Shown here: positions 1 through 64,000 of the stretch, one piece after another
Layout of the letters: the number at the start of each line of letters is the position of its first letter
Numbering within the stretch: position 1 is the first letter of the stretch
Assembly: GCA_963745835.1 (NCBI GenBank)
Contig: CAVUZH010000018.1
Span: 1-64,000, forward strand
Origin: an uncultured delta proteobacterium
GTDB lineage: Bacteria > Desulfobacterota > Binatia > UBA9968
DNA: 64,000 nucleotides
Direction of reading: 5' to 3'
Notes under the pieces: model-generated
Database searches by the model: none
What the model was told of the DNA's origin: nothing
The model's input: the letters and a program-made list of their open reading frames with translations, nothing else
Translations under genes and position numbers: made by a program

Positions 1-80
1 CCGACTATCAGTGTCTTAGCCACCGTTCTACGAATCACTTGTTCTTCCACTGTCGTCCCTTGTCCGCTTTCTGTCCGCTT

Positions 81-404
81 CTATTTTCCCAGGTACGCAA
101 CAACCCCACGTGTTTCAGATTGTCTGTCCAAATGCGTCTGCAGTTGTCCGGCAGCTTCACGAAGGTCAGTTTCGCTGACGATATCATAACAATCAAATAC
201 ATTGCGGGTTTTGTGGCCGGTGATTGCCATAGCAACTCGTTCTGAAATGGAGGCTCTCACCATGTTTCGGACTGCAGTTCGCCGAAGATCATGGACTAGA
301 GTGCCTTTCAGCCCCACATTCTCACACGCCGTTTTCCAGGCTTTTTTAAAGTCGCCAATCGGCTTTCCTTTGTTGTGAAACACTGCAGGACAATCAGTAA
401 GTCC
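81..404 (-). pseudogene. Tyrosine recombinase/phage integrase, C-terminal fragment only
   Basis: HDLRRT (H-x-x-R), GHKT and catalytic Tyr region (VFDCYDIV); in-frame TGA at about 405-407 and no N-terminal domains. Confidence 0.85.
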
Positions 405-455
405 TCAGCCGGATCTCGCAAATTCGAAATTGGTCGGGTAGGCTAACTCGCGGTT

Positions 456-1238
456 ATGCATTTGAGAAATACATCCGTTCTTCTGAGTTTGGCAGCGGCA
501 ATTCTAATTACTTTTAGTAACGTTCATGCTGGACGGCCTTTGGTCATCGACGACGCAGCACCAGTACCAGTAAATCATATCGAGCTAGAACTTGGTCTTT
601 ACGGCAAGCGTTTTGATTCTGGCGAACGAGAGCACACACGACCAGCCATTGGCCTGGCTTACGGCCTTTACCCTGAAGTTGAAATAGGAATGACACTTCG
701 ACGAGTAGACCGCCATGGGGCAGAATCACACTCGCATGGATTTGAAGACCTTCATTTAACGACGAAGTATCGAATAATTGAAGAAAGCCCGTCTATTCCA
801 GCATTCGCCATTGACCTAGACATAAAATTGCCCACCGCGAATCGAAGCAAGGATCTCTCGACCGGGAAGTCCGATCAGAGCTTTAGAATGAGCTTCACGA
901 AGAACCTATATTCAGTTGCTGCTCACCTAAATCTCGGCTACGCCGTGATCCAGAGTCCATCCGGTGACAAGCTCAAGAATAGAATTCATGGTGGCGCGGC
1001 AACCGAATGGCTATTCCGACCTGGTTTGGCTTTTGTCGCTGAAATCTTTGCCGCATCTCGCCAAGCGCAAGGTCTCTCCAATGAGCTGGAGTTCCAGCTC
1101 GGAGTAAAATACGCACATACCCCACAGCTCGTGCTCGATACGGCCATTGGAAGAAGCCTTCGTAGTATCGGCACAAGAGTTCAAGGCACGATTGGGTTCA
1201 CTTGGATGTTCGACGTAACGACGCTATTTACTCGATGA
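456..1238 (+). CDS. Secreted/outer-membrane beta-barrel 'transporter' (MetA-pathway-of-phenol-degradation-like family)
   Basis: Signal peptide, AGRPLVIDDA start of mature protein, amphipathic beta strands, aromatic C-terminal strand. Confidence 0.6.
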   Translation: MHLRNTSVLLSLAAAILITFSNVHAGRPLVIDDAAPVPVNHIELELGLYGKRFDSGEREHTRPAIGLAYGLYPEVEIGMTLRRVDRHGAESHSHGFEDLHLTTKYRIIEESPSIPAFAIDLDIKLPTANRSKDLSTGKSDQSFRMSFTKNLYSVAAHLNLGYAVIQSPSGDKLKNRIHGGAATEWLFRPGLAFVAEIFAASRQAQGLSNELEFQLGVKYAHTPQLVLDTAIGRSLRSIGTRVQGTIGFTWMFDVTTLFTR

Positions 1239-1534
1239 TGGTTGAACAGAACATACCACGATCATTGCCCTCCGTCAGTTTATAATGCGATGGCGATCAC
1301 TCCTTTCCGAACAACGCTACCGGCTCATCTAGGACTCTCAGTCCAAATCGATTTCTTCCGTTTACGGAATCCCCCCTTCAGCGGTAGCGGCAGGTCTAGC
1401 CAACCGCAAGCCCAGTCCGTGAAGCTGGGCGCTAGCCAACTTGCCTAAGCCCTTCAAGTAGGAAGGGCAAAGGTAAAACGGCTACAGCAAGCCTTTATCG
1501 CTGAAGGAAAAGAACCGCTGATCTTCACCAAGCA

Positions 1535-1707
1535 CGTGGTTCCGGTATTGATCACGAGCTGCCAAGTATCGCTGTAACCAAACAGCGGCCCTGAAAGCTC
1601 CCCAGATGATTATGGTCAGCAAAGCAAGAGTAAAGCTGATGGGGTGTCCGCGCAGCTTCTGCTATCCACTTTGAAAAGTCTGTAAACCAGGCGAGCGGCT
1701 TTTCCAT
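1535..1707 (-). pseudogene. Low-affinity iron permease (Fet4-like) N-terminal remnant with two frameshifts
   Basis: Manual translation: MEKPLAWFTDFSKWIAEAA / GHPISFTLALLTIIIWGA / SGPLFGYSDTWQLVINTGTT; WQLVINTGTT is the family signature. Confidence 0.8.
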
Positions 1708-1767
1708 GTTGATCTCATTTCCAACAAAGCGGCTTTTCTGTCAAAAGCGTACATTTTTGTCAATTTT

Positions 1768-2352
1768 TTGATGTTCTTCGGATCAAAGCCTGCCTCGATT
1801 GTCAAGAAATCCACTAAGTTACCATTGGTTCGTTTATTGCTCGCTAGCGGGGCAAATAATCCAAGAGAGGAAGGACTCATCATCGATACGACGACTATTG
1901 ACCTAAACGAATTGCGCAACCAAGTGGTTGACCGGAAATTGAGGACAAAAAACTCGATGGAGCTTACAAGACGTTTGATCGACCAGAGTTTTGTCCGATT
2001 CAAAGTATCTCACAGCTTGCTTTACGCAGCACAACAATCCAAAGAACGGCTGGATCGAGTACTGAAAGCAATGGACTCAAGCAAGGTAAGCCATGAAGTA
2101 TTAGCTGCTCCTGTGGTTGCTAAGAAGCGTCCGGTGCTTGAGTCGTCGAAAAGGGCAGCAGGTATAATATGCGATCATTGCGAGGGTATACTCTTCAATA
2201 AAAAAGCATACCGCGTGTGGACGGAAGACGATGGAGTGATCTTGCTAGATATAATCGTATGCTACGCTTGTAAATTGGAGGCGCAGAAACTCGGCCTCAA
2301 GACTGAACGAGTTGAAGATCAGTACGCCACCAAAGCTAAGTATCCTAAATAG
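1768..2352 (+). CDS. Hypothetical protein with C-terminal CxxC...CxxC (true start probably internal)
   Basis: ORF with CDHC and CYAC motifs; 5' part overlaps AT-rich regulatory-looking sequence. Confidence 0.45.
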   Translation: MMFFGSKPASIVKKSTKLPLVRLLLASGANNPREEGLIIDTTTIDLNELRNQVVDRKLRTKNSMELTRRLIDQSFVRFKVSHSLLYAAQQSKERLDRVLKAMDSSKVSHEVLAAPVVAKKRPVLESSKRAAGIICDHCEGILFNKKAYRVWTEDDGVILLDIIVCYACKLEAQKLGLKTERVEDQYATKAKYPK

Positions 2353-2417
2353 AAAAATGATTCTCAGGTGGTCGCTGGCATGTCAGACTTCAGACGCCGA
2401 TGTCCCTTAAGCAATTC

Positions 2418-2714
2418 TTATTGGTTGTGCTCTTCGTTAGAAGAACCGCCGAGTGGAGCCGTCTTCAAATCAGCTTGCAATGAGGCTTTCCTCTCTTGCT
2501 CTACCCAGGATTTAGCAGCTACCAGTCCGGCTTTCTCGGCGTCTTCGAAACCATCGAATAGTACTGGTGAGGTCGTGACAAAATGGAACCGAGTAATACT
2601 TCCGCTATCGCTCCAGCTAACGGTAGCAGCATATTTCCACTTGCCGCTACCTTGGTCATAACCAGCTGTACTGACAAGTGTACGGTGGTGATAAATCATG
2701 ATAGCCATGCCCAA
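2418..2714 (-). CDS. Small hypothetical protein, paralog 1 of 3
   Basis: Shares Y-x-x-(H/R)...W...VSW...F...A...W-V-(D/E) pattern with 3446-3691 and 4064-4444. Confidence 0.65.
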   Translation of the reverse strand: MGMAIMIYHHRTLVSTAGYDQGSGKWKYAATVSWSDSGSITRFHFVTTSPVLFDGFEDAEKAGLVAAKSWVEQERKASLQADLKTAPLGGSSNEEHNQ

Positions 2715-2763
2715 CTACCTGGAAAGAATCCCGAAATACAGGGCGAACTTTGAGGCCGTCTGA

Positions 2764-2952
2764 TTAATCCCTAGCAAAACGCAAGGGTTTCTCGGAACCC
2801 GAATGAACTTTGCTTTCAAATTCCTTTACATACTCATCCAATAAGAATTGCGCTTCCTGTTCCGAAAGACTCCCGTTCTTCCGCGCAGTAGATATAGATT
2901 TTCCCCAGATCCGCAGTTCAAGTTCTTTCCGATCCACTGTAGCCTCATCCAA
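2764..2952 (-). CDS. Small hypothetical protein
   Basis: 62-aa ORF with protein-like charged helical composition, co-oriented with neighbours. Confidence 0.4.
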   Translation of the reverse strand: MDEATVDRKELELRIWGKSISTARKNGSLSEQEAQFLLDEYVKEFESKVHSGSEKPLRFARD

Positions 2953-2961
2953 CCCGACGTA

Positions 2962-3060
2962 TCAGACGTCTTTTGCCGACGATCCTGCTAGGAAGCGCAT
3001 TAACCATACAATCAATCCTACGAACAGCGTAACAACAACGACCCCAAGAACTTCGACCAT
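2962..3060 (-). CDS. Possible 32-aa single-pass membrane peptide (MVEVLGVVVVTLFVGLIVWLMRFLAGSSAKDV)
   Basis: ATG at 3060, one clean hydrophobic helix; the longer listed ORF overlaps a receiver pseudogene on the other strand. Confidence 0.35.
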   Translation of the reverse strand: MVEVLGVVVVTLFVGLIVWLMRFLAGSSAKDV

Positions 3061-3385
3061 CTTTGTAAGCTCCTCGGCGGTGAAGGCTATATAATCCGTG
3101 AAACATCGAATGGCGCTGAGGCGCTTGAGAAAATTGCCGCAGAGAGTTTCGATCTTGTGGTCACAGACTTTGTTATGCCGCACATCGATGGACTTCGGCT
3201 TGTCGAATTAGTCCACGATAAATGGCCACAGCTGCCGGTGACTTTAATTCAGGATATCGATCCGCCAACGCAGGAGACATAATTCTGGAAGGAAGAGCGG
3301 TGAGATAATTACTAAGCCAATAAACCTGGATGAATTGTTAAAAGCCGTCAAGCGGGTTCTGTTAGCCAAGCCAGTACGTGGCTAG
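3061..3385 (+). pseudogene. CheY-like response-regulator receiver domain, N-terminally truncated with two frameshifts
   Basis: Manual translation: LLGGEGYIIRETSNGAEALEKIAAESFDLVVTDFVMPHIDGLRLVELVHDKWPQLPVTLI / SGY... / EIITKPINLDELLKAVKRVL; first beta strand with the DD pair is absent. Confidence 0.85.
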
Positions 3386-3445
3386 AATCATTGCTTGTTC
3401 TTCCGTCTATCAGCTATAGCACTTCAACTTTCATTGCGGCGGCAC

Positions 3446-3691
3446 CTAGCCTGCTGCGAACGAAGAATTAAGATCAAGCCGCTTATCGACCCAGGTCTTT
3501 CCAACTTCAATCGCGCACAGTTCCGCCTCCTCCTTACTGTCAAATTGCCGAAACCAATTCTTGATCGGACGCAACTTCTGGCGATCATCCTCAAACCACG
3601 AGACGACGACCGACCAAGTCCACCGGTGTGTGAATTTATGAGGAACTGTAGAAATGACAATACGGTGATTCTTATACAGCAGACTGGCCAT
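3446..3691 (-). CDS. Small hypothetical protein, paralog 2 of 3
   Basis: MASLLYKNHRIVI...W...VSW...FDSKEEAE...KTWVD. Confidence 0.65.
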   Translation of the reverse strand: MASLLYKNHRIVISTVPHKFTHRWTWSVVVSWFEDDRQKLRPIKNWFRQFDSKEEAELCAIEVGKTWVDKRLDLNSSFAAG

Positions 3692-4063
3692 CGAGGACTC
3701 CTAATTCAAGCTACCGGTCCTGGCTGGCCGTTTAAGCGAGAAAAAAGACTTTGTGCGAGATCATCCTACGTCTGTTATGAAGTTTTGTCGAGAGTAGAAA
3801 TTAAAGTGTCCGCAAGACTGATCCGAATAGCACAGACACACTGTCAGAGAGCAGTACCGAAGATTAAAAAGCGGCTCACTTTACCTCCAAAGCGCATAGG
3901 TGCTTTGAATCCCTAGATGCGAGACAGAACGAAGCGGTTAGAAAGTGTCTAATCTTAGACAGCAATCAATCATTGACTCGGCGAGGGTAGCTGTGGAGGG
4001 AACAAAGCCTATGGAACATTATTCTAAACGGCCAGCCAGAGCCTCAACATAGGAGTTCCGCGC

Positions 4064-4444
4064 ATGACTGCCTCAATCTACAGAAAACATACTTTGTTCT
4101 CTCGACCGTACTACGATGATGAGCTTGAAGGCTGGATGCCTTACGCTAGTGTTGTTCAGGACGTTTTCATCGATGGTGACCAGAACAACTTTTATTATCA
4201 TGAAATGAAGAACCTCAATCAGAGCTTCGAGACTGAAGAGCAAGCGTTGTGTTTCGGCTTCATCAGTGGTCGGTGTTGGATTGACGAACATCTCTCCCAT
4301 GCGGCTGTGAAGTCAAAGGCTATCTACGCTCGTTGTGCGGTATTGTTGTTGCTTTCTATGCAGCTACCGAACCTGGCAGTCAGAGACATCGAAGATCGAT
4401 CCGAAGCTTTGAGGTCCAGGATTATGGAACTACTCGCGTCGTAG
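4064..4444 (+). CDS. Small hypothetical protein, paralog 3 of 3
   Basis: AGGAG RBS upstream; SIYRKHTL...GW...FETEEQA...RCWID. Confidence 0.65.
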   Translation: MTASIYRKHTLFSRPYYDDELEGWMPYASVVQDVFIDGDQNNFYYHEMKNLNQSFETEEQALCFGFISGRCWIDEHLSHAAVKSKAIYARCAVLLLLSMQLPNLAVRDIEDRSEALRSRIMELLAS

Positions 4445-4996
4445 TGCACTGAAGGTGCCCTGACAATGACCGCATGGCTGTTTACGGCAGGTAAAACGCT
4501 GACGAACCGTTCTGAAATCCTGAACCTGGACCGTTTAAGAGTCTCACAACCTAACGCTTGCCCTAGCTATCTCCTTGCTCTCTGCTGGATCATCTTTTCC
4601 AATTCTCTTAGCTGAAGAGGCTTTTCGATGTAGGCAGCGCCCAGAGCCTCTTAGAACTCTCTAAATTGCCTGAAAACTCTCTAAAGGATATAGTAACTAT
4701 TTGAATCGAGCAGGATAGCTCGTGTAGTTCAAAAATGGTTTCACAACGATTAATAGCTGTGCTATGGTTTCTCTCGCTCACTTGGTTCAACTTTTCTTAG
4801 TCATTGTCTTCACTCACATCGTTCAGCACACCGTTCCGAATAAGAAAGCTTATTCCAGGTGAGGCACCTGCTGTGTCCGTGTTTTGTCCGTGATCTAAAA
4901 GCAACAAGCCCCAAAAGCTGCCGGTCAAGCAAGCAATTGGGGCTTGAAATTACTGGTCTTCGTCGGATGTTCTAGGCGGCTCGTGCAGGCTTAACT

Positions 4997-5044
4997 TGAT
5001 TCGTAATCAGTAGGTCGCCGGTTCGACTCCGGCGGGTGGCTCCA
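4997..5044 (+). repeat. 3' half of tRNA-Thr(CGT), probable attR site
   Basis: tga-TTCGTAA-tcag anticodon arm, T-arm gccgg-TTCGACT-ccggc, acceptor 3' strand ending TCCA; no D-arm or complementary 5' acceptor strand upstream. Confidence 0.85.
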
Positions 5045-5056
5045 ATACCCGAGTCG

Positions 5057-5107
5057 GCCGCGGAAATCCCGGCGCCTTGATTAGCAATGGAGCTTTCCGC
5101 GGCTTTT
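5057..5107 (+). terminator. Hairpin plus T-tract downstream of the tRNA 3' end
   Basis: gccgcggaaa (5057-5066) / tttccgcggc (5094-5103) followed by tttt. Confidence 0.45.
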
Positions 5108-5155
5108 CTCACCTTCTATGATGCACGTGTGGGCGGCCGCGGATTTCGGCCGCTA

Positions 5156-5184
5156 TTGACGAAAAGTCGGTGGAGCAATAAAAC
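5156..5184 (+). promoter_or_regulatory. Putative sigma70 promoter of the phc-like operon
   Basis: TTGACG-N17-TAAAAC, 31 nt before the ATG. Confidence 0.4.
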
Positions 5185-5215
5185 AAATCGACCTTGATGG
5201 AGTACTGCTCTGTCT

Positions 5216-6646
5216 ATGAAGAGTCACGACAACCTGCTCGGGTCTCCTGCAGCCGAGAGTGACAGCATCATCCTCTGCTCCACCAGCCAAGGTTACAACG
5301 TCAGAGCCACCCCGCTTCGAATAACACGCGATGTGGTGGTTTTCGAAGTGTACAATCCCTACAGCATTCTTCAGCTCTCCGAGGTTTTAACAGCGTTTAA
5401 AATAATCGTTAACGATCAGTCGATTTATTCCGGTCGTGCAACGGTGAGTAATCTGGTTAACACAGGGATTATGCTCGTCTGTGAAGCCAGCCTCGAAGAT
5501 GGCTGGTCGGACATCGATCTTCTCAGCCTGGTATCTCAGCCAACCAAATTGCGCGCGGATTTCAGAAGCTTTCTCCGACAATGCGAGAGGATTCATAGCA
5601 TTCAACCCCAGTACAAAGTGGTTGTCGCAGATATGCAGAACTATTTCACAGAGCTCAAGCGTTGGCTCGAGCACGTTGAATTAGGTATCCGCTCCTTGCC
5701 GTCCGGCGACCGTTCGAAAACGGAATCTTCGGTGATTGATGAATTAGCTCCTAACCTTTTGCCATCCATCGACTCACTATTCGGGCGTTTTGAAGAAACA
5801 GCCGCCGACGTGCCGGTACAACTTCTACCAAGCCATAGAAACTATGCTAAGCGGCAGCTTCACCCCCATCTACTATGCTCCCCCTTCGCCTACCGAACCT
5901 ACCACAAGCCGTTAGGCTATGCGGGTGATTATGAGATGGTGAACATGATCCTGAGAGATCCGAATGAGGGAAGCACTCTGTTTTCCAAGATCATAAACGC
6001 CTGGTTCCTGAGCCAAAGTCCGGCGGGAGCACACCGGAATCGCATCAGTTATCTAACGCGGCTTTTGGTAGGTGAAACTTCGCGTGTGCGACGTAACAAT
6101 AAGGTGGCGAAAATCTTCAACCTTGGATGTGGGCCAGCTAGCGAGATCCAGAATTTCCTCATTCAGGATGAAGTATGCAATGACGCCGCGTTCGTCTTAC
6201 TGGATTTTAATGAAGAAACCGTTCAACACACGGGCAGGGTTCTTGAAAATCTTAAGACTAAATACAACCGTAAAACCAGCATTGAGGTTATAAAAAAATC
6301 CGTTCACCACGTTCTCAAGCAAGTGCATCGTCCGACGCCGGGCTATGACATGGTGTATTGCGCTGGAATCTTTGACTATCTCTCGGATCGGATATGCAAG
6401 CAGCTAATGAACATTTTTTACGAGCTGCTTGAACCTGGAGGACTGCTCGTTGCCACCAATGTGGAATCTTCTAATCCGTCACGAAACGGCATGGAGTATT
6501 TACTGGAATGGCATCTGATCTATCGCACTCCGCTTCAACTCCAAGGCTTAATCCCGGATCGGGCTCCTCCCCGAAGTTTCACTCTTAAAACCGATGACAC
6601 TGGTATCAATGTATTCCTCGAGGTAAGAAAGCCCGATGACGCCTGA
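5216..6646 (+). CDS. phcB: PhcB-like SAM-dependent methyltransferase (3-hydroxy fatty acid methyl ester signal synthase family)
   Basis: KPLGYAGDY motif, NLGCGPA SAM motif I, YCAGIFDYL, W-x-LIYR; about 470 aa; directly upstream of kinase and receiver genes. Confidence 0.75.
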   Translation: MKSHDNLLGSPAAESDSIILCSTSQGYNVRATPLRITRDVVVFEVYNPYSILQLSEVLTAFKIIVNDQSIYSGRATVSNLVNTGIMLVCEASLEDGWSDIDLLSLVSQPTKLRADFRSFLRQCERIHSIQPQYKVVVADMQNYFTELKRWLEHVELGIRSLPSGDRSKTESSVIDELAPNLLPSIDSLFGRFEETAADVPVQLLPSHRNYAKRQLHPHLLCSPFAYRTYHKPLGYAGDYEMVNMILRDPNEGSTLFSKIINAWFLSQSPAGAHRNRISYLTRLLVGETSRVRRNNKVAKIFNLGCGPASEIQNFLIQDEVCNDAAFVLLDFNEETVQHTGRVLENLKTKYNRKTSIEVIKKSVHHVLKQVHRPTPGYDMVYCAGIFDYLSDRICKQLMNIFYELLEPGGLLVATNVESSNPSRNGMEYLLEWHLIYRTPLQLQGLIPDRAPPRSFTLKTDDTGINVFLEVRKPDDA

Positions 6647-9323
6647 CGTTCCGAGCCAGCACGAAGAGGAATTTGAGCAAGCGTTTATCTCGCGCGAACG
6701 TCAAGATCGCATTCGCAGCGGAAAAGTCGCTTGCGCTTTGGTGATGTTCCTTATGCCCGCGGGAGTCATCCTGGACCTCTGGGTTTATCCGGAACGAGTC
6801 CGCGAATTTTTTCAGCTGCGCTTAATCTGCTCGGTAGTGGCAGCGAGCTGGTGGACTCTTCACCAAACGTCTTTTGGCCTGCGGCATTACCGCTTGCTCG
6901 GTGTTCCGATAGCTATTCTTCCGGGATTCTTTATCGCTTGGATGATCTCAGTCACCGAAGGTCCAGCCTCACCTTATTACGCCGGACTGATTCTCGTGCT
7001 TCTTGCGGTCAATGCGATCGTGCACTGGAGTACGGTCGAGTCTTTGTTGGCTCTGGCGGCTCTTTATCTTTTTTACCTGGTGGCTTGCGCCCGCTGGCCC
7101 ATCGCGGAAGAGCAGGGAATATTTTTTAACAATATCTATTTCTTGGTGCTTACAGGAATTATCGTGGTGATCGGCAATTATCTCTACAATCAGCTCCAGC
7201 TCCGCGAGTTCGTGTTGCGCTTCGAGTTGAGCCAAAACCGACGAACACTTGAAGAAGCCAATCAGAAGCTAATTGAATTGGACCGCGTCAAGAGCCAATT
7301 CTTCGCCAATGTGAGCCATGAGCTGCGAACGCCGCTGACTTTGTTGTTGACCCCGCTGCAAAGCCTAATCCAGGAGCATAAATCGGAGCTAGCGTCGCCC
7401 ACCCGGGACTTGCTGCTGATCATGCAGAGCAACGGCATGCGACTTTTGAAGCTAATCAACGATTTGTTGGACCTCGTACGGCTAGAATCCGGCAAAATGG
7501 AGGTTAATTCAGAGCCGGTGGACATCGAACGCCTCGTTCACGGAGTTGCCAACGCAGTAAAAAACACCGCTCAAGATCGCGCCATCGACGTTGAGGTAAT
7601 GATCGACCACAATGTTGGCACAGTGGTCGCCGATAGCGATAAACTCGAAAGGATTTTGCTGAATCTGCTGTTTAATGCGATCAAGTTTACGCCTGCGGGC
7701 GGGAGCGTTGAAATCGGGGTGACGCGCGCCGAACGCGAATTGCTCCTGGTGATTTCCGACACTGGTGCAGGAATCAGCCAGGAACAGCTGCCGTTTATTT
7801 TCGACCGCTTCTGGCAAGCGGATACCTCGGCGGAACGAAAGAACCAAGGATTAGGTATAGGGCTCGCACTGGTGCGAGAGCTGGTTGAAATTCAGGACGG
7901 TCACGTGAGTGTCGACAGCGAGCTTGGCAAAGGAACCCGATTTACCATCCGGTTGCCGTATAACGAGATAGATCACAGATCCACCGATGGCGCAAAGCAA
8001 ACTGAACCATCCGACAGCCACGCATCGCCCCGAGTTTCATCACGCTCGGATAGCAGTGACAACAAGCTGGGCGAGATCGATCGACAGGCCGAGCTTTACC
8101 CATCGATGGCACTTCTCAGAGCAAGTCTTCGGCCCGTGGGGAACGACACGGACAGCAAAAAACCGCGGGTTCTGATTGCTGATGATGAACCGGACATGCT
8201 GCTGTATTTGCAATCACAGTTAAGCCTAAACTTCCAAGTGATCGAGGCGGTCGACGGCCGCCAGGCGATTGAGAAAGCGAGCCAATTTTTACCAGATGTG
8301 ATCGTCTGCGACATGATGATGCCGGAAAAGAGCGGCCTCGAGGTTTGCCGCGAGCTTAGGGAGCGCACTCATACGAAGTCGACTCCCATTCTGATGCTTA
8401 CCGCCAGGGCCGACGAGGAAACTAAGCTTACGGCATTAGCCGCGGGAGCAAACGATTTCATCACTAAACCGTTCTCCACGACCGAGCTACGGGTTCGATT
8501 AAAGAACCTGGTGGACACATTTCATTTACACCAAAAATTGGTGCGGCAAAATCAAATTCTCGAAGCGACGATTGAGCAGTTAAAAGAGACGGAGGTGCAA
8601 CTGGTTCATTCAGAGAAGCTAGCTTCGCTTGGTCGAATGAGCGCCGGTATCATCCATGAGATTAACAATCCGCTCAATTACGCAAAAACCGGCCTCTATG
8701 TACTTCGCAACACCATCGAATCGCCAAGCACTGATGAAAAGGAAGCTTCGTTAGAAGTGCTGCAGGATATTCAAGAAGGGATCGATCGAATCGATAGGAT
8801 CGTATCAGATTTACGCATTTTTACTCACCCCAACGTGACGCAAATCGAAAGGATTCAAATCGCGGAGCTGGCGACATCTGCATTACGTTTATTAAGTCAT
8901 GAGCTACAGAACAAGATTAGAATTGAAAACGAGATTTCTAGTGACCAGACAATTTGGGCCAATCGCAACCAGGTTACACAACTGCTGGTAAACCTGCTGC
9001 AAAACGCTGTATATGCCGTGGAAAAAAAGGCGAGCGCGGAAAATCCGCCAACAATTTGGCTGAGGGCCCTCGAAGACTATGAGCATAGTTTGGTTGTTAT
9101 CCGTGACAACGGCGAGGGAATTCCACCGGAGAACCTTCCAAAGATTTTCGATCCATTTTTCACCAGTAAGGATGTCGGAGAAGGTATGGGACTTGGGCTG
9201 AGCATCTGCTATCGTATCATGCAGCAGCACGGAGGATCCATCGAAGTCCGGAGCGAGCGGGGTGTTTACTCGGAGTTTACCTTACGTTTTCCACGTGCGG
9301 CAGACGGCATGGCGGCTGCTTAG
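6636..9323 (+). CDS. Membrane hybrid sensor kinase, PhcS-like, TM-HisKA-HATPase-REC-HisKA-HATPase
   Basis: About 5-6 TM helices; SHELRTP and IHEINNP H-boxes; two N/G1/F/G2 sets; ADDE...CDMMMP...KPF receiver. Confidence 0.9.
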
Positions 9324-9332
9324 GGAGAGTTT

Positions 9333-10592
9333 ATGGAATCTGCCTACGATTATCGCAAGTGTACGCTGCTTTATGTCGATGATGAGGAGATGGCGTTAAA
9401 ATACTTTACCCGCGCCTTCGAGAACAGGTTTCCAATCCTAACCGCGCTTAATGCCGCGGATGGGTATAGGCTTCTGGAAGAAAATCGCGAGCGAATTGGC
9501 CTTGTGATCACTGATCAACGAATGCCTGGGGAAAAAGGCGTTCAGTTCTTAGAACGCGCCCGACAGCTTCATCCAAGGGCGATCCGTATCTTGACAACCG
9601 CTTACTCCGATCTGAATGTAGCTATCGAAGCGGTCAACTCAGGTGCTATTTATAAATATGTCACCAAACCCTGGGACATACCTCAATTTGAGGTGACCCT
9701 CCAACGCGCCGTAGAGTTTTTTTTAGTCCAGCGGGAACGTGATCTTCTTCTCAAAGAGAAACTCTCCGTGCTGCAGCGAATGATGATTACCGATCGGGTG
9801 CTCACTCTGGGAATTTTGGCTGGTCGCTTGGGACACTATTTGCGGAACTCTTTGGTAGCGGTCCAGACCTTTATTGATCTCGCGCCGGAAAAACTCCTAG
9901 AGGAAAAGATTAGTGCGGAACAGATTCGAAATCCGAGTTTCTGGAAAGAATTCTATGAGCAAGCTCAGAACCAGATGCGGCGCATAACAGAGCTACTGAC
10001 CGATCTGATAAGTGCAAGCCAAAGCAGCGGCTCACCACCTCTTGAACAAGTGGACCTGAAACAAACCGTGCTACGAAGTTTGCAACGATTTAATGGCAGC
10101 CCGCTGCAACATGGCATCACTTTTGTGAATCAAATTCCGGAAGGGCTTCCGCTGTTGTCCGTGGAACGAGGACAGCTCGAGCGTCTCTTCGAACTATTGA
10201 TAAAGGACGAGATCATGAGTTTACCCGCGGGCAGCCATGTTTTTCTTAGCGCGACTTCTCGTCGAGAAACTCAAGAGATAGATATCGAGATTAGAGATGA
10301 TGGTCCTGGCCTACCGGACGAAGCCTTTCTTTCTGTCTTTGATCCTTTTTTCTTTCGCAACAACAATTCCCAAGAATTCGGCATCAACTTGATGGCTTGC
10401 TATTTCATCGTCTATCATCACGGCGGAAAGATTGCGGTCCAGAACCAACAAGGTCAGGGTGTCAGGTTCACGCTGACCTTCCCTGTACAACCTAAAAACC
10501 TTTCACCCGCGCAAGAGGAAGAGGCGTTTATCTCCAAGGTACTGGTGAATGAGCGGTTTTGGGAACGTCTGATTTCCGATCAAATTGTTTGA
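9333..10592 (+). CDS. PhcR/PhcQ-like response regulator: receiver plus degenerate kinase-like output
   Basis: YVDDE...TDQRMP...KPW receiver; GHYLRN H-box; DDGPG and FDPFF present but N-box and G2 box degenerate. Confidence 0.8.
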   Translation: MESAYDYRKCTLLYVDDEEMALKYFTRAFENRFPILTALNAADGYRLLEENRERIGLVITDQRMPGEKGVQFLERARQLHPRAIRILTTAYSDLNVAIEAVNSGAIYKYVTKPWDIPQFEVTLQRAVEFFLVQRERDLLLKEKLSVLQRMMITDRVLTLGILAGRLGHYLRNSLVAVQTFIDLAPEKLLEEKISAEQIRNPSFWKEFYEQAQNQMRRITELLTDLISASQSSGSPPLEQVDLKQTVLRSLQRFNGSPLQHGITFVNQIPEGLPLLSVERGQLERLFELLIKDEIMSLPAGSHVFLSATSRRETQEIDIEIRDDGPGLPDEAFLSVFDPFFFRNNNSQEFGINLMACYFIVYHHGGKIAVQNQQGQGVRFTLTFPVQPKNLSPAQEEEAFISKVLVNERFWERLISDQIV

Positions 10593-10808
10593 TGTCCTCG
10601 TTGATAACGTTGTGGTTTGCTACTCTTTGGATCTAGAAGGGAACTCGCCGACTAAACTCGGAAGCCGGCGAAATATGAAACGGCAGGTGCAGATTCGATT
10701 GATTCAACTATGTTGGCGCCCGACACTAAATTGCTGACAACGACCTTGCACGGTAGTGATCTTGGCTGCTAAAAGAATTATCCAGCTGCAAACTAAGGGA
10801 GGTTTTCG

Positions 10809-11771
10809 ATGATAACCGCAAATGAACTCAATGGAGTTCTTGCCATGATGCCTGCTTTCGCAACTCCTAACGCGATTGAAATCAGCGCGACCGAAACAAT
10901 CGCAGTGGACAATTTAAAGGAAGGCGTGGACAGAATAGTTCGAGATGGAATCAACAACATTGCAACCACCGGCACATACGGGGAATGCTACAATCTACTG
11001 TGGGAGGAATTTAGAACCCTGGCCGCAGCAACAGTCGATGCGGTGAGCAAAAGAGTCCCAGTCTTCATCGGCTGTACTAGCCCTAACCCCAGGGAAGTCG
11101 TGCAGAAGATGAATTTTGTAAAGGATCTTGCAGCAGACGGTGTTCTGCTTGGAGTTCCTTACTATGAAACACTGCATGTGCAAGACGCAGTCAAGTTCTA
11201 CCATGAAATCGCGGATATGTTTCCGCGGCTGAGCATCCTTATTTATCACAATCCCGAAAATCACAAGTTCACAATTCCTGTTTCGGCATTCAAAGAACTG
11301 ATCAAGAAACCGAACATCGTCGGCATGAAGGACAGCCATAGAACCACTCAAGCCTTCCTGAATCTGCAAAAAATCGTCAAAGGCAAGATCAGTGTCTTCG
11401 TAAATCAGACGCAGCTGTACCCTTACTTCGAGATGGGCGCTGCCGGCTGTTGGTCAACTGAAGTTTGGATGGGACCGTGGCCAGTACTTTATTTGATGGA
11501 GATGCTAAAGAGAGGCGAAGAGCAAAAAGCAATTGACATCATTGATGACCTGATTGGCGACGGCAGCGGGAGCAAGCCTGTGCCTGGGGCGGGCAACAAA
11601 AGGCCCGCCGAGTACGCCGACTACTGTAAGGTCGGTCCCACACGCGTACCGTTTGTTACGTTTCCTGAAAGCGAACTCGCTAAGGCTAAGAGACGGGCCG
11701 AACATTGGATGAAGCTCAATGCTAAATATCGTCCACTGGCCGAAGCCGCAAAGAATCGATCGGCAGCATAG
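10809..11771 (+). CDS. DHDPS/NAL family aldolase, NahE/PhdJ-like hydratase-aldolase subgroup
   Basis: TTGTYGEC motif, GMKDS Schiff-base Lys, GCWST; GGAGG RBS. Confidence 0.75.
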   Translation: MITANELNGVLAMMPAFATPNAIEISATETIAVDNLKEGVDRIVRDGINNIATTGTYGECYNLLWEEFRTLAAATVDAVSKRVPVFIGCTSPNPREVVQKMNFVKDLAADGVLLGVPYYETLHVQDAVKFYHEIADMFPRLSILIYHNPENHKFTIPVSAFKELIKKPNIVGMKDSHRTTQAFLNLQKIVKGKISVFVNQTQLYPYFEMGAAGCWSTEVWMGPWPVLYLMEMLKRGEEQKAIDIIDDLIGDGSGSKPVPGAGNKRPAEYADYCKVGPTRVPFVTFPESELAKAKRRAEHWMKLNAKYRPLAEAAKNRSAA

Positions 11772-11949
11772 TTCTCTTCGTTCCTACCACTGACCGAAAA
11801 CTATCTTGCCTGAAGCCAGATGCAGCCGTTATCTGTGCTCTCAATAAGTAGGGACACGAAAAGCGGCATGACGCTCTAGCTGTACTTATTGTTGCCAAAG
11901 CGTTGAGACGCCTTTATCATAGGCTCTTTACGGACCGTTAGGAGGCACA

Positions 11950-12384
11950 ATGGGATTACATGGAGACGCATTGTTACGTGAAGCTCGTGATACAGTAAAA
12001 CCACTTCCCCAGCAGGCCGCTGAGTCTGACGATGCCACTCCAACCAATTTTAATCAGCTCGCGGACGCCGTAGAAAAGGCAATTAAGGCTGCTTTGATCG
12101 AGAATCATGGTAGCTTGCCGGCAAAACATGATCATCAAAAGTTGGTCGCTATTTGTCAGAGTACAGGCGTCTGGGATATCCTCCCGCCCGCGCTGCAAAC
12201 ACTGGTACAGGAAGTCGAAATTTATCGGGCAGCGGCATTGAAGAATACACAAAATTCAGCTGACGCTGCTTCGAAACGTGAGGAGTTCAAGAAATATTTC
12301 GCCGTGACGCGCCGACTAATTGACTATATGGAATATCACGTAATCGGTAACGACTCTGTGCTTCGGCGTCTAAGAGTGGCTTAG
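11950..12384 (+). CDS. HEPN-like domain protein
   Basis: AVEKAIKAAL...G..PAKHDH..L resembles the HEPN EKxLKA...P.THDL motif; AGGAGG RBS. Confidence 0.55.
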   Translation: MGLHGDALLREARDTVKPLPQQAAESDDATPTNFNQLADAVEKAIKAALIENHGSLPAKHDHQKLVAICQSTGVWDILPPALQTLVQEVEIYRAAALKNTQNSADAASKREEFKKYFAVTRRLIDYMEYHVIGNDSVLRRLRVA

Positions 12385-12793
12385 CAACCAGTCAGTCATC
12401 AAATTTAATCTATTTAGACGCCTATTCTGCGTCGCTGAAAAAATCAGTTTTTTATTATTGACGATTGCTGATTAGCGCTTGAGGCTGTGTGTATAATCAA
12501 GACGGTTAGTAGCCGGAACGAAATAAGGTCGGCAAGACTTCCGGTGAATTTTAGCACTGCCTACAGCGCCTGGCGGAAACTGGTAGTATTCGAAAGGAGG
12601 AATAACGGACTTTCCCGCCGGCACATAATTTAATCATTATTAGCGACACGCAGAAAACGGTCACTTCTTAGGTTTTCCAGAATAAAATTTCTGTTACATC
12701 GATAGCGGTCATTTGTGCGTGGCTGTCATCCGAAGCTAGATAGTCCGCGATTGCTGGAGAATCGCCAAGGGACGAGGGTTTAATTTACACCCA

Positions 12794-13228
12794 TCATTTT
12801 TTTGCCGATTTTTCTAGAACATCCGATGATTTCACCCATCCGATACTCCCTTTTGGGGTCTTCACCATATACCAACCGTTAGCACCACTGGTGGCTTGAA
12901 TTATTGGAACCAGAATCGCGCCTTGTGAAAGTTCCTCAATCCTCTGACTCTCCTCATCTTGGATGGGATATAGTGGCGCGCTGTTTACTGCGACCATCAG
13001 TCGGTTTTGAAGTGGTTGCACACCCAGGTCGCCGACACCCTGGACTCCCCCTTTGCCCTTTCCGTTCGGATTGCTCACCCGAGGCGTTCTTGAAACCGAG
13101 CTGCCGTGCCGCTGCGTAGCTCCCTCAAGGGTCCTGCCGTATTCGCCAAAGGCCTGCGCAGATGCAGAAGGTAGGGAAGCTTGAAAATAGAGCACAAGAA
13201 AACCGATTGCCGAAAGTGTATGTTTCAT
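12794..13228 (-). CDS. Secreted protein with C-terminal SH3-like domain
   Basis: Signal peptide; GWYMVKTPKGSIGWV. Confidence 0.7.
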   Translation of the reverse strand: MKHTLSAIGFLVLYFQASLPSASAQAFGEYGRTLEGATQRHGSSVSRTPRVSNPNGKGKGGVQGVGDLGVQPLQNRLMVAVNSAPLYPIQDEESQRIEELSQGAILVPIIQATSGANGWYMVKTPKGSIGWVKSSDVLEKSAKK

Positions 13229-13565
13229 TCCGATGACCTCATTTTTGTGTCGAAACTTTGACGAGCCATGTTAGCACAATCATTTTTTGGAAGTATCTTT
13301 TTTACTAAAATAAAGTCAGGTGCGACTCCCGCAATTTCTTTAAAGTCCGATACTACACTCAAATGCGGCGTCAATATCCGTCGGTTTGAGACGCCATCCT
13401 CTTGTGAAACCATAGTACCCCACCGGCCAATGCAGCCTGAGCCAAATGGAATAACAACATCAAAAACAAATAAGTAAGTTTTTATGGTAATCTGCATGAG
13501 CATTCGCGGTTGTGCGCATCGGCGGACAACAGCACAAGTTTTGTACAAACTTTATCCTGCTAAAA

Positions 13566-14564
13566 ATGCTTTTAATGGCAGATAATTCCAGTTGTCACGA
13601 GAAGTCTCTGATTTTGATACCAGTTTATGAAGATTGGAAGGCGCTTCACCGTCTCTTGCCACTCTTAGATCAGGAGCTGAGTACCAACAGACTCCGAGCA
13701 GATATTTTGGTAGTTGACGACGGCTCATCAGAAGTAAGCTTTCTGCCTGAAAAGGCAAAATGTTTTCGTTCTATCGAAGCAATCGATATTCTTTCGTTGC
13801 GACGCAACGTCGGTCATCAGAGGGCCATTGCAGTTGGTTTGTCATACCTGGAGGCGAACCAAGCCTGTTATCGGGTGGTAGTCATGGATTGCGACGGCGA
13901 GGATAATCCAGGCGACGTACCCCGTCTCATCAGAGAATGTAGTGCTCATCAAGATCAAAAGATAATCTTCGCGGCACGAACACGTCGTTCGGAAAGTTTA
14001 TCTTTCAAAGCCTTCTATCACATCTATCGTTTGATTCATTTTCTATTGACTGGCGTTCGTGTCCAGGTTGGAAACTTCAGTGTAATACCCGCGGTCGTCC
14101 TCAGACGAGTAGTGGTTGTTTCCGAGTTGTGGAACCACTACGCCGCAGCGGTCTATAAGGCGAAGCTACCGATAGCTCTGATTCCGGTCCAACGTAATTG
14201 CCGGCTCGAGGGTTCGTCGCGCATGAACTTAGTTGCGCTCGTGGTCCACGGATTGAGCGCAATGGCAGTTTTTGGCGACCGCATTGGAGTAAGGCTCTTG
14301 ATGCTTGTATCTTTGGGAATGAGCTTAGTCGGCCTAGCATTAGTCGGCGTTATCGGCATCCGGTTTTTAACGCCACTCGCCATACCCGGGTGGGCCACCT
14401 ACGTCACTGGAATCTTGCTGGTGATCCTGATTCAGATGCTCATAATTGTGCTTGTCTTTGCGTTTGTCATTCTCGCAGGGCGTGACACCGTTAGCTTCAT
14501 ACCCAGTCGCGATTATATTCATATGGCGGACGGAGTACGGCGGGTATATGGTTCCGGCCAGTAA
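13566..14564 (+). CDS. GT2 polyprenyl-phosphate glycosyltransferase (GtrB/DPM-like)
   Basis: LIPVYED, VVDDGS, RNVGHQRAI, VMDCDGED; two C-terminal TM helices. Confidence 0.88.
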   Translation: MLLMADNSSCHEKSLILIPVYEDWKALHRLLPLLDQELSTNRLRADILVVDDGSSEVSFLPEKAKCFRSIEAIDILSLRRNVGHQRAIAVGLSYLEANQACYRVVVMDCDGEDNPGDVPRLIRECSAHQDQKIIFAARTRRSESLSFKAFYHIYRLIHFLLTGVRVQVGNFSVIPAVVLRRVVVVSELWNHYAAAVYKAKLPIALIPVQRNCRLEGSSRMNLVALVVHGLSAMAVFGDRIGVRLLMLVSLGMSLVGLALVGVIGIRFLTPLAIPGWATYVTGILLVILIQMLIIVLVFAFVILAGRDTVSFIPSRDYIHMADGVRRVYGSGQ

Positions 14565-15273
14565 AAGCGCTTACATCGGCGGCGAGCTCGATCTTTTTTC
14601 TCTGGCCACAAACTGGAAACGCTATGTAAACGCTGCGATCAGAAAGTACTTAATCGGAGACGTACTTGAGGTCGGCGCGGGGATCGGCAGCACTACGGCG
14701 GCTATGCACGACAGCACCGCACATCGGTGGATTTGCCTTGAACCGGACTTATGCAATGCTAAACGGCTTAAAAAAAACACCATTGAACAATTGGGATTCA
14801 AAAAGACTCATGTTATCGCGGGGTCATTGGATGCGCTTGCTAAGCGTCCAATTTTTGACTGCATCTTGTATATGGATGTCCTGGAACACATTCATCACGA
14901 TCGTGATCAGATCCTCGCCGCCGCGCAACTCGTTCGGCGGGGTGGCCACATTGTAGTTCTTTCTCCCGCTCATCAGTGGCTGTTCAGCGAGTTTGACAAG
15001 AGCATTGGGCATTTGCGCCGTTATAACAAAAAACTTCTCCGCTCGCTCATGCCTTCAGGATGGATACAGGTCAAAATGGCATATTTTGATTCTGTTGGAG
15101 CTCTACTCTCGTTGGGAAACGCGGTAGGGCTTCAGCAAGCCATGCCGTCGCCTTGGCAGATTGCGATCTGGGATCGCTTCTGCATACCGATATCCCGAAT
15201 CATGGATTCCGTCTTGAGAGAGAAATGCGGCAGATCCGTACTGGCGGTATGGCGTAAACCGGATACTGTATAA
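14548..15273 (+). CDS. Class I SAM-dependent methyltransferase
   Basis: LEVGAGIG, DVLEHI, GHLRRY motifs; overlaps GT2 stop. Confidence 0.85.
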   Translation: MVPASKSAYIGGELDLFSLATNWKRYVNAAIRKYLIGDVLEVGAGIGSTTAAMHDSTAHRWICLEPDLCNAKRLKKNTIEQLGFKKTHVIAGSLDALAKRPIFDCILYMDVLEHIHHDRDQILAAAQLVRRGGHIVVLSPAHQWLFSEFDKSIGHLRRYNKKLLRSLMPSGWIQVKMAYFDSVGALLSLGNAVGLQQAMPSPWQIAIWDRFCIPISRIMDSVLREKCGRSVLAVWRKPDTV

Positions 15274-15339
15274 CTTAGACCTTCTACGATAATAATCTCA
15301 GACATGCAGCCAACTGGTTGAGCGGCAAGGAGACCGTTA

Positions 15340-16935
15340 GTGCGCTGGATAATTCCCACCGGTCTTTTTCTGGGGGTTGTGCTTTTAACTGGCGCAACCC
15401 TAAGGGATTACGGAATAGCTTGGGACGAACCGCCCTATTTTCATGCCGCCGATCTACACATCGCGTGGATTCTTGGTTGGCGAACGAACATCGAACAACG
15501 GAATTTTAATCAAAGCCTCAGCGATGAAAACATCAAAGCTGCTTGGCGCTGGAATCCATACCATGTGCCCCACCCGCCCTTTTCACGCATAGTTTCCGGT
15601 TTCACAAAATACGTATCTTCCGGATGGCTTGATAAACTTTCGGGTTACCGTATCGCTCCGGCGCTATTCTTCGGGGCTTTGGTTACCGTGATGTTTCTGT
15701 GGATGAGAGCAGTGTTTGCCGTTGCAACAGGTCTATTTTCTGCATTTGCCTTAGTCTTGATACCCAATATCTTCGGTTTTGCACACATTGCCGTTACCGA
15801 CTTGCCACTCGCATCCATGTGGTTTTTAACTGCGTTCTGTTTTTGGAAAGGGCTTCAAGATTGGAAGTGGAGCGTGGCTTGCGGCCTGGCATGGGGCCTG
15901 TCGCTTGCGACGAAATTTCCGGCCGTGCTAATTCCTATACCTTTATTTTTGTGGGCTCATGTGTTTCACAGGAATAAGTACGCCAATAATGTTCTTGCAA
16001 TGCTCTTTCTCGGACCGATGATTATGGTAGCTACTCAACCATATTTATGGCATCAAACCGGTCTTCGGGTATTGGAGTTTCTGTACGAAGGATTGAGCCG
16101 CGGGTATCGAGCCGATGCAAACTTCCCGGTCTACTTCTTTGATCAATTGTACTTCACGCATCAACTTCCGTGGTACTATCCTTTTTTTTTGGTAGGCATA
16201 ACGACACCGGAACCTCTTGTGTTTCTAGCCGCACTCAGTCTCGTTTCGATGATCTGGATTCGAAAAGGGACGTCAACCGTGGCGCTCTTTGCCTTGAATG
16301 CGTTCTTTATTCTAACGCTCGGTCTCTTACCGGGCGCGGTACTTCACGATGGCGTACGCCAAATGCTTCCGGCTCTCCCGTTCCTGGCCGCAACTGCTGG
16401 AGCCGGATTTTATATCCTTGGAGAATGGCTATTCTCGCTGGCGCATAGATCGACCCAACTGCAAGCTGTTGCACATCTGCGTGGGAAGCTTGTCGGAGTT
16501 CTCGGCTTTCTCATCCTGTTCTCACCCGTGCTCGACCTTTACCTATGTCATCCTTTCCAATTAAGCTTCTACAATCGTTTTGTCGGCGGCATCCGCGGTG
16601 CCTATCAACGCGGTTTGGAGCTCACATATTCCATGGAAGCGTTTACTCCGAAATTTGTTGACGCGATCAATACTAAGCTGCCTCACAATTCTGTCATTAA
16701 CGCTTCCTTTGCCAACTTCATGTTCAAGTATTATCAGAAGGAAGGACGCCTGCGCGCGGATATCACGATTTCTGATGCTGAAGCATCCGATTATTATATT
16801 ATTCTCAATAGGCGGAGCGCTCTGGGGTCCCGTGAGCGTCTGCTAATGAACGGCAGCACACCTAGTTATTTGGCTGAACAGCTTGCCGGTGTTCCGTTGG
16901 TGGCAGTATTCGAGCTTAACACGCCGCGGCAGTAA
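15340..16935 (+). CDS. GT-C fold glycosyltransferase (ArnT/PMT_2-like)
   Basis: YGIAWDEP, PHPPFSR, ATKF, P-W-Y-Y motifs; many TM helices. Confidence 0.8.
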   Translation: MRWIIPTGLFLGVVLLTGATLRDYGIAWDEPPYFHAADLHIAWILGWRTNIEQRNFNQSLSDENIKAAWRWNPYHVPHPPFSRIVSGFTKYVSSGWLDKLSGYRIAPALFFGALVTVMFLWMRAVFAVATGLFSAFALVLIPNIFGFAHIAVTDLPLASMWFLTAFCFWKGLQDWKWSVACGLAWGLSLATKFPAVLIPIPLFLWAHVFHRNKYANNVLAMLFLGPMIMVATQPYLWHQTGLRVLEFLYEGLSRGYRADANFPVYFFDQLYFTHQLPWYYPFFLVGITTPEPLVFLAALSLVSMIWIRKGTSTVALFALNAFFILTLGLLPGAVLHDGVRQMLPALPFLAATAGAGFYILGEWLFSLAHRSTQLQAVAHLRGKLVGVLGFLILFSPVLDLYLCHPFQLSFYNRFVGGIRGAYQRGLELTYSMEAFTPKFVDAINTKLPHNSVINASFANFMFKYYQKEGRLRADITISDAEASDYYIILNRRSALGSRERLLMNGSTPSYLAEQLAGVPLVAVFELNTPRQ

Positions 16936-19300
16936 GGTTTTGCCGGTGCTTTCGCAAATAAAGAAGGATAGAAATTGCGACAATAAACAAAAGCGTAATG
17001 ATGGAGACGGCACGACCTATCGCGAACGAACGAGGCTCATAACGGAATTGTACGGTGTGCGTGCCGGCGGTCAGTTGCACTCCGCGGAAGAAAAGATTTG
17101 CCCGATAAATCTTTTGCTCGGGCCCATTCACATAAGCATTCCACCCCGGATAATACGAGTCAGCGAGGACCAAGATCCCCGAATCATTCAGAGACACCTG
17201 AACGGTTACCGCTTGGTTCTCATAACGATCGATCCTTGCTGTAGCCAGGAGAGGATGCCCAGGTCTGTTTGCCAAGTCCTTGTCGAGGATCACCTCCTGA
17301 TTCGGATCGAACTCCAGAGACGCAAGGCGCCGCAAAATCTGCGTTGAATTGGTTTCGACTACGCTTTTGTTGACAACATAGACACGCGGAACAGTTCTGT
17401 CAATTTCGTAAAGCCAAGAAGGATATTCAGGGAAGTACCGAACCAAGGTGATGCCATCCTTCCGTAGCTCTCGGAAACTGACGAGGTATTTGATATTCAA
17501 AGCTCCGAGGAGGCGAAATCTTTGCTCTGAGTCGAGCCGGTCTGCAAAGCTGAGGAATGAGAGATAAGGTCGCCTAGAAAATGCATCGATTTCCTGAAAA
17601 TATTCGACCCCCTGAAATACTCCGGTGTTTGGCAAAAGATTACCGAACACCAAGGAAATCGCTTCTCCGAAGGAGGGCCGTGCCAGCACCGAGTATTGAG
17701 CAGGATGTAAAGTTTTCCCTGCCGGATAATAGAAAACTCGGCCAATCTCAGGCTTTAGCTCGGAAATAATTTTTGGACGATCATAAACAAAGCTTGGATC
17801 CAGAAGAAACTGGTAGTCGCGGTGAGCTCTCTCAAGATCAATGAAAGCCACGGTAACGAGAAGCACTTGAGACAATGAGATCCGCACAAGTCCTTTCTTC
17901 GCAGCAAAAAACAAGGTGAGAAGCCCGAAGCTCAAAAAAAGCTGTCTTTCTATAGATACGAGCACGGCAGCAGCTACTTTGACTGTGGGCGAAGACAGGA
18001 TCTGTGAATTGGTTCTGAAGGCTACGAATTGCGACACGAATTCCGTATTGAACCTTAGAAAAAAATTAAAGACCAGCAGAGTAAAGAGGATTGAGAACAA
18101 GACCGCGAAAACACTTTTTCGCCGAGAAACTTCGGTTTGAAAGAAGACAAAGAAGCCTCTCAAGGTAACGAACCAAAGAAAGCCATAAGTCAGAAAGAAA
18201 AATTTCTCGGGAAATCGGATGAGACCGAGAACCGGAAAGGAGTGAAGGAGGAACGGATAGACAGGGGTGTACCCGCCAAAGGCAAAGACAAGGGTCAATG
18301 CGATCAGCACTAATGTGACGGCTCTCTCCCTAGTGGAGCTGTAGACCAGCCAGAACCACCCGCCAAATAGCGTAACTGCTCCCAAGTAATGGCTCACAAA
18401 CAATGAAGCGCGGCTCAAGAAGAAAAGGCGCATCCCGGGAAGGATGGTGGTGTCAACTTCCTTATCCAAAAAGAAGAGGTTGAAAAGATCGTAGGGATTC
18501 AGCGACCAATCGATGGCCTCGGAGAATGGGATGGGTTGCGATCTTCTGGAGTGTAAAAACAATTCGATTGTTGGCGCGAGCTGAATCATCGCTATAGCGA
18601 AAACCAATGCGTTCCCCCCAAGTATTACCAGCGCTATTCTTCTGTATGGCCTGCTTTCGGGGCTGGTCGCTTTTAGCCTCATAAGCGCTAAAATCACAAA
18701 GATCATGTTCATGGCGTAAAACTCAGGAGAGCCAGCGAGAAACAGCAGTAGCGACACCGCAACGAAACCAAGGAAATTCCGCCAAGAGCATGAGCGAAAG
18801 CACCTTTCCGCCAGGAGCACTACCGATGGAAGCCAAACCGCCGCTTGAAAATGATTCAGGAGATTCGTAAGAGAAACTATCACGCCGCCGAACGTAAAAA
18901 GAATTGCCCCAAGCATGGAGAGATAAGTCGGGTAGTCCCAATGCCGACACAGAAGGTAACTTCCGGTTGCCGCTACAAGATAATGGAACAGAAAGATGCT
19001 CGAAACGGCGGAAAAAAAGGGGACGACGAGAAAGGCGAGATGTGGTGGATAGAATGCACCCGACTGAAAATCGGCCAGGAGCGGGAAGCCGGCCGCCACT
19101 CGGCGATCCCACAAAGGCAGGTCTCCGACTCTAAGACTTTCCGATAAAGAGAACCGCATTGGATAAAAGTAAGGACCAAGATCACGGAAGAAAGGAACTT
19201 TGCCGTCCCATATCATCTCGCCGCCAAACCACACCACCAAACCCATCAAAACAAGCAAGGGCAACAGTTCACGGATCGAACTATATCTGTTTGGGAGCAT
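16916..19300 (-). CDS. YfhO-family membrane protein (GT-C)
   Basis: LPLWD...GFPLLAD...FYP N-terminus; LVLADSYYPGWNAYV...ANLFFRGV...FRYEP C-terminus; ATG 19300 preferred because the listed start overlaps the pilA terminator. Confidence 0.82.
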   Translation of the reverse strand: MLPNRYSSIRELLPLLVLMGLVVWFGGEMIWDGKVPFFRDLGPYFYPMRFSLSESLRVGDLPLWDRRVAAGFPLLADFQSGAFYPPHLAFLVVPFFSAVSSIFLFHYLVAATGSYLLCRHWDYPTYLSMLGAILFTFGGVIVSLTNLLNHFQAAVWLPSVVLLAERCFRSCSWRNFLGFVAVSLLLFLAGSPEFYAMNMIFVILALMRLKATSPESRPYRRIALVILGGNALVFAIAMIQLAPTIELFLHSRRSQPIPFSEAIDWSLNPYDLFNLFFLDKEVDTTILPGMRLFFLSRASLFVSHYLGAVTLFGGWFWLVYSSTRERAVTLVLIALTLVFAFGGYTPVYPFLLHSFPVLGLIRFPEKFFFLTYGFLWFVTLRGFFVFFQTEVSRRKSVFAVLFSILFTLLVFNFFLRFNTEFVSQFVAFRTNSQILSSPTVKVAAAVLVSIERQLFLSFGLLTLFFAAKKGLVRISLSQVLLVTVAFIDLERAHRDYQFLLDPSFVYDRPKIISELKPEIGRVFYYPAGKTLHPAQYSVLARPSFGEAISLVFGNLLPNTGVFQGVEYFQEIDAFSRRPYLSFLSFADRLDSEQRFRLLGALNIKYLVSFRELRKDGITLVRYFPEYPSWLYEIDRTVPRVYVVNKSVVETNSTQILRRLASLEFDPNQEVILDKDLANRPGHPLLATARIDRYENQAVTVQVSLNDSGILVLADSYYPGWNAYVNGPEQKIYRANLFFRGVQLTAGTHTVQFRYEPRSFAIGRAVSIITLLFIVAISILLYLRKHRQNLTAAAC

Positions 19301-19329
19301 TTTTGAGCGGTTAAGTGCTAGTAGCACGA

Positions 19330-19367
19330 ATAAAAAAGGGGAAGGGCTCGTAGCTCCCCTCCCCCTC
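19330..19367 (-). terminator. Intrinsic terminator of pilA
   Basis: Minus strand gggggagggg-agctacgag-cccttcccc followed by TTTTTT. Confidence 0.7.
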
Positions 19368-19397
19368 AAATCTGTGACCCAAGGTGAGAATTAGATA

Positions 19398-19792
19398 CTA
19401 ATCACAGCCACCGGCCGTCTGGGTGATTTGTCCGTCCGTGCTGGTAAAAGTCCACGTATCATCGTTTCCGCATCCGGATACATGTGTACCTGTTATATAG
19501 AACGTGTTGGTACCTACGAGTGCACCCAATGCGGTATCATTGCTCTTATTAAAGCCTGTCAGCGTGCCGCTAACGAGAGCACCGCCCTTATAGGTGAACG
19601 CTGTCGTGAAATAAGCCTCTTGGCCGTCGCTGCATTTCTTAGGTCGGCTTTCACTGCCGCTTCATATCCTCTTTTTCGATAAGCCGAAAACTGTGGAATC
19701 GCTATGGCCGCCAATATACCGATGATCGCTACCACGACTAAAAGCTCGATCAGTGTAAAACCAGATTCATTTTGCAAGCGTAACTGCTTCAT
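19398..19792 (-). CDS. pilA: Type IVa major pilin, 131 aa after correcting a -1 frameshift at 19622-19623
   Basis: G|[22 protein letters not shown]; adding one C gives ...[16 protein letters not shown]...[11 protein letters not shown]...AGGCD* with a C-terminal Cys pair. Confidence 0.88.
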
Positions 19793-19930
19793 TGAGTGTT
19801 TTGTTCCTTTCGTACTTCAAATGTTACTTACAACAACTTCCTTCGAAATAGTGTAACCAAGTTGACCGCTGCTTTCGCTCGCATACCTCCTTCGTGCTGT
19901 TTTGACGTTCGAACGTTGAACTCGCCGATG

Positions 19931-19946
19931 AGCAAAAGCAGAGCCA
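19931..19946 (-). promoter_or_regulatory. Sigma54 (-24/-12) promoter of pilA
   Basis: Minus strand TGGCTCTGCTTTTGCT: GG-N10-GC spacing, between the sigma54 activator gene and pilA. Confidence 0.75.
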
Positions 19947-20116
19947 TCTAGGCCTGGCCGGACTGCATCAGAGACCTAGGCAAGGCCTACCACGGAAGTG
20001 CACAGATTTCCGGATAATCATCCAAAACGGAATCAAGGGTTGAGCGAGCAGGCAATTAGGAGCAGGCGGATTTCGGGATTATGTAAGTTTGCCGGGCGCC
20101 AGAGTGACAAAAATTG

Positions 20117-22165
20117 TTACTGCTGTTCCGTAAACTCGACCGGTAGCGAATCTCCTTTGCTGCCTGACATACCGTACTTCTCGAGTCTGTGACGGAGTGA
20201 CCGGTAGTTGATGCCCAGAATTTCAGCCGCTCGCTTCTGAACGCCATTGGCTCTTTTAAGCGCACCAAGGAGAATGGACCTCTCATGAGTTTCCAATTCG
20301 GCGTCTAACGACAAGCCCTTCTCGAAAAACACCTTGGCTTCGTCAGATACATTTGTTTCGATGACGGGGCGCTCTTCTGCAAGAGAATTCGCATTAATGT
20401 ACGCCGGTAAATCATCATCCGTCAGAATATTTTTATTGGTCACAGTTACGGCATGTTCGATAATATTCTCCAGCTCTCTAACGTTTCCGGGATAATGATG
20501 AGTCAATAGGTGCATCAGGGCGGTACTGGAAATTTCTTCAATCTTCTTGGCATGCAGGCACGCAAACTTGCGCATGAAATGATGGGCGAGCAAAGCAATA
20601 TCTTCTCTTCGGTCGCGCAGGGCGGGTATAGCCAGTTGCACAACATTCAGGCGATAATAAAGGTCTTCACGAAAACGCCCTTCTTCCATTTCCCGCCTCA
20701 AATTGCGATTCGTCGCGGCAATGAAACGCACATCGACTTTAATCGGTTTGTTGCCGCCAACAGGCGTAAAGATCGTCTCCTGCAATACCCTTAGCAGTTT
20801 GACTTGCAAGTGAACCGGCAACTCGGCTACCTCATCAAGAAAAATGGTCCCTTGATCTGCCTGTTTGAAAAGCCCCGGATGGTCGGCAATTGCCCCTGTA
20901 AACGCACCTCGGACGTGCCCGAAGAGTTCGCTTTCGATAAGACCTTCGGGTATCGCACCGCAGTTCACTGCGATAAACGGTTTTGCTTTTCTGGGTCCAT
21001 TAACGTGAATCGCGCGCGCTACTAATTCTTTGCCGGTTCCGCTTTCGCCGGTAATCAATACATTAGTTCGCGTAAGAGCTACTTTCCTGATCAGCTGGTG
21101 AATAGTTTCAATTCCTACGCCTTTACCGATGACACCATCGAACTGAAACTCCTCTTGCGAGCTCCCTAGCGGCAGTTGCTGCAAATTGAACTCACGCGCT
21201 CGCCGTAGTTCCTCTTCAACCCTGACCTTCTCTTCGAATTGTTTTTGTCTCGTGATGTCTTCGAATATGGAAACGTATCCCATACACTCTTCGTTAGAGT
21301 TGATTAGCGAGGCTAAACTGAGGCGGATATTTTTCTGGCCTTCTTCAGGAGTAGCAAAAACTATTTCTTCTAAAACAATATGCGGGCTCGGTTGTGGTTT
21401 GTCGAAGTTCCACCGGAGGCTTGGAAAAACTTCGTCGAGTCGCTTGCCGATCACCGCCGGTTCACTCAAGGAGGTAAGATTCTGCGCCTGGAGATTGAAG
21501 TAGTTGATTCTTCCTTTACCGTCGGTGATTGCCACGCCACTAGCCATCCCTTGCATCAACGCTTCCTTCAGCGCATCTAGTTCCTGGTAATCATTTTTTT
21601 TCTCTTCCAGTAATTTTTCCGTCTCACCAAGCTTATTCGCTAAAAAACCGCTCAAGGCAGCAATGACAAAGAAACTGCCGATATTCAGAATCACAGGTAT
21701 TAACGAAGCCGATGACATAGGAAGTCCGCTATTCTGGCTAAAGTAACTGACCCAGATCAAAAGGGCTGCATAGCATAAACTAGAAAACCCCGCCGTGAAA
21801 AACGCGCCGCGGTAAAATAGCAATATGGCTGCATTCATCACCGCTAGGTTATAGAGGAAGGAGAACGGGCTGGCAGCATCACCGGTAATCCAGATGATGC
21901 CGGTAATCAGAATTACGTCAAATCCAATCTGAGCATGAGCAAACGATCGAAGATGACGAACTCGTGGCAGGAGCAGAAACGAGCCAATAGAGATTCCATA
22001 AGCAACTAAAAGGGGTGTAAGTATGATGAAGAAAAACCGCGGGCTGCCTTCCGCTTGAAAGAAGTTGAACAGGGCTGTCGCGGCTAAAAAGAACGTTAGG
22101 ATGGCTAGTCGAAGGATAAGCAGCCATCTTATCTTTTCAGTCAAACTTTTATTATCGCCAGTCAA
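20117..22165 (-). CDS. Membrane-anchored sigma54 activator: PilS-like TM sensor + PAS fused to PilR-like AAA+/HTH
   Basis: WLLILRL/SPFSFLY PilS-type TM region; PAS; GESGTGKE, GAFTGA, FLDEV, FREDLYYRL, PGNVREL; Fis HTH; no HisKA, HATPase or REC. Confidence 0.85.
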   Translation of the reverse strand: MTGDNKSLTEKIRWLLILRLAILTFFLAATALFNFFQAEGSPRFFFIILTPLLVAYGISIGSFLLLPRVRHLRSFAHAQIGFDVILITGIIWITGDAASPFSFLYNLAVMNAAILLFYRGAFFTAGFSSLCYAALLIWVSYFSQNSGLPMSSASLIPVILNIGSFFVIAALSGFLANKLGETEKLLEEKKNDYQELDALKEALMQGMASGVAITDGKGRINYFNLQAQNLTSLSEPAVIGKRLDEVFPSLRWNFDKPQPSPHIVLEEIVFATPEEGQKNIRLSLASLINSNEECMGYVSIFEDITRQKQFEEKVRVEEELRRAREFNLQQLPLGSSQEEFQFDGVIGKGVGIETIHQLIRKVALTRTNVLITGESGTGKELVARAIHVNGPRKAKPFIAVNCGAIPEGLIESELFGHVRGAFTGAIADHPGLFKQADQGTIFLDEVAELPVHLQVKLLRVLQETIFTPVGGNKPIKVDVRFIAATNRNLRREMEEGRFREDLYYRLNVVQLAIPALRDRREDIALLAHHFMRKFACLHAKKIEEISSTALMHLLTHHYPGNVRELENIIEHAVTVTNKNILTDDDLPAYINANSLAEERPVIETNVSDEAKVFFEKGLSLDAELETHERSILLGALKRANGVQKRAAEILGINYRSLRHRLEKYGMSGSKGDSLPVEFTEQQ

Positions 22166-22225
22166 ATAGAAGTTCAGATGGATCTCAGGTGGGTTGACCT
22201 TGTTGAAAGTCGGGCTGATCCACGA

Positions 22226-23443
22226 CTAAACCAAGGATCCCATCTGGAAGATAGGTAGATACATGGAAATGACCAATGCGCCGAGAATCACGCCCAGTAC
22301 AACCATGATCAATGGCTCCATGAGCGCGGTCAAATTAGCGACGGCGTCATCAACTTCTTCCTCATACAGTTCGCCGACCTTTTTCAGCATGCCGTCAAGG
22401 CCACCGGTGCTCTCGCCTACAGCCACCATCTGACAAACCATTGGGGGGAAAATTTTGCTATCTCGCAACGGTTCCGCGACAGTTTTACCCTGACTGATAC
22501 TTAGACGGCTATCCATAATCGCCTTCTCAACCACTTTGTTGCCGGCTGTTCTAGCTGTAATCGCTAAGCCATCGAGAATGGGCACGCCGGAACTTAGGAG
22601 AATAGACATATTTTGCGAGAATCGCGCCACGGCAACTTTCCGCAAGAGATCGCCGAAAATCGGCATTCGGAGCAGTATTCCGTCAATGTGCATTCTGCCG
22701 TGCGGTGTCTGATAATAGAATCGCAGGCTGCCGACGACGGCCGCCGTTCCGAAAATCATGTAGAGCCAGTACGCAATGAACCAATTACTGAGATTGATGG
22801 CGATTTGTGTCGGGACCGGCAGCGCCTTTCCCATACTGGTGAACAGTTCAGCAAAAACCGGGATCACGAAAATCAATAATACCGCCACTACGATGATCGC
22901 CACCGCCAGAATTGAACATGGATAGATCATCGCGCCTTTAACTTTCTTCTTCAGCTTGGTGGCTTTTTCGATGAACAGAGCGATTCGGTTCAGGATGGTG
23001 TTTAGAACACCGCCGGCTTCGCCAGCTTCCACCATATTGACATAAAGGTCGTCAAAAACTTTGGGATACTTCTTAAGAGAAGCTGCCAAAGTCAAACCTC
23101 CCTCAACATCCTGCCTAATTCCGCGAATGGTATTGCGGAGCAATTTACTAGCTGATTGCTCGCTAAGGATGTCCAAGCACTGCACAATCGGCAAACCCGC
23201 ATCGATCATCGTGGCAAATTGACGGGTGAATAAAGACACGTCCTTAGGTTTTACTTTCTCACCAAAGCCGGGGATGCTAATTTCTTTGTCGAGACCCTGC
23301 CCCTTTTGCCGTATTCGGTTCGGAATCGGCCGGATCCGCCGTTCCCGTAAAGCCGAAAGTACGGCCTCGAGGTTGGGAGCTTCGAGATCCCCCTTCATGA
23401 GCCTTCCTTGAGCGGTTTTTCCTTCCCACAGAAATGTCGGCAT
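22226..23443 (-). CDS. pilC: Type IV pilus platform protein PilC
   Basis: FTRQFATMIDAGLP, GEAGG, KVKGAMIYP, LMEP..., MYLPIF. Confidence 0.95.
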   Translation of the reverse strand: MPTFLWEGKTAQGRLMKGDLEAPNLEAVLSALRERRIRPIPNRIRQKGQGLDKEISIPGFGEKVKPKDVSLFTRQFATMIDAGLPIVQCLDILSEQSASKLLRNTIRGIRQDVEGGLTLAASLKKYPKVFDDLYVNMVEAGEAGGVLNTILNRIALFIEKATKLKKKVKGAMIYPCSILAVAIIVVAVLLIFVIPVFAELFTSMGKALPVPTQIAINLSNWFIAYWLYMIFGTAAVVGSLRFYYQTPHGRMHIDGILLRMPIFGDLLRKVAVARFSQNMSILLSSGVPILDGLAITARTAGNKVVEKAIMDSRLSISQGKTVAEPLRDSKIFPPMVCQMVAVGESTGGLDGMLKKVGELYEEEVDDAVANLTALMEPLIMVVLGVILGALVISMYLPIFQMGSLV

Positions 23444-23517
23444 GGGTTGTTGATCCTTCGCTACTTTTGGTTGCGCTTCAAACCCATCTGAATTCTACGG
23501 ACACACGAAGCGTGCTG

Positions 23518-25245
23518 TTAGAATCCCAATGAAAAAACTGACCCGAAGCCCTTGTCTGTGTCGGTAACCCGGATAGTCTCCTCTATTGTTGTGTAACCGT
23601 CCCGAACCTTCTGCAGGGCGCTCATACGAAGCGTACTCATACCTACCTTAACGGCCTCTCTCTTTAGATCCGCAGCCGAAGCAGATTTCAGAATCAATTC
23701 TTTGAGACCTTCATGCATGACGAGGATTTCGTAAATTGCGAGTCGGCCTCTATACCCGGTCTCGTTGCAGTTATTACAGCCTCGCCCGCGAAAAGTTGGA
23801 AACCCTCCAGCAGCCTCGGACGCATCTACACCTAAATTAATCAAAGCCTCAGGCGCGACCTCGATCGGTTCTTTGCACTTATCGCAGATACGCCGCACCA
23901 AGCGCTGCGCTGCAATTAAGTTGATTGATGAAGTCAGTAGAAACGGCTCCACGCCCATATTGATAAGACGATCAATTGTCGATGGAGCATCGTTAGTATG
24001 CAAGGTGCTCAGGACAAGATGACCTGTCAGAGCCGCTTTAACCGCAATCTGCGCAGTCTCAAGATCACGAATCTCACCGACCATGATAATATCCGGGTCC
24101 TGCCGTAGAAAAGAGCGAAGACATGAAGCGAAGTTCAGTCCTATCTGTTCTCTCACCTGAACTTGGTTGATACCTACAAGGTTATATTCAACCGGATCCT
24201 CAGCAGTTGAAATATTCACATCGGCTTTGTTCAATTCGGAAAGTGCCGAATAGAGAGTAGTCGACTTACCGCTGCCTGTCGGGCCCGTTATAAGGATCAT
24301 CCCGAATGGTTTGTGGATGGCTTCCTGAAAATCTTTCAGTGTCTGAGGATCGAAGCCAAGCTTCGCCATATCGAGCTGGAGATTGGATTTGTCAAGCAAC
24401 CGCATCACGACTTTTTCGCCGAAGAGAGTTGGCAAAACCGACACACGGATGTCTAGCTCGCCGCCAATACCCATTTTTAGCTTGATACGGCCGTCCTGCG
24501 TAAGTCGCCGTTCGGCGATGTCGAGCCCGGCCATCACCTTCAGGCGAGAAACTAGAGGATTTTTGAGCCGGAGCGGCGGACTCATTATCTCTTGCAGCAC
24601 ACCATCGATACGGAATCTCACACGGAAAAGTTTTTCGTAGGGCTCAATGTGAATGTCACTCGCTCTGCGTTTTGCCGCGTCTGCTAAGATGGCGTTGACC
24701 AGAGTAACTACTGGTGCTTCCATCGTAGCCTGTTGAAGCTCTTGAAGGTTGACATCATCCTGCTCGAGGATGAGCTCCATGTCACTATCGCCGAATTTTT
24801 TTAGAACGTCGTCGTAACTGATTCCGCCAAATCGGTGGTCTAAAGTTTTCTTGATGGCGGACGGCGATGCTAGTACGACTCTCACCCCGTAGCCGGTGAT
24901 GAATTTGATCTCATTGATCGCTATCAAATCCGTTGGGTCTGCCATAGCAACGGTGAGAATTGAGCCGGTGAGCTTGGTTGGAACTAGCTGGTGTTTCTGA
25001 GTAAGCTGCGGCGGTACCAAACTAAAAACCGACTCCTCAATCTCCTCCGGAGTCAGCTCGATCTTTTCGATGCCAAACTGTTTGGCGAGGAATTCGGTAA
25101 GTGTCTGTTCTGTCGTAAATCCGAGTTGAATAAGCTCTTTCATGACGGACGAACCGCTGTCACGTCCTTTTTGCTGGGCCTTGTTCAGTTGGTCGCGTGA
25201 AACAACCCCCCCTCTAACCAACAATTCTGCTACCCTCGGTTCCAT
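23518..25245 (-). CDS. pilB: Type IV pilus assembly ATPase PilB
   Basis: ASDIHIEP, GPTGSGKSTT, LRQDPD, STLHTND, Cys zinc motifs. Confidence 0.95.
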   Translation of the reverse strand: MEPRVAELLVRGGVVSRDQLNKAQQKGRDSGSSVMKELIQLGFTTEQTLTEFLAKQFGIEKIELTPEEIEESVFSLVPPQLTQKHQLVPTKLTGSILTVAMADPTDLIAINEIKFITGYGVRVVLASPSAIKKTLDHRFGGISYDDVLKKFGDSDMELILEQDDVNLQELQQATMEAPVVTLVNAILADAAKRRASDIHIEPYEKLFRVRFRIDGVLQEIMSPPLRLKNPLVSRLKVMAGLDIAERRLTQDGRIKLKMGIGGELDIRVSVLPTLFGEKVVMRLLDKSNLQLDMAKLGFDPQTLKDFQEAIHKPFGMILITGPTGSGKSTTLYSALSELNKADVNISTAEDPVEYNLVGINQVQVREQIGLNFASCLRSFLRQDPDIIMVGEIRDLETAQIAVKAALTGHLVLSTLHTNDAPSTIDRLINMGVEPFLLTSSINLIAAQRLVRRICDKCKEPIEVAPEALINLGVDASEAAGGFPTFRGRGCNNCNETGYRGRLAIYEILVMHEGLKELILKSASAADLKREAVKVGMSTLRMSALQKVRDGYTTIEETIRVTDTDKGFGSVFSLGF

Positions 25246-25275
25246 AGATCACTTAAACGAATTTCGGCTCGTGAA

Positions 25276-25304
25276 ATTATGGTGAATAAATACAGACCTG
25301 TCAA
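25276..25304 (-). promoter_or_regulatory. Putative sigma70 promoter of pilB
   Basis: Minus strand TTGACA-N17-CATAAT. Confidence 0.55.
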
Positions 25305-25365
25305 TAAAACTTCTCCTGAGGAGAGTGGCCGGACCTGGAGTAAATTACCGGCTAAATGTGTGAAA

Positions 25366-28083
25366 TTACGTACTTTGTAATAGGGACGCTTGGGCAGCGG
25401 CTAGTTTTGCGACAGCAATACGGTAGGGCGAACAGCTGACATAGTCCAAACCGATTCGATGGCAAAAATGGATCGACTTAGGATCACCACCATGTTCCCC
25501 ACATATTCCTATTTCAAGGTTTTTGCGTGCTCTTCGCCCTTTGCCCACGGCAATCTTCATCAAAGCCCCGACACCCTCCTGATCCACGGTGACAAAGGGA
25601 TCTTCCGGCAGAAGGCCATCAAGCACATAGGTGGGCAAGAATTTTCCGGCATCGTCTCGGGAAAGGCCTAGGCACGTCTGTGTAAGATCATTGGTGCCAA
25701 AAGAAAAAAATTCCGCTTCCTGTGCGATCTCGTCCGCCACCAAGCATGCCCGCGGCAACTCGATCATAGTTCCGATCAGAAAGCGGACTTTGACGCCGTA
25801 GACCTTCATCGTTTCCGCGGCGACATTTTGAACGATGTTCTTTTGCGCCGCGAATTCTTCGCGTGACCCAACAAGCGGGATCATTACCTCAGGAAAAGGT
25901 TTCTTTCCTTCTTGACGTAATTCGCACGCCGCTTCGAATATCGCGCGGGCTTGCATTTCGGTGATCTCAGGATATGAAATTCCCAATCGGCAGCCCCGAT
26001 GCCCGAGCATGGGGTTAAACTCTTGAAGGACTTTGACCTTGTCTCGTAGAGCTTCCAGCGGCACGCTCATAACCTGCGCCAACTCAGCAATTTCTTCCTC
26101 TCGGCTAGGCAGAAATTCATGGAGCGGCGGGTCGAGTGTCCGAATAGCGACAGGCAACTCTCCCATGATTGCCAAGATTGCTTTAAAATCCTGCTTTTGC
26201 ATCGGCAAAAGCTTAGCCAATGCCCTTCGGCGTCCGGCTTCATCATCCGCCAGGATCATCTCGCGCACGGCTTGAATCCGATCACCCTGAAAAAACATGT
26301 GCTCGGTTCGGCACAAGCCGATTCCTTCAGCTCCGAAAGCCCGCGCAACCTCGGCTTGATCCGGCTGGTCGGTATTAGTTCGCACGCCCAACCTGCGAAT
26401 TTCGTCTGCCCACTTCATAAGCTTTGCGTACTCGCGGTACAAGGAAGATTTGCTAGGAGACAACGTCTTTTCCAAGAGCACTTGAAGAACTTCCGACGGA
26501 CGAGTTTGAACCTCACCTTTGATGACTTCGCCAGTGCTGCCATCAACTGAAATCCAATCTCCTTCCTTTAGAACTGTTCCATTTACTCGCATCACTCGCG
26601 CCGCATAATCAATGTGCAGAGCTTCGCAACCGGCAACGCACACTTTGCCCATCTGGCGTGCCACTAAAGCGGCGTGCGATGTCATACCACCTCGCGCGGT
26701 CAGGATTCCCTCCGCCGCCTCCATGCCCCGTATGTCATCGGGGCTTGTTTCGATCCGACAGAGAACGATGCGCTTGCCGTTTTTTTTCCACTCTACGGCA
26801 TCCTCCGCATGAAAGACTATGCGTCCGCTAGCGGCGCCTGGTCCCGCAGGTAAACCCTTCACGAGAATGCGATGTTCTACGGCCGCCCGCTGCTTCTCCT
26901 GGCTATCAAAGATTGGACGAAGAAGCTGATTCAAATGATCGGCCTCAATTCTGAGCAAAGCGTCCTTTTTGGTAATGATCTTCTCTTTCACCATATCAAC
27001 TGCAACTCGGAGAGCAGCAAATCCCGTGCGTTTAGCGGATCGAGTTTGAAGCATCCACAAGGTATTATCTTCAATGGTAAATTCGATGTCCTGCATGTCA
27101 CGGTAATGCTTCTCAAGTCTTCTACATACTTTCTGTAGTTGCGCATAGGGTCGGGGCATCGCACTTTTTAGCTCGCCGATGGTTCGTGGCGTTCGGATGC
27201 CGGCGACAACGTCTTCACCCTGTGCGTTAACCAAGAATTCCCCATAAAACTCTTTCTCTCCCGTAGAAGGATTCCTCGTGAAGGCAACCCCGGTGGCGCA
27301 AGCCTCTCCGAGATTGCCAAAAACCATCGCCTGAACATTCACCGCGGTGCCCCACTCACTCGGAATGCGATAAAGTTCACGGTATGCAACGGCTCGGTCG
27401 TTATTCCAGGACCCGAACACCGCGCCTATGGCTCCCCAGAGTTGCGCGACAGGGTCGTCCGGAAAATCTTTCCCAGTATTCGATTTGACCGCTGCCTTGT
27501 ATCTGTCGACGATCTCCTTCAGATCATCGGTGGTCAATTCAGAGTCAGAGTGGAAGCCGTGACTGCGTTTCTTTTCTTCGATAATTTGCTCGAAAGGATC
27601 TGCCTGCGCATTATCTCGGGGCTTCACCCCAAGTACCACGTCCGAATACATCTGTACGAACCGTCGATAGGTATCATAGGCAAATCGTGGATCTTGAGTC
27701 TGACGAATGAGGCCTTGCAGTGTTTGATCATTGAGTCCCAAGTTCAACACCGTATCCATCATACCCGGCATTGACTCTCTTGCCCCAGAACGAACCGAGA
27801 CTAACAACGGGTCATTAACATCTCCAAAGCGCTTGCCAAGTTGTTTCTCTACACGCTTAAGCGCCAGGCTTACATCGATTTCCAGGCTTTTAGGATAACC
27901 GCCCCGCGCGTAATAGTACCTACAAACGTCAGTGGTAATCGTGAATCCCGGGGGCACCGGGACTCCGATACGCGTCATCTCGTGTAAACCAGCGCCTTTG
28001 CCACCGAGCAAGTCGCGCATCGCTGCTTTACCTTCAGCCTTTCCGCCGCCGAAGAAGTAAACAAATTTAATTGTTTTGGGCAT
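25366..28083 (-). CDS. ppdK: Pyruvate, phosphate dikinase
   Basis: [21 protein letters not shown] phospho-His, GICGEHGG. Confidence 0.97.
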
Positions 28084-28130
28084 AGCAATAACCTCGTTGT
28101 GCATCAAAATCGTTCAGTAGTGGGCGATCA

Positions 28131-28904
28131 TCAGGAGCAAAACTGATTGAGGAAGGAAGCCGACTTGATTTCTCTATTAAGCTGAAATTGTATAAATCGC
28201 ACAGTAGCAGACCGAATCTGTTTTAAAACTGTTGGCGAGGGCTTCGGATCTTCAAAAGTTGAATTTGGTTTCTGCTGAAGATTTGTCATCAGATCGAGAG
28301 TTGCAGCCGATATAGGCACGAGTTCCTTTCTGAGCTTGGAACAGCCTGCACAAAGTATCGCACCATCTCGGAGACTGAAATACCAGTGTGTCTGTACTGA
28401 CACGTACGAGAGTGATGGATGCATACCACAGCGGCGGCAACTATCTAGAAATGGCTGATAGCCCGTCAAACTGAGAAGCTTCAATTCGAAGTCAATAAGA
28501 AATGTTATAGATGCTCCTTCACTTTCCAGGCGGTTAAGGCTTCTCTTCAAGTGATCAAAAACTGACCTGTTCTCTTCGCGCTCGCCGATGAGTCCCTCAG
28601 TAATCTCAACGTAATAAGAGGCAAAGGCAATTTTTTCTAGGCTAGCGATTAAATTTTTATAGCTTTTCTGCAATTCGCAGCTGAGAATAAATGCTAGACT
28701 GGTTTTAGATCGGTCCTGGAAATTTAGACTGACGAAGGAGAATGGTTCGAGGGAATTAACGAAGCGCTTCTTCGAACGCTTAGCTCCTTTCGCGATGCCG
28801 GTGAGTTTGCCGTGGCCCTCGGTTAAAAATGAGACAATCTTGTCAGATTCTCCGAAGGGCCAGCTCCGTAACACGATGGCCGAGGTAACATGGCTGGTTT
28901 GCAT
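28131..28904 (-). CDS. recO: DNA repair protein RecO
   Basis: AIVLR...GESDKIV...GIAKGAKRSKKRF; CxxC...CxxC zinc finger. Confidence 0.93.
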   Translation of the reverse strand: MQTSHVTSAIVLRSWPFGESDKIVSFLTEGHGKLTGIAKGAKRSKKRFVNSLEPFSFVSLNFQDRSKTSLAFILSCELQKSYKNLIASLEKIAFASYYVEITEGLIGEREENRSVFDHLKRSLNRLESEGASITFLIDFELKLLSLTGYQPFLDSCRRCGMHPSLSYVSVQTHWYFSLRDGAILCAGCSKLRKELVPISAATLDLMTNLQQKPNSTFEDPKPSPTVLKQIRSATVRFIQFQLNREIKSASFLNQFCS

Positions 28905-28988
28905 GGATCTACGCGTCGAAACTACCTTAACATCGTTTATGACCTTCGACAACTATTCAATAAGTTTAGGCTTTTTGCGTTGACTAGC

Positions 28989-29017
28989 TTGACAAGGTAG
29001 GAACCCGTGATTAGATT
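28989..29017 (+). promoter_or_regulatory. Putative sigma70 promoter of grpE-dnaK-dnaJ
   Basis: TTGACA-N17-TAGATT. Confidence 0.5.
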
Positions 29018-29047
29018 CCGCTGCAGTACTTTGTGGGAGATCTTAGA

Positions 29048-29656
29048 ATGGCCGAGGAAAGCAAAAAATCAGACCTTAGGAGTGACTCCGCCGATGAGAT
29101 TGGCGATTCCCCGTCAGAACGTCAGGATGAATTAGCCGAGACGCGCGACAAACTCCAAGCCAAGGAAAAGGAGTCGGAGGAGAATTACGCGCGCTATCTC
29201 AGACAAGTTGCCGAGGTGGACAACTTTAAAAAGAGAGTGAGCCGAGAAAAAGAGGATGCCATCCGCTATGCCAATGAGAACCTGATCAAAGATATTCTTC
29301 CGGTGATCGATAATCTCGAAAGAGCTATTGCCCATGCACAGGGTGGCGGCAATGGTAAGCCGTTGGTTGAGGGCGTTGAAATGGTCTTAAGAGGACTGCT
29401 CGATGTCTTTAGCAAACACGGCGTGGTGCAGGTCCCGGCGGTAGGAGCTGTGTTCGATCCGGGTAAACACGAAGCGATGGCGCATGTTGAAAGCAGTGAA
29501 TACCAGCCTAATACCATTATAAATGAACATCATAAAGGTTATCTGTTTCGCGACCGACTGCTACGTCCCGCACTCGTGACGGTTTCTAAAGCCCCTGGAG
29601 CTAAAGACGGGAAAAATGGTCAAAATGAGGTTGAAAAGGGTCCGGCCGATGATTAA
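29048..29656 (+). CDS. grpE: Nucleotide exchange factor GrpE
   Basis: AEVDNFKKR, FDP..HEA, GY...RLLRPA. Confidence 0.96.
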   Translation: MAEESKKSDLRSDSADEIGDSPSERQDELAETRDKLQAKEKESEENYARYLRQVAEVDNFKKRVSREKEDAIRYANENLIKDILPVIDNLERAIAHAQGGGNGKPLVEGVEMVLRGLLDVFSKHGVVQVPAVGAVFDPGKHEAMAHVESSEYQPNTIINEHHKGYLFRDRLLRPALVTVSKAPGAKDGKNGQNEVEKGPADD

Positions 29657-29720
29657 ATCAAGCTCGTTCGACTCTTTAAGCCTTCATTAATGTATAAGAC
29701 TTCATTTAGGAGCAATTGAA

Positions 29721-31637
29721 ATGGCAAAAGTTATTGGAATTGACTTAGGCACAACCAACTCCTGCGTCGCAATCTTGGAGGGTGGAGATCCTAACGTCTT
29801 GGCAAATTCAGAGGGAAGCCGGACTACCCCATCGGTCGTCGCGTTTACCGATAATGGAGAGCGGCTCGCAGGACAAATTGCGCGAAGACAAGCTATCACG
29901 AACCCTGAAAACACGATTTTCGCCGTCAAACGACTAATCGGCAGGCGTTTCGATGATCCAATGGTTCAAAGAGCAACGAAAGTTCTGCCTTATAAAGTTG
30001 TCCGTAATGACAACGGAGACGCCTGGGTAGAGATTCGCGGCAAACAATATAGCCCCGCTGAGATTTCCGCCTTCATTCTGCAAAAGATGAAGCAAACTGC
30101 AGAAGACTACCTCGGGGAAAAGGTCACCGAAGCGGTTATTACGGTTCCAGCCTACTTCAATGACAGCCAGAGACAGGCAACGAAAGACGCCGGGCGTATC
30201 GCCGGATTAAACGTTCTTCGCATCATAAATGAACCGACCGCAGCATCGCTTGCGTATGGCCTTGACAAGAAAAAAGACGAGAAAATCGCCGTCTTTGATC
30301 TTGGCGGTGGGACTTTCGATGTTTCGGTCTTGGAGCTAGGCGATGGGGTTTTTGAAGTTAAAGCTACCAACGGCGATACCTTTCTGGGCGGCGAAGATTT
30401 CGACCAAAGAATTATCGATTATTTAGCTGATGAGTTTAAGAAGGATCAAGGAATCGATTTAAGGAAGGATCGGATGGCCCTGCAACGCCTTAAAGAAGCA
30501 GGTGAAAAGGCCAAATGCGAATTATCTTCATCAATGGAGACCGACATCAATCTGCCGTTTATCACAGCAGATCAGCAAGGTCCGAAGCATCTCAATATGA
30601 AGCTGACACGGTCCAAGCTCGAAGCACTTTGCGGCGATCTGCTTGATCGGCTGGAAGCCCCCTGTCGGCAGGCGCTGAAAGATGCCGGTCTGAGCGCCAG
30701 CGATATCCATGAAGTGGTATTAGTAGGTGGAATGACGCGAATGCCTGCAGTGCAGGAGCGAGTCAAAAAGATTTTCGGCAAAGAGCCGAGTAAGGGCGTT
30801 AACCCGGATGAGGTCGTCGCAGTCGGTGCCGCTATTCAAGGGGCGGTATTGACCGGCGATGTTAAGGACGTCTTGCTGCTAGATGTTACGCCCCTTTCGC
30901 TCGGAATCGAAACACTCGGCGGCGTTTTCACAAAACTGATCGAGCGAAACACTACCATCCCAACTAAAAAGAGCCAGGTATTTTCCACTGCGCAGGACAA
31001 TCAGACCGCGGTCTCTATCAGAGTTTTCCAAGGCGAGCGTGAGATGGCCGCGGACAACAAGCTCCTGGGACAGTTCGATCTTGTCGGCATTCCGATGGCG
31101 CCTCGCGGGGTTCCTCAAGTTGAAGTAACTTTTGACATCGACGCCAATGGTATCGTTCATGTCGCAGCGAAAGATTTAGGAACGGGAAAGGAACAATCGA
31201 TCAAGATCACCGCTTCAAGCGGCCTCAACGAAGAAGAAATCAAGCGCATGGTTTCTGACGCTGAAGCACACGCGTCAGAGGATAAGAAGCGGAAAGAAAC
31301 TGTCGAGGCGCGCAATCAACTTGATACGCTGATCTACTCTACTGAAAAGTCGCTCAAAGAGCACGGCGGTGATCTCGAGCCAGGAGTGAAGGAAAATATC
31401 GAGTCCGCGCTAACGCAAGCTAAGGCGGCCTTAGAAAGTCAGGATGCCCAGGCAATGAGGACTGCGGCCGATCAGTTGAGCCAATCGTCTCACAAATTGG
31501 CGGAATCAATGTACGCCAAAGCTTCGCAGCAGCAAAAAACTCAGGACACTGGTGAAACGGAAGGACAAAGCACCGAGGACGGTAAGAAAAAGAAAGAAGA
31601 TGTGGTCGACGCGGACTTCACCGAGGTTAAAGAATAA
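29721..31637 (+). CDS. dnaK: Chaperone DnaK
   Basis: [18 protein letters not shown], full-length Hsp70. Confidence 0.99.
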
Positions 31638-31675
31638 TTACAACCTGGTCTAGTGGTTATCAACAAATCGTCGAA

Positions 31676-31716
31676 AAAGCCCCTGCTCCGATCACTGGCG
31701 ACGGAGAGGGGCTTTC
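31676..31716 (+). terminator. Hairpin between dnaK and dnaJ
   Basis: aagcccct(g)ctccg ... cggagaggggctt. Confidence 0.45.
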
Positions 31717-31752
31717 CTTCGTGTACAAAATGTTAGCAAAACGAGGCGTCGC

Positions 31753-32865
31753 TTGAACGGCAAAAAAGATTACTATGAGCTGCTGGGGATCGGCCGGAAT
31801 GCCAGCGAGGACGAGATTAAAAAAGCCTACCGAAAACTTGCGCTCAAGTATCATCCCGATCGCAACCCCGGAGACAAACAGGCGGAAGAAACGTTTAAGC
31901 TGATTTCCGAGGCCTATCAGGTACTTTCGGACTCCCATAAACGAGCACAATACGATCAGTACGGTCATGCGGCTTTCGGCGATAATGGTCCGTTTTCTGG
32001 CGGATTCGACTTCAATTCTGGATTTGAAGATATTTTTGGCGATATCTTTGGCGAGTTTTTCGGCGGTGCTGGCGGACGCCGCCGCAGCCAGACGCGCGGA
32101 GAAGACCTGCGTTATAATTTAAGTTTAAGCTTTGAAGAAGCGGTCGCCGGCGTCGAAAAAAAGATTAAGATTCCACGCCATGGAGCGTGCGAAAGCTGTC
32201 ACGGTACCGGTGCCAAACCTGGCACGTCACCCCAGACTTGTCCGACATGTCATGGTCGCGGACAAGTCAGTTTTCAACAAGGATTCTTCAGCGTCTCACG
32301 CAGCTGCAATCAATGTCACGGGCAAGGAACTATCATCGCTGATCCATGCGCGTCTTGCAGTGGAGTCGGGCGCACGCGCAAAATGCATACCCTCAGTGTG
32401 AAAATTCCTGCCGGTGTTGACAACGGTTCGCGGCTCAAGCTTCGCGGCGAAGGCGAAACCGCCTCCAGCGGCGGAGTACCGGGGGATCTGTACGTTGTAA
32501 TTCAGGTAGAAACTCATCCGATCTTCAGGCGGGAGAACCTTGATATACTTTGTGATGTCCCGATAACTTTTGTGCAGGCAGCATTAGGCGCCGAGATTGA
32601 TGTCCCTACTTTGGATGGCAAGGTCAAAATGAAGGTGCCATCGGGGACGCAGTCAGGCAAGCTCTTCCGGATCAAAGGCAAGGGAGTAAAGGACGTGCAC
32701 GGTTATCAGCAAGGCGACCAACACGTCCGTGTATTGGTTGAGACACCAACCCATCTGACAGGGCGGCAAAAGGACCTTCTTAAGGAATTTGCGTCCTTAG
32801 GTGGAGAAGACGTTAATCCTATAGCAAAAGGGTTTTTCGACAAAGTGAAACAGTTGTTCGACTAG
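31753..32865 (+). CDS. dnaJ: Chaperone DnaJ
   Basis: HPD J-domain, G/F region, four CxxCxGxG repeats. Confidence 0.98.
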
Positions 32866-32978
32866 CCGGATTCCAGACAAAATCTCTTAGTTGCCCTTGC
32901 AGCTGGTCCATGGGAAAGTAAAATTGTTGTTGACGTCGGTTCCCACTCTGACTAAGTTGAGCAAGGAATAAACACTTG

Positions 32979-35471
32979 ATGAGTGACGCTGAATGGAAAG
33001 TTGAAGATTCGGAGAACAAGGGATCACAAGTAGAGATACCTGAAGTTCTCCCGCTGCTACCGATTCGCGATATCGTCATCTATCCCTACATGATGCTGCC
33101 GCTCTTCGTCGGTCGAGACGTATCGATTCGTGCCGTCGAAGAGTCTCTTTCGCGCGACCGACTGATTTTTTTGGTCGCACAGAAGAATTCTTCCGAAGAA
33201 AGCCCAACTCCATCGGAGATACACAAGGTGGGCACCATCGCCTCAATCATGCGAATGCTGAAGCTGGCCGATGGACGAGTCAAGATTTTGGTTCAGGGTT
33301 TGTCGAAGGGAGAAGTGGATATCTTCACCCGGGAACGTCCGTATTTTGAGGTAAAAATTCGCAAAGTCATCGAACCTACTCTGCAGGAAGTTCCCATCGA
33401 AGTTGAAGCCTTAATGCGCACAGCCAAAGAGAAAATCGAGCAAATCCTCAATTTAAAGAACCTTCCTCCCGAGATTGTGATGGTGACCGACAACATCAGT
33501 GATCCCGGCGTATTGGCGGATCTGGTCGCATCTAATCTTCGTTTGAAGATTGAGGAGAGCCAAGCGATCCTCGAAATTTTCGATCCCATTGAACGACTTA
33601 AGAAAGTAAATGACCTTTTGGGTCGCGAGTTGGAGTTATCGACGATGCAGGCGCGCATTCAGAACCAAGCCAAAGAAGAGATGAGCAAAACTCAGCGCGA
33701 CTATTTTTTGCGCGAGCAACTAAAACAAATACAACAGGAGCTTGGTGAAGGCGACGAACGCGCCGAGGAGATGAATGAGGTTCGAAAGCAAATCGACAAA
33801 GCTAAGATGCCGCCTGAAGTAAAAAGGGAGGCCGATAAGCAACTGCGAAGATTAGAGCAGATGCATCCGGAATCATCCGAGGCTTCTCTGGTTCGAACCT
33901 ATTTGGATTGGCTGGTTGATCTTCCGTGGAGCAGAAAAACTAAGGACAATCTAAACATTAAGAAAGCTAAGCAGGTTCTCGATGAAGATCACTATAATCT
34001 GGAAAAGATTAAGGAGCGCATCCTCGAGTACCTCGCCGTCAACAAACTTCGCAAGAAATTAAAAGGCCCCATACTCTGCTTTGTCGGACCCCCGGGTGTC
34101 GGAAAAACGTCTCTGGGCCGTTCCATCGCGCGGGCTCTTGGCCGTAATTTTGTGCGGGTTTCTTTGGGCGGCGTACGCGATGAGGCGGAGATCCGTGGCC
34201 ATCGACGTACCTATGTGGGCGCATTACCCGGACGCGTGATCCAAGGCATCAAGCAGGCCGGCTCCAACAATCCGGTTTTTATGTTGGACGAAATCGATAA
34301 GGTTGGCGCTGATTTCCGGGGCGATCCATCGGCCGCTCTACTTGAGGTACTCGATCCCGAGCAGAACCACGCCTTCAGTGATCATTACTTGAATCTGCCG
34401 TTCGATCTTTCAAATACGCTTTTTATTTGCACTGCCAATCTGCTGGATCCTGTTCCGGCGGCCCTAGCCGATCGCATGGAAGTGATCCAACTCTCTGGTT
34501 ACACCAACGAAGAAAAACTCGAGATCGCACGCAAATATCTGATTCCTAGACAATTCGAAGATAATGGACTTTCAGCGAAGACGATCGAAATTTCTGACGA
34601 TGCCATGTTGCGCATCATCGGCGAATACACCAAAGAAGCCGGTCTGAGAAATCTCGAAAGAGAGATTGCTTCTATCTGCCGTAAAGTTGCGCGCAAAGTG
34701 GCCGAAGGAAAAACCGAATTGACCCGAATCACGCGTGCAAATGTTCATTCCTTCTTAGGAGCTCCCAAATTCTTGCCGGAAGCCGAGCAGGAGAACCATG
34801 AGATCGGGGTTGCCACTGGTCTGGCTTGGACCAGCGCAGGCGGCGAAATTTTATACGTCGAAGCTTCGCTGTCGAAAGGACGGGGCAACTTAACTCTGAC
34901 GGGGCAATTGGGCGACGTTATGAAGGAGTCAGCTCAAGCCGCGGTGAGTTACGCTCGAGCGCATGCTAAAAAGTTGGACATTGAAGAGGACTTTTATCAG
35001 AAGCTCGATATTCATATCCATGTTCCCGCAGGGGCTATTCCGAAAGATGGACCGTCAGCGGGCATCACCATGGCAACTGCGCTCATTTCTGCACTCACGA
35101 AACGCGCTGTAAGTAGAGATGTCGCCATGACTGGAGAAATCACCTTGCGAGGTAGAGTACTACCCATTGGAGGACTTAAGGAAAAATCGCTAGCAGCTTT
35201 TCGAGCTGGAATAAAAACGATTATTATTCCCGATCGAAATGAAAAGGACTTGGATGAAATTCCCAAGGTTCTTCGCCGCAAGCTTCAGTGGGTGCTTGCA
35301 GAAAGTATGTCCGACGTCTTGAAGAGCGCTTTGCTTGATAAACCTACCCCAAAGAAGTCGGCCAAAGGCGTCGGCGAGAGAGTCCGGGCTCGCCGCGCTA
35401 GACTTTTGAAACGCGGTGAAAAACCGCTGCAGAAAAATCGTAGAGACCGATCGGTTCCCTTACGACCCTAA
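32979..35471 (+). CDS. lon: Lon protease
   Basis: [25 protein letters not shown]. Confidence 0.98.
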
Positions 35472-35560
35472 ACGAATCCTGCTGAACTCAACCGAGCAAA
35501 GACTCTCAACATTCCACTCATGCGGTTATGTTCTTGCCGTGAATGATAGCGACTTTTACT

Positions 35561-36565
35561 ATGAAGTTAAGTCGTTTGGGTGAATTCGGCCTGATTAAAA
35601 GGGTGCGGCGCACGATGCCAACGAACCGTGATGTAGGTTTCGGCATCGGCGATGATGCGGCATGGGTTAGAGCCAAAAGCGATTCGTTTTTTGTCACTGC
35701 CGATCTCCTGCTGGAAGATGTTCACTTTGATCTTAACTGGACTTCACTATCTGATTTGGGGTACAAAACCCTCGCGGTTAATTTGAGCGACATCGCTGCC
35801 ATGGGCGGGATCCCCGCCTATTTAACTCTTTCCTTGGGCATTCCGGGGCATTTTACCAGTGAGGCATTGGACCATTTTTATCAAGGCATCAGGTCCTTGG
35901 CAGTGCAGCACAATGTAGCCGTCGTGGGGGGAGACACCAGCCTGGCCGACAAGTTGCTGATTTCCGCTTGCCTCATCGGCCATGCCCCATATCGGCCGAT
36001 CCGTCGCAGCGGCGCCAAACCCACAAACGATATATATGTCACCGGAACTTTGGGTGATTCCGCGTTGGGTCTGCAATTACTTAAGAGCAAGAGGCTTAGA
36101 AAAAAAGGCGCTGGATATCTCCTTAACCGGCATCACAAACCGACACCGAGAGTTGCAGTAGGTGCTCTGCTAGCTCGCAAAGGATTGGCTACCGCAATGA
36201 TCGATGTCAGTGATGGACTGCTGCAAGATCTCGGACACATTTGCAGAGCCAGCGTGGTAGGCGCTCGCATCTGGGAAGAGGCTCTGCCGCTATCAAAGCC
36301 GTACAGAGAGCTGGCTGGAAACGAAGGAACACGTTATGCGCTCACTGGCGGCGAAGATTATGAGTTGTTGTTTTGCGCTCGCCAGAGTGATCGGCAGCTA
36401 ATTGACCAGTTGCAGCGTCGGATGAAGGTACCGCTATCCCGCATCGGCGCCTGCGTTCCGGCTAAACAAGGGATCTATTGTTTAGATCGTTCAGGCAAGC
36501 GCATCTCCGTTCCAGCCATCGGTCATGATCATTTCAAGAGTAAAACTTCCGACGGTAATGATTAA
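35561..36565 (+). CDS. thiL: Thiamine-monophosphate kinase
   Basis: GEFGLI, GIGDDAA, NLSDIAAMGG, IDVSDGL, GGEDYEL. Confidence 0.95.
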   Translation: MKLSRLGEFGLIKRVRRTMPTNRDVGFGIGDDAAWVRAKSDSFFVTADLLLEDVHFDLNWTSLSDLGYKTLAVNLSDIAAMGGIPAYLTLSLGIPGHFTSEALDHFYQGIRSLAVQHNVAVVGGDTSLADKLLISACLIGHAPYRPIRRSGAKPTNDIYVTGTLGDSALGLQLLKSKRLRKKGAGYLLNRHHKPTPRVAVGALLARKGLATAMIDVSDGLLQDLGHICRASVVGARIWEEALPLSKPYRELAGNEGTRYALTGGEDYELLFCARQSDRQLIDQLQRRMKVPLSRIGACVPAKQGIYCLDRSGKRISVPAIGHDHFKSKTSDGND

Positions 36566-36608
36566 TTTCGTTAGCTCGGCCGCTCAAGGCTCTGCTTGGA
36601 ACTGATGG

Positions 36609-37358
36609 ATGGACTCTGAACGACTCGTCCAGTTACTAGAACAGGTCCGTGAAAAGAAAATCAGCATTTCGCAAGCTGTCGCTCACCTGCGTCATATGCC
36701 CTACGAAGACCTGGGCTTTGCCAAGATTGATCACCACAGGGCGATCCGACAAGGATTCCCCGAAGTGATTTTGGGCGAAGGAAAAGACCCGAAAGATATT
36801 GCTGCCATTATCCGTGCGCTGCGCCGCCATAAGAACAATATATTGGTCACTCGTGTGTCCTCAGAAAAAATGACAACGCTAAAAGCTACCGTCGCCGGGC
36901 TTAGGTATCATGCAACCGCCCGTGCGGCGACCTGGATAGCAAAGCCGATCGCCACCAAAGGCAAAGGAGTCGTGCTCGTAGTATGTGCTGGCACGTCTGA
37001 CATCCCAGTGGCGGAAGAGGCTATCCTAACCGCAACGCTGATGGGTAACTGTGTCGAAAAGCTGTTTGACGTCGGTGTTGCGGGTATTCATCGCCTCCTC
37101 GAAAACCGACCGAGACTGGACCAGGCTGCTGTAGTCATTGTTGTTGCGGGCATGGAAGGCGCCTTGCCAAGCGTCGTTGCCGGAATGATCGATAAACCGG
37201 TTATTGCTGTACCCACCAGCATTGGTTATGGAGCGAGCTTTAACGGACTTGCGGCTTTATTAGGAATGCTTAACTCCTGCGCCGCAGGGGTGACCGTAGT
37301 CAATATAGATAATGGCTTTGGCGCGGGGTTTGCGGCAAGCCTCATAAACCGGGTATAG
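36609..37358 (+). CDS. larB: Nickel-pincer cofactor biosynthesis carboxylase LarB
   Basis: AGTSD, DVGVAG, AGMEGALPS, VPTSIGYG, VNIDNGFGA. Confidence 0.92.
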   Translation: MDSERLVQLLEQVREKKISISQAVAHLRHMPYEDLGFAKIDHHRAIRQGFPEVILGEGKDPKDIAAIIRALRRHKNNILVTRVSSEKMTTLKATVAGLRYHATARAATWIAKPIATKGKGVVLVVCAGTSDIPVAEEAILTATLMGNCVEKLFDVGVAGIHRLLENRPRLDQAAVVIVVAGMEGALPSVVAGMIDKPVIAVPTSIGYGASFNGLAALLGMLNSCAAGVTVVNIDNGFGAGFAASLINRV

Positions 37359-37549
37359 ATAACCTCTTGGCAGCAAACTGGTAAAAGACAGTGAGCACTT
37401 TGCTTTACCGAAAGCCTCCTATGCGCTCCATTAGATAGCAATGATTTTGCACAACATCACTACTAATGGGCGAGCCGAACATCGCTCAAACTCTACTGGT
37501 GAGTAATCGTTAAACGGGCTATATCACTTATTCTTAGGGCCGCAGGATC

Positions 37550-37975
37550 ATGGACAACATAAAGCGATATCGCATTACTCCTCATCATTCAGAATTGGCT
37601 GTCAAAGTTTTTGGTTCATCGCAATTGGAGTTATTCCAGAACTCGGGATGGGCGCTATTTGACCTTACAACCGACATAGAAAAAATCGAGACCAAAGACT
37701 GCGTCCCTCTCGAGGTGGAAGGAACCGACCGAGATGACCTTTTGGTGAATTGGGTCCGTGAGCTGCTTTACCTTTATCAAGGCAGCGGCTACTTACTGAA
37801 GGAATTTCGCATCAGCGAGCTTGGAGATAAACTAGTGAAGGCGGAAGCATGCGGCGAGAAAATCGATCCCGACCGTCATGAGATCAAAAAGGAAGTCGTG
37901 GCAATCGCATATGACAAAAGCCGGATGGTGAAGACGGGCGACCAATGGACCGCGCAGCTTATCTTTGAGGTCTAA
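37550..37975 (+). CDS. Archease family protein (degenerate motifs)
   Basis: 141 aa; LF.N...ALF, DLLVNWVRELLYL, GEKIDPDRHE..KEV. Confidence 0.8.
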   Translation: MDNIKRYRITPHHSELAVKVFGSSQLELFQNSGWALFDLTTDIEKIETKDCVPLEVEGTDRDDLLVNWVRELLYLYQGSGYLLKEFRISELGDKLVKAEACGEKIDPDRHEIKKEVVAIAYDKSRMVKTGDQWTAQLIFEV

Positions 37976-37981
37976 TCGTTA

Positions 37982-39385
37982 ATGAGTTATGTCACCGAAA
38001 GCGATTACGAAGGAATCGCCCTCATTGCCGATCCCATCCATCGCTACATACAGTTCACGGTGCCGCAGAGCAAGGGCGAGGTGACGGAAAAGGCGTTAAT
38101 CGATTCTCCTTGGGTGCAGCGCCTCCGCTATATCTATCAGCTCCAGAGCGCACGCTGGGTTTACCCCTCCGCCGAGCACAGCCGTTTTCAGCATTCGTTG
38201 GGCGCGATGCACATGGCCGGCGAATTCGCAAAGCATCTATATCCGTCATTACGGAAAGTGCTGGGCGATGAGTGTCCGTCGGCACCATTCATCGAAGAGT
38301 ATATGCGGGTAACTGGTTTGCTTCATGACCTCGGACATGGGCCGTTCGGACACTTCTTCGACGATAACTTCTTGCACGATTTTGATCTGACTCACGAAGA
38401 TTTAGGACAGGCCATCATTCAAAAATATCTTGCCGACATCATTGGGCAACTGAGGCGCAGCCCTAGCGGCCCGTTTGCTGCCGGTGAAGAGCTGCGTCCG
38501 GAGGACGTCGCCTTCCCAATCAAAAAAAATGGCCAAGAAGATCATGGTAAGCCCAAATGGGTGAGAATGTTGCAACCATTAACCAGCGGGATTTTCACAT
38601 TTGATAATCTCGACTATGTTTCGCGAGACTCCTATATGTGTGGCATCGCCGGTGGGCCGGTGGATCGTGCCCGTCTAATGCACTACACGTTTTTTTCGCC
38701 TAAAGGTTTGACGCTGCATAAAGCTGGCAACAGCGCCCTAACCATGTTCCTCAACACTCGGCTTTATCTATACACAAACGTCTATTATCATCGCACCACG
38801 CGCGCCATCGATCTCCACTTGCGCGATATCTTTCCGGATACGATGCGTGTTATCTTTCCGGGTAATCCGCTCGAACACATGGAAGAGTACTTGTATTTGA
38901 CAGACTGGTCGCTGCTCGAGGGAGTCTCCAGGTGGCGGCGGAAAAAGGGCGAGATGGAGGCTTTGGCCAAAGAATGGGAAACCGTGCTACACCGCGAAGT
39001 CAAGTGGAAGATGGCTTATGATCGAACTCTTTCGCTCAACGAGCTCCATTATGGGATGGCACTGATACAAGTCGCGGATTGGGAGAAGCGAATTCGCAGC
39101 GCATTACCTCCAAGTTTGCGCAGTCTCAGATTTCGCATCGACATGGCGACCCAGGATCCGCGGCCGGAAAATCCATTTGCCATGGGTAAGAAACAAATTC
39201 ACATCTTCGATCCTTCCACCGGTGAAATCACAAAAGAATCTTTAGCCGAACTTTTCGAATTTATCCCTTCCAAGGTTGTTCAGTTCCGTGTTTTTGCATT
39301 AGACCACGAGCACGATCAAGCGCTCGCCGAAATCGCAGAAAACACCCTAAAGGGCCAATCCGCCTCCGTTAAAACCAGTGTTTAA
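37982..39385 (+). CDS. HD-domain phosphohydrolase (SAMHD1/dNTP triphosphohydrolase-like)
   Basis: DPIH, QRLR..YQL...VYP.AEHSRFQHSLG, LLHDLGHGPF, DNLDY..RD, VYYH. Confidence 0.88.
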   Translation: MSYVTESDYEGIALIADPIHRYIQFTVPQSKGEVTEKALIDSPWVQRLRYIYQLQSARWVYPSAEHSRFQHSLGAMHMAGEFAKHLYPSLRKVLGDECPSAPFIEEYMRVTGLLHDLGHGPFGHFFDDNFLHDFDLTHEDLGQAIIQKYLADIIGQLRRSPSGPFAAGEELRPEDVAFPIKKNGQEDHGKPKWVRMLQPLTSGIFTFDNLDYVSRDSYMCGIAGGPVDRARLMHYTFFSPKGLTLHKAGNSALTMFLNTRLYLYTNVYYHRTTRAIDLHLRDIFPDTMRVIFPGNPLEHMEEYLYLTDWSLLEGVSRWRRKKGEMEALAKEWETVLHREVKWKMAYDRTLSLNELHYGMALIQVADWEKRIRSALPPSLRSLRFRIDMATQDPRPENPFAMGKKQIHIFDPSTGEITKESLAELFEFIPSKVVQFRVFALDHEHDQALAEIAENTLKGQSASVKTSV

Positions 39386-39720
39386 GAAAATCGTTGGCGA
39401 TTCGATTGTCGAGCTACCAAAGCACTCGACTCAGTGCGAGAGATAGCTTGGTGAGTCGACTGAGGCAACTTTAACAAGTCAACTTTCCCAACCGCTCCTG
39501 CTCTGCGCAATTGCAAAGCTACTCACTGTGGAGATGAGAACTTCTGTGGCGTGGATTGGAACATAACAGCTACTATCGTCCGCTCTACGTTCGAATTCGT
39601 CGGGTGTCGAACGATAAAAAGCTGATTCGCCAAATCTCCAACGCTCATGTTCAGCTTTACGCTTCCACGGGCGTGTGTTAGATAAAACAGATCCAAGTTT
39701 TAGAGGTACCCATTAGCGTT

Positions 39721-40299
39721 ATGACAAAAGCCATTATCGAACTTTTTGAAGAAAGCATACGGGTAAAGCAGTGTTTTCTGCGGGATAACTTAGAAACTCT
39801 CACACAAGCAATTGATGCTCTCGTTAGTGCGTTTCAAAGAGGAAATAAGCTACTTCTCTTCGGTAACGGCGGTAGTGCGGCCGATGCTCAGCATATCGCC
39901 GCTGAGTTCGTAAATCGGTTTCTGATCGAGCGACCGCCGCTACCGGCAATTGCTTTCACGACAGACACGTCGGTCTTAACAAGCGTTGCTAATGATTACA
40001 GCTACAATGAAGTTTTTGCCAAACAAGTACAGGCCCTCGGCAAGGAAGGGGACGTGGCCGTGGCGCTATCAACCAGCGGCAACTCGCCTAATGTCATTGC
40101 GGCAATTGATGTCTGCAAAAGAACAAACATCACGACCATTGGCCTGACTGGCGGCACTGGAGGGCAAATGGTGGGAAAAGTAGATTTTTTGCTCAATGTC
40201 TCCGAGGGGCGAAATAGTGCGCGTATCCAGGAAACACATATTCTCGTCGGTCATGTGATTTGTGATCTGGTCGATCAGAGACTCTTCCCCTCACAGTAA
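39721..40299 (+). CDS. gmhA: Sedoheptulose-7-phosphate isomerase
   Basis: GNGGSAADAQH, STSGNS, RIQE.H. Confidence 0.95.
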   Translation: MTKAIIELFEESIRVKQCFLRDNLETLTQAIDALVSAFQRGNKLLLFGNGGSAADAQHIAAEFVNRFLIERPPLPAIAFTTDTSVLTSVANDYSYNEVFAKQVQALGKEGDVAVALSTSGNSPNVIAAIDVCKRTNITTIGLTGGTGGQMVGKVDFLLNVSEGRNSARIQETHILVGHVICDLVDQRLFPSQ

Positions 40300-40311
40300 A
40301 CCGGCCGTTCC

Positions 40312-41259
40312 ATGCCGAAGAAGTTGTTCAAACCTCTCGATTTTTCCAAGGTTAAAACCTATGCAGCAAAAAAACGGTTCAGCAAGGTGCAAACTAGCGC
40401 ACTCGGAAAGGTCATACAAAGAGGCAGCCGGGTGCGCACATTCATCGAAGGATTGCCAGATATTCTCGCAGCCCAAAGCTTAAAAGTAATCGCCAGCAAG
40501 ATCGCGCAAACTCACGCGGCCAACCGCACGGTGCTGCTCGGCATGGGCGCGCATCCAATTAAGGTCGGACTAAGCCCGCTGATCATAGACTTCATGAAGA
40601 AAGGTATCATTGATGCTGTAGCACTCAACGGCGCTGGAATAATTCATGACTTTGAACTCGCTTTCATGGGCGAGACATCGGAAGACGTCGAGGCCAGTCT
40701 AAAAGACGGCAGTTTCGGCATGGCCGAGGAAACCGGCGCTTTTATCAATCACGCCATCACCGTCGGTTCGACACAAGGGCTTGGCATCGGCGCCTCCGTG
40801 GGACAAGCAATCGTTGAAGCGCGTCTAAAACATCAGGAACTCAGCATTCTTGCCACTGCCGCGCGCATCGGAATTCCGGTCACGGCACACATCGCCATCG
40901 GCACGGATATCATTCATATGCATCCGAAGGCGGATGGGAAAGCTCTTGGCGACGGAAGCTTGAGAGACTTCCACACCTTGACGTGTGTAGTCGCAACCCT
41001 CGCCAACGGTGTCTATCTGAACTTCGGCTCGGCTGTGATACTGCCTGAGGTCTTTCTTAAAGCCGTGAGCTTGGCCCGTAATTTGGGGCATCCGGTGCAG
41101 AGGCTGACCACGGTAAACCTCGATTTCCTCCCTCACTACCGGCCTATGACCAATGTTGTCAAGCGTCCAACGTTGGGAAGCGGCAGAGGTTATCATCTTA
41201 CCGGCCACATGGAGATTATGGTACCACTTCTGTTCGCGGCAGTTCTAGAAAGTCTATAG
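40312..41259 (+). CDS. Conserved uncharacterised protein, deoxyhypusine-synthase-like fold
   Basis: GAHPIKVG, NGAGIIHD, GTDIIH, GSAVILPEVF, GHMEIM motifs. Confidence 0.65.
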   Translation: MPKKLFKPLDFSKVKTYAAKKRFSKVQTSALGKVIQRGSRVRTFIEGLPDILAAQSLKVIASKIAQTHAANRTVLLGMGAHPIKVGLSPLIIDFMKKGIIDAVALNGAGIIHDFELAFMGETSEDVEASLKDGSFGMAEETGAFINHAITVGSTQGLGIGASVGQAIVEARLKHQELSILATAARIGIPVTAHIAIGTDIIHMHPKADGKALGDGSLRDFHTLTCVVATLANGVYLNFGSAVILPEVFLKAVSLARNLGHPVQRLTTVNLDFLPHYRPMTNVVKRPTLGSGRGYHLTGHMEIMVPLLFAAVLESL

Positions 41260-41470
41260 TTCCCTGTTAAATTCACTTTCTCCTGTCTCAAACTTGTTCT
41301 TAATCAAGGTGATCGCAGTCAGAATTCTATCGCCCGCTCACATCGACAGAACAGAGGTACTCGCAACAGCTCAATCAAAGACTCACTTCCACGGATCGAT
41401 GAAAATCTCATTTCGCGTCTGCTGGTCATGCTTTACCCCATCTCTCTTTTCTGGTTAGAGTAACCCTGCC

Positions 41471-42271
41471 GTGGACTCCAGGACCGCGATTATCACGTTG
41501 ACGACGGATTTCGGTTATTCGGATCCGTTTGTCGGAATCATGAAAGGCGCTATTTTGTGCATCGCTCCCGATCTCCAGATCATCGATCTAAATCATGGCA
41601 TTCCGCCCCAGGATATCAGGGCGGCGGCTTTAAACTTAGCTGCGTCAGTTGACTATTTTCCCCAAGGGACCATCCATGTCGCCGTTGTTGATCCCGGCGT
41701 AGGTAGTGAACGGCGCCCGATCCTTATTCATTCAGCGGGGCACTACTTTGTTGGTCCGGACAATGGTTTGTTTAGTTTTGTGTTGAAAGACAACCAATCA
41801 TCGCTCATCGTGCACTTGTCGAACGAAGCCTATTTTTTGCAACCCAAGAGCCGAACCTTTCACGGCAGAGATATTTTTGCCCCTGTGGCGGCTCATCTTG
41901 CGCGCGGAGTTCCAGTGACTGAATTCGGCTCGCCGTCAAAAGATTGCGTATCCTTACGCTGGCCAGTAGTGGAGCGAGCGGGAGAATTCATCGTTGGGGA
42001 GGTACTCTATATTGATCGCTTTGGCAACCTGTTCACAAATATTCAAGAGCGCGATTTAACGGGGGTGGCGAGAGAAAAAATTCGCATCCATTTTAAGGAA
42101 ACTAAAATCCAAGGCCTGTCGCAAAACTATGTCGGAGGCGATAAACACACCTACATCGCGCTGGTAAATAGCTGGGGATTGGTGGAGATCGCGAGTTATA
42201 ACGATAACGCGGCAAGCCGTAGTGGGGCCAAGATTGGCGACGAGGTGCGAGTTGAGCTACTTAGTCTTTGA
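41471..42271 (+). CDS. SAM hydrolase / SAM-dependent halogenase family (DUF62)
   Basis: ITLTTDFG, VVDPGVGSERR, GPDNG, TFHGRDIFAP, IDRFGN. Confidence 0.92.
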   Translation: MDSRTAIITLTTDFGYSDPFVGIMKGAILCIAPDLQIIDLNHGIPPQDIRAAALNLAASVDYFPQGTIHVAVVDPGVGSERRPILIHSAGHYFVGPDNGLFSFVLKDNQSSLIVHLSNEAYFLQPKSRTFHGRDIFAPVAAHLARGVPVTEFGSPSKDCVSLRWPVVERAGEFIVGEVLYIDRFGNLFTNIQERDLTGVAREKIRIHFKETKIQGLSQNYVGGDKHTYIALVNSWGLVEIASYNDNAASRSGAKIGDEVRVELLSL

Positions 42272-42295
42272 GATCAGATCACCCGGAGGCGTTCC

Positions 42296-42751
42296 ATGAG
42301 TGTGCGGCTTAGTTGGGAGCAATATTTTATGACCATCACGCGGCAAGTGGCGGAGCGATCCACTTGCACGCGGGCCAAGGTCGGCGCAGTCATTGTGCGC
42401 GACAAGAGTATTCTAGCCACTGGTTACAACGGCGCGCCGGCTGGCATGCCGCACTGCACCGATGTTGGCTGCCTGATTTATGAATCCATGACACCCAACG
42501 GCGAAATCGAACAAAACTGTTTCCGCACCATCCACGCAGAGATGAATGCGATTGCGCAAGCTGCCAAGAACGGTTCCACCATTAAAGATGCGTCGATTTA
42601 TATTACCCATACGCCGTGCATTCACTGCCTTAAGGTGCTGGTAAATACGGGTATTAAGAACATCTTTTACGAAAAGCCATACAAACTTCATACGTTGGAA
42701 GAGTTGCTCAAGTACACTCAAGTCGATTTACACAAGATAGACTTGCCGTAA
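42296..42751 (+). CDS. dCMP deaminase (ComEB-like)
   Basis: RSTC, TGYNG, HAEMNAI, PCIHC zinc motif. Confidence 0.92.
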   Translation: MSVRLSWEQYFMTITRQVAERSTCTRAKVGAVIVRDKSILATGYNGAPAGMPHCTDVGCLIYESMTPNGEIEQNCFRTIHAEMNAIAQAAKNGSTIKDASIYITHTPCIHCLKVLVNTGIKNIFYEKPYKLHTLEELLKYTQVDLHKIDLP

Positions 42752-42780
42752 AAAAGGGCGTGGGTTGTTACCCACGCCCT
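42750..42780 (-). terminator. Terminator of atpIBE (possibly bidirectional)
   Basis: agggcgtggg-ttgtta-cccacgccct perfect 10-bp stem with T-tract on the minus strand. Confidence 0.75.
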
Positions 42781-42802
42781 CGTCTGACTTACTCCGCGAC
42801 AG

Positions 42803-43135
42803 TTAGATCTTACCCTGCAGAAGAAACGCGATAACAAAACCGTACAAAGCCAACGCTTCAAGCAGCGCCAAACTTAGCAGCAATGGCAGAAACAGCCTAT
42901 CGGCAGCATTAGGATTGCGCCCGATACTTTCCATGGCTGTGGCGCCTACCCGACCCTGACCGAGAGCGGCACCAAACGCAGCGACCGCAACCGCCAAACC
43001 GGCAGCAATGGCAATTGCAGCTTTGACTTGCGAGTCCGCGCTGGTAGCGGCGACACCCTCGGCGGCTGCTAGAGCCAAGCTCGATGTAATCAGCGTCACG
43101 AACACGGCGCTCAGAAGCGACCATAGCTTTTTCAT
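42803..43135 (-). CDS. atpE: ATP synthase F0 subunit c
   Basis: GAALGQG, RNP, LLEALALY; signal-like N-terminal extension. Confidence 0.95.
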   Translation of the reverse strand: MKKLWSLLSAVFVTLITSSLALAAAEGVAATSADSQVKAAIAIAAGLAVAVAAFGAALGQGRVGATAMESIGRNPNAADRLFLPLLLSLALLEALALYGFVIAFLLQGKI

Positions 43136-43229
43136 CTTTGCCTCCTTTCCAGCGAGTTGGACTAAGCCTCTTCTTCCTTCTACCTCTCCACCTTCGCCCT
43201 TTCGCTTTATTTAACGTAATGATTCGATC

Positions 43230-44018
43230 TTAGTGAGCGTGCTCTTGCCCATTCTCATGAGCTTCATCATGTCCGTGAGAAATTGCCAAGCTAACATAAA
43301 TCATGCTCAACAGCATAAAAACTGCAGCTTGAATGATCGAAACGAGTGTACCGAGAGCATAAAAGATTACCGGCACAACTAATTTGGTGAGGTCCATGAA
43401 AACTTCGATGACGATATGGTCGCCCATCATGTTGCCGAAGAGCCGGAGAGCAAGAGAAACCGGGCGAAATAAGTGGGAGACAAATTCCAAAACGAAAAAG
43501 AACACTACGGAGAGTAACAAGAGAGGCACAAACGCCAACTTGCCCAGAAAACTCTGCGCCGGGAGACCAGTCATCGGACCGACAAAGTGTTTTAAATACC
43601 CGGCTCCCATTTCTTTGATGCCGATCACGTTATAGCCGATGAACGAAACCAGTGCCAAAGCAACAGTCGTATTTAAGTCACTGGTGGGCGGTGAGAAACC
43701 AGGCAGAAGTCCGATTAAGTTGCTGAACAAGATAAACAGAAAAAACGTACCGAAAAACGGAACGAATTTGCGCCCCTGCCTGCCAATAATCGCATCGCTT
43801 TGACTGACAACCAATCCAATCAGGAGCTCGGCGATGTTTCTGGTTCCCAGCTCCGCAGCGGGAACCGCAGGATCCTGTGCACGCGCCAGGGCCACCCGAC
43901 CCCGCCAGGCAAAAAGCAGGACAAACAATGCGCTCACCAAAGCAAAAAAGGTGTGCTGCGGAAGCTTGGCCTGCCAGTCATACGGCAGGAGCGCATACCA
44001 GGTAAAGGGATGTTCCAT
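43230..44018 (-). CDS. atpB: ATP synthase F0 subunit a
   Basis: PTSDLN, RPVSLALRLFGN, IQA. Confidence 0.95.
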   Translation of the reverse strand: MEHPFTWYALLPYDWQAKLPQHTFFALVSALFVLLFAWRGRVALARAQDPAVPAAELGTRNIAELLIGLVVSQSDAIIGRQGRKFVPFFGTFFLFILFSNLIGLLPGFSPPTSDLNTTVALALVSFIGYNVIGIKEMGAGYLKHFVGPMTGLPAQSFLGKLAFVPLLLLSVVFFFVLEFVSHLFRPVSLALRLFGNMMGDHIVIEVFMDLTKLVVPVIFYALGTLVSIIQAAVFMLLSMIYVSLAISHGHDEAHENGQEHAH

Positions 44019-44025
44019 TTTTCTC

Positions 44026-44397
44026 CTACTTGAGCGAATGAATCACGGCTTCAACCAAAACCGCCAGTAGCAAACTGGAAAATCCTAGTGCGAAGGACAA
44101 TCCATCGATTTGGAATCGAAAAAATAAAAGCGTCAGAAGCCCCAAGAAAATTATAATTTTCAAGATTAGCAGAGACACGCCTGCTTTGACGCGGCCCTTA
44201 CCCGCCAGCGGCCCCAAAACCCATAAGATGCCAAATCCAAGCAAAAAAAAATTCACGCCCATGAATGCGCCGCCCAGGAGAAGCGCCGTCAGGTCGATGA
44301 GTTTGGTTTGGCCGAGAGTTACAGCGGTCGCAAGGAGAAGCAATACATGCCAAAGTTCAACGCGAAGAATGGTTGCTGCACCAGCCTGCTGTGTCAT
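44026..44397 (-). CDS. atpI: ATP synthase protein I
   Basis: Four-TM small protein immediately upstream of atpB. Confidence 0.7.
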   Translation of the reverse strand: MTQQAGAATILRVELWHVLLLLATAVTLGQTKLIDLTALLLGGAFMGVNFFLLGFGILWVLGPLAGKGRVKAGVSLLILKIIIFLGLLTLLFFRFQIDGLSFALGFSSLLLAVLVEAVIHSLK

Positions 44398-44633
44398 TCC
44401 GTTTGGTTGGGATAGAGCCTCATCACCCTACTGACGTCACGCGTGCTCCGATGGATGCAAGGTTATTGTCTCCCGACCAGCCATCGCTCTGAGTATAACT
44501 CCATGAAGCTCAAGACAACTGCACCATTACCGTTGTCGGCGTGGAAACGGCGTTCGGTTCCGATTGCGCATAGGAGGGCTGTCCTCCGCTGTCGCCACTG
44601 CGCTTAAATTTCTAACATGAAGGTATAGGGCGG

Positions 44634-45926
44634 TCAACTATGGTGATCACTTCGGCACCACGACTCGAAAGCGGCAACGGTTTTGTGTAAATCCGCGTTG
44701 GAATGAGACAGAGATATCATCATCGCTTCGAACGGGGCAGGTGGTAAATAGACCCCTCGCTCCAACATGCCGTGAAAAAACCTGGCGAAATTTTCACGAT
44801 CACATTGCCTGGCCTCGTCGGCATTGGAGACTCGTTCAACCCCGAAAAATAACGTCATCATTGAACCAGCCCGATTGATAGTCGCCTCGGTCTTATACTT
44901 CGCAAGTATCTTGGCAAAACTTTCCGCCAGGTATTTGCTTTTTTTTTCAAGCGTTTGATATGTGCCGCGACGCGAAAGCTGTTGCAACGTTGCCAGCCCG
45001 GCGGTGACGGCGAGTGGATTACCGGATAAGGTCCCGGCTTGATAGACCGGACCCAGGGGAGCGACCAAGTTCATTATATCGCGGCGTCCACCGAACGCCG
45101 CAAGGGGCAAGCCGCCGCCCAAAATCTTGCCCAAGCAAGTCAGATCCGGACGCACTCGGTAAACTCCTTGAGCGCCGCCCGATGAAAGACGAAAGCCCGT
45201 AACGACCTCATCAAAGATAAGCAAGCTGCCATATCGGCGGGTAATGCTTGCCAGGTTTGCAAGAAACTTTGGGGTCGGCGGAATCACGCCGATATTAGCG
45301 CAAACGGGTTCAACGATCACGGCCGCGATTTTATTGCCGTATTTAGAAAAGATTTTCTCAATACCCGTTATATCATTGTAACGAGCTATTAGTGTTTCAG
45401 CAGCCAACGCCGGCACCACCCCCGGACTGTCGGGCAATCCCAGCGTGGCAACTCCCGAGCCTGCCTTAACCAACAGTCCGTCTGCATGACCGTGGTAGCA
45501 GCCATCAAATTTTACGATTTTGCTGCGCTTGGTGAAGGCTCGTGCTAAACGTATTGCGCTCATTGTTGCTTCTGTGCCAGAACTCACCAGACGTATTTTT
45601 TCTATGCTCGGGATCAAACGGCAGACAGTTTCGGCCATTTGCAACTCCCGCTCGGTCGGTGCTCCGAATGTCGTGCCTTGCCGCAACGCATCCCGTAGGG
45701 CCCCGGTAACATAAGGGTGCGCATGACCGAGAATCAGCGGCCCCCAAGAGCCTACGTAATCGATATACTCATTGCCATCGACATCAATCACATGCGCGCC
45801 TTTACCGCGCGCGATAAATCGCGGCACACCTGTGACTGCGTGCCACGCTCGTACAGGACTGTTCACGCCACCCGGAATTTTTTCTTGCGCTCTGTCAAAA
45901 AGTCGCTTTGATTTGCCGATGATCAT
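44634..45926 (-). CDS. hemL: Glutamate-1-semialdehyde 2,1-aminomutase
   Basis: PGGVNSPVRA, SGTEATMSA, YHGH, FDEV.TGFR, GKILGGG. Confidence 0.97.
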   Translation of the reverse strand: MIIGKSKRLFDRAQEKIPGGVNSPVRAWHAVTGVPRFIARGKGAHVIDVDGNEYIDYVGSWGPLILGHAHPYVTGALRDALRQGTTFGAPTERELQMAETVCRLIPSIEKIRLVSSGTEATMSAIRLARAFTKRSKIVKFDGCYHGHADGLLVKAGSGVATLGLPDSPGVVPALAAETLIARYNDITGIEKIFSKYGNKIAAVIVEPVCANIGVIPPTPKFLANLASITRRYGSLLIFDEVVTGFRLSSGGAQGVYRVRPDLTCLGKILGGGLPLAAFGGRRDIMNLVAPLGPVYQAGTLSGNPLAVTAGLATLQQLSRRGTYQTLEKKSKYLAESFAKILAKYKTEATINRAGSMMTLFFGVERVSNADEARQCDRENFARFFHGMLERGVYLPPAPFEAMMISLSHSNADLHKTVAAFESWCRSDHHS

Positions 45927-46223
45927 TAGTCGAGTTCAGCTAGCACCGGCTTGTCAGGGTGTCAAGATTGCCGAACGATAAAAAATTTTTTTATAAAAAA
46001 TTTTTCCTTGAAATGGGTTATGAAAAGGACTATGACTTGCGCTTCGGCAATTTTTTGTATCTGCTCTCGCTTCGGTTTAGGCATCATAAGTCATGGGTTT
46101 TCATCGTTCGTTGTGGAACGAAAAGAATAGCAAAAAATTTGTCATCTATTCTCACTCGGTGCTTTTGTCGATTGAGTTCGTTGTTAATTCCGGTAAATAG
46201 CTGAAAGCCAAGCTGTTTTTTGA

Positions 46224-46243
46224 TTATCCACAGCTGTGGATAA
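46224..46243. promoter_or_regulatory. Two perfect inverted DnaA boxes upstream of dnaA
   Basis: TTATCCACA-gc-TGTGGATAA. Confidence 0.9.
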
Positions 46244-46303
46244 CGTTGTTCGTAACTACAATAATTTTCTTTGAAAAATTAGCTACTTAGTTGGTGCGGA
46301 ACT

Positions 46304-47650
46304 ATGCTTGAAATGTGGGAAGAAGCTCTCAGACAATTGAGAGAAAAAGTCGGAAAACAAAATTTTGAAACGTGGATTAAACCAATTCACATTCAATCGA
46401 TCACCGGCGACGGCATCGTTCTCGGCGTTCCCAATAAATTTTTCCGGGATTGGTTGAGCGAACATTATTTTCCTCAGATTAGTGAAATTTTAGAATCTTT
46501 GACACATAAAGAGTTGAAGATTTCTCTCACTATCAACAATCAATCGCCGGTTGCGCGACCGGAAAAAGTGCCAAGAGCCGAAAAAAAGGAAGAACGGGAA
46601 CCTCATCCCAAGAATCCTTCGCGCGCCAACAATCTAGTTCCAAAATATACATTCGAGAATTTCGTCGTGGGTGCCAGCAATCAATTCGCTCATGCGGCTT
46701 CAATGGCAGTGGCCAACCAGCCTGGCGATCATTACAATCCGTTGTTCATCTATGGGGGCGTTGGTCTCGGCAAGACTCATCTTGCTAATGCGATCGGCCA
46801 TCGCGCTGCTGCGACTCGTTCGGGGCTAAAGATTTTTTATCTCAGTTCAGAGTCCTTCATGAACGAACTGATTGGCTCGCTCAGGCGCGATAAAATGGAC
46901 GAATTTAAGACAAAATTCAGAAACATCGATATTTTGATCGTCGATGATGTCCAGTTTATCGCCGGCAAAGAGAGAACTCAGGAAGAGTTTTTCCATACTT
47001 TCAACTCGCTTTATGAATCCCACAAGCAGATCGTCATCACTTCCGACAAATTTCCTAAGGAAATTCCCGGACTCGAAGATCGGCTGCGGAACCGGTTTGA
47101 ATGGGGTCTGATCGCAGATATTCAACCGCCGGACATAGAGACACGAGTGGCGATCATCCAAAAGAAAGCGGAAGGAGAGGGCATTCAACTGCCTCACGAT
47201 GTGGCAATTTTTCTGGCAACCAATATCGAATCCAATGTCAGAGAATTAGAAGGATCTTTAACCCGGCTTGGAGCATTTTCCTCTCTGACGAAGTCGCTAA
47301 TTACGATCGATCTTGCCAAGGAAGTACTTCACAATACCCTCAGAGGCGCAAAGAAGGAGATAACGGTGGAGAGCATTCAGAAAACGATCTGCGATTTCTA
47401 CAATCTTAAGCTCGGTGATTTAAAGGCCAAACGAAGAACAAAAAATATCGCCCTACCACGCCAAGTGGCGATGTATCTTTGCCGAAAGTATACCGAGACC
47501 TCTTTTCCAGCCATCGGGGATAAGTTCGGCGGCCGCGATCATTCGACCGTGATTCATGCATCCAAGACAATCGAAAAGCGAATCAAAGAAGATCCCTATA
47601 TGCAGAACACGATCGAGCGATTAGAGAGAAACTTAAATCTACATAAATAG
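46304..47650 (+). CDS. dnaA: Replication initiator DnaA
   Basis: YNPLFIYGGVGLGKTHL, DDVQF, GGRDHSTV. Confidence 0.99.
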   Translation: MLEMWEEALRQLREKVGKQNFETWIKPIHIQSITGDGIVLGVPNKFFRDWLSEHYFPQISEILESLTHKELKISLTINNQSPVARPEKVPRAEKKEEREPHPKNPSRANNLVPKYTFENFVVGASNQFAHAASMAVANQPGDHYNPLFIYGGVGLGKTHLANAIGHRAAATRSGLKIFYLSSESFMNELIGSLRRDKMDEFKTKFRNIDILIVDDVQFIAGKERTQEEFFHTFNSLYESHKQIVITSDKFPKEIPGLEDRLRNRFEWGLIADIQPPDIETRVAIIQKKAEGEGIQLPHDVAIFLATNIESNVRELEGSLTRLGAFSSLTKSLITIDLAKEVLHNTLRGAKKEITVESIQKTICDFYNLKLGDLKAKRRTKNIALPRQVAMYLCRKYTETSFPAIGDKFGGRDHSTVIHASKTIEKRIKEDPYMQNTIERLERNLNLHK

Positions 47651-47651
47651 C

Positions 47652-47851
47652 TGTGGATAAGCTGTGCCGAGCCAAAGAACAATTGTGGACAACTGGTGAG
47701 TGACCATCGCCTACGCTGTTCTCGCCAACTTAGCGCGCTTAACTCTAACGATTCAACCACAGGCCAAGATAGCTCAGTTGTTGAACTTTTGGCGGTTATC
47801 CGGGTTATGAACAGTCTCTATTGCTACTACTTCACTGATTTATATATATAA
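47652..47851. other. Replication origin oriC (dnaA-dnaN intergenic part)
   Basis: TGTGGATAA 47652, TGTGGACAA 47684, tandem degenerate boxes 47796-47813, DnaA-trio-like CTA TTG CTA CTA CTT 47818-47832, AT-rich tract to 47851. Confidence 0.85.
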
Positions 47852-47876
47852 GAGAAGAAGAGAGTCGGGAGGAAAC

Positions 47877-48983
47877 ATGGAGATTAAAGCAAAGCGAGGA
47901 GATCTTCTCGCCACGCTTTATTGGACCCAAAGCATCGTTGAACGCCGCAATACGATGCCCATTTTGGCAAATGTTCTTCTCGAGTCTCAAAAAAAAGACA
48001 TTCGCGTTACCGCCACGGACCTGGAAGTCGGTGTCAGAGGAAGTCTCGAAGGAGAAGTTGTCAAAGAGGGTTCGGTTACGGTGAATGCGAAGAAACTTTA
48101 TGAGATTGTTCGCGAGGTTCCGAACGAACACGTTCAACTTAAACGACTTGAAAATGATTGGGTCGAAATTCGCAGCGGAAAATCAGTTTTCAAGATTGTC
48201 GGAATGGATGCTCGTGAGTTTCCACAGTTTCCAAAATTTAGCCGCGATGGATTGACAACCACCCCCGCTTCGACACTTCGGGAAATGATCGAGGGCACGA
48301 TCTTTTCTGTTTCCACGGACGAAACGCGTTACAGTTTGAATGGAGTTTATGTTGAGCAGGGGGAGGCCGGTAACGTTCGTTTAGTAGCTACCGACGGTCA
48401 CCGGCTGGCTTTTGACGAGAGAAACCTCGGCTCTTTCGGGCTGGCAAAAGGTGTGATTTTGCCCAGGAAGGGGTTAGCGGAACTTAAGAAGCTTCTGGAA
48501 AGCGGCGATGATGGGGTTGTCTCTATCGGCTTTCGGGAGAACATGGGTCTTGTCATGAAAGACAGAGTCGAATTGTTTATGCGACTCATCGATGGCGACT
48601 TCCCTGATTACACGAAAGTGATCCCGAAAGGGAATCAGAATATTGCTCGTATCGAGCACGATGAATTGTTGCAAGCTCTACGGCGGGTTTCGATCATTTC
48701 AAGTGAACGTTACAAGGGCATCAAAATGGAATTCACGGAGGATAAGCTTTCCGTCTCAGCGAACAATCCGGATCTCGGCGAGGCGACCGAAGAAGTAGAG
48801 ATGGAGTATAAAGGAAAACCGATCAGTATAGGCTTTAATGCCCGCTATCTGATTGATGTGCTGCATGTGCTCGGCACTGATGGGGAGGTGCAAATCGAGC
48901 TAAAAGACGAACTCAGCCCGAGCTTGGTGAAGAAGGGCGGCAAAGAAGGCTACCTTTACGTCCTGATGCCGATGCGGTTGTAA
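47877..48983 (+). CDS. dnaN: DNA polymerase III beta clamp
   Basis: ATDLE, ATDGHRL, GDFPDY, IGFNARYL, VLMPMRL. Confidence 0.98.
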   Translation: MEIKAKRGDLLATLYWTQSIVERRNTMPILANVLLESQKKDIRVTATDLEVGVRGSLEGEVVKEGSVTVNAKKLYEIVREVPNEHVQLKRLENDWVEIRSGKSVFKIVGMDAREFPQFPKFSRDGLTTTPASTLREMIEGTIFSVSTDETRYSLNGVYVEQGEAGNVRLVATDGHRLAFDERNLGSFGLAKGVILPRKGLAELKKLLESGDDGVVSIGFRENMGLVMKDRVELFMRLIDGDFPDYTKVIPKGNQNIARIEHDELLQALRRVSIISSERYKGIKMEFTEDKLSVSANNPDLGEATEEVEMEYKGKPISIGFNARYLIDVLHVLGTDGEVQIELKDELSPSLVKKGGKEGYLYVLMPMRL

Positions 48984-49037
48984 TGTTTGTAATGCTCTAA
49001 CTTGGGTGAGTGACTTGAATGTGATTTGTTGCGAAAT

Positions 49038-49901
49038 CTAGCTCCGGTACTTTTCGTCTAACTGGTACTTTTCTTCTAAACCCACAATCCTGTTAAATTC
49101 ATCGAAGGGCATCAAGCGGTCCAAAATATCCACCGTTGTTCCGTCCCGGCGAAGCGTCGTATAAACCTCATTTAGCGACTTTGCTACCGAATAAAGCGGC
49201 GCCAGCGGCCAAACGACCAGGTCGAAGCCCAGATCACGCAGTTCTTGTGGTGCCATCAAAGGAGTGACACCCCGCTCTAGCATATTGGCTACTAATGGTC
49301 CCGGCACACAGCGCGCGATCTCGAGCATCTCTTCTTTTGTTTCCGGAGCCTCAATAAACACCGCATCGGCGCCAGCCTTCTTGAATGCAATTCCACGGGT
49401 GATCGCCTCATTCAAACCTAGAGCTTGTCGCGCGTCGGTGCGCGCAACGATGAAGAAGTCGCGGTTCCTTTTGGCGTCTATGGCAGCCTGCAATTTTTTT
49501 AATTGTTCTTCGAGTGGAATGACCTGCTTGCCTTTCATGTGCCCACATCGCTTAGGCCACACCTGGTCTTCTAAAAACATGCCGGCAGCGCCAATTCTGA
49601 TCAATTCATCGACGGTTCTAATAACGTTGATCGCGTTGCCGTAGCCGGTGTCGGCATCGACGATCACCGGCAAATCGGTCACCGAACAAATTCGCTGAGC
49701 TGCCGACAACATTTCCGTTTGGGTTAAAATACCGAAATCAGGCTCCCCAAGCATCGTTGCGGCAAGGCTATAACCGCTTATAAAGATAACTTCGAAACCT
49801 GTCTTAGTGGCGATCTGTGCGCTCAGCGCATCGTAGACTCCAGGCATGACCAACTGTCCGCTTTTTTTCAATGATCGCCGAATCATTTCCGCTTTGTCCA
49901 T
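49038..49901 (-). CDS. Isocitrate lyase/PEP mutase family (PrpB-like)
   Basis: PGVYDALSA, DADTGYG, EDQ..PKRCGH, ARTD. Confidence 0.9.
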   Translation of the reverse strand: MDKAEMIRRSLKKSGQLVMPGVYDALSAQIATKTGFEVIFISGYSLAATMLGEPDFGILTQTEMLSAAQRICSVTDLPVIVDADTGYGNAINVIRTVDELIRIGAAGMFLEDQVWPKRCGHMKGKQVIPLEEQLKKLQAAIDAKRNRDFFIVARTDARQALGLNEAITRGIAFKKAGADAVFIEAPETKEEMLEIARCVPGPLVANMLERGVTPLMAPQELRDLGFDLVVWPLAPLYSVAKSLNEVYTTLRRDGTTVDILDRLMPFDEFNRIVGLEEKYQLDEKYRS

Positions 49902-49976
49902 AGGAAACTCCTAAGCCGGATTTATGAACAGCCGATCGGGCACGTGCTTCGGTGAACGAATCGGTGGGAAGTTAAC

Positions 49977-50342
49977 TCAGCGCCGCGGCCCGCCGCGGCC
50001 AAAACCGCGCTGCTGTCTTCCAGGCTCGGGCTTAGGCGCGGCGCGCAACAGCCTGGCAGATTTTAAGCCTAAAATATCAGCGCCATAGCGTGATTGGTCT
50101 AGGTGATCATAGCGAGCTTTGATCTTCTGACGGATCTGATTGCGCCTGGTCATATCTCGGAGAGCAGCTTTGAGATCTTCGAGATCGAGCGAGACAACGG
50201 CGTCATGACCACGCGCGGTAAAATGCAGCGTAAATCGTGATCCTTCGCCTTCACGCGCGCTGTAATCCATTTTTTTATCGATCGTACGAATGATTTCTCG
50301 GAGTAAAGCTTCTTCTTCTTGATGAACGCCTTTTCCAAACAT
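49977..50342 (-). CDS. Hypothetical protein
   Basis: ATG 50342 with GGAGG RBS; R/G-rich C-terminus. Confidence 0.6.
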   Translation of the reverse strand: MFGKGVHQEEEALLREIIRTIDKKMDYSAREGEGSRFTLHFTARGHDAVVSLDLEDLKAALRDMTRRNQIRQKIKARYDHLDQSRYGADILGLKSARLLRAAPKPEPGRQQRGFGRGGPRR

Positions 50343-50599
50343 AATGATGTCCTCCCCTGGCAAATAGAGAATGCCCCTGAGCCACTTAATGGGATGAGTA
50401 CGATAAGCACCCATCTGCCAATTACCGCCAGGTTGTGAAAATCTACGCTAAACTACAGGTAAGATCAATCACCATAGAAGGTTCCCGCGTAAGATTCAGA
50501 ACCACTCCAGGTGAGGCCGCAGGTCGAGGTTCGTGCATCCAAAAATAGGTGTTTGTTCGAACGTGAATAGGACGAGTTCGGCAATGCTATCCAGTGAAA

Positions 50600-50832
50600 T
50601 TCCCCAGGCCAAAGATTGACCTAACATCCGCCGCCTTTTGTACGAACTCGGCCCGGCTAACGTGGTTTGGACGACAGCGCTTTGCCTTGGCGAGTCGGAT
50701 TTCTTCAGCAACCCGGGGTGCTTGTCTCAGTGCGGAGATAAAAGCGCCACGGCATAAGCTTGGCGTGCCAAGGCGCGCGCTAGGGATGCGCCCCAATCCT
50801 CGTCCGACGCCGGCAGCGATGGTCGTTTCCAT
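50600..50832 (-). pseudogene. Short-chain dehydrogenase (SDR) N-terminal remnant with multiple frameshifts
   Basis: Manual reconstruction: METTIAAGVGRGLG / ASLARALARQAYAVALLS / RTETS / VAEEIR (Rossmann GxGxGxG). Confidence 0.7.
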
Positions 50833-50836
50833 AGAA

Positions 50837-51802
50837 TTAGGAATGGTCGGTGGTATTGACGAATAATTCCTCAAGCGTCATTTTGCGGCCGAGCAGGCCT
50901 TGCTCCTGAGAATATTGCATCAACGTTTCCAGAGTCTTGCGATTGGCCTCGCCGAGTCCGTAAACCCAGGGATCTTTGCCGAGAATATCTTCCTGTTCTT
51001 CCAAGAAATGACGAAACCAGGCTAATGGGACGATTCTCGGATTTTCCAGTCGCTTGTATGCGGCAATTTTGGATTCCTCGAATGCCTGCATCAGGTTGAT
51101 CGGCACCCACGGATACTTATCGATCACTTCTTGCTTGATGGCCGTAGTGTGCATGATCGGAAAAATGCCCGTGCGCTTGAAATAATCCATTTCGAGATCC
51201 CGGTAATTTGGAAAAAGACGGGTAACTCGCGGATCTTTTTCCAAAATCGGTTGAATCACTTCAGGATGAACCAAAGCGTCCAATTCGCCATCGACTAGCA
51301 TTTGTTCAACATGTTTTCCTGAAGCTATCCGTTCGAGGTGCAAATCCGCGGGCGAGTTCCATTCGACTTCTTCATCATCTTGCTTGAACCAGTGGATCTG
51401 CTTATGCGGGACCTTATGCTCGTGCTCCAAAATGCCACGAATCCATAAATTTGCTGTAGCTTGAAAATTGCGCAGGCCTACTTTCTTGCCGATTAAGTCC
51501 ATCGGCTTGGCGATAGCTTTGCCAGAATTGAGAAAGATGAAGCCATGACGGAAGCGACGGTGAAGAAAAACCGGTATCGCATTAAACGCCAGGCCAACAT
51601 ACTTTGCCATAAGATAATTGGACATCGACAGTTCGGCGACATCGAACTCGCGATTGCGAACCATGCGCCAGTGGCGGATGTCCGAGGTCATATCGGTTAA
51701 TACCGTTAGTTCAATTCCGTCCGGCTTAACGCTTCCTTCTTTGAGTGCGCGGACGCTTTCGTAGTCCCCGCAAGCCAACGTGAGGTGTACCTTTGTACTC
51801 AT
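50837..51802 (-). CDS. 4,5-dihydroxyphthalate decarboxylase-like / periplasmic-binding fold protein
   Basis: LTLACGDY, FDVAELS, PVFLHRRFRH, WIRGIL, TGIFPIMH, DPW.YG. Confidence 0.8.
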   Translation of the reverse strand: MSTKVHLTLACGDYESVRALKEGSVKPDGIELTVLTDMTSDIRHWRMVRNREFDVAELSMSNYLMAKYVGLAFNAIPVFLHRRFRHGFIFLNSGKAIAKPMDLIGKKVGLRNFQATANLWIRGILEHEHKVPHKQIHWFKQDDEEVEWNSPADLHLERIASGKHVEQMLVDGELDALVHPEVIQPILEKDPRVTRLFPNYRDLEMDYFKRTGIFPIMHTTAIKQEVIDKYPWVPINLMQAFEESKIAAYKRLENPRIVPLAWFRHFLEEQEDILGKDPWVYGLGEANRKTLETLMQYSQEQGLLGRKMTLEELFVNTTDHS

Positions 51803-51912
51803 GCGGCCTATCTAGCACGGTTCACAGGGATTGCCAACGGAATGCCGAATTGACTCTCTTATACGTCTTTGGTATTACGCATGGGCCGACATCATGAGAT
51901 CGGAGTTTGTCG

Positions 51913-52881
51913 ATGAAAAAATGGCAGATCAATTCAGTCTTGCTCGGCATGTCTCTTTTTCTAGCCGTTCCGGGACTGGCTCAGAACCCGGTCCGCATCA
52001 ATTGGACGGCGGTAACCGGCGCGCAAAGCGGCATGTTCATGGCGCACCAGGAAGGATTATTCAAAAAACACGGAGCTGACGTCGAGTTGATTCATATTCC
52101 TTCGAGCTCGCGTGGCATTCAGGCGATACTGGCAGGTGAAATATCATTCTCCTTCATGGACGGCGCCAACGCGGCGCAGGCCAATCTCAAAGGAGCAAAC
52201 CTGGCTCTGGTTGCGGGAGCGACTAACCGGCAGGTCTTTTCCCTCATAGGCAAACCGGAATTCAAGCGTATCGCTGATTTGAAAGGAAAAAAGATCGGCA
52301 TTACCCGGGTGGGTTCCTCCACGCATACTTCGGCGCTCTTCGCGCTCGCCTCCGCTGGCTTGAGGACTAACGATTACCAGTTGTTGCCGCTACTGGAAGT
52401 GCCGAATATCTATACAGCTCTCGCGGCTGGTCAGATTGACGCCGGAGTCATGTCGCCACCGACAAACGCGCGAGCGAAGCGGTCCGGATTCGTCGAGTTG
52501 ATGAATGTCGCCAAAGAAGGACCCGAGTTCGTTTCGGTAGCGGTCGGAACGAGCCGTTCGTATATCAAGGCCAACGAAGAAATCGTGCGCCGAGTGGTGC
52601 GGGCGTACGCTGAAGGTGTTCAGTTATTTAAAAATAACAAGCCGGCGGCACTGAAAATGATTCAAAAACAGCTTAAGGTGAGTGATCCTGAAATCCAGGA
52701 AGATACGTACAGTCAATTTCGCGAATATCTGGAATATCCCCCCTACGTAAGCCGCAAAGGCATGGAAGCAGTACTAGCTGAACTGGCTGACAAAGAACCA
52801 GGGGCTAAGAACATGAAGTCGGAAGACCTTATGGATATGCGCTTTGTCGCCGAACTGGACAAGAAAGCCGGCGCAAAGTAG
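51913..52881 (+). CDS. ABC transporter substrate-binding protein (SsuA/NMT1-THI5 family)
   Basis: Signal peptide; GLFKKHG.DVEL, DLKGKKIG. Confidence 0.88.
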   Translation: MKKWQINSVLLGMSLFLAVPGLAQNPVRINWTAVTGAQSGMFMAHQEGLFKKHGADVELIHIPSSSRGIQAILAGEISFSFMDGANAAQANLKGANLALVAGATNRQVFSLIGKPEFKRIADLKGKKIGITRVGSSTHTSALFALASAGLRTNDYQLLPLLEVPNIYTALAAGQIDAGVMSPPTNARAKRSGFVELMNVAKEGPEFVSVAVGTSRSYIKANEEIVRRVVRAYAEGVQLFKNNKPAALKMIQKQLKVSDPEIQEDTYSQFREYLEYPPYVSRKGMEAVLAELADKEPGAKNMKSEDLMDMRFVAELDKKAGAK

Positions 52882-52979
52882 CGCTTCCTTAAAAGTCCCT
52901 GCGGTAAACTCTGAGCATCGAAAGCCTGAGTCCCTTGGCCGGGATTCGGCATCGAGGCTCAGAGTTTACCGCAGTAGTG

Positions 52980-53684
52980 TTATGTGGATTTGCGGAATTT
53001 CTTGGCCCGGCGCACAAAGTAATCCCACATTGAACCGAGACGATGTGGCGTGTAGATCTGCTCGTATTTAATCGCTGATTCTTCGTCGCTGGTCCATGAC
53101 GGATCGCCTGAAGCTGTCGCCATAAGCTGGATACGTGCTGCTTTCTCAAGGAAAATGGCATAGAGCGTCGCCACTTCAATACTTTCGCCGACCACGGTGG
53201 AGCCATGATTCTTCATCAATAGGCCGCGACACTTGCCCAGGCTCTTGGCTACCTCTACCCCGAGTTCCGGGGTTCGAATCAGAGCGGTTGTGAGATCGAA
53301 CAGGGGCAGCCCTTCATAAAATATGTTGCCCTCATGGCTGATCGGACGAAGCGGTTGACGCAGCGAACCGAGAGCAATTGCATGCGGTGGATGGGAGTGC
53401 ACGACGCATTGGACGTCCGGTCTCGCCTTGAAGATTTCGGTGTGGATGAATACCTCGGAATGACGCTCGTACTTGCCGGCGACTTTGTTGCCATCTAAAT
53501 CAACTTCGATAACGTGTTCCGGTCGAATTTCCTCAAACCCGAAGCTGTGCGGCTTCATGAGAATTCGCTCTTTGCCGGGAATTCTGACTGAAACGTGGCC
53601 AAGGATATTGTCCCAGTGACCTTCGTACGCGAGAATGTTGCACGACAAGGCTAAGCTTTCTTTGAGTTCTTTCACGTTGCTCAT
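52980..53684 (-). CDS. Class II aldolase/adducin family protein
   Basis: GHVSVR, E..IH..I...RPDV..VVHSH, NHG. Confidence 0.9.
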   Translation of the reverse strand: MSNVKELKESLALSCNILAYEGHWDNILGHVSVRIPGKERILMKPHSFGFEEIRPEHVIEVDLDGNKVAGKYERHSEVFIHTEIFKARPDVQCVVHSHPPHAIALGSLRQPLRPISHEGNIFYEGLPLFDLTTALIRTPELGVEVAKSLGKCRGLLMKNHGSTVVGESIEVATLYAIFLEKAARIQLMATASGDPSWTSDEESAIKYEQIYTPHRLGSMWDYFVRRAKKFRKST

Positions 53685-53713
53685 AGGTGTGTTCCCTCAC
53701 TCGATGATGGAGC

Positions 53714-55255
53714 CTAACGGCCGGCGCGGAGGCGGAAGCGTTGGATTTTGCCGGTGACAGTTTTAGGAAGGTCCTCGACGAACTCGATCCAACGCGGATA
53801 TTTGTAAGGTGCAAGTCTGGTTTTGACGTGGCTCTGGAGTTCTGAACGCAGTTCGTCGCTAGGTTTAAACTCGGTCTTCAACAGGACATACGCTTTCGGC
53901 TTGAGCAAACCTTCCGCGTCGGTATCGCCGATAACACCCGACTCGAGCACCGCCGGATGCTCCATTAAGGTGTTTTCAATTTCGATGGGCGAGACCCATA
54001 AACCACCCACTTTCATCATGTCATCGGAGCGGCCGCAGTACCAGTAGTAACCCTCGGCATCGCTATAGTAGGTATCGCCGGTTTTCAGCCACTCGCCTTG
54101 CATAACGCGTTTGGTTTGTTCATGTTTGTTCCAGTAGTAGGGAGAGTTGGCGTCGCCTTTTACCATCAAATTGCCAATTTCGCCCAGCGGAACTTCGTGC
54201 CCGCCATCGTCGACGATCTTGGCTTCGAAAGCGGGGGTTACTTCGCCGCTGCTGCCGGCCTTAGCCCGGCCCGGGCGATTGGCGAGAAAATCATGGGTTG
54301 CCTCGGTGGAACCGACGACGTCAAGCAATTCCATGCCGAACCGCTCATGGCACTGCTGAAAGATTGCCGGCGGCAATGGCTCGCCGGACGAAAGACAGAT
54401 GCGCAACGAGCTCAAGTCGTATTTCTTCTCGATTCGCAAAAATCGTGCGTAGAGTGTCGGCACGGAAAAGAAGAACGTCGGTTTATATTTGTCGATGACC
54501 TGAAGAATTTTTTCTGGATCCGGTTTTTCGGGCCAGAGAACGGTTGAGGCGCCGAATCGAAAGGGAAAGTAAAGTGAGTTGCCCAGCCCGTAAGAAAAAA
54601 AAAGCTTCGATGCCGAAAAACAGCGATCGTTCTCATTCATGCCCAGGACCGGTTTAACGAACAGATCGGTGATCGTTATCATGTCGTGCTGCAGGTGAAC
54701 CGCGCCTTTGGGCACTCCAGTGCTGCCTGACGTGTAACCCCAAAAGCCCACATCATCGCGATGGGTTGGCTCTGGTTCCAGGTAGTCTGATGCTCGAGCG
54801 ATGAGCTCTTGGTAGGATCGCGCTTTGGCCTGGCCTTTTCCGACAACCAGAATGTGTTTAAGGTACCTGGTGTTGTCCCAGATCTTGGCAATTTCTGGGA
54901 GCACGGAATCGTGGACGATGATGGCGCGCGCTCGACTGTCATTGATCAGGTATTCGTAATCTTTTGCCGCCATCCAAGGATTCGTCGGAATCGGCACCGC
55001 GCCGATTTTTATGGCGCCGAAAAAGCTGTAAGCAAACTCGGGGGAGTCGGGAAGAGCAAGTAATACCCGATGCTCGATTTCGACACCAAGCTCTTTTAAA
55101 GCGTTGCCGGTCCGGTTTACTTTCTCGTAGACTTCTTGGTAGGTGATCGCTTCGTCTTGGTAGTAAATCGCAATTCTGCCGCCGCGACCTTGGGTGATGT
55201 TTTCATCCACAAAAGTCGTGGCGGCATTATAGATCTCAGGAAGTTCGACTCCCAT
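53714..55255 (-). CDS. Benzoate-CoA ligase family protein
   Basis: YTSGSTGVPKGAVH, SASKLFFSYGLGN, GSTE, GRSDDMMKVGG.WVSP, TGKIQRF. Confidence 0.9.
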   Translation of the reverse strand: MGVELPEIYNAATTFVDENITQGRGGRIAIYYQDEAITYQEVYEKVNRTGNALKELGVEIEHRVLLALPDSPEFAYSFFGAIKIGAVPIPTNPWMAAKDYEYLINDSRARAIIVHDSVLPEIAKIWDNTRYLKHILVVGKGQAKARSYQELIARASDYLEPEPTHRDDVGFWGYTSGSTGVPKGAVHLQHDMITITDLFVKPVLGMNENDRCFSASKLFFSYGLGNSLYFPFRFGASTVLWPEKPDPEKILQVIDKYKPTFFFSVPTLYARFLRIEKKYDLSSLRICLSSGEPLPPAIFQQCHERFGMELLDVVGSTEATHDFLANRPGRAKAGSSGEVTPAFEAKIVDDGGHEVPLGEIGNLMVKGDANSPYYWNKHEQTKRVMQGEWLKTGDTYYSDAEGYYWYCGRSDDMMKVGGLWVSPIEIENTLMEHPAVLESGVIGDTDAEGLLKPKAYVLLKTEFKPSDELRSELQSHVKTRLAPYKYPRWIEFVEDLPKTVTGKIQRFRLRAGR

Positions 55256-55316
55256 CCTCGCTCCGGTCGGAACTCAAGCTAGTTGTGGATGCGGTATCTT
55301 AGATCCCGCAGGACCT

Positions 55317-56789
55317 TCATTCGCCACCAACCATTTCCGAATGTGTTTCGGTAGCAATGACCACTGACTTTGAGTCGGTGTAATGCTCGATCGCCTCCTC
55401 GCCATGTTCCTTGCCAAGGCCGCTCTGTTTGACGCCGCCGAACGGTAGCTCGTCGTAGATAATTTGAGCCGAATTCACCCAAGTGTAACCGGCTTCGATG
55501 CGTTCCGCGCCGGCCATCGCGCGATTGATGTCGCGCGTCCAAATGGATGAGCCCAATCCAAAGATCGAATTGTTGGCCTGCTCGATGGCTTGGTCGAGAT
55601 TTTTAACCCGAACGATGGGCAAGGCCGGACCGAAGCATTCTTCCTGTAGCAGCCGAGATGCCGGGTCAACATCCGCGACCAAGGTGGGCTGCAGATAAAA
55701 CCCTTTGTCGTAGTCATCGCCTTTCGGTCGTTGCGTTCCGTAGAGCACCTTGGCGCCGCGCTTCACTGCGTCTTCAACTTGTTCTTCAACTTCCCGGCGC
55801 TGTTCGGCCGTATGCAGCGGCCCCATGAGCACGCCTGACTTCAAGCCGTTGCCAACGCTGATCCTTTTAACTTTCTCAACCAACTTATCCATGAAAGTAT
55901 CGGCGATACGGTCGAACAGATAAAGCCGTTTAACCGCCAGACAGGCCTGGCCACAATTGAAGAAGCGACCGACCGAAGCGGCGCTGACCGCGCGATCGAT
56001 ATCAGCATCGTCGCAGACGATCATCGGATCGCTGCCACCCAATTCCAAGGTGACGTGTTTGAAGTCTTGGGCCGCCGATTGCATTACCCGGCGACCGGTA
56101 TCGGTAGCTCCAGTAAAGCCAATCTTGCGCACTGTCGGGTTGACTAGTAATTCCTCACCGACAACGCTGCCGGGACCGGTAACGACATTGAGAACACCGC
56201 GAGGGCCGCCGGCATCTTGAATGGCTTTGTCGATCAATTCGCAGCAACGCAAGTCGGTTAGCGGGGTAGTGCCGGCGGGTTTGACCACAACGGTATTACC
56301 GGTTAGCAGGGCGGGACCGAGTTTATTGCCCATCAAAGACACGGGAAAATTCCATGGCACGATGGAGCCGCAGACGCCTAAAGGCTTGCGCAAGACTAAA
56401 CCATGACGACCGGCGTCAAGCATAACCGCAGCATTCCGCAGACTCTTTGCCATTCCGCCGTAATGATCCAAAGTATGCACAAAGCGGCGGATCTCCAAAA
56501 TCGATTCCCGCATCGGTTTGCCTTGCTCGCGGGTCAACAAAGTTGCAAGCTCCTTTTCTTGTTGCAGGATCGCATGGCCGGCTTGAAGTAAAATCGCGCC
56601 CCGCTTAGACGGAGCCATCTCGGACCATTTCTTCAACGCTGCCTTGGCGGCATCGATGGCGCGACGAATGTCGTTCACTGTTCCTTTAGGAACCGAATCA
56701 ACAACTTCTCCTGTGGCTGGATTTTTTACTGCGGTGGTCTCGTTACTTTCTGAGTCCACATACTCACTGGCGATAAGCAGTTTTGCCAT
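55317..56789 (-). CDS. NAD(P)-dependent aldehyde dehydrogenase
   Basis: PWNFP, FTG, LELGG, GQAC, EECFGP, PFGGVKQSG. Confidence 0.93.
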   Translation of the reverse strand: MAKLLIASEYVDSESNETTAVKNPATGEVVDSVPKGTVNDIRRAIDAAKAALKKWSEMAPSKRGAILLQAGHAILQQEKELATLLTREQGKPMRESILEIRRFVHTLDHYGGMAKSLRNAAVMLDAGRHGLVLRKPLGVCGSIVPWNFPVSLMGNKLGPALLTGNTVVVKPAGTTPLTDLRCCELIDKAIQDAGGPRGVLNVVTGPGSVVGEELLVNPTVRKIGFTGATDTGRRVMQSAAQDFKHVTLELGGSDPMIVCDDADIDRAVSAASVGRFFNCGQACLAVKRLYLFDRIADTFMDKLVEKVKRISVGNGLKSGVLMGPLHTAEQRREVEEQVEDAVKRGAKVLYGTQRPKGDDYDKGFYLQPTLVADVDPASRLLQEECFGPALPIVRVKNLDQAIEQANNSIFGLGSSIWTRDINRAMAGAERIEAGYTWVNSAQIIYDELPFGGVKQSGLGKEHGEEAIEHYTDSKSVVIATETHSEMVGGE

Positions 56790-57036
56790 AAGCTCCTCCG
56801 TGACTTCGGAATTTCAAAAACAATCATGTAGCTAGCGGGTTGTCAAGATTAGCTCTCGTGGCAAAGACGCCACCGATGATGTCTAGATGATCTCTAAATG
56901 ACACGGAGGAGGGTTCACTTAGCAGGTGGAATACGATCATACGCTAGAAAGCGGTTGTGCAACGAATCTCGTTTTGGGATCGCACACTTGATCAAACGTG
57001 AGCATTCTAGCAGTTGGGGTCTGACGAACTTATCCG

Positions 57037-58959
57037 CTAAGCTTTTTCGCCGCGGTTTTGTAATACAACAGCCGCGAAAAAAAGACATAATCCGATAACG
57101 TCTTTAATCCAGCCGGGAAAGACTAAGACGAGTCCGGCAGCGATGAGCAGCGCTTGCTCGAGTGGTGTTGTCTTGCGACGTAGCCAACCTGTCAATCCCG
57201 CTGCCAACGCTCCAAGACCAATCATCGCCGACGCTCCCGTCCAGATAATATTGGCCCACGATCCCTTGAGCAGTAATCCGATACCGTCGGGACTCAAAGT
57301 AAAGATGAACGGAACTAGAAATGCGGGAAGGGTGTATTTCCAAGCCATCATCGTAGTCTTGTAGGGATTGCCGCCGGTTATCGCTGCGGCGGCAAAGGGG
57401 GACAGCGCCGTGGGTGGCGAGACTTCGGATAGTACAGCGTAGTAGAAGATAAACATGTGTGCGGCAAATTCCGGAACGCCGAGCTTGATCATGGCCGGCG
57501 CGGTGATCACTGCGGCAATGATATACGAAGCCGTCACCGGCACGGCTAGACCCAGAACCCACACCGTAAGCGCGGTGTAAAGCACCGTGAGAAAAAGACT
57601 ATTACCGGCCAGAGCCAGGATAATCAGCGAAAATTTAAGTCCAAGCCCGGTCAAGGTCACAACCCCAACGATAATCCCGGCCGCAGCGCAGGTCGCTGCC
57701 ACCGACAGCACTTCGGTGGCGCCTTTTTCCAGGGTCTGCCACAAGCGGGTTGGTGTCAGCGCAGTGTCACTTCTTATGAAACTCAGCAGCACGGCAAGCA
57801 CCGTTGCGTAGGCGACCGAGAGAATCGCGGTATAACCCCACAACATAAAGAGGACGACAGAGATAAGGGAGACGAAATGAAAGCCGTATTTGCGTGTCAG
57901 ACTCCACGGGCTTTCACCTTCCACCTGAATCGGTTTGGCGCCGAACTTCCGCGCGTCGAGCTCGACCATGGCGAAAATCGACCAATAGTAAAGAACTGTC
58001 GGAACCACGGCCATGGCAATGACCTCGATGTAGGACATTTGCAAGAACTCGGCGATGAGAAAAGCCGCGGCGCCGAGCACAGGTGGGGAGATGATTGCGC
58101 CGATACCGCCGGCTGCAAGCAAACCGCCCGCAGATTCTTTGTCATAGCCGGCCTTGGCAAGAAGCGGCCATGATACCGAGCCGAGAGTCACTGTGGTCGC
58201 CACGCCCGAACCGGAAGGTCCGCCGAGAAGGAACGATGCCAACGTCACCGTGCGCCCAGCCGCTGCCGGCTTCCCGCCTGTAGCGGCCAGAGAAAAGTCG
58301 ACGTAGAACTGACCTGCCTTGGAATATTCCAACACCGCGCCATAGATCGTAAAGAGGATGATGAATGTCGCCGCTACATCCAACGGCACACCGAAGATAC
58401 CTTCGAGAGTCAGGTACATGTGGCCGACCAAACGATCGATGCCGTAGCCCTGATGGGTCCACGGTGCCGGCAAATAGGCACCGAACACAGCATAGGCCAA
58501 GAAACCAATGGCCACCGCCGGCAGAATTGCACCGGTCGTTCGTCGCGTCGCTTCCAGGACCAGGACAATGGCCAGCGCACCAAAAATTTGATCGATTCTC
58601 GTAGGGATTGCGGCACGGTAAATAAATTCTTCAAAATCCCACAGCGGATAGCCGACGGCGGCGAGACTCGCAAGAATAAGCAGCCAATCGTACCAAGGCA
58701 CGGCGGACCGGCGCTGGCTACGCGCCACGGGATAGATCAGAAACGTCAGGACTAGCGAGAACCCAAGGAATACCAGCCGCAATACTTGAGCGGTTACCGT
58801 CGCCCAGGCCCAGTAGAGGTGCACCAGCGACATCGCGACGGCGGCACAGGAGGCCAGTTTAGCCACCGAGCCGATCAATTGTCGCCGAGGGCCTTCTTCT
58901 TCTTGAATAAGCTGCTGCGCTGCTTTCAGCCGTGCGTCATCGATGATCTCGTCAGCCAC
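57037..58959 (-). CDS. TRAP transporter fused 4TM/12TM permease
   Basis: EATRR, GIFG.P, AHMFIFYYA...SPP. Confidence 0.92.
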   Translation of the reverse strand: MADEIIDDARLKAAQQLIQEEEGPRRQLIGSVAKLASCAAVAMSLVHLYWAWATVTAQVLRLVFLGFSLVLTFLIYPVARSQRRSAVPWYDWLLILASLAAVGYPLWDFEEFIYRAAIPTRIDQIFGALAIVLVLEATRRTTGAILPAVAIGFLAYAVFGAYLPAPWTHQGYGIDRLVGHMYLTLEGIFGVPLDVAATFIILFTIYGAVLEYSKAGQFYVDFSLAATGGKPAAAGRTVTLASFLLGGPSGSGVATTVTLGSVSWPLLAKAGYDKESAGGLLAAGGIGAIISPPVLGAAAFLIAEFLQMSYIEVIAMAVVPTVLYYWSIFAMVELDARKFGAKPIQVEGESPWSLTRKYGFHFVSLISVVLFMLWGYTAILSVAYATVLAVLLSFIRSDTALTPTRLWQTLEKGATEVLSVAATCAAAGIIVGVVTLTGLGLKFSLIILALAGNSLFLTVLYTALTVWVLGLAVPVTASYIIAAVITAPAMIKLGVPEFAAHMFIFYYAVLSEVSPPTALSPFAAAAITGGNPYKTTMMAWKYTLPAFLVPFIFTLSPDGIGLLLKGSWANIIWTGASAMIGLGALAAGLTGWLRRKTTPLEQALLIAAGLVLVFPGWIKDVIGLCLFFAAVVLQNRGEKA

Positions 58960-59455
58960 GGCGGGTTCCGTTGCAGGAAACTACACGGATGCGCAGTGCT
59001 TTGATGTTTTGCATGACGAACCGTTTTGGGTCAAGCGGCGAGATTAAGGCGATCGTCATTGAGGCTTCCGGACTCGCGTGCAGGTCCAGGGCGGGAAATA
59101 TTCGCTGCTGCGGTGTCACGATCCAAGCACCGCCTACGAACTTTGCGCTCTCATAGCCGTAGAAATCCACCAGGCGGCGTTCGCTGTAACGGAGTTGTAT
59201 GAGATGAAATCCGTCTCCCTGGACCTGAAATATTTCCTCCACCGCACTCCCGTACATCGAGTGATTAAAACTCAGGCGCAATTGCGTGTCCGGCCCGGCG
59301 ATGTGCTTAAATATTTGCTCGCCGTTACTGACAAGCACGCAATCCTGTCCGGCGCTTGCCGGCAGCGCCGTTGCCAGCAATGCCAGCAACGAAAAAGCAA
59401 GCATTCCCAATCGCTTGACCGAAGGACGGGCGATGATTGCCTGCTGCCAATTCAT
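58952..59455 (-). CDS. DUF1850-like protein of TAXI-TRAP operons
   Basis: F.HS....VEE.F motif; position between TAXI and permease genes. Confidence 0.7.
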   Translation of the reverse strand: MNWQQAIIARPSVKRLGMLAFSLLALLATALPASAGQDCVLVSNGEQIFKHIAGPDTQLRLSFNHSMYGSAVEEIFQVQGDGFHLIQLRYSERRLVDFYGYESAKFVGGAWIVTPQQRIFPALDLHASPEASMTIALISPLDPKRFVMQNIKALRIRVVSCNGTRRG

Positions 59456-60501
59456 TTGCTTGAAGGGGGTATCGTCACTCCCTTCTCCTTGAAATAACGC
59501 AAGGCGCCGGGATGGAAGGGGATCGGCGATCCCACCACGGCGCTTTTCAGATTCAATTCAGATGCCGCCTTGTGCACTGCCACCAGATCGGCAGTGTGTT
59601 CCAAAATCAATTTGGTGAGCTCATAGGCTTGCTTATCGTCCATCTTCTCGTTGACGACCAGAAGATTGGTTACCGCAGCCACTGGAACATCCTCATCGAC
59701 GCCCTTGTACACGCCCTTGGGAATATTGGCGACGAAGTACAAGGGGCCGTACTTTGCTACCATCTTCGGCACCGCATCGCCGTGAAGGATGAGATTGACC
59801 TTGCTGCCTGGCGTTGCGGCGAGATCTAGAATTGCCGCCGTCGGCAACCCGCCGTCCCAGAAAAAGGCGTCAATCTTGCGGTCTTTCAATGCGCCCGCGG
59901 ACTCTCCGGCGCCAAGACGCTCCTGGCTCTGCAAATCTTTTGGCATAAGTCCATAGGCTTCCATAACCCGCAGCGCCTTTACTTCAGTGCCGGAACCGGG
60001 CGCGCCGATGGAGACGCGCTTGCCTCTCAAATCAGCGACACTCTTGATGCCGCTCTCGTCCAACGCGGCGATGTGCATGAAGTTTGTGTAAAGTGCCATG
60101 AGCGAGCGGACGCCGATCTTTTCGTTAAGGCCTTTTAGTTTTCCGTTGTAGGCATCCCAAGCTGTGTCCGGCAATGTCAATGCTAAAGCGACTCTGCCGG
60201 TGTGGATGAGTTTCATATTGTCGACAGAGGCGGTGGTGACCTCAGCCGTCGCCTCGGTGCCGGGAATGTTTCTGGAGATGAGCGCGGCCATCCCGCCGCC
60301 CAACGGATAGTAGACACCGCCGGTGCCGCCGGTGGCGATGGATAGACGTATTTTTGTCTGGGCGAACGCCAGATCGGCAATTGATATTGCGGCTACGAGG
60401 ATTAGGAAGATGCGGAAAGATAAAAAGCTTATACTCCATGAAAAACGGTCAGCGCCCGCTGGTTTTGACCGAGGAGGGCCATAGAATTTTTTAGGTTTCA
60501 T
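59452..60501 (-). CDS. TAXI-family TRAP solute-binding protein
   Basis: IATGGTGGVYYP.GG, ASVDN, GAPGSGT, PFHPGA. Confidence 0.93.
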   Translation of the reverse strand: MKPKKFYGPPRSKPAGADRFSWSISFLSFRIFLILVAAISIADLAFAQTKIRLSIATGGTGGVYYPLGGGMAALISRNIPGTEATAEVTTASVDNMKLIHTGRVALALTLPDTAWDAYNGKLKGLNEKIGVRSLMALYTNFMHIAALDESGIKSVADLRGKRVSIGAPGSGTEVKALRVMEAYGLMPKDLQSQERLGAGESAGALKDRKIDAFFWDGGLPTAAILDLAATPGSKVNLILHGDAVPKMVAKYGPLYFVANIPKGVYKGVDEDVPVAAVTNLLVVNEKMDDKQAYELTKLILEHTADLVAVHKAASELNLKSAVVGSPIPFHPGALRYFKEKGVTIPPSSK

Positions 60502-60738
60502 AAATCCTCCGAATTAGAAGTTCAGATGTATGATAAGTGTCATCAAGATAGGGTGAATTGAAGATCGTCGTCAAGAGAGCTCGTTAGCTGCTATGTGAGG
60601 CGGCGAAATTGGATCAATCGGAGGACGGAGATCGGTAAATTGGCGTCGACGCTCGATTGATTTGCTAGGATAGCATTGATAAGACTTCGTGCGTTGGAAA
60701 TCGCGTTTTTTCCTGTGATGTGGACACAACGGAATTTC

Positions 60739-61711
60739 ATGATGATCATTCTTTTGCTCGTACCGACCGTGCTTTTTGCATCGATGCTCTCTGCATCGTG
60801 CTATGCACAGGCGCCGTTACAGCACGTTGTGCTCACCTACTCCAGCCGTAGTATCGCCTCCATTGATCTTTTCATAGCGCAAGAGCGCGGGTTTTTTCGC
60901 GACGAAGGACTCGATGCGCAGCTCGTCCAGGTTCGAGCCACGGCTGCAATCGCCGCGATTATTTCAGGAGAGGTTAATGCGCTCGGTTCTATCGGGAGCG
61001 CCATCCGAGCGATTCCGCGCGGCGCGCCGATCAAGGTATTGACAGTAGGCCTGCGGCGGCCGGTGTTCTGGCTGGTGAGTCGACCCGAGTTGAAGTCTTA
61101 CGCGGACCTTAAAGGAAAAGTAATGGGAACGACCACGCTAGGCGGAAGCCAGCATACCGCCGGCATCCGATTGCTGCGCAAGGCGGGTCTGAACCCCCGA
61201 TAAGGATTTGACAGTGGTCTTGGGCGGTGACGTGCCGAGTCAGCTGCAGGCGTTGGTCAATGGCTCGATTCAAGTCGGTATTCTTTCACCGCCTATGGTG
61301 ATCGTTGCCCGTGATAAATATAAAATGAATATTTTAGGCAGTGCCATCGATGAGTTTACCAGCATTCAGAATGGTTTGGGCTTCTTAGAAAAGAGTCTCA
61401 AGGAGCAACCCGATCTGGTAAAGCGGATTGTTCGCTCCCGCTCGAAGGCGAATCGTTACTTTCATCACAATGAGCGCGGTAGCAGTGAAGTATTGGCCAA
61501 GTATTTAAACGTCGATTTCGAGACTGCTCTTGAAACCTATCGGATATCGCGGCCGGCATTCACCACTGCTGGGATCCCGACCCACGAGGAGATATCTGAA
61601 TATCTCAAAGAGGACGCGCGCATCCTTGGTCTGGCGGCGCCATTGCCGGCAACAAGAGTGTTCGATTTTTCGATACAGCGCGAAGTCAACCAGGAGCTGG
61701 GGGCGCGATGA
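60739..61711 (+). pseudogene. SsuA/NMT1-family substrate-binding protein split by a +1 frameshift (C5 run at 61194-61198)
   Basis: Removing one C joins the two ORFs as ...AGLNPDKDLTVVLGG... Confidence 0.8.
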
Positions 61712-62268
61712 ATCAGAAAAAAAAGGTCGCTGTTTTTGGCGGTGGATGTTTTTGGTGCACCGAAGCGGTATTTGACGAGCTCCGCGGCGTGATTTCAGTC
61801 GTTTCGGGCTATGCCGGTGGGGACGTGAAGAATCCGACTTATGAGCAGGTCTGCGGTGGCCGCACCGGACATGCGGAAGTGATTCGCATCGAGTTCGATC
61901 CCGATCAGATCGCTTTCCGCGACTTGCTGACGGTTTTCTTTGCCACTCATGACCCGACGACGCTTAATCGTCAGGGCAACGATGTCGGCACGCAGTATCG
62001 CTCGGCAATATTTTATGCCGACGATGAGCAAAAACACGAGGCGGAAAGTTTTATCAAGGAGCTACAAGCCGCCGGCGCCTTTAGTAAGCCGATCGTGACT
62101 ACTTTGGAACCACTGACCGACTTCTATGAAGCTGAAGGCTATCATCAGAAGTATTACGCAAACAATCCCTACCAACCCTATTGCCAAGTAATGATCCCGC
62201 CGAAATTAAACAAGCTTCACAAACAGTTCGCCGAGTTGCTCAAATCGCATGGCAAAGGCGCAAGCTAA
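61708..62268 (+). CDS. msrA: Peptide-methionine (S)-S-oxide reductase
   Basis: [27 protein letters not shown]. Confidence 0.97.
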
Positions 62269-62614
62269 ACGTTCCAACTGGGCCAAATCGCTGGTCGATC
62301 TCGGTCCAGCGGTGGAGGCGCGCGCTTTAGCTCGGTGATCTGATATTTGTATGAGGATTCGGTTCTTGAGTTGTCTAGTCTAAGTTGCCGGTGAGCCCGC
62401 GACTCGTCGAGTTGTCGGAAATTCAAAGTAAAGTGCTAGGAAAATTCGCATCGATTTGCCATGTTCAGAGCCGTTCAACTAGGAGGTCGTGGATTCGATC
62501 TCATCACGACATCCGTTCGTGAAGAGCCAACGAACATCCTGAAGATTCAATTATCGTATTCGTTGCAGCAGTTCTTATTGGCTTGGGAACCGAAGATCAA
62601 CTGAGAAGAAATTC

Positions 62615-64000
62615 ATGCGCGAACAAACCTCAGCAGTGGTTATGCTCTCCGGGCGTAAGTTTTTCTTCTCTTGCGCCATCCTTGCGGCCGTTATTTTATT
62701 TATCGGAAGGTTTGTTCCTCTGTCGATATCGCTGCTGGCTCTAGAGGTCTTCGCGACAATTCTGGGGTTATTCTTCTTCGGCTCTTTTCGCTATCAAATT
62801 CATAAGAATGCGGTTACTTACGGAATGGTTTTGATCATCATTGCGACTTTCTGCGGATTAAGCAGCTCGCAGTGGCATGTCGATATCGCGCAGAGAGGCT
62901 GGGAACGATGGGCACAGGATTACCTGTTTTCGTTCCGTGGCCTCGATGAGTTGATCCATGCCGATACCATGTTGTTTATTCTCGGCTTAACGTTTTTTGT
63001 CGCGGTGATTGCGCAAACGCGTCTGCTCGAAGGACTGACTTTCTTTTTGCTACGCCGGTATCGTGGGGCGGTACTCCCGACCGTCTTATCGGTCACTGCA
63101 GTGGTCGCCTTCGCCTCGGGTATCCTGGACGGCGTCTCGATGATCGGTTTAACGATTCGAACTCTCGTCATCATTATGTTGCTTGCGGCAGCCCCTACGG
63201 CCGCGATTCGTTACGCCGTTATGGTGTGCACCGCGGTAACGACCGTTTGTGGAATCTGGTTGGCCTATGGCGAACCACCCAATTTGATCATGAAGGCCAA
63301 CTTAGACCCTTATATCGACAACGCCTTCTTTCTGCGTTACTGCGCGCCTATTGCCGTTGCCAGCTACCTGGTCATCGCCTGGCAACTGCGCAAAAGACTG
63401 CGCGGCGAGCACGTCAATTTAGAAACTATGGACGTGATCGACGCGAACGCCGAGGACGTCCGCTTCCTGCAAGCGATGCGACATGGAGAGGTTCTGACGC
63501 CAATTGAATTCGTCGAAAACCATGCGCGCGATTTGGGCGACAAGACCGATCAAGTGGTGGAGCGCTTGCGTGAGGGCGAATCCGTGGGTGTCGCTCTGGT
63601 TCGTGAAGAGATTCCCCAAGCGACGCGCAAGCAGCTGCTGGGTCGTTTTGTCAGCGAAGACCTGGCTGAATCACTCGATCGCCACTATGTACTTCAGGCG
63701 GCGGGAGACCACGCCGGTGCGCTTGCCGCGGAGCGTCAGGTGGACGATACTCTCGCGGCGTCGGCGCGACGGCGCAAGGTTGCGCAAAGGTTCGGCGCTT
63801 TGGCCTTGATACCCTTTATCGGGATGCTGGTTTGGCACGGACTGGATCACCGGGTGCCGTTGTTTTTGGCTTCGTTTGCCGGCTTTATCGTCGCTTTGCT
63901 GGGAATTGCCAATATCCCGAAGATGCGCGCCTTGTCCTTGCGTGAAGCCAGCCACGAATATGCAGAATACTATTTTCTCTTCCCGCTTTTTCTCGCCATA
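62615..64000 (+). CDS. Ion-transporter superfamily permease (ArsB/NhaD/NhaB/SLC13-like), running off the window end
   Basis: Manual translation from ATG 62615: multi-TM, SGILDGVS and YGEPPNLIMKA motifs; absent from the ORF track, probably because no stop lies in the window. Confidence 0.75.
   Translation, partial: MREQTSAVVMLSGRKFFFSCAILAAVILFIGRFVPLSISLLALEVFATILGLFFFGSFRYQIHKNAVTYGMVLIIIATFCGLSSSQWHVDIAQRGWERWAQDYLFSFRGLDELIHADTMLFILGLTFFVAVIAQTRLLEGLTFFLLRRYRGAVLPTVLSVTAVVAFASGILDGVSMIGLTIRTLVIIMLLAAAPTAAIRYAVMVCTAVTTVCGIWLAYGEPPNLIMKANLDPYIDNAFFLRYCAPIAVASYLVIAWQLRKRLRGEHVNLETMDVIDANAEDVRFLQAMRHGEVLTPIEFVENHARDLGDKTDQVVERLREGESVGVALVREEIPQATRKQLLGRFVSEDLAESLDRHYVLQAAGDHAGALAAERQVDDTLAASARRRKVAQRFGALALIPFIGMLVWHGLDHRVPLFLASFAGFIVALLGIANIPKMRALSLREASHEYAEYYFLFPLFLAI

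Follow-up and report, generated by a model that had tools for sequence, protein, structure and literature searches.

How can a pilin gene be controlled along PilS-PilR lines when the gene that stands at the pilS-pilR position encodes a single protein, missing the parts on which phosphotransfer depends? This question is raised by a locus in the window, the stretch of 64,000 nucleotides that we analysed, which comes from an uncultured soil bacterium (Table 1). An earlier note on this DNA had described one uninterrupted 682-aa ORF between pilC and pilA, with a PilS-type transmembrane N-terminus, a PAS domain, an AAA+ domain with GAFTGA and a Fis HTH, lacking histidine kinase, HATPase and receiver domains, and had placed a GG-N10-GC promoter upstream of pilA. 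The ORF reading, the Pfam matches and the neighbouring genes agree on the first of these claims, Pfam and hydropathy bear out the domain layout, and the absence of the three domains and the presence of the promoter hold as well.

Table 1. Features of the locus, in window coordinates.
Feature	Position	Strand	Basis and remarks
pilA, type IVa major pilin	19398..19792	-	prepilin N-terminus (N_methyl); 1-nt frameshift near 19625
sigma-54 -24/-12 element TGGCTCTGCTTTTGCT (GG-N10-GC)	19931..19946	-	motif; aligned across loci
candidate enhancer (UAS), imperfect palindrome GTAACAATTTTTGTCAC	20104..20120	-	recurrence and genome scan
fused pilS-pilR gene	20117..22165	-	6TM_PilS - PAS - sigma54 AAA+ - HTH_8; full length kept in relatives
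Fis-type HTH (HTH_8)	20174..20296	-	residues 624-664; Pfam
sigma-54 AAA+ ATPase core and lid	20375..21127	-	residues 347-597; Pfam and motif alignment
junction	21119..21253	-	residues 305-349; DHp stub, then low-confidence linker into AAA+ start
PAS domain	21236..21568	-	residues 200-310; Pfam PAS/PAS_9; AF2 model
PilS-type six-helix membrane domain	21611..22156	-	residues 4-185; PF25323; hydropathy; helices in AF2 model
pilC, T2SSF platform protein	22226..23443	-	upstream of regulator; Pfam
pilB, T2SSE assembly ATPase with MshEN domain	23518..25245	-	upstream of pilC; Pfam

The regulator ORF begins with TTG and contains no internal stop codon. Its 6TM_PilS domain scores 70 bits where the cut-off is 27 (E 2.9e-19), and the hydropathy profile displays six hydrophobic segments. 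Lysines and arginines are placed in the N-terminus and in the loops after TM2, TM4 and TM6, so that, following the positive-inside pattern, the C-terminus of the regulator would be cytoplasmic. When the genome was searched for 6TM_PilS, the regulator was the sole protein found, with the domain at the same place. The PAS and PAS_9 matches follow TM6 and are collinear with canonical PilS, and the AF2 model predicts a mixed helix-strand fold across about residues 210-303. The output half consists of Sigma54_activat (PF00158; residues 347-511, E 1.9e-70), AAA_lid_14 (PF25601; residues 517-597) and HTH_8 (PF02954). Walker A (GESGTGKE), GAFTGA (encoded at 20891-20908) and the Walker B DE show no variation across 45 aligned homologues; together with the DNA-binding domain and a genomic sigma-54 (one rpoN copy, G000 C19:355366-355842), all the features of a bEBP are present. 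The best NCBIfam match, PrdR, covers residues 183-665 with 378 bits, far under the cut-off of 795.

At E <= 0.01, the 682-aa protein has no Pfam match to HisKA, HATPase_c or Response_reg. The H-box with the DHp histidine of PilS is absent, the alignment stopping before the ..AHE[IM]RNP of five canonical PilS proteins, and so is the PilR receiver with its phospho-accepting aspartate, similarity to PilR beginning only at PilR residue ~138-145. With neither a histidine-kinase core nor a receiver left in the protein, phosphotransfer is impossible. In a one-component system, by definition, a single protein combines sensing and output and no phosphotransfer takes place; here, the input domain and the DNA-binding output lie in one polypeptide that has neither HK nor REC.

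Both halves can be traced to their sources. All 13 canonical PilS kinases compared align with the N-terminal half, over its residues ~5-325 and up to a point just ahead of their H-box. The C-terminal half forms one clade with nine PilS-adjacent PilR proteins (SH-aLRT 97), outside of which fall 15 other EBPs of the same genome; alignment with these PilRs yields 299-336 bits, and none of ~25 EBPs of its own genome exceeds 271 bits. Among proteins of at most 601 aa, a ranking that leaves out fragments of the fused family, its nearest relatives are REC-containing 462-aa proteins (52-56% identity) that carry the JGI name PilR. Judged from these alignments and trees, the sensor half of PilS has been joined to the output half of PilR, and the kinase core and the receiver have been removed. 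The trees give a hint that fusion took place more than once; since a single origin for the fused forms as a whole is not rejected by AU tests (p 0.30 for the C-module, p 0.27 for the concatenated modules), independent fusions remain a hint.

The join itself has a recognizable structure. The helix at residues 305-329 is a stub of the PilS DHp helix, truncated ahead of the H-box, and similarity to canonical PilS stops at residue 321-325. A variable linker of ~20 residues follows, after which the AAA+ domain opens with ..F.F.GVIG, as in PilR. The AF2 model, with pLDDT < 50 at residues 327-341, predicts this junction to be flexible. Across the fused clusters the linker measures anything between about 14 and about 40 residues and is varied in composition, being of low complexity in some, and its flanks ..RRARE and F.FEGVIG are conserved. 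A junction that is predicted to be flexible and varies in length and composition is a poor fit to signalling via a rigid continuous helix. Support for the join also comes from Logan contigs of other samples: a DNA contig of run X3 bridges it from 21081 to 21296 with 1 mismatch, and a contig from the RNA library of run X15, which is not proof of transcription, does so from 21140 to 21316 with 2 mismatches.

The arrangement is maintained in relatives. In all 20 relatives' loci fetched, the same ORF sits between pilC and the pilin gene, within the gene order ppdK-pilB-pilC-fusion-pilin. The check that the earlier note proposed, a search for this architecture beside pilA in related genomes, thus has a positive outcome, and close relatives have the same fusion and no separate pilS and pilR: a full-length match to the N-module is found in 22 of 24 genomes of the same family and in 3 of 5 of a second family, the latter including one copy that is split by a frameshift (G029). 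Within the order, the N-module of the intact ORF is 97% to about 47% identical, and full-length identity extends down to about 38% in other fused clusters. A scan of species genomes, for which six closer sequences were used as the query and which therefore did not reach the distant fused lineages L053 and L054, returned 59 loci with 44 complete fused ORFs, all 44 from MAGs labelled Binatia or Deltaproteobacteria; a pilin signature lies downstream in 40 and a GG-N10-GC element in 41. Other families of the same phylum have the canonical order pilC-pilS-pilR-pilA (loci L041, L043, L048 and L049).

The promoter element TGGCTCTGCTTTTGCT reads from 19946 to 19931, ~140 nt ahead of the pilA ATG, and is aligned in 21 of 21 loci. 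The palindrome GTAACAATTTTTGTCAC overlaps the TAA that terminates the regulator gene, which places it upstream of the -24 element by ~175 nt. The motif TGACAA is present in 36 of 42 upstream regions compared with 3.9 expected from shuffles, a comparison in which the loci are treated as unrelated. TGACA-N5-7-TGTCA stands upstream of the pilin promoters at the canonical loci L045 and L056 as well as at the fused locus L054, and L048 has one TGTCA half-site only. In the genome itself, just one of 517 sigma-54-like sites, that of pilA, has the palindrome 40-260 nt upstream.

The pilA gene is frameshifted in this assembly, which the earlier note overlooked. The 5' ORF (19559-19792) encodes 77 aa and ends early, and the C-terminal domain runs on in another frame to a TAG at 19398-19400. 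Two Logan contigs of run X5, derived from related strains and one of them a contig of ~94% identity, have one extra base at 19622 or 19625 that restores the frame; the X3 contig departs from the window sequence before 19626, and no contig of X1, the run that covers the DNA best, lies over 19603-19703. In relatives pilA is intact and encodes pilins of 127-145 aa. The possibility of a short Geobacter-type pilin was rejected, the 77-aa ORF being a product of the frameshift.

We consider it probable that this is a genuine one-polypeptide PilS-PilR, through which pilin controls pilA conformationally at the membrane. The sequence data establish its layout, its descent from PilS and PilR, its conservation and its position, along with the conserved promoter and palindrome; the mechanism is an inference. 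The PilS sensor takes up residues 1 to ~325 and is made up of the six TM helices, the PAS domain on the cytoplasmic side and the opening turns of DHp. As P. aeruginosa PilS senses pilin according to passages of PMC5979040 and PMC6058289, the membrane domain would, by analogy, read the inner-membrane pilin pool. With plentiful pilin, the sensor, as a dimer, and its coiled-coil stub would hold the ATPase domains away from each other; once the pool runs out, these would be free to oligomerise. The HTH would bind the TAACA-N5-TGTCA palindrome that overlaps the stop codon of its own gene, and the AAA+ module would then form a ring and open the pilA sigma-54 promoter ~175 bp downstream, a target to which the adjoining pilin gene, the conserved GG-N10-GC element and the conserved palindrome point indirectly. 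Conformation would thus replace the balance of kinase and phosphatase, and the predicted activator would act membrane-anchored, beside its own gene. It should be noted that pilA, the presumed target and signal, is the frameshifted gene in this assembly, which speaks against the model, and that we found no precedent in the literature for a ring of six membrane-anchored protomers on DNA. A prediction of the complex between 6TM residues 1-200 and the N-terminal 55 residues of mature pilin scored 0.00 against a mark of 0.32 and, being control-free, weighs neither for nor against binding. We regard with some doubt, and offer only tentatively, a more far-reaching version, namely that the PilS-PilR phosphorelay was short-circuited more than once in the phylum. 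Each time, deletion of everything between the beginning of the PilS DHp helix and the inter-domain linker of PilR would have given an integral-membrane sigma-54 activator whose ATPase ring assembles at the membrane on an enhancer overlapping its own stop codon. Synthesis, insertion and DNA binding would then coincide at one spot, and pilin occupancy of the six-helix domain would directly set ring assembly.

The flexibility and variability of the junction leave room for proteolytic release, in which the anchor would block DNA access or ring assembly until a signal-dependent cut at the junction frees a PspF-like, constitutively active AAA+-HTH that activates pilA in the cytoplasm. Receiver-less EBPs of the NtrC1/DctD type are constitutively active, which counts for release, as do the predicted low-confidence linker of ~20 residues that separates the AAA+ core from the helix after PAS, and the poor conservation of linker length and sequence between fused clusters. 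RedR2, another bEBP, is described in a passage of PMC10084136 as kept inactive through membrane sequestration, an observation that fits release and speaks against an activator working at the membrane. However, we consider such cleavage quite improbable: the 20 loci contain no conserved protease gene (the neighbours are pilB, pilC, the pilin gene and a gene for a YfhO-like protein), no conserved cleavage motif appears in the junction alignment, and the conserved linker flanks are what would be expected of a working hinge. Moreover, irreversible cleavage would be poorly suited to the control of a pilin inventory.

The conformational model also assumes that pilin is the signal, and here it is unlikely, in our opinion, that the 6TM or PAS module instead reads another cue, such as a PAS ligand, the redox or energy state, the state of the membrane or another pilus component, which would make the protein a one-component activator of pilA without pilin autoregulation. 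Retention and conservation of the PAS domain throughout the fused lineages would suit such a cue, as would the fact that the N-module is just ~30% identical to canonical PilS from other families, and the passages of PMC5979040 and PMC6058289 demonstrate pilin sensing for P. aeruginosa PilS only. Yet the 6TM_PilS domain, which is said in a passage of PMC6058289 to contact pilin in P. aeruginosa, is kept at full length, R19 and D83, an arginine and an aspartate in the membrane, do not vary across 45 fused-family homologues, 11 relatives hardly differ in the first ~30 residues of their mature pilin, and the regulator gene adjoins the pilin gene in the fetched loci and, by the pilin signature, in 40 scan loci. 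That the gene is merely an assembly artefact or a dead remnant of a pilS-pilR deletion with no regulatory role is highly improbable. The frameshift in pilA and the disrupted copy in G029 could be taken to point that way, but the intact ORF is kept across the range of identities given above, its catalytic motifs are unvarying, and pilA is intact in relatives. A misassembly at the junction is contradicted by the conservation of the join in dozens of genomes and by the contigs that bridge it, and the relic reading is already contradicted by the same conservation data.

Compared with the PilS-PilR system of P. aeruginosa, the regulator shares the six-helix PilS domain, the PAS domain, the PilR-type AAA+ domain and the Fis HTH, along with the pilC-to-pilA position and the sigma-54 pilin promoter; the upstream palindrome is the same as that of the canonical loci L045 and L056. 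Unlike in that system, sensor and output form one polypeptide without the DHp histidine, HATPase_c and the receiver aspartate, and thus without a kinase/phosphatase cycle, and the activator is an integral membrane protein. In NifA, DmpR/XylR and PAS-AAA+-HTH regulators such as PrdR, a sensory domain likewise acts on the AAA+ domain without phosphorylation; however, those proteins are soluble, whereas here a six-helix membrane sensor is joined to an output of response-regulator descent. The AAA+ and HTH sequence resembles that of the NtrC1/DctD-type receiver-EBPs, which have a coiled-coil linker (solved structures 1ny5, 3dzd, 4l4u; E 1e-70 to 1e-74); in both a helix stands ahead of the AAA+ domain, and dimer-based control of the off-state may plausibly be a common logic. 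In place of the receiver, however, stands the PilS 6TM-PAS module. The linker helix of the fused L054 is the one retained from PilR; in the lineage of the window, the stub of the PilS DHp forms the linker helix and leads into a flexible stretch. ToxR and CadC, too, are membrane-anchored polypeptides that couple a sensor to a DNA-binding output and activate transcription from the membrane, but they are unrelated winged-helix proteins of the OmpR type that have a single TM helix, act at sigma-70 promoters and need no ATPase ring.

In the literature we found no description of an integral-membrane sigma-54 activator of the fused PilS-PilR kind. The locus can be regarded as a natural experiment in which evolution has removed phosphotransfer and retained the sensor, the output, the promoter and the gene position. 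If conformational control is true, the membrane/PAS module of PilS can govern an AAA+ activator through conformation alone, and the fused protein would offer a simpler test system, in which transduction of pilin binding in the membrane could be studied free of kinase and phosphatase kinetics. It also poses a mechanical question, namely how an ATPase ring forms and DNA loops when each protomer is anchored by six helices. Public annotation labels the fused proteins 'response regulator PilR' or generic sigma-54 regulators, and the loss of the receiver is thereby hidden from view.

One unbroken minus-strand ORF of 682 aa, starting with TTG, occupies the pilS-pilR position between pilC and the gene with a prepilin N-terminus. 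The earlier note had described it as a PilS-type multi-spanning N-terminus and a PAS domain followed by an AAA+ domain with GAFTGA and a Fis-type HTH, lacking His kinase, HATPase and receiver domains, and our domain and membrane-segment predictions agree with this description on each point. Pfam assigned the order 6TM_PilS-PAS-Sigma54_activat-HTH_8 and returned no match to HisKA, HATPase_c or Response_reg at E <= 0.01. Hydropathy revealed six hydrophobic segments. Lysines and arginines occupy the N-terminus and those loops that follow TM2, TM4 and TM6 but are absent from the remaining three, which places the PAS, AAA+ and HTH parts in the cytoplasm. Walker A, GAFTGA and Walker B do not vary among 45 homologues, and the same is true of several arginines and, within the membrane domain, of R19 and D83. 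Having neither an H-box nor an HATPase domain, the protein cannot be classed as a PilS, and having no receiver, it cannot be classed as a PilR; it does fall within the definition of a sigma-54 enhancer-binding protein (EBP). Its NCBIfam matches were to sigma-54 activators, all below threshold (PrdR, the best of them, reached 378 bits where 795 is required). Searches of a limited collection of full-text literature turned up neither a fused PilS-PilR nor any sigma-54 activator integral to the membrane.

Features of the fused gene, its product and its surroundings
Feature	Position	Strand	Remarks
Fused PilS-PilR gene	20117-22165	(-)	682 aa
6TM_PilS	residues 4-185		fused protein, Pfam
PAS	residues 200-310		fused protein, Pfam
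Sigma54_activat	residues 347-511		fused protein, Pfam
AAA_lid_14	residues 517-597		fused protein, Pfam
HTH_8	residues 624-664		fused protein, Pfam
pilC	22226-23443		adjoins fused gene
pilB	23518-25245		further upstream of fused gene
Gene with prepilin N-terminus	19559-19792		other side of fused gene from pilC
pilA with frameshift near 19625	19398-19792	(-)	this assembly, against three relatives
GG-N10-GC sigma-54 element of pilA	19946->19931		TGGCTCTGCTTTTGCT
Palindrome, window copy	20120->20104		GTAACAATTTTTGTCAC; TAA stop in left arm
YfhO-family membrane protein	16916-19369	(-)	817 aa, directly downstream of pilA
PMT_2 (GT-C) glycosyltransferase	15340-16935	(+)	with the next two, adjoins YfhO-family gene
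Methyltransferase	14446-15273	(+)	
GT2 enzyme	13512-14564	(+)	

The fusion is widely conserved and no artefact of assembly. The sensor half (query residues 1-345) matched 633 proteins at E <= 0.001, and among the matches listed all 120 carried both PF25323 and PF00158, at 60-97% identity, under the names 'response regulator PilR' (JGI) and 'sigma 54-interacting transcriptional regulator' (NCBI). In 40 relatives, presence was scored as a full-length match to this half (E < 1e-90) in an open frame of ~680-750 aa. By this measure, the fusion is present in 22 of the 24 genomes of the same family (21 of 22 when the unpublished G012, with a match, and G018, with no full match, are excluded), in three of five of a second family, including a frameshift-split copy in G029, and in none of the 11 of a third. 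Four genomes of the order that are complete or nearly so (G025, G026, G027 and G037) lack the fusion and gave no 6TM_PilS match at all. The gene order ppdK-pilB-pilC-fusion-pilin-YfhO-like is maintained across 20 fetched loci, 19 of which have a pilin signature 3' of the fusion; locus L018 ends at a contig edge, and the pilin-like sequence of L026 is visible only in the upstream-region alignment. A scan of species-representative genomes, overlapping with the relatives and the fetched loci and thus not independent of them, returned 59 loci, 53 of the fused family. The latter all come from MAGs, for the most part under the label Candidatus Binatia or Deltaproteobacteria, a few under others. The ORF is complete in 44 of the 53, cut by a contig end in seven and broken or unresolved in two; in the 1 kb downstream, 40 of the 44 complete ORFs show a pilin signature, and a GG-N10-GC element accompanies 41. 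The earlier note had proposed looking for this architecture beside pilin genes of relatives, where it was found, and inspecting the junction, which contigs from other samples also span: one from sequencing run X3 (21081-21296, 1 mismatch) and one from the RNA library X15 (21140-21316, 2 mismatches), the latter being a weak hint that the fused gene is transcribed.

In G029, a nearly complete genome, a stop or frameshift breaks the membrane part of the gene, and the AAA+-HTH part is open in a 527-aa ORF (C6:957263-958288). Another fusion-bearing genome encodes a further 6TM_PilS protein (G031, C324:4281-4865), whose 565-aa open frame is of canonical kinase length.

Judged by alignment, the protein clearly derives from both PilS and PilR. 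Residues ~5-325 align with all 13 canonical PilS kinases taken from other families of the phylum, and in every case the match stops at residue 320-325 (PilS residue ~325-355), just past the PAS domain and the opening turns of the DHp helix, ahead of the H-box. From residue 340 onward it is PilR that matches, beginning at PilR residue ~138-145 with the receiver-AAA+ linker. Against nine PilS-adjacent PilRs of other families the output half scores 299-336 bits; none of ~25 other EBPs of its own genome gives more than 271. When 47 output modules were placed in a tree, the fused forms and the nine PilRs grouped as one clade (SH-aLRT 97), which contains none of the 15 own EBPs long enough to be used; ten hits with too short an aligned region were left out. 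Against proteins of <= 601 aa, the first matches of this half are truncated members of the fused family, followed by receiver-containing 462-aa 'PilR' proteins at 52-56% identity. The genome encodes one 6TM_PilS protein and one rpoN. The simplest history would be a deletion across adjacent pilS and pilR genes, with one end at the start of the DHp helix and the other in the PilR inter-domain linker. The same genome holds two identical 650-aa sigma-54 activator ORFs on separate contigs (C12:2364-4316 and C19:542568-544520), which stem either from a duplication or from redundancy in the bin (estimated contamination 9.3%).

In an even sample of the phylum, 234 of 301 genomes have a 6TM_PilS match, and most of the 150 open frames among the matches listed are ~545-600 aa, the canonical kinase size. 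Twenty such loci were fetched: four have pilC-pilS-pilR (L041, L043, L048, L049), four have pilR immediately before pilS (L044, L045, L046, L056), L055 has pilS then pilR without pilC, and several others have a lone pilS. Two loci of other families carry fusions, L053 (679 aa, in the order pilT-pilC-fusion-pilin) and L054 (genome G066; 669 aa, followed by a pilin). At 78 aa the L054 pilin (3566-3802, minus strand) is short, like that of the canonical locus L048 (77 aa). Of the sensor half's 150 nearest representatives at 50% identity, 119 have a kinase core, 10 an AAA+ domain (nine being full-length fusions) and 21 are fragments. The junction differs between fused clusters: it retains the PilR linker helix in L054, has ~14 residues in protein P0138 and ~40 in the Binatia type, and is in some of low complexity. 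The sensor tree has a branch (SH-aLRT 99) with 12 fused rows on one side and 49 kinases plus four fused rows on the other. In the tree of concatenated modules, a clade (SH-aLRT 100) unites 13 fused rows, L053, L054, P0138 and P0183 are placed among nine canonical PilS+PilR pairs, and the well-supported branches require at least two state changes. AU tests did not reject a single clade of all fused forms (p 0.30 and p 0.27), and recurrent fusion is therefore only hinted at by these sequences.

The sigma-54 GG-N10-GC promoter that the earlier note had placed upstream of pilA is indeed present. It aligns in all 21 loci compared, in 17 with the strict form TGGY-N7-T[TG]GC, 160-200 nt past the regulator stop and ~150-225 nt ahead of the pilin signature. 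A conserved palindrome, T[GA]ACAA..TTTGTCAC, lies at the regulator stop codon. Of 42 distinct upstream regions, 36 contain TGACAA and 29 TGACAAA, against 3.9 and 0.9 expected from shuffles that ignore the kinship of the loci; measured from the -24 element, occurrences gather between -200 and -160 and between -140 and -120. TGACA-N5-7-TGTCA is also found upstream of sigma-54 pilin promoters at the canonical loci L045 and L056 and the fused L054; L048 and L053 have a single half-site only. Among 517 sigma-54-pattern sites in the genome, pilA alone has the palindrome 40-260 nt upstream, and a second major-pilin-like gene (C22:294551, minus strand) has neither element in the ~490 nt upstream examined. 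The regulator thus looks dedicated to pilA.

For Pseudomonas aeruginosa, PMC6058289 describes a PilS with six membrane segments through which it directly contacts PilA, and a hyperactive PilR upon pilA deletion; according to PMC5979040, PilS phosphorylates PilR at low PilA and dephosphorylates it at high PilA. By analogy, the same sensor in the fusion would act on the ATPase by conformation. With the membrane domain filled by pilin, the sensor dimer, through a coiled coil of the DHp stub, would keep the AAA+ domains out of a ring; drainage of the pilin pool would release them to form one. In an AlphaFold2 model built with 45 homologues (mean pLDDT 78, pTM 0.44), membrane helices extend to ~residue 177, the last helix (152-206) reaches toward the PAS domain, and the PAS fold (~210-303) is followed by a helix (305-329). 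Residues 327-341 have pLDDT < 50, and the AAA+ core begins at ~350. Solved structures offer no match to the protein below residue 300; for the output half, the nearest are those of FleQ, NifA, NtrC4, NtrC1 and ZraR. The linker ahead of the AAA+ core, flexible and variable as it is, speaks against coupling through a rigid helix and fits control by distance or dimer state. It would also allow proteolytic release of the activator from the membrane, for which the bEBP RedR2, sequestered at the membrane according to PMC10084136, is a loose precedent. In its way of working the fused protein would resemble ToxR and CadC, one-component membrane activators to which it is unrelated.

The pilA gene of this assembly is one base short relative to three relatives' loci (L058, L059 and L072; GCGAC-GGCCAAGAGG near 19625), so that its ORF stops after 77 aa, keeping the N-terminal helix and leaving the C-terminal domain with its two cysteines in another frame. 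Related-strain contigs of run X5 have an extra base at this site; the missing base is either a real frameshift or an assembly error. Residues 1-30 of the mature pilin are nearly invariant among 11 relatives. The C-terminal domain (..GGCD) and the 3' flank are closer to the pilin of L072, from a different genus, than to those of the nearest relatives, resembling the outcome of an exchange of pilin alleles. Genes for PilM, two prepilin peptidase homologues and PilT-like ATPases lie in other parts of the genome. In most relatives' loci with available downstream sequence, a large membrane protein like the YfhO-family one comes after the pilin gene. The YfhO-family gene and the enzyme genes next to it may form a pilin or envelope glycosylation cluster.
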